Shown in pieces: positions 1-21,190 of a stretch of DNA of 21,190 nucleotides. Position 1 is the stretch's first letter. The number at the start of each line of letters is the position of its first letter. The stretch is from Fonticula alba ATCC 38817 (lineage: Eukaryota; Protista; Nucleariida). The notes under the pieces were generated by a model that saw only the letters and a program-made list of their open reading frames with translations, searched no databases and had not been told where the DNA came from. The DNA lies in assembly GCA_000388065.2 (NCBI GenBank), contig KB932208.1. The stretch is one strand, 5' to 3'. The position numbers were made by a program, and so were the translations under genes.

Positions 1-70
1 CCCGGCGCAGGCATGCGTCTCGCTTGCGACCGTGTTTGGCGTTGCTCGCCGCGGCGCGACCCGCCGGGCG

Positions 71-634
71 ATGGGCCAGTGCGTGTCCCGGCGCGCGGCG
101 GCGCCCTTTCCGTCGGCCGGGGAGGGCCGGCGCGGATGGCCGCGGGCGGTCCCGCCCTCTCGCGCCCGACCCCCCCCCCCCGAAGGGCGCCGCCCCATGC
201 GCGGCCGCCAGCGGGGCGGGCCTTCCCTGCTCCCTGGACGTGTTGGCCGGCGGAGGCCCGGAAAAACTGGCCGTCACCAATACTTGACGCAATACGGCGG
301 GGAGCCGGGAGCCGCCGTGTCCCCCTGTGCGCCCCGCTCCCCCGCCCTCCCTCCCTCCCTCCCCCTCTCTCTTTCTCTTTCTCTCTCGCTCTCCGGAGGA
401 CCCCCCCCCCCGGGGCGTGTGGCCCCACGGCGTGGCCGGCGGCCGCTCGCCGCACCCAGGCGGGCCTGGTCGACTGTGTCCCAGTCTTCCGGGCCCCCGG
501 CCGGCTCCCAGTCCGAGACGAAAATAGCCCGCGGGCCCGGCATGGCTCGGGAGACGGGGCAGGCGCCTTCGATGTCGGACCCCGACGCCGTGCGCGGCGA
601 CGCCCACGTGAAGGACCTCGGCCGGGGCGTGTTC
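71..634 (+). CDS. Possible 5' part of an unidentified gene (MGQCVSRR start; candidate exon 460-634)
   Basis: ATG at 71 gives an acylation-type N-terminus. A CT-rich tract at 340-400 is followed by CAG at 457-459 and GTGCGC at 635, bracketing a 175-nt segment in the same frame. No recognisable homology and no downstream exons found. Confidence 0.2.
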
Positions 635-2143
635 GTGCGCGCGAGACTCGGCTTTTTCCCTCCCGGCGGGGGGGGGGAGGGCCCCATGCCGGGGCACGGC
701 CAGAGTCCCCCGCCCCCCGGAGCGGCCGGCCCGGCGTGCTGGCACCCGTCCAGAGGCCGGGGGCTGGGCCCCGGGCGCAGCCAAGCGACGCAGGCCGCGC
801 GACGCGCCCGGGCATGCCTATTCCCGTCGGGTCCGGGGTATTTGGCGTGGCTGGGCGCGCCGGCGCATGCCCGGGGCCAAGTCCGCCGGCCGGGCCGCGG
901 CGCGGCGGATGGTCTCCGCCGGCGGGGGGCCCCCCCTCGGCCGGTTGGATGTCCACCCGCCGGCCGGAGGGCCCCCAGCGCGGCCACATGCACGCTCCTT
1001 CCCACTGGCGACAGGAACGCTCGCGTCTGTGCCACACCTGGCGCTCGCACGCTTGGGTGGCGCATTCCAGCGCGCGGGCGCGGCGCCCTCGGCCACGGCG
1101 CGTGCCGTCCCGAGGGCGCCCTCCCCGACCGGCGGCGGCGGCCGGCGTCCAGACCCCGCCCGACTGGCCCGGGGGCCGTCCGGCGTCTCGCCGGCCGGCT
1201 GTCAGGCCTGTCCCTTTCTCCCCGGGGCCGGGTCTTCCTCGCATGGGTGCGCGTGCGTGCGCGTGCGGGGCCGTGGTGGCCGCCCGGCCGACCCGCCGGG
1301 CTTCGGTGTAGGGGCAGGGAGCGCGCCCGGATGCGGGTCCGGTGCAGGCGCCCCGCGGCTGGCAGCCACCGAGAGAAGCTGTTTCACTCCCTCCAGCCGT
1401 GGCCCGACCGCCTGGCTGGGGCCTTTCCCATCTCCCGGCCCGGGAAGCGATGAGACAGCCAACCGCGCCTGGGATCCCCCTGCCAGCGCCACAGGCCGGG
1501 AGCGGCGGCGGCGGGCTTGCCGCGCGCGCGCGCTCCTACGTAAGGCGCACTGTCCGAGGCAAGGGGCATGTGTGTGTGTGTGTGTGTGCGTGCCGGGGGG
1601 TCCCGCCGGGCCGGCCGCCTCGTCTACAGCGCCCCGGCGGGCGGCCGCGACCCGCCCACCATACCCCTCGATTGCCTGGCACCGGCCTGCCGTGGGTGGT
1701 GAATGTTTGTTTCCCTTCACTCTCCCCCGGGGCGAAGTGGGCGGCCCGTCGCGAGAAGCGTGGAACGCATCGGTGTGTGTATGTGTATGCGACTGCGGGG
1801 TGCAGGGCTTGCTGTGTGGGGCCCCGGGCGGGCGCAGGGCTTGCCAAGCACGCGGCCCGTGCCGCGGGCGACACAGCCTCATGCGAGCCCCTTCGCGCTT
1901 GTGCGTGCGGGCGTGCGCCCGGCGTGCCCGCCGGTCGCGGGGCATTGTTTGTGCCCTCGGCCGCCTGCGACTCCGGCGTGTTTGTGCATCATGCACCGAC
2001 GGTGTTGTGCCGGTGGTGAGGTGGGATTGGAGCTGTTTTCCCGGGGGGGGGGGAGAACGGGAGAGGAGCGCCCCTCGCCGGTGCTCACATGCAGGGCACT
2101 GGCCACATCAGCCAACATGGTCCGCGGCCTGCTCCCCCCCCCC

Positions 2144-2651
2144 NNNNNNNNNNNNNNNNNNNNNNNNNNNNNNNNNNNNNNNNNNNNNNNNNNNNNNNNN
2201 NNNNNNNNNNNNNNNNNNNNNNNNNNNNNNNNNNNNNNNNNNNNNNNNNNNNNNNNNNNNNNNNNNNNNNNNNNNNNNNNNNNNNNNNNNNNNNNNNNNN
2301 NNNNNNNNNNNNNNNNNNNNNNNNNNNNNNNNNNNNNNNNNNNNNNNNNNNNNNNNNNNNNNNNNNNNNNNNNNNNNNNNNNNNNNNNNNNNNNNNNNNN
2401 NNNNNNNNNNNNNNNNNNNNNNNNNNNNNNNNNNNNNNNNNNNNNNNNNNNNNNNNNNNNNNNNNNNNNNNNNNNNNNNNNNNNNNNNNNNNNNNNNNNN
2501 NNNNNNNNNNNNNNNNNNNNNNNNNNNNNNNNNNNNNNNNNNNNNNNNNNNNNNNNNNNNNNNNNNNNNNNNNNNNNNNNNNNNNNNNNNNNNNNNNNNN
2601 NNNNNNNNNNNNNNNNNNNNNNNNNNNNNNNNNNNNNNNNNNNNNNNNNNN
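2144..2651. other. Assembly gap (508 N)
   Basis: N-run preceded by poly-C. Confidence 1.
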
Positions 2652-3201
2652 CCCTGCCCAGTGCACGACGCCAGAGCACCCGGCCGCCCGGCGAGGCCGA
2701 ATGATTGGTGGGGAGGCTCGTTAAGCCCGGTCGAAGGCCCTCCTCCTCCTCCCCCCTGGATACCCACGCCTTGGGCAGTTGCTGCAGGGGGTCGGCTGTT
2801 CGCCGGCGTGCCCGCGCTCGCGCGGGAGGGGGCTGGCCTCGGCGCCCGTGCGCCATCCCGCCGGAGGGCTCGCTCGGCCCGCCGGGCGCAGATGCTGTCC
2901 GCTCGGCCGCCACGGGGATACGACCCCCCGCGATGGCAGAATGTTGCCCCCTCTCCCCGCGTCGCCCCCGCCCCCCTCCCCGGCACGGGCCCGGCCGTGG
3001 CCCCCGGGCCGCCGGATCTCCCCGCGCGACCTGCTCCTCGCCGGGGGCGCTCCGTGATGGGGGGCGCACCCTGCGCCGGCGCGTGCTCGCTGCCCGCGCC
3101 CTCCCTGACCCCCTCGGGCATCTCCATGCGCGGCTTTCCCGGGCATCCCCGCCTGGCGGAGGGCAGGAGGTAGATCCCGCCAGGGCCCCGGCGATTCCGT
3201 G

Positions 3202-3719
3202 TATATAGCCCCACTGTGGGCGAGCTATTTCGGCCCCCGACGCCGGACGAACTGGCCGCCATCCCGGCACCTCCCCACTCGATCTTGCCACCGCCGCCCT
3301 CCCTACAACTCGCCGGGTGCCTGTGCCTCCGCCCCCCCTCCCCCCCTCTCTCTCTCTCTCTCCGCTCGCTGCCCAGCTCCTTCTGCCCCTTCTTTTTCTC
3401 TGGTGACTCCCCGACTGTCGGTCGATTGGTGCTCAGCCTCCCGCCGCTCCCCGGCCGCGTCGCTTCCTCGCAGGCCCTCCCCTGGCCTTGTTGCTCGCTG
3501 CCCTCTCCTGGCATCCTCTCCGCCTGCTCGGGGCCACCAACCGATCTGCCTCGCGCGCCATCCCTGCCCCACGGGAGTAGGCCGAGCTCGCCGGATCTCT
3601 ACCCTGATTTGGCCAGCTGCCGCTGCCGCTGCCGCCGCCGCCGCCGCTGCTGCTGCCGCCGCCGCCGCCGCCGCCGCCACCACTGCCTCACCCACAGCCG
3701 CCGTCCCAACTATATAGCC
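3202..3719 (+). promoter_or_regulatory. Two identical TATA-like elements (TATATAGCC at 3202 and 3711) upstream of the 7TM-RGS gene
   Basis: The same 9-mer occurs twice in a very GC-rich context, 666 and 157 nt upstream of the ATG. No transcript data are available. Confidence 0.35.
3616..3678 (+). repeat. (GCY)21 trinucleotide repeat upstream of the 7TM-RGS start codon
   Basis: GCT/GCC run read directly, ending 189 nt before the ATG at 3868. Confidence 0.9.
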
Positions 3720-3867
3720 ACCACCTGCACCACTTCGCCGCCCGGCGCCCGCCCGCACTCCGCCGCCGGTTGATCCGCACGCACGCACGCGCACCCCCCC
3801 CCCCCCCCTCCCATCTCCCCCACGGCCGCCCACACCCAGCCGCACTCGCACAGCCTCCACGGTCGCC

Positions 3868-6725
3868 ATGGGGTCCATCTGGTTTTTGGACTTCATGCTG
3901 ATGGTCCTCGGGCCGGTGCTGGTCATCTGCGGCGCCCTCTACTTCTCGCGCCTGCACCATGAGCCGGTCCGCACGCGCGGCGCCTGGCACAATACCGTCA
4001 GCGCCGCGGCCGGCCTGCTGACCTCCGTCGGTGTGGCCCTGGCCGACCACCATCCCCGCACGGACTGCCACTTCAGCTTCGCCGTCATCAACAGCTTCCC
4101 GATCCTCTGGTCGCTGGTATGTCCCACCTTTCTTCCCCCCGCCTGCTCCTCGCAGGCCACATGTGTGGCGCATGTCCCCTTTTTGCACGCCCCGCCCGGC
4201 CCTGCTTCCCCACCACCGCCCCTGACCATCGTCCGATGCCTCCGGCCGTCGTGGCCGCTCCCCCGCGCGCGCGCGCCCCCCCCCCCCGCACGCATGTGCC
4301 CGCTCGTCCCTGGTAGCCGGTCATTGGCCGAGGCTTTCTCCTGTACCTGGAGAATGAGTTCCACTCGCTGACCCTGTCGACATCGTCGGTGGTCGGGGGC
4401 GGCGGGTCCTCGCACGGCGAGCCGGAGATCGACGACACCCCCGGGTCCAGTGCCTCCATGGAGTCCCTCTCCTCGCCGCCCCACTCGCCGCCCTTCTCCG
4501 GCACGGCCTCCTCCTCGGACGACCTGTCCGAGGTGAAGGGCTCCCCGGACAAGCACAGCCCCCTGGGCGTGGTGTCGCCCCATTCCAGCCAGGCCCTGGG
4601 CCCGGTGACCGGGCTGACCGGCGACACGACCCTGCCCCTGGCATCCGGCACCGGTGACCGGCCGGCCAGCACCCACCGCAGCCTCACCTCCACCACCGGG
4701 TCGCACCTGCACGCCACCGACGACCTGCTGAACACCCTCGACGACCGGTCCATGCCGGAGCACATCCGCAAGGACATCCAACGCCTGCGCCGGGTGGTCT
4801 ACTGGCGGAAGACCATCTCCCCCTGGTGGGCCCAGATCGCCATCTACACGGCCATGGTGGCCATCAACATGGTCCTGTCCTTTGCCCTGCTCTACAGCGG
4901 CGGTGATCCCGACCGGTACATCGGCCCGCGCACCGGGGCCACCCTCCCGGGCAGCCTGGACGGCGAGTGCAGCCCCCACATGCTGGCCGTCATCGCCGTG
5001 TCCACCATGGTGTGCCTGGTTCTGGGCCTGGTCCTGGTCTGGATCCTGTGGAACCGCCGGGATGTGTACAAGATTAAGCAGGAGCTCGGTGTGCGTGTCC
5101 TCCCCTCGCCTGGCCTTCCCGGGCCGGGCATCCTGGCCTCCTTGGTGCTCGGCACGGGGCAGCCCCTTGGCCCGGGGTCCTTCGTCTGTCATTGTTTCTT
5201 CTTCTCTCTCCCTCTTTGTTTTCTTCTCTCTCCCTCTTTGTTTTCTTCTCTCTCCCTCTCTGTTTTCTTCTCTCCCTCCCTCTCCCTCGATCCCCCCCTC
5301 CCTCCCTCTCCCTCCCTCTCCCTCGATCCCCCCCCTCCCTCCAGCTGACTCACGCCCTGCACCATGCCCCCCTTCGCCTCCGGGTCCCCCTGGGGCCCTT
5401 GTGCGGCCGCGCCCCGTGGCCACCTCCAAACAGGTCTTCCTCGGCATCGCCGTGGTGGGGTTCATTGTCTTCGTCATCACGGTGGTCGGCGACTGGAACC
5501 ACCAGGTCTCTTCCAATGTCACGGTGGTGGTGATTGTTGTCTGCAACATTTGGCTCTTCACCTTCCCCTATGTGTTGTCCTTCTCGCGGTTCTTCCGCAA
5601 GTTGACCAACTACTCGCCCGACTCGCGGGAAAGCTTCTTCAGCGACTTGACGTCGGCCGGTGGCGCCGGGGCCGGGGTCGACCCGGCCGGCGAATCGGGC
5701 TCCTTCCGCACCGCGTCCGGCGTGTACATCGGCTTCGGCACGGCCGATGACCCCGCCGGGCTCGGGGGCCCTGGCATTGGCAGCGCCGGGAACACCGGCG
5801 GCAGCAGCCGCTTCCGGGCCCTGGGCTTTGCCTCGCGCCATGCCAACAACTCCGACACCTCCGACGTCAAGCACTACTTCTCCACCGAGATGTCCCAGCT
5901 GGAGCATGGGACCCCGCACGGGGGCCGCAGCGGGGTGGCCACTCCGGCCGCGCCGGCCGGCGGGCAGAGCCTCATCGGCGACTCGCTGGAGTCCCTGTCG
6001 GCCAGCAACTCGCCGAACACCTCCTGCACCTCGATCACCATCGAGACGACCACCACGTCGGTCGTCAGCACCACCGGGCCGGCGGCCGGCCCGCGCGGCG
6101 GCCGGCGCCCCAGCCATGCGGCCCTCGGCTCGGGTCCCGGCTCCTCGGGCGATGACTCCAGCGAGCGGCGCATCCTGCGCTTTGACATCTTCGCGCGCCA
6201 TGCGCCGGCCGAGGCCCGGCGCTCCTTCGAGGAGTTCTGCAAGATGAGCTTCTCCACCGAGCAGCTCTTCTTCATGCGCAGTGACGACAACTACCGGCGC
6301 AGCCACAAGCGCAGCATCGTGCGTCTACCCATATGGGTTCCCTGCTGTTGCCGTGCATTGGCATGGGCCTTTGCGTCGGGCCACTTCCGGTTTCCCGCCC
6401 TCCCCCGCTCTCGCCCCCGCCCGATCATGGCTAATGCTGGCTTTCCCCCCCCCCCCCCCCCCTTTGTTCCCCTTCCCCTTGTTCCCCCCTCCTCACGGCG
6501 TGCCCCCCCGCCCCCCCCCCCCCCACTTCTCCTCGCCCTCTCCCCNNNNNNNNNNNNNNNNNNNNNNNNNNNNNNNNNNNNNNNNNNNNNNNNNNNNNNN
6601 NNNNNNNNNNNNNNNNNNNNNNNNNNNNNNNNNNNNNNNNNNNNNNNNNNNNNNNNNNNNCCCCCCCCGCCCTTTGTTCCCCTTCCCCTTGTTCGCCATT
6701 TGTGCGGCCTTCGCCCTGGGGCCCG

Positions 6726-6777
<52 letters not shown>

Positions 6778-6951
6778 CAAGCGCTACGCGGCCGCTGCCA
6801 AGATCATGGACACCTTCATCCGCGCAAACTCCACCCACGAGCTGAACATCGATGGCAGCACCCGGCGGAATCTGATTCAACAGTTCAACTTGATCCCGGT
6901 GCCCCCGGGCATGGCGCCGCCTGGCGGCACTGCCGAGGGGGCCGGGCGCGC

Positions 6952-6999
<48 letters not shown>

Positions 7000-7681
7000 G
7001 CCGCGACGCTCGCGCTGGATCTTCGGCAGCGACAGTTCATCGGGCGCCGAGCTGGCCATTCCGCTTGACCCGCCACCGCCCTTCGATCGGCCGGGTGCCG
7101 GGGCGCCCGCCTCCGGTGGCCAGGCCGGAGCGCTTGGTGCCGCAGCCGATGCCAAGGCCGCCCCCCTGGCCCAGGGTGCCGGTGGCCCGGGCATCCGACC
7201 CGGTCATGGGTCTGTCATTCTCGACATGGATCGGATGCTGGCTCTGCAGGATGCCGAGGCTGGGCCGCCGCGTTTGCTTTTCGACGCGGTTCGCAAGGAG
7301 GTCCTCATCCAGTTGGCGCACTTGATGCGCATGTGGGCCAGCAAGGACGAGGGCCGGCGGCTGATGGCCCAGGCGACGGAGGCCCTGCGCCAGGCGGACG
7401 CCCGAGCCGAGGCGCGCCAGCGCGCCCACCCCCCCGCCTGGGCCGATGCCGTCCGGGCTGACGCAGCCCGGGCCAATGCCGAGCCGGTGCCCCGGTCAGT
7501 TCCGCTGCCGGTGCCCGACATGGCCCCGGCGTCGGTGCCCGACATGGCCCCGGCGTCGGTGTCCGACATGGCCCCGGCGTCGGTGTCCGACATGGCCCCG
7601 GCACCGGTGTCCGACTTGACCCCGGCACCGGTGCCCGATGCCCCTCTTGACATTGAGCCGGCGTCGGCCTCTGACGAGTAA
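3868..7681 (+). CDS. 7TM-RGS protein (GPCR-like seven-helix membrane domain fused to a Regulator of G-protein Signalling domain), 4 exons, about 937 aa
   Basis: Exons 3868-4116, 4317-5090, 5434-6318, 6776-7681; all introns GT-AG and phase 0; start context gccATGG. Seven hydrophobic segments: WFLDFMLMVLGPVLVICGALYF; TVSAAAGLLTSVGVALA; CHFSFAVINSFPILWSLPVIGRGFLL; WWAQIAIYTAMVAINMVLSFALLY; MLAVIAVSTMVCLVLGLVLVWILW; GVFLGIAVVGFIVFVITVV; VTVVVIVVCNIWLFTFPYVL. The C-terminal part aligns by eye to the RGS box: FEEFCKMSFSTEQLFF..NYRR, AKIMDTFIRANSTHELNIDGSTRRNL, LFDAVRKEV. Confidence 0.88.
5199..5275 (+). repeat. 22-bp pyrimidine-rich tandem repeat, about 3.3 copies, in 7TM-RGS intron 2
   Basis: TTCTTCTCTCTCCCTCTTTGTT at 5199 and 5221, and at 5243 with 1 mismatch. 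Confidence 0.85.
6546..6660. other. Assembly gap (115 N) inside 7TM-RGS intron 3
   Basis: N-run with a duplicated flank. Confidence 1.
6727..6774 (+). repeat. (CA)24 microsatellite ending directly at the 3' splice site of 7TM-RGS intron 3
   Basis: The CA run ends ...CACAG at 6775, followed by exon codons AAC AAG CGC. Confidence 0.95.
6953..6997 (+). repeat. (GGC)15 coding trinucleotide repeat (poly-Gly)
   Basis: Pure run read directly, in frame inside the RGS-domain insertion. Confidence 0.95.
7510..7640 (+). repeat. 24-bp coding minisatellite, about 5.5 copies, encoding V[PS]DMAPA[SP]
   Basis: Unit GGTGCCCGACATGGCCCCGGCGTC recurs at 7510, 7534, 7558, 7582, 7606 and 7630, degenerating towards the 3' end. 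It lies in frame in the last exon of the 7TM-RGS gene. Confidence 0.95.
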
Positions 7682-8697
7682 GGTGGCCGAGAGGGCCAGG
7701 CGGGGGGCAATGCCCACCCGCCCGAATCCGGCAGAGGCCCTCCCTTCGGGCTTTCCGCCACGCCCTGTCCTCCTCCCGCGCTCCCCCGCCTCCCTGGTGG
7801 CCGGCCCTCCCGATGATGGAGGGTGGGTCTTCCCGACAGTTGTGCGAAGCCCCCCATTGCCTCCTGACCATGGGAGCCATGTCTGTGCCGTCGTTCGCTC
7901 GTTCGTTCGCGCATGTTTGCATGTGCACATGTGTCCCCCCCCCCCCCCCCTGCCCCCCTCCCCATTCACCCCCGGCGACTTGGTGCCCATGCTCTGTCGG
8001 CAACCACATCTGCCGATGTGGGGTGGGCCCCAAGATCCCCCAAGGCAAGCCGCGCGCGCGCGCGTCTCTCTCTCTCTCTCTCTCTCTCTGTGTACGGGTC
8101 ACGCCCCTGTGTTCAAGTGACAGGGGGCGTTCCACGCGCCCCGCGGCCGGAGGGGGGGAGGGGGCGCCCCACATGAGCACATCAAAAGCCAAAGTAGAGG
8201 CAACGGATGTCGCTGCCCGAACGCAGGCTTTCCCAGTGCCGGGCTCCCTCCAGCTGGTCCCCCTCCGCTCGCCCTCCACAAACCCATGTCCTTGTAAACT
8301 CCAAACAATCCATCTCTCTCTCTCTCTCTCTCTCTTGCTCGCGCGTGCGCGCCCCTCCTCCCTCAGTTGAAAGATGAAAGCGCGACCCGCATGTATGTGC
8401 GAGCGTCCGTCCGGTGCTCCCCCCCCCCCCGCCCGCATCGCCAACACGGCACGCCTACACCCGGCGTGTGCATGTGCGCCAGCCGGCCTCGCTCGCGCGC
8501 TGTACATGGCCGTTTTGTGCGGCCCCGCACCGTTCGCAATATACCGCCCCCTCCTAAAAACCGTCATTTACTGTGCGTATACGTGTGTGATGATGCGCAT
8601 GCAGGCATGTGCCTCTCCATATGAATGTCCGTGAAGACGTATCTCGGGGTGTGTACGTGTGTATATGCGTTTACGCCCCCCGGCGTCGGTGTCCGAC

Positions 8698-8848
8698 NNN
8701 NNNNNNNNNNNNNNNNNNNNNNNNNNNNNNNNNNNNNNNNNNNNNNNNNNNNNNNNNNNNNNNNNNNNNNNNNNNNNNNNNNNNNNNNNNNNNNNNNNNN
8801 NNNNNNNNNNNNNNNNNNNNNNNNNNNNNNNNNNNNNNNNNNNNNNNN
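8698..8848. other. Assembly gap (151 N)
   Basis: N-run followed by poly-C. Confidence 1.
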
Positions 8849-9719
8849 CCCCCCCCCCCGGGCATCAGCACATCGGCAGGCTGCTGCAACGTCCTGCATG
8901 CTCTGTGTCTGGTCGCATGTATAGCCAGGACGTGGTTGCTTCACGACGCTGGCGCCTCGGCGGCCAGCGTCGTGTCCAGGTGCCTGGGACGGAGGGGCTT
9001 GCCTGCATGGAGCCCGCGCCTTCTGCCGGACCCCTCCGGCCGGGGGCCTCCGTCATTTCTTCACCCACAGGGTTGTTACCTGACATCGGTAACTCACGCC
9101 CTTGGGCGGAGGACAGCTTAATCGATGTAGGCGCACGTGATACGGAGGTTTGATCGACACGCCCCGCCGCGCTCCTTCTCGGGGCGGCTGGCGAGCGACC
9201 CGGTCGCCCAACCCACCCCCGTGCCGTCGGGAACCGGCTGGCCGGGGGCTGAGAAGACGCGGGGAGGGCCCAAGTACCGGGGGGGGGGGGGGGACATTTT
9301 GCCGCGGGGAAGCCGGACGATTCCTGGCCTTTCCGGTGCGGGCTGAGATCTCTCTCCAGGGGGGGGGGGGGGGGGGGGGCTTTTCGCGCCCAAATGGGCA
9401 TCGGCCGGTGCTTCTCCCCGAGGCTCGTGCTCGGGGCCGCGCGGCCACGGACGCGAGCGGAGGCCCTGCGATCGGCCGCAGGGGCCACCCTCTCTGCCGA
9501 GGCACCCGGGCAGGCTGATGTGGCTTGGGTTGTTTTCCTTTTCGGCTGGCCTGCAAGTGTGCCGGTGACCCGGTGCCACCGGGCTCCACCATCCCTCCCA
9601 TCTTCCATCTTCCCTTTCTCCTTTGCTTCCTCCTTTGCTTCCCCCTTTCTCCTCGCAACTCCCCCCACCCCCCTTTCTCTGCCCCCGCCGTCCTCACGCG
9701 TTCCCCTGCGGCGCCCGGC

Positions 9720-12118
9720 ATGCAGGCGCCCATCCCGCGCGCCCCCTCCGGGCACACGTCGTGCGACACGATTGCCTTGCATAAGCGCCACTATGATCTG
9801 GGAATCCAGGAATGCATGGGCGCTGTACGGATAGATGAGACCGGCACCCAGCCGCTGGTGGCCATCGAAAAGTACCGGATCGCTTGTCAGCACTGGCATC
9901 AGGCCTTGCAGATGCGGCCCTTCTTCACCGAGGCCGAATGGTATGTCCCGCTCACCGACGACTTTTGCTCCGTCCCCTTGTCTGTTTGCACCCGTGTCTT
10001 GCTGACACCCAAAATGTCTCCCTCTGTGTCCCTCTGTGTCCCTCTGTATCCCTCTGTGTCCCTCTGTCTCCCTCTGCCTCTCTCTCTCTCCCCCCCTCTC
10101 CCCCCCTCTCCCCCCCTCTCCACCTCTCTCCACCTCCCCCCCGGGACCGCGACGTACATAGGCAAAATGTGGCGGACCTGGACAGGCGAATCAGTTCCAA
10201 CTTTCAGCAAACCCTGGACCGACTCTTCTTCCTGGAGGCCCGCCATCTGAATCAGAAATCCACGCACCTGGGCCGAGATATCCCCCCTCTGCCGGACTTC
10301 GGCGCCGGGCCCGCGACCCGCCGATCGATCGACACCTATGACGATGGTGAGCCGGTGGTGGATTTCATCACCGCGGCCACCGACTACATCGGCAGCTTCT
10401 TTGGGTTCTCCCCGGCTGCGGCCACCTCGAGTGCCGCGCCCGCGGCGGCGCCCACGCCCGGCGCGGTTGCCACAGCGCCCGCGGGGAACCCCCCCCGTGC
10501 CGCCATCTCGGCTCGCTCGGTGGCCCCGGCCACACGCGCCTCCCTCCCGCCGGCCCAAGCCCCCAGAGGCGAGACCCTTCCCCCGCACCTCCCGGCCAAC
10601 CTCCCCTTCCCCGGGCGGGCATCCACGAATGTGCCCCCCTCGGCCGCACCGGCCCCCATGGCCCGGGGGTCGGTCACTTCCCGGGCAGCCGGTGCCGGGG
10701 CCAGCTCCGCCCTGGCCGGCATCGACCCGCAGCTGGCCAACTCCATCCTGGATGATGTGATCACGCCGGGCAGTGCGCGCGACAATGGCCCGGCCTGGGA
10801 CGACATCGCCGGGCTGGCCAACGCCAAGCAGGCTCTGCATGAGGCGGTCATCCTGCCGGCCCTGCGGCCGGACCTCTTTTCCGGCCTCCGGGCGCCGGTC
10901 AGTGGGATTCTCCTCTTCGGCCCGCCCGGGACCGGGAAAACCCTGCTGGCACGGGCATGCGCCTCGCAAGCGCGGTGCACCTTTTTCAACATCTCGGCCG
11001 CCTCGCTGACGGCCAAATATGTGCGGCCTTCCCCCCCCCCCCCCCCCCCCCCCACTTCTCCTCGCCCTCTCCCCTGCTCTGGCCCTCCCTTCCTTTCGTT
11101 GATTCTCCAATGCTGACTCTCGCCGGCCCGGCCACCGATGTGCTCGGGTCCATGGGATTGCAGGTCGGCGACTCGGAAAAGCGCGTGCGGGCTCTCTTTG
11201 CCCTGGCGCGGGAGCTGGCGCCATCGATCATCTTCGTGGACGAAATTGACTCCATTCTGTCCGAGCGATCGGACAATGAGCATGAGGCGGCGCGGCGGCT
11301 GAAGACCGAGTTCCTCATCCAGTTTGATGGGGTGGTTTCCAACTCGGACCCGGCCGCACCGCGGGTTCTGGTTTTGGCGGCCACCAATCGCCCCGGCGAG
11401 TTGGACCAGGCCGTTCGTCGTCGTCTTGTACGCTGCCTCACTCGGCCCTGTCCCTGTCTTTTTTTCCCCCTCCTGCGGCCGGGCTTTTCCTCCTGTGGGG
11501 CCGGTCCTCAGGCGGGCATGGGCTGCTGCTGACATCCTTCTTCTTTGGACCCCGCCCCCCCCCCNNNNNNNNNNNNNNNNNNNNNNNNNNCCCTCCCCCC
11601 CTCCCGCCGGGCCGCCGCCTGTTTGGTTGGGACGTCGCCCCCTGCTCGAGGTAGTCCCGGAGGATTTACATCCCCCTGCCGGATCTGGAAGCGCGGGTCC
11701 AGTGCATCAGTCGCATCCTGCAATCCAATGCCACCGCGCGACACGCCATGTCCCCGAGCGATGTGCGCGAGTGCGCGCGCCTCACGGAGGGCTACTCGCC
11801 GGCGGATCTGGCCCAGCTGTGCAAGGAGGCCGCCATGCTGCCCATTCGCGAGCTCGGCAGCCGGGTGCAATCTGTCCGGGCAAATGATGTGCGTCTCGGC
11901 GCGCATGTGCTGGCGCTGCTCGAATTCCCCTCACCCCCGCTCGCTTTGGTCTAACTCCCTTCGGACCCGTGGCTCCCGTCTCCCAGGTCCGGCCGATTGG
12001 GCTGCAGGACTTCCGGTCAGCCCTGGCGCGCATCCGGCCCACCGTGTCACCGGGGTCCCTGCGCGATTTGGAGCGCTTTGACAGGGAGTTTGGATCCTAC
12101 TCCCAGGGGGACATTTAG
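9720..12118 (+). CDS. SPAST: Spastin-like microtubule-severing AAA ATPase (MIT domain, AAA module, Vps4_C), 5 exons, about 569 aa
   Basis: Exons 9720-9940, 10162-11020, 11164-11427, 11655-11888, 11987-12118, all phase-consistent. MIT-like helices [39 protein letters not shown]. Walker A GPPGTGKT; pore loop [15 protein letters not shown]; Walker B IIFVDEID; [19 protein letters not shown]; [16 protein letters not shown]; C-terminal IRPTVS..FDREFG. MIT plus [13 protein letters not shown] is the spastin pattern. The exact 5' end is uncertain (see findings). Confidence 0.92.
10021..10080 (+). repeat. 10-bp tandem repeat (CCTCTGTGTC), 6 copies, degenerate, in spastin intron 1
   Basis: A period of 10 is visible across one full sequence line. 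Confidence 0.9.
11565..11590. other. Assembly gap (26 N) inside spastin intron 3
   Basis: N-run flanked by C-runs. Confidence 1.
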
Positions 12119-12454
12119 CATCGGCGCCCCCCCCCCCCCCCTGTGCATATGCTTGTTCCGGGGCCATGTCCCTGCCGTGTTGGCCCGGCTTCCTTGCCTC
12201 CCCTCCCTTCCTTGCTGCCTTCCTTCTCGCCGCTGCCGCTCTGCCCCGGTTCGAGCGAATATATAGAGCCGGGGCGACCGTCGAGTACTCTTTCTTTTTC
12301 CTGTGTTTATTTTTTCTCGATCCCGCGCCTCCTCCATCCCCACTCCAGCGGCGGAGGAGCACGAGGCATCGACTGCGAGCAGGGGGCGGCGGCGCGGGGC
12401 CGGACAGAGGGGCTCCACACCGGGCACACGTGCGCACACATGCCGGCACCATGT

Positions 12455-14715
12455 TCACAGTGTGGCCGTCTCGTAGTACGAGTTTCGCCAGACAGCCAGG
12501 TAGTCCTGCACAAGGCCTGCGCCGTGGGGATGGCCATCGTCCATTTGCCGGCCGACGGATGTGCGTGTCAGTCGGGCCCCCGGCCATGGGTCGCGGTGGC
12601 ATGGCGAGGGGATCATCGGCGGACGCACCTCCGGTGAAGCCAATCAGCGGCTTGTCCGACAGCCAGGCGCCCAGCGATGAGAGGGCCGATCTGAGGCCGG
12701 TTCGAGTGCGATGGATGTGTGATGGATGTGTGTGTGTGTGTGTGCGTGGCGGGGGTCAGGATCAGAGGGAGCTGAGGGCGAACGGGCGAGCGAACAAGCG
12801 AACGAGCAAAAGAGAGCAAGCCCAGCGGGGCGTGTGGCAATGCGCCCTGGCACCGGCGGCGCACCCTATTCCCGAGCTGAAGGCCGGCTCGCGGAGCAGC
12901 CACCAAATGAGCCGGCCCTGGCGGTCGTCCAGCTCCTGGCGCTCGGCCTCCGAGTATCGGATGTCGCGCGCGTCCCACCCGGGCACAAGGGCATCCAGGC
13001 CGTTGGACACCGGCTCCGGGAGGGGAACCCCCCCGGACGCGGGGAACCCCAAGCGTTGGAAGAAGGTCCGGAGCAGGGCCACCAGATGCCCGAGGCTGCC
13101 GGCATCGGCGAACCCTCCACGCCCGGCCCCCGCGCGGTACCGGTGCACCAGCAGGCAGGACACTTCCAGCAGGGCTGACAGGGCCCACGCCTGCCAGAGG
13201 GCCGATCGCCGGCCGCCGGCCGACCGCCGGCCCAGCGACCGAGTCATCAGGGCCACGTACAGCAGCGGGCGCAGGGCATGCAGCACCTCGATCACCAGGC
13301 CGAAGGTGTCCAGCCGCCGGCCGGCAGGGCCGCCGCATGTCGGGCGCGCCAGCGAATCGTTGACCGGCTCGCACCGGGCCAGCTCTTTGAGGTACCGGCG
13401 GCCGGTGTCGCCGCCGAGACCCCCGGCGGCCGGGGGTTCCTCGCCCAGGGCCCCGGGCGATGGGGGGCCCTTGAACACGGGAAACACCCGGCCTGTGCGG
13501 CTGCCCCGCCAGAAGGACACACCACCCGGGCCGGGGGAGATTGAGCCGGCGTCGGCGGGCTTGGCGCCGGGGGCCGCCGGGGCGGCGCCCACTTCGACGG
13601 CCGCCGCACGGGCCTTGGCGCGATCGGTTTCCGGCACCAGCGACTGCGTAAGTAGCATGCGCCGCCGAGTGAAAAGGGCATACAGCCTGCAAAAGGCCCT
13701 GTCATGTGCGATTGTCATGTCAATGTGCCTTGCCGGCGTGGGGGCACGCACTGGTGCGAGGCAAATGCACCCGAGCAGTCGGCCCATAGCCCGACATGAG
13801 GGTGTGCGTGTGTGTGCGTGTGTGTGTGTGTGTGTGCGCGCGCCATCGGCCGAATGTGACCACGCACTTGACCACCTCAAAGGTGAGGATCAGACTCCAG
13901 CGCCAGGATCGCGGCCGGGCCAGGGTCTGTTGCAGGGGCTGGCCGGCGGTTCGGTCGACGCTGGCGCCGAAGAGCTCGGCCGACAGCTGCAGCTGCTTCA
14001 GCACCTCCAGCAGGTAGGACGCAAAGCGATACACCTGCGCCGATCGGGGGGCGGCCGCCGGGGCGGTGCCGGCATCCGGCGAGGCGGACGCAGACGCCGG
14101 CGTCCTGGCCGGCTCAATGTCCCGGGTAAGGGTGCGCGCGCGGGGGTCGGCCGGGACGTATCGGCCGCCGGCCGCCTGGCGGAGGCCATAGTCATACAAG
14201 ACCGAGTGCAGTCCGGGCAGGGCGTGACCTGGTTCGCGGGTCGAGAGGATGAGGTGGTTGGTGACGCACATCGAGAGAGCGGGCGGCCGCATGGTGTGTA
14301 TGTATGTGTGTGCGTGTGTGTGTGTGTGTGTGCAGCAGGGAAGGGGGGGAGGACGGTGAGAGGCGGGCTACGCACACACTTGGGACACGGTCTCCCGTGC
14401 GGGGATCCACGCGGGCACCGAGTAGGCGAAGAGGTGGACACCGCGCTCGATGTTAGTCACCAGGCCGGGGTCCAGGTGCAGCACGGCATCCAGATACTGG
14501 GACCCAAGCTGGCGCGTGGTCGAGACCACGGAGGCGGCCGCGGCGGTGAGGGTCCGGCCCACGGCGGTCATGCCATCTGGCGGGGTGGGGCCAGGGCCCG
14601 GGGACTCGGCGATCGAGGCGACCGGCGGGACAGGAGTGTCATCCTGGGCCGCTTCCGGCCAGTCGTCGACGGCTGGGCGCTCGGCCGAGCGATCGGGCCT
14701 AGTCTTCGTGGCCAT
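12455..14715 (-). CDS. PEX16: Peroxisomal biogenesis factor 16 (peroxin 16), 5 exons, about 552 aa
   Basis: Exons 14715-14376, 14228-13868, 13698-12865, 12690-12629, 12516-12455; summed length 1659 nt is in frame. Pex16-type motifs: ETVSQVCHALPGLHSVLYD; LEVLKQLQLSAELF..RWSLILTFEVVKAFCRL..LVPETDR; EVLHALRPLLYV..WQAWALSALLEV; ERQELDDRQGRLIWWLLREPAF; KPLIG..VQDYLAVWRNSYYET*. An N-gap lies 20 bp upstream of the ATG, so an extra 5' exon cannot be excluded. Confidence 0.88.
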
Positions 14716-14735
14716 GGCTGTGTGTGTGTGGGGGG

Positions 14736-14954
14736 NNNNNNNNNNNNNNNNNNNNNNNNNNNNNNNNNNNNNNNNNNNNNNNNNNNNNNNNNNNNNNNNN
14801 NNNNNNNNNNNNNNNNNNNNNNNNNNNNNNNNNNNNNNNNNNNNNNNNNNNNNNNNNNNNNNNNNNNNNNNNNNNNNNNNNNNNNNNNNNNNNNNNNNNN
14901 NNNNNNNNNNNNNNNNNNNNNNNNNNNNNNNNNNNNNNNNNNNNNNNNNNNNNC
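14736..14954. other. Assembly gap (219 N) just upstream of PEX16
   Basis: N-run preceded by a G-run. Confidence 1.
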
Positions 14955-15246
14955 TGCCGGGGGATCCTGCCGGGAGATGGGGCGGCTTGGGCCCCCTCTT
15001 GAGGAGGGCCCGATCCCCGGGGCGGCTGCGGACAGGGTCGACGACACTCAGGAAAGCAGACAGCCCGTGTGTCGCTTGGACTTCTCCTCCGTCAGTGTGT
15101 TTCATCCCCCCCCCCCGTCCAAGCGAGGGGGACCGCCGCGCATCGGAGCACGTTACCGAGGCGCACAACGGCCGGGGAGACCCAGACGCCCGGGGCGAAG
15201 CCGCCCCACAGAGATCGAACGAGATCGCGTCGTAGACATGTTCCGC

Positions 15247-15256
15247 GTCACGTGAC
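15247..15256. promoter_or_regulatory. Perfect palindromic E-box GTCACGTGAC about 530 bp upstream of the PEX16 ATG
   Basis: The 10-bp palindrome matches the bHLH-ZIP (CLEAR/Cbf1-type) site consensus. Function is not shown. Confidence 0.35.
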
Positions 15257-15677
15257 CAGGCCCGGGGTGATTTGGGCCTCCGGCGTGGTTGAGTGTGTGT
15301 GTGTGTGTGCCTGTGTGTGTATTTGCACAGGGGGTGTGCGTGTTTCCCCCCCCCTTCCCCCCCCCGCCCGAGAGAAGAAGAACTAAAAACTAACGTGTAT
15401 ATTGTCGGGCCAAAAAAAAAAGATCGAAGGGCGGGGAGAGGGGTCGGCCAGCAAGGCAAGGCAAGTGCGCAGGAGCCAGACCGCGGGAGGGGGAGGGGGA
15501 GAGGTGGAGCTGCGCACAGGCTCTGCTTTCGCGCGGGAAGGGGAGGGCAGTCCGCCCACACACAGCTCTGCGCGGCGCGGATATACTGCATCCAGCGCGG
15601 GGGAGCATGAGGGAGGGAGAGTATGATGAAAGGAGGGGGGGGGGCGGAGGAGGAGGAAAGGGCAGCACCAGCCAGAC

Positions 15678-15927
15678 TCAGGTGGAAATCGGGCAGAAGT
15701 CGTCGCCGACGCTGAGGAAATGCCGGAGACAGGGGTGGGTGGCGAACTTGCCGGTGACGAAGGCCACAGCGCGGGCGCACGCCTCCAGGAGCGAGGTGCT
15801 GACATTGGCCGCGACGTCGCACTCACTGGGAGGCGGGTTTGGGCGGGCACAGGGCAAGTGCGATCGGGGAGGGGGGGGGGGGAGAGAGAGAGAGGCGAGC
15901 ATGTGGCGAAAGTGGGTCAGCACCGGG

Positions 15928-16004
<77 letters not shown>

Positions 16005-18699
16005 GCGTGTGGGTGGCCAGGGGGCGCGGCAGCCTCCGAATGCGACGTACCGATGGTAGCACGCGTCGTACGGCATGTGCGGGAAGCCGCCATAGAGGTC
16101 GGCCTCGAGCGGGGTCTTCAGCGACCCGGCGCCCGTGGCCAGGCCACTGGACGGCACGCCGGCCTCCAGGAAGGACAGGTAGTCGGACCCACCGTCGAGG
16201 GGGGTGTAGGCGAAGGGAATGGCCGGGTTGGCCACCTGGCCGAAGTAGTGGCCGATGGTCTCGCCGATGCGGGTGCTGGCATTGCGCATGGGCTCCGGGA
16301 AGTCGGCATACGGCCAGTCGATGGTGGGAGTGCCGGTGTACACCATGGGCAGGCCATTGAGCGAGCCCAGCATGTCCAAGTTGACGTAGGCCACCGCAGG
16401 GAAGGGGTCCACCCCCGGCGGGGGCGTGGACGAGCCGGAGCTGCCGGAGCTGCCGGAGTTGCCGGAAGAGGAGGCGCCGGTGTGCTTCTGCTGGGCCAGG
16501 CCCAAACCCACTGGAGGGTAGACAAAGTGATCGCGCACGTGGTACCGCGAGCCAAAGAGCCCGGTCTCCTCGGCGCCCCACCAGGCGAACCGCACCGGGT
16601 TGACTGAGCGCTCGTGCAGCTTCTCGGCATGGAATCGCAGGACTGCGCAGCCGACGGGGAGGGGGGACACGGGGGGAGAGGTGAGACCATGCGACGGGGG
16701 CCGCGCGCTGCGCAGGCAAAGAGAGCGAGGGAAGGGGGGGGGGAGGGGCCGGTTCGGGAAGGCCAAAAAAATTTGGGAACCGGGCCCCGGAAGCCCGCCG
16801 GGCCGGAGAACATGGAAAAGAAGACGGAGACGGCCGGAGCAAGAGCAAAGAGGGGCGCGGACAGGAGCAGGGACGGGGGAGGAGGGAAAAAGGGGGGAGA
16901 CGCTGGGGGGGGGGGGCACGGCCAAGAAACTTGCGTACCCAGCTCCAGCAGCGCCGCCGAGCCGGAGGCATTGTCATTGAGCCCGGGTCCGGCCGGGACC
17001 GAGTCCAGGTGCGCGCCGACCAGCAGCAGGTCCGTCGACAGGGGAGCCCCGGGGGCCGGGGCAGTGCGACCGTCCGGGCTGGCGGCCCGCGCCGGCGGCA
17101 CATGGACCACCAGGTTGAAGGTCTCGGCCAGGCGGAGCTCGGCATCCATGCTGAAGGAGAGCGTGCTCAGGGGCCCGCCACTGAGCAGGACCCCGGAAAC
17201 GGTGGAGGACACCGACATGACCGGGACCTGGACCAGCGGGTCCCCAAGGCGCCAGGCCTCCGGCAGCATGTACGGGCGCCGGAGGCCGCCGGCCGAGGCC
17301 GGGCTCACAACCATCACCAAGGCCGCCAGCTCGAAGACCGGGGTGTCGGGCTGGCGCGCGGCCAGGGCCGCCTGCGCGGCCAGCACGCGATCCAGCGCAC
17401 TGCAGGGGGCCGCCAGCGTCGCCATGTGGGCGGGGGCCGCCGGGGACTCGGTCTGCAGCAGCAGGCCCAGGGCGCCGGCCGGCGGCTCGGGCAGCAGCCC
17501 GGCATAGTCCTCCGGCTGGCAGCCCGTCTCGGCCGGGATGGATACCACCTGCCCGACGGTGGTGTCAACGTGCGTGGCATTGCTGCCGTACGAGAGGACC
17601 GAGAAGTCCTGCCCCGGGACCAGGGCCAGCGGCATCGGCGTCAGGATGTCCATGGCGCCGGCGGTGCGATGCACGTGCAGCGGAGTGTCGAAGTATTCGC
17701 GCTGGACGTCGCTGTGTGTGTGTGCGTGCGTGCGTGCGCGCGTGCGCGCGTGGGGGAAGAGCGAGGTCAGCGGAAGGGGGAAGGCGTGGGCAGAGGCGCA
17801 AGCGGAAGGGGGAAGGCGTGGGCAGGGGCGCCAGCGGACGGGGCCGGCGGCCAAGAGGGCAGCGGATGGGGGCGCGGATGCAAGCAGGCAGCGGGGGGAG
17901 GGGGGGGGGCAGAGGGGCAGGGCACACGCGTGCTCACGCACAAGGTGGTGTTCTGGCGCAGGGCCGCCTCGATGTAGAGAGCCGACGCCTCGTAGCCGAG
18001 GGTGTCGGCCGCGCGGGTGGGCAGCCCGGCGCCGGGGGCCTGCTGGTGGGCGGCGGCCAGGACGGCGGCCAGGGCATCCGCCGACACCGGGGTGTAATCC
18101 ACGGCCACCGGGGCCAGGGACGAGGGCCGGCCATGCCCGGGGATGGCGGCCACCCCGCCGGCCACCGAGGCCACCGGGATGAAGGCGGCCCGGCGGATGT
18201 CGGCCGAGGCGGAGGCCAGCGCGGCGTCCGTGAAGGCGCCCAGATGCGTCAGCAGCGAGCGTGCCTCGATGGCCATGCTCAAGCGCTCGCCCTCCTTTAC
18301 CGGGGTGGCCAGCGACGTGCGCACGGCCAGCGAGATGACCACGGCGCTGCCGATGAAGATGGCCACCACCGAGGCCAGGGAGAGGTAGATCTGCCAGCGG
18401 GCCGGCGGACGGGCGTCCGGCCCAGGAGGAAGCGACCCGGTGGACCCGCCACCGAGGGCGCCCTCATCGTCGTCGCTGGAGCCGGCGCCGAAGGGGGCCG
18501 CCTCGTCGGTGCACTCGTCGGCATACAGGTCCCCGCCGACGCCGGTGCCCCCCTGCCCGTAGTGCCGGTACGTCTGGTCGGCACGGCTCGGCCGCAGAGG
18601 GGTGGTGTCCAGGCCTGGCGAGGGGATGTCCGAGTCGCAGGAGGACATCATCGGGTGGGCCGAGGAATCGGCCGACCGCAAGGAGGAGGGCGATTGCAT
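15678..18699 (-). CDS. Type II membrane M28-family zinc aminopeptidase (aminopeptidase Y / S. griseus aminopeptidase-like) with a probable PA domain, 4 exons, about 756 aa
   Basis: Exons 18699-17942, 17711-16939, 16642-16051, 15825-15678; summed length 2271 nt is in frame. Complete M28 metal-ligand set: GAHLDSV, GLNDNASGSAALLE, FAWWGAEETGLFGS, YVNLDM, CYHRECD. PA-like segment ETGCQPEDY..ALGLLL..CSALDRVLAAQ..AALVMV..VPVMSVS. Single TM WQIYLSLASVVAIFIGSAVVISLAV at 18396-18322. The start could instead be the MM at 18651. Confidence 0.92.
15927..16002 (+). repeat. (GTGC)19 tetranucleotide microsatellite in peptidase intron 3, reading (GCAC)n on the sense strand
   Basis: Pure run read directly. 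Confidence 0.95.
17713..17750 (-). repeat. GCAC/CA repeat abutting the 3' splice site of peptidase intron 1
   Basis: The sense strand reads ...GCACGCACGCACACACACACAG before exon 2 at 17711. Confidence 0.85.
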
Positions 18700-18916
18700 G
18701 GAGCTGTTAATCGACGGCGAGCCCGGGTCGCTGTGGAGGGGGGGATAGTGGGGGTGGGCTGGCAGGAGCGAGGGTGCAGCAGGGGGGGGGGGGGGGGGGA
18801 GGGGGCGAGGGTGGTCGGGCAACCGGAGGCGGCCACCGGTGGGCGGGCTGCTGCGTAAGCGTGGTGGTTCGGTGGCGGGATGGGGCTCGAGGCAGGCAGG
18901 CAGGCGGGACTCGCCA

Positions 18917-19178
18917 NNNNNNNNNNNNNNNNNNNNNNNNNNNNNNNNNNNNNNNNNNNNNNNNNNNNNNNNNNNNNNNNNNNNNNNNNNNNNNNNNNNN
19001 NNNNNNNNNNNNNNNNNNNNNNNNNNNNNNNNNNNNNNNNNNNNNNNNNNNNNNNNNNNNNNNNNNNNNNNNNNNNNNNNNNNNNNNNNNNNNNNNNNNN
19101 NNNNNNNNNNNNNNNNNNNNNNNNNNNNNNNNNNNNNNNNNNNNNNNNNNNNNNNNNNNNNNNNNNNNNNNNNNNNNN
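18917..19178. other. Assembly gap (262 N) upstream of the M28 peptidase
   Basis: N-run. Confidence 1.
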
Positions 19179-21045
19179 GGGAAGGAGTGCCGGGGGGTCA
19201 CTTTAGCGAGCGGCCAGGCGGCCGGCCGGCCGGGCGGGCGTGCACACGCGCGTGCCCAGGGCCCCCGGTTCCCGAGGACGCCGGCCCCAAACATCTGGGG
19301 GGGGGGCCTCGCGGGGATGTGTGGGGCGCGGGCGGCCTCTCAGCTGTAGCTGGCACCGGGAGATGCCTGGTCTGGGTGCCGAGAAAAGAAAAACAATGAT
19401 CAGGCGTCCTGGAGGGAAAGGAGGCCGCGAAGGAAAAAAAAAACATGCATATGGATCTTATTCCGTGAGCGCCCCCCCCTCCCTGGCTCGCGGCTCTCGG
19501 CCTGGGAGCCGCCCCCCTCCCCCGGGGGGGGAAGAGGCAAGGTATGTTTGCCCTGTCTCTCTGGCCGGGGGGAGGCCGGGGCGTCAGCCAGGGACGCAGG
19601 ATGCAATCATTGAGTACATCATTCCGCCCCTCCCCCCTCATATACTTGGAAGCAGAGGCGCACGGGGGGGACGTTGCCAGCTGCCGGGGGGTGTGAAAGT
19701 GGGCCGGCGCCCGGCCGAGTGCGCCAGATGGTCTGCTCGCAGCAGCCAGCCGCCCCCCCCCCCCCCCCCCAAGCCCCCGGGCGGCTGCCCAAAGGGGGAG
19801 GGGGCCGGATCGTGAGCCCTGGACGCCGGGCTCCCTGAGAGGGGGAGGCTGCAGCGCCCCCCCCCCCCCCCCTCCAGGATCGGCGTGGGCCGGGCACCGC
19901 GCCGCGCCCCCCCCCCCCCCCCCCGACAGGCACGCCGTTGTTTCCCCGTCCGCCCCTCCGCCCCCCACTCTGAGTTGCCTCCGGGAATGGGGTGCGCGCC
20001 AGCGCTCGGGCCGACCCGGTGGGGCCCCCCCTCGGCGCTCGCCCGGGCCTGTTACGAAAATAAATCCCCATCCGCACCCCCCCCCCCCCCCGCGGAACAA
20101 TACACATAGCCGTTTCCCGCACCACCCCCGGCCGCGAGGGCAACAGGGGGAGGTGGGGGCCGGCAGGAGAGCGGGGCCGGGGGCGCCCCTTCGTCACCGC
20201 CCGGCGTTCGCCCCGGTCCCCGGGCGTTTCGAAGTGCCCGAGAAAGAGGGGCGGACCGCCAGAGGAGACATTGCCGACACGGAGACACAGGCAAAGGGGG
20301 TGCCGCGGAGACGCCAGGAGGGCGAGGGAGGGAGAGAGATACCCACGCATGGCGCGGTCACACATGGCGGTCAGGCCCGGCCGGGCCCTCCGAGCGGCCG
20401 AGCGGGGGGGGGGGCTCGTCTGCGCGTTCCGCCCCCCCCCCCCCTTCCCCCCCTGGCGCAGGATATGGCGGAGACATTTGGACGAGGCGCGGTGATATCA
20501 CCCGGCTGCCCCGGCCCCGGCCGCGGGCCCGGGCCTCCTCGACCGCCTGTGACATCAGGGTCCCCCCCAGAGCGGCACCGTGCCCGGGGGCCGGCGGAGC
20601 GGGGTTCAGATACCAGGCATGGTCGGGCGGCCGCCGGGGGACGCTCACGGGCACCCCCCCCCGCAGCCTTGCGCGCGCGCGCGCACACACGGCCTGCGCC
20701 CTATCGCCCCATATTTGCGTGTCGTTGTCTTTCACGCCCGGCCGCCGGGGGGGGGGGGGAGGGCGGCCGTGCACCGACCGGCACTTGCCACCTCTGCGCG
20801 GGGGGGGGGGGGTGACCTTGGGCTACGCCGCCGCCGCCGCCGCCGCCACCCATCAGGTGCCAGCGTTGTTGTAGCCCGCCCTGGCCCCTCGCCGCGGCCC
20901 CCCTCCCTGGGCGGAATCTATCGCCTTATCTGCGATCCGGCCGGGGATCGGCCAGGAGCGGGGACCGACATGCGCGTGTTCCTCGCGGCCCTGGTGCTGG
21001 GCCGGCCCCCGGCCAAGCCTTGATTGCCCCTCCCCCCTCTTTTCC

Positions 21046-21079
21046 ATGGCAGCCCGGCCACGCCCGGCGGTGCCCCCTC

Positions 21080-21110
<31 letters not shown>

Positions 21111-21190
21111 GACAGCATGGGTGCCCCCGAAGAAATACAGCCCTGCTTCCTCGGGCCCGCGGCTGCGGCCAGAGCCCCCCGCCCCCCCCC
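21046..21190 (+). CDS. Possible start of the next gene, truncated by the window end
   Basis: ATG at 21046 (tccATGG) is open to the window end: MAARPRPAVPPP, A9, GTAWVPPKKYSP. An alternative ATG at 21117 in another frame is also open. No homology recognised. Confidence 0.2.

What the first reader, a model, noticed from the sequence alone, without database searches (positions are those of the whole stretch)
3868..7681. 7TM-RGS fusion: a receptor-like protein carrying its own G-alpha GAP domain
Seen: after splicing, exactly seven hydrophobic helices followed by an RGS box. Cys at the start of TM3 (4066) and in ECL2 (4968) fits a GPCR-type disulfide, and DVYKIKQEL lies between TM5 and TM6. Known: 7TM-RGS proteins (Arabidopsis RGS1, Aspergillus GprK, Magnaporthe Rgs7/8) couple sensing to switching G proteins off rather than on, and are not part of the canonical animal GPCR repertoire. 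Inference: this organism has a receptor-GAP signalling module. The gene is not visible in any single ORF of the track because it is split over four exons, so it is easily mis-annotated.
Basis: partly seen in the sequence, partly recalled or inferred. Interest (0 to 1): 0.75.

Follow-up and report, generated by a model that had tools for sequence, protein, structure and literature searches.

The report
Seven-helix receptor fused to RGS domain
This four-exon gene of the slime-mould-like microbe Fonticula alba encodes a membrane receptor-type protein with a built-in "off switch" for G proteins, a known kind of protein that I could not find in the public protein set I searched.

Summary

- **Gene model:** window 3868-7681 (+) is one four-exon gene: 3868-4116, 4317-5090, 5434-6318 and 6776-7681.
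- **Family match:** a profile built from 18 full-length 7TM-RGS proteins maps onto the four exons in order and without a hole. Profile positions are 14-91, 92-223, 225-353 and 345-448; i-E runs from 2e-9 to 4e-14.
- **The N gap (6546-6660):** it lies inside intron 3. No exon is missing there, and the frame does not depend on its length.
- **Linkage of the two parts:** exon 3 alone carries TM6, TM7, a linker and the start of the RGS box in one ORF. The receptor-RGS fusion therefore does not rest on splicing.
- **RGS box:** it is divergent. Pfam scores it at only 18.4 bits on one exon piece, below the cut-off. It belongs to a family whose other members score 48-72 bits. A profile that includes its pieces hits only RGS structures in the PDB.
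- **Genome context:** Fonticula alba has at least eight collinear paralogues and at least four G-alpha genes.
- **Fold:** a paralogue model shows a 7TM bundle closest to class C GPCRs (Z 21), plus an RGS fold.
- **Not shown:** GAP activity is inferred. RNA evidence could not be obtained.
- **Earlier scan notes:** the scan had already noted 7TM-RGS genes on two other pieces of this genome.

Verdict: a new member of a known kind.

The parts
3868..4116 (+). Exon 1. Holds the start codon (context gccATGg), TM1 (about 3868-3954), the conserved EPxxxRG loop, TM2 (about 3985-4044), the conserved Cys at 4066-4068 and the first half of TM3.
   Evidence: The family HMM covers positions 14-91 at 3889-4116 and ends exactly at the donor. 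Annotated paralogues P0002 and P0005 have an intron at the same residue.
4117..4316 (+). Intron 1 (200 nt, phase 0; donor gtatgt, acceptor tag).
   Evidence: GC is flat across codon positions and GC skew is -0.37. Read through unspliced, the frame stops at 4371.
4317..5090 (+). Exon 2. Holds the second half of TM3 (4317-4349), a ~150-residue Ser/Pro-rich cytoplasmic loop, TM4 (about 4830-4898), extracellular loop 2 with the conserved Cys at 4968-4970, TM5 (about 4965-5057) and the loop motif DVYKIKQEL (5061-5087).
   Evidence: The family HMM covers positions 92-223 at 4317-5093 and starts exactly at the acceptor. The loop has GC3 of 0.97.
5091..5433 (+). Intron 2 (343 nt, phase 0; donor gtgcgt, acceptor cag), rich in CT repeats.
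   Evidence: Paralogues on C2:0.47M and C4:3.01M run uninterrupted across this point.
5434..6318 (+). Exon 3. Holds TM6 (5434-5490), TM7 with the conserved FP..LSF motif (5518-5583), a ~200-residue linker and RGS helices about 1-4 (6181-6318). The Glu-Gln pair at 6259-6264 sits where canonical RGS domains have Glu-Asn.
   Evidence: The family HMM covers positions 225-353 at 5440-6309. The linker has GC3 of 0.93. This is one uninterrupted ORF linking the TM part to the RGS box.
6319..6775 (+). Intron 3 (phase 0; donor gtgcgt, acceptor cag after a (CA)n run). It contains the assembly gap 6546-6660 and a 37-nt repeat on both sides of the gap (6451-6487 and 6661-6697).
   Evidence: Profile positions abut across the junction. 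Uninterrupted paralogues show no extra residues.
6776..7681 (+). Exon 4 with the stop codon. Holds the RGS middle part (6776-6895) with the ELNID motif (Asn at 6845-6847), a Gly/Ala/Pro-rich insert (6896-7267), the RGS C-terminal helices (7268-7342) and a repetitive Pro/Ala tail.
   Evidence: Pfam RGS profile positions 45-79 score 18.4 bits, E 0.003. The family HMM covers positions 345-448, i-E 3.6e-14. See also alignment A1.
6899..7249 (+). Uncertain sub-segment of exon 4 (351 nt, 117 codons). It has no codon-position GC signal and ends in cag. It could be an in-frame intron, but no consensus donor was found.
   Evidence: GC at codon positions 1, 2, 3 is 0.84, 0.74, 0.78. No donor-like motif was found within 6776-7300.

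Best explanation
The locus is one four-exon gene of Fonticula alba. It encodes a roughly 937-residue 7TM-RGS protein.

Architecture:
- A very short extracellular N-terminus.
- A seven-helix bundle of the GPCR fold. By a paralogue model it is closest to the class C 7TM domain.
- A long disordered second cytoplasmic loop.
- A ~200-residue cytoplasmic linker.
- A C-terminal RGS box carrying a low-complexity insert.

Shown here:
- The exon structure.
- Collinear homology of all four exons to a pan-eukaryotic 7TM-RGS family.
- The RGS identity of the C-terminal domain at family level.
- The presence of G-alpha genes in the same genome.

Inferred:
- The protein sits in the plasma membrane N-out and C-in. 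Counting the first and last 15 residues of the long TM3-TM4 loop, the predicted cytoplasmic loops hold 15 K+R against 3 on the outer loops.
- It holds its RGS box next to G-alpha subunits and speeds up their GTP hydrolysis.
- A ligand, phosphorylation or endocytosis of the 7TM part would then relieve this brake, as described for Arabidopsis RGS1 and Magnaporthe Rgs7.
For: - Organism: named by hits to H696_ proteins of Fonticula alba.
- Family profile on the window: a profile of 18 full-length homologues hits the six-frame translation in four collinear, abutting pieces that coincide with the predicted splice sites. Without any Fonticula sequence in the profile, the hits stay collinear, with i-E of 7e-10 to 8e-6 for four of the five pieces; the fifth (TM6-7) is weak at i-E 0.018 (alignments).
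- Homologues: they are 425-585 aa, and crude hydropathy finds 5-7 hydrophobic segments in them (seven in about half). They have canonical Pfam RGS scores, 48-72 bits for most and 32.7 for one.
- RGS profile against the PDB: profile A1, which includes this gene's three pieces, gives 35 hits. All are RGS proteins; the best is RGS16 at 3.4e-7, and RGS4 scores 4.3e-5.
- Paralogues: eight loci in the genome have the same order of parts.
- Conserved residues: the paired Cys, EPxxxRG, RDxYxIKxEL, FP..LS, FxxFC..E and E-[LI]-N-[IL]-D are conserved.
- Structure of paralogue P0002 (pLDDT 77.9): seven TM helices plus an RGS fold. The best matches are class C GPCRs at Z 17-21. RGS4 matches at Z 14.7, rmsd 1.7 A over 115 residues.
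- Substrate: at least four G-alpha loci.
- Topology: charge bias of the loops.
- Coding signal.
Against: - Pfam RGS is below its cut-off on the exon pieces (18.4 bits against 23.9). It is also below the cut-off for three of the four annotated full-length or C-terminal paralogue models scanned (15-21 bits); P0005 passes at 25.3 bits.
- The Asn next to the conserved Glu of the canonical SEEN loop is Gln here, and Ile in several paralogues.
- By my reading of the alignment, the helix 7-8 contact residues are not conserved.
- A ~124-residue insert interrupts the RGS box.
- The spliced protein was never scored or folded as a whole, because joining exons was left out by rule.
- The structural evidence comes from a paralogue that is about 25-35% identical.
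Confidence: 0.85

Rival explanations
1. The architecture is real, but the RGS box has lost GAP activity. It would then serve as a scaffold or G-alpha-binding module, as in GRKs or axin. The protein would be a receptor-like anchor rather than a GAP.
For: - Pfam scores are sub-threshold for this gene and most Fonticula paralogues.
- Glu-Gln or Glu-Ile replaces Glu-Asn in the helix 3-4 loop.
- There is a long insert between RGS helices.
- de Mendoza et al. 2014 (PMC3971589) note that not all RGS domains are GAPs.
Against: - The Asn of the E-[LI]-N-[IL]-D loop is kept in this gene and in the six other paralogues whose piece covers that motif (in the seventh, L031, it follows the in-frame stop). 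From my knowledge of the RGS4-Gi-alpha-1 structure, this is the residue that reaches the G-alpha catalytic site.
- The neighbouring conserved Glu is kept too.
- The paralogue model superposes on RGS4 at 1.7 A.
Confidence: 0.2
2. The model joins two genes. One would be a membrane protein (exons 1-2, or 1-3) and the other a separate soluble RGS protein. Public annotation does split the C2:0.47M paralogue this way.
For: - The paralogue is annotated as two proteins, P0003 and P0001.
- There is an assembly gap between the RGS halves.
Against: - Exon 3 is one ORF containing TM6, TM7, the linker and the first RGS helices, with a continuous coding signal.
- The same linkage lies in single ORFs in paralogues.
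- Full-length homologues from other eukaryotes are single proteins.
Confidence: 0.03
3. The gene is a decaying or silent paralogue in an expanded family, intact by chance.
For: - Its closest paralogue (L031) has an in-frame TAA at a conserved RGS residue.
- The gene is not present in the public protein sets searched.
- The low-complexity insert has no codon-position signal.
Against: - The four exons hold about 937 codons with no stop.
- GC3 is 0.92-0.94 in exons 1-3 and 0.85-0.87 in the coding-like parts of exon 4.
- All family-invariant residues are kept.
- All three splice-site pairs are intact.
Confidence: 0.07

Closest known systems
Pan-eukaryotic 7TM-RGS proteins of about 460-585 aa (e.g. 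the Pharyngomonas kirbyi, Syssomonas multiformis and Lentomonas proteins found here; ESM Atlas clusters from Endomyxa, Zoopagomycota, Ascomycota and Oomycota)
   Same: - Sequence homology runs through the TM4-TM7 part and the RGS box in single alignments.
- The conserved Cys pair, the ICL3 motif and the TM7 Pro are shared.
- The domain order and the short N-terminus are the same.
- The Atlas finds whole-protein structural matches at TM 0.6-0.74.
   Different: - The window protein is about twice as long, because of low-complexity loops, a linker and an insert.
- Its RGS box is more divergent, with Glu-Gln instead of Glu-Asn.
- Fonticula has an expanded set of at least eight copies.
Arabidopsis RGS1 (AtRGS1), the reference 7TM-RGS
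   Same: - The architecture and the presumed logic are the same: a membrane 7TM domain holds a GAP for G-alpha. Urano et al. 2012 (PMC3386157, abstract) describe it as resetting a self-activating G-alpha.
- Both have a short N-terminus and a flexible linker.
   Different: - Homology of the 7TM parts was not tested here, because no tool-supplied AtRGS1 sequence was available.
- Plant clusters were not among the nearest Atlas hits.
- Plants have one copy; Fonticula has many.
- Whether Fonticula G-alpha proteins self-activate is unknown.
Fungal RGS-domain receptors (Aspergillus GprK class, Magnaporthe Rgs7)
   Same: - Both belong to Holomycota and have a TM domain plus an RGS box.
- MoRgs7 is regulated by endocytosis on cue sensing (PMC10184898, abstract).
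- Ascomycota and Zoopagomycota clusters are among the nearest Atlas neighbours.
   Different: The Atlas rows are leads without alignments. No fungal sequence was aligned here.
Class C GPCRs, in particular GPR158 with RGS7-Gbeta5
   Same: - The 7TM bundle of the paralogue model is closest to class C 7TM domains: TAS1R2/3 at Z 21.0, mGlu at Z 20 and GPR158 at Z 19.9, against class A at Z 14-17.
- One family member aligns to Pfam 7tm_3 over the whole domain (26.6 bits, E 6e-6).
- GPR158 recruits an RGS protein to the membrane (PMC8611064).
   Different: - There is no Venus-flytrap or Cys-rich ectodomain.
- No member reaches the Pfam 7tm_3 threshold.
- The 7TM profile has no sequence-level match to class C chains in the PDB.
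- The RGS is fused in cis rather than bound in trans.

Membership tests
7TM-RGS proteins | Seven transmembrane helices N-terminal to the RGS box | tested here: met
   Hydropathy gives five strong segments plus two weaker ones. All seven align to the TM helices of homologues. The paralogue model has seven TM helices. No dedicated topology predictor was available, and the spliced protein was not assembled.
7TM-RGS proteins | An RGS box on the same polypeptide, C-terminal and cytoplasmic | tested here: met
   Exon 3 is a single ORF with TM6-TM7, the linker and the RGS N-part. The charge bias of the loops places the C-terminus inside.
7TM-RGS proteins | GAP activity on a G-alpha subunit | not testable with these tools
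   Only the presence of at least four G-alpha loci and conservation of the loop Asn and Glu could be checked.
7TM-RGS proteins | Homology of the 7TM domain to that of AtRGS1 | not tested
   No AtRGS1 sequence was supplied by a tool. Homology was shown only to protist, Syssomonas and metagenomic 7TM-RGS proteins.
RGS domain (Pfam PF00615) | Score above Pfam's gathering cut-off (23.9 bits) | tested here: inconclusive
   The best exon piece scores 18.4 bits, E 0.003, for profile positions 45-79 only. The six-frame search gives 19.7 bits. The domain is split by an intron and an insert, and the joined sequence was not scored by rule. Paralogue P0005 scores 25.3 bits, and non-Fonticula homologues 48-72 bits.
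RGS domain (Pfam PF00615) | Nine-helix RGS fold, with profile similarity to solved RGS domains | tested here: met
   The A1 profile hits only RGS chains in the PDB. The paralogue model matches RGS4 at Z 14.7, rmsd 1.7 A, and RGS16 at TM 0.84. This is family-level evidence; the window's own domain was not folded.
RGS domain (Pfam PF00615) | G-alpha-contacting Asn in the helix 5-6 loop and Glu-Asn in the helix 3-4 loop | tested here: inconclusive
   The loop Asn (6845-6847) and Glu (6259-6261) are present. The second Asn is Gln at 6262-6264. The mapping to RGS4 residue numbers is from my own knowledge.
Class C GPCR (Pfam 7tm_3, PF00003) | Sequence match to the 7tm_3 profile above its cut-off | tested here: not met
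   No hit for any exon or for P0002. One homologue reaches 26.6 bits against a cut-off of 33.5. The 7TM profile finds no class C chain in the PDB.
Class C GPCR (Pfam 7tm_3, PF00003) | Large extracellular ligand-binding domain (Venus flytrap) | tested here: not met
   The protein starts a few residues before TM1, with a stop upstream in frame. Only fold-level resemblance of the 7TM bundle is seen.

The most novel reading that the evidence does not exclude
Two linked readings are not excluded. First, the 7TM domain of the whole 7TM-RGS family may be an ancient offshoot of the class C (glutamate-type) GPCR bundle. 7TM-RGS proteins would then be a cis-fused counterpart of the animal GPR158-RGS7 arrangement. 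Second, Fonticula alba, an aggregative relative of fungi, has expanded the family to nine or more copies, plus a version with a giant ectodomain. "GAP-receptor" signalling may therefore be a main sensory mode in this lineage, for example in prey sensing or aggregation.
Probability: 0.3. Interest if true: 0.55.

Novelty: new member of a known kind. Interest (0 to 1): 0.35.

Why it matters
7TM-RGS proteins reverse the usual receptor logic: they switch G proteins off until a signal removes them. They are known from plants, some fungi, filastereans, ichthyosporeans and many protists. The 2014 survey read here (PMC3971589) did not sample Fonticula.

This gene adds a well-supported, apparently unannotated member in the sister lineage of fungi. 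With its paralogues, it shows a sizeable expansion in an organism studied for aggregative multicellularity.

It also corrects the gene catalogue. One family member is missing from the public protein set and two are fragmented. This would bias counts of receptors and RGS proteins in comparative studies.

The class-C-like fold of the 7TM part is a lead on the origin of the family.

Tried and rejected
- Word-index protein searches with exon 3, alone and inside its long ORF, found nothing, not even the gene itself.
- Pfam on whole exons gave only a weak RGS hit.
- A PDB sequence search with the whole of exon 4 was swamped by poly-Gly linkers.
- A single MAFFT alignment of all exon fragments with a full-length paralogue misplaced the fragments and was discarded (A2). 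Domain-level alignments and a local HMM were used instead.
- The first literature search timed out.
- The 7TM profile against PDB sequences gave no GPCR hit.
- Foldseek on the whole 583-residue model gave only RGS hits, with E above 0.01. The VIA wide search was needed to see the GPCR fold.
- There is therefore no Pfam score, topology prediction or structure model for the spliced window protein itself.
- Rejected: an upstream start or extra N-terminal exons. The family starts at TM1 and there is a stop upstream.
- Rejected: a hidden exon in the gap. The profile positions abut across the junction.
Full report
**What is there**

The window is about 70% G+C. It belongs to Fonticula alba. Paralogues of the gene hit NCBI proteins H696_01127, H696_03215, H696_00296 and H696_03456 of that species (taxonomy). 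An earlier scan note had named the organism.

On the + strand, four open segments are bounded by GT-AG sites: 3868-4116, 4317-5090, 5434-6318 and 6776-7681.
- The donors are gtatgt, gtgcgt and gtgcgt.
- All three introns are phase 0.
- The exons show a strong third-position GC signal: GC3 is 0.92-0.94 against 0.46-0.61 at positions 1 and 2. This holds inside the long low-complexity loop of exon 2 (GC3 0.97) and the linker of exon 3 (0.93).
- The introns are flat across codon positions and strongly C-rich (GC skew -0.37 to -0.52).

**The gap**

The N run 6546-6660 lies inside intron 3 (6319-6775).
- Exon 3 ends and exon 4 starts on complete codons, so the unknown length of the gap cannot affect the frame.
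- A 37-nt stretch is 95% identical on both sides of the gap (6451-6487 and 6661-6697). This is either a tandem repeat within the intron or overlapping contig ends.
- Comparison with relatives shows that no exon is hidden in the gap. In the RGS alignment, paralogues with no intron at this point have 24-28 residues between the DN(Y/F) and (F/H)(I/V)R landmarks, where this gene has 27.
- In the family profile, exon 3 ends at position 353 and the true start of exon 4 continues from there.

**Exon-by-exon searches**

- Pfam finds only a partial RGS match: residues 2-36 of exon 4 match profile positions 45-79 at 18.4 bits, E 0.003, against a cut-off of 23.9.
- The six-frame scan of the genome gives 19.7 bits at the same place.
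- Two word-index searches with exon 3 found nothing, not even the gene itself. The same database does hold Fonticula proteins.
- The gene therefore seems absent from the public protein sets, or annotated in a very different form.

**Paralogues**

I searched the whole genome with single exon pieces and ran a local tblastn on the fetched loci. Together these show eight loci with the same order of parts: TM1-3, end of TM3, TM4-5, TM6-7, RGS N-part, RGS middle, RGS C-part.

The eight loci are:
- the window itself
- C1:4.01M
- C1:4.19M
- C2:0.47M
- C2:3.83M
- C3:2.39M
- C4:1.87M
- C4:3.01M

A ninth copy, H696_00296 (809 aa, seven hydrophobic segments, RGS at 20.5 bits), lies elsewhere on contig C1.

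Several paralogues confirm this gene's junctions:
- The C2:0.47M copy has TM5, the RDVYRIKQEL loop, TM6, TM7, the linker and the whole RGS box in one ORF.
- The C2:3.83M copy has an uninterrupted RGS box that passes Pfam's cut-off (25.3 bits).
- Annotated models P0002 and P0005 have their first intron at exactly the residue where I place intron 1.

Within this gene, exon 3 alone links TM6 and TM7 to the first RGS helices. The fusion therefore does not depend on any splice.

**Relatives elsewhere**

An exhaustive HMMER search was run with the full-length paralogue P0002 (H696_03215, 583 aa). It gave 42 proteins at E of 0.001 or less. Many align in a single stretch from TM4/5 through the first half of the RGS box.
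- The non-Fonticula hits are 425-585 aa. Crude hydropathy finds 5-7 hydrophobic segments in them (seven in about half). Most have canonical Pfam RGS domains of 48-72 bits; one (P0033) scores 32.7.
- Named sources are Pharyngomonas kirbyi, Syssomonas multiformis and a Lentomonas species. The rest are metagenomic.

I built an HMM from 18 full-length members and searched the six-frame translation of the window (alignments).

| Profile positions | Window coordinates |
|---|---|
| 14-91 | 3889-4116 |
| 92-223 | 4317-5093 |
| 225-353 | 5440-6309 |
| 345-448 | 6746-7411 |

- The i-E values run from 2e-9 to 4e-14, and nothing else in the window scores.
- The first two boundaries coincide to the base with my donor and acceptor.
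- The small overlap at profile positions 345-353 is the translated (CA)n run of the intron.
- A profile without any Fonticula sequence gives the same collinear picture, with i-E of 8e-6 to 7e-10 for four of the five pieces; the fifth (TM6-7) is weak at 0.018.

**The RGS box**

Alignment A1 combines three uninterrupted paralogue domains with exon pieces, including this gene's three. Used as a profile against PDB sequences, it gives 35 hits, all RGS proteins: RGS16 at 3.4e-7, RGS2, RGS5, RGS18, RGS8, RGS4 at 4.3e-5, and the Entamoeba RGS-RhoGEF.

This gene keeps the following features:
- the FxxFC..S..(S/T)E..(L)FF block
- the E-L-N-I-D loop
- the closing F-D-A...L...W helices

From my own knowledge of the RGS4-Gi-alpha-1 complex, the loop Asn is the residue that reaches the G-alpha catalytic site. 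It is present here at 6845-6847. The Glu-Asn pair of the helix 3-4 loop is Glu-Gln here, and Glu-Ile in several paralogues.

A Gly/Ala/Pro-rich insert of about 124 residues (6896-7267) separates the middle and C-terminal helices. Its core (6899-7249) has 351 nt, has no codon-position signal and ends in cag. It could be an unrecognised in-frame intron, but no consensus donor is present.

**The 7TM part**

Hydropathy gives five strong segments. TM2 is weaker, and TM3 straddles the exon 1/2 junction.
The D and E of the TM5-TM6 loop motif and the TM7 Pro are nearly invariant. All of them are present in this gene.
- The charge distribution fits N-out and C-in. Counting the first and last 15 residues of the long TM3-TM4 loop, there are 15 K+R on the presumed cytoplasmic loops against 3 outside.

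P0002 was modelled with AlphaFold2 using 38 family sequences, giving pLDDT 77.9 and pTM 0.74. The model shows seven TM helices, a disordered second cytoplasmic loop and a helical C-terminal domain.

Structure searches with that model:
- Foldseek finds RGS domains, with TM up to 0.85 on the target.
- The VIA wide search ranks class C GPCR 7TM domains first: TAS1R2/3 at Z 21.0 (rmsd 3.0 A, 241 residues), then mGlu5, mGlu2, mGlu1, GPR158, GABA-B, GPRC5D, GPR156 and CaSR, all at Z 17-21.
- Class A receptors score Z 14-17.
- RGS4 scores Z 14.7 at 1.7 A.

Other evidence on the class C resemblance:
- One family member (P0030) aligns to Pfam 7tm_3 over the whole bundle, but below the cut-off (26.6 bits).
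- The family 7TM profile has no sequence match to class C chains in the PDB.
- The ESM Atlas places P0002, both whole and as the 7TM part alone, next to RGS-bearing clusters of 470-570 aa from Endomyxa, Zoopagomycota, Ascomycota and Oomycota. These are leads only.

**Mechanism**

Shown: the architecture, the family, and the presence of at least four G-alpha loci.

Inferred: the protein is a membrane-anchored GAP for G-alpha whose 7TM part regulates access or location. Two systems support this by analogy:
- AtRGS1 (PMC3386157, PMC3718340; abstracts)
- MoRgs7 (PMC10184898)

I put the architecture at about 0.85. Given the architecture, I put GAP competence at about 0.6-0.7.

**Comparison with the literature**

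de Mendoza et al. 2014 (PMC3971589) report 7TM-RGS proteins in many bikonts and, among opisthokonts, in chytrids, filastereans and ichthyosporeans. Fonticula does not occur in that paper. A 2025 GPCR survey mentions Fonticula only for HRM domains (PMC12716839).

UniProt already labels the annotated paralogues "RGS domain-containing protein". Two earlier first-reader notes of this scan describe 7TM-RGS genes on other pieces of this genome.

The finding is therefore a new, apparently unannotated member of a known kind, within a lineage-specific expansion.

**Limits**

- There is no score, topology prediction or fold for the joined protein of the window.
- Homology to AtRGS1 was not tested.
- The structural statements rest on a paralogue.

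Noticed in passing
L031:5669-5770 (G000:C1, about 4,016,170-4,016,270): The closest paralogue of the window gene has an in-frame TAA exactly where the family has the conserved Glu of the RGS E-[LI]-N-[IL]-D loop. It may be a pseudogene or a sequencing error.
   Followed up: no
L032 (G000:C2:467500-475500) and L034 (G000:C4:1865000-1874999): Public annotation fragments the family. The C2:0.47M gene is split into P0003 (N half) and P0001/H696_01127 (C half). The C4:1.87M gene is annotated only from the linker onward (P0017, no TM).
   Followed up: partly
L029:1152-8212 (G000:C4, about 413.6-420.7 kb): This is a different and much larger TM-RGS gene. A 1919-aa ORF has a weak Pfam 7tm_3 match (aa 1320-1415, E 0.0015), several hydrophobic segments and the RGS N-part. 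The RGS C-part lies in the next exon (32.1 bits). It appears to be a 7TM-RGS with a ~1300-residue ectodomain.
   Followed up: partly
window 6451-6487 and 6661-6697; 6727-6774: A 37-nt C-rich repeat flanks the assembly gap. A (CA)n run of about 24 units leads directly into the acceptor of exon 4.
   Followed up: partly
window 9884-11113 (+) and 16118-17938 (-): Neighbouring ORFs carry pieces of an AAA ATPase domain (41.2 bits) and of a Peptidase_M28 domain (36.9 bits). These are probably exons of the flanking genes.
   Followed up: no
window, within about 2100-3000: A second run of N lies upstream of the gene. It shows as X in the ORFs at 2108-3514 and as a dip to 0.37 in the GC profile.
   Followed up: no
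P0002 model (G000:C4:3.01M paralogue): The 7TM bundle of the 7TM-RGS family is structurally closest to class C GPCR 7TM domains, including GPR158, which binds RGS7 in trans.
   Followed up: partly
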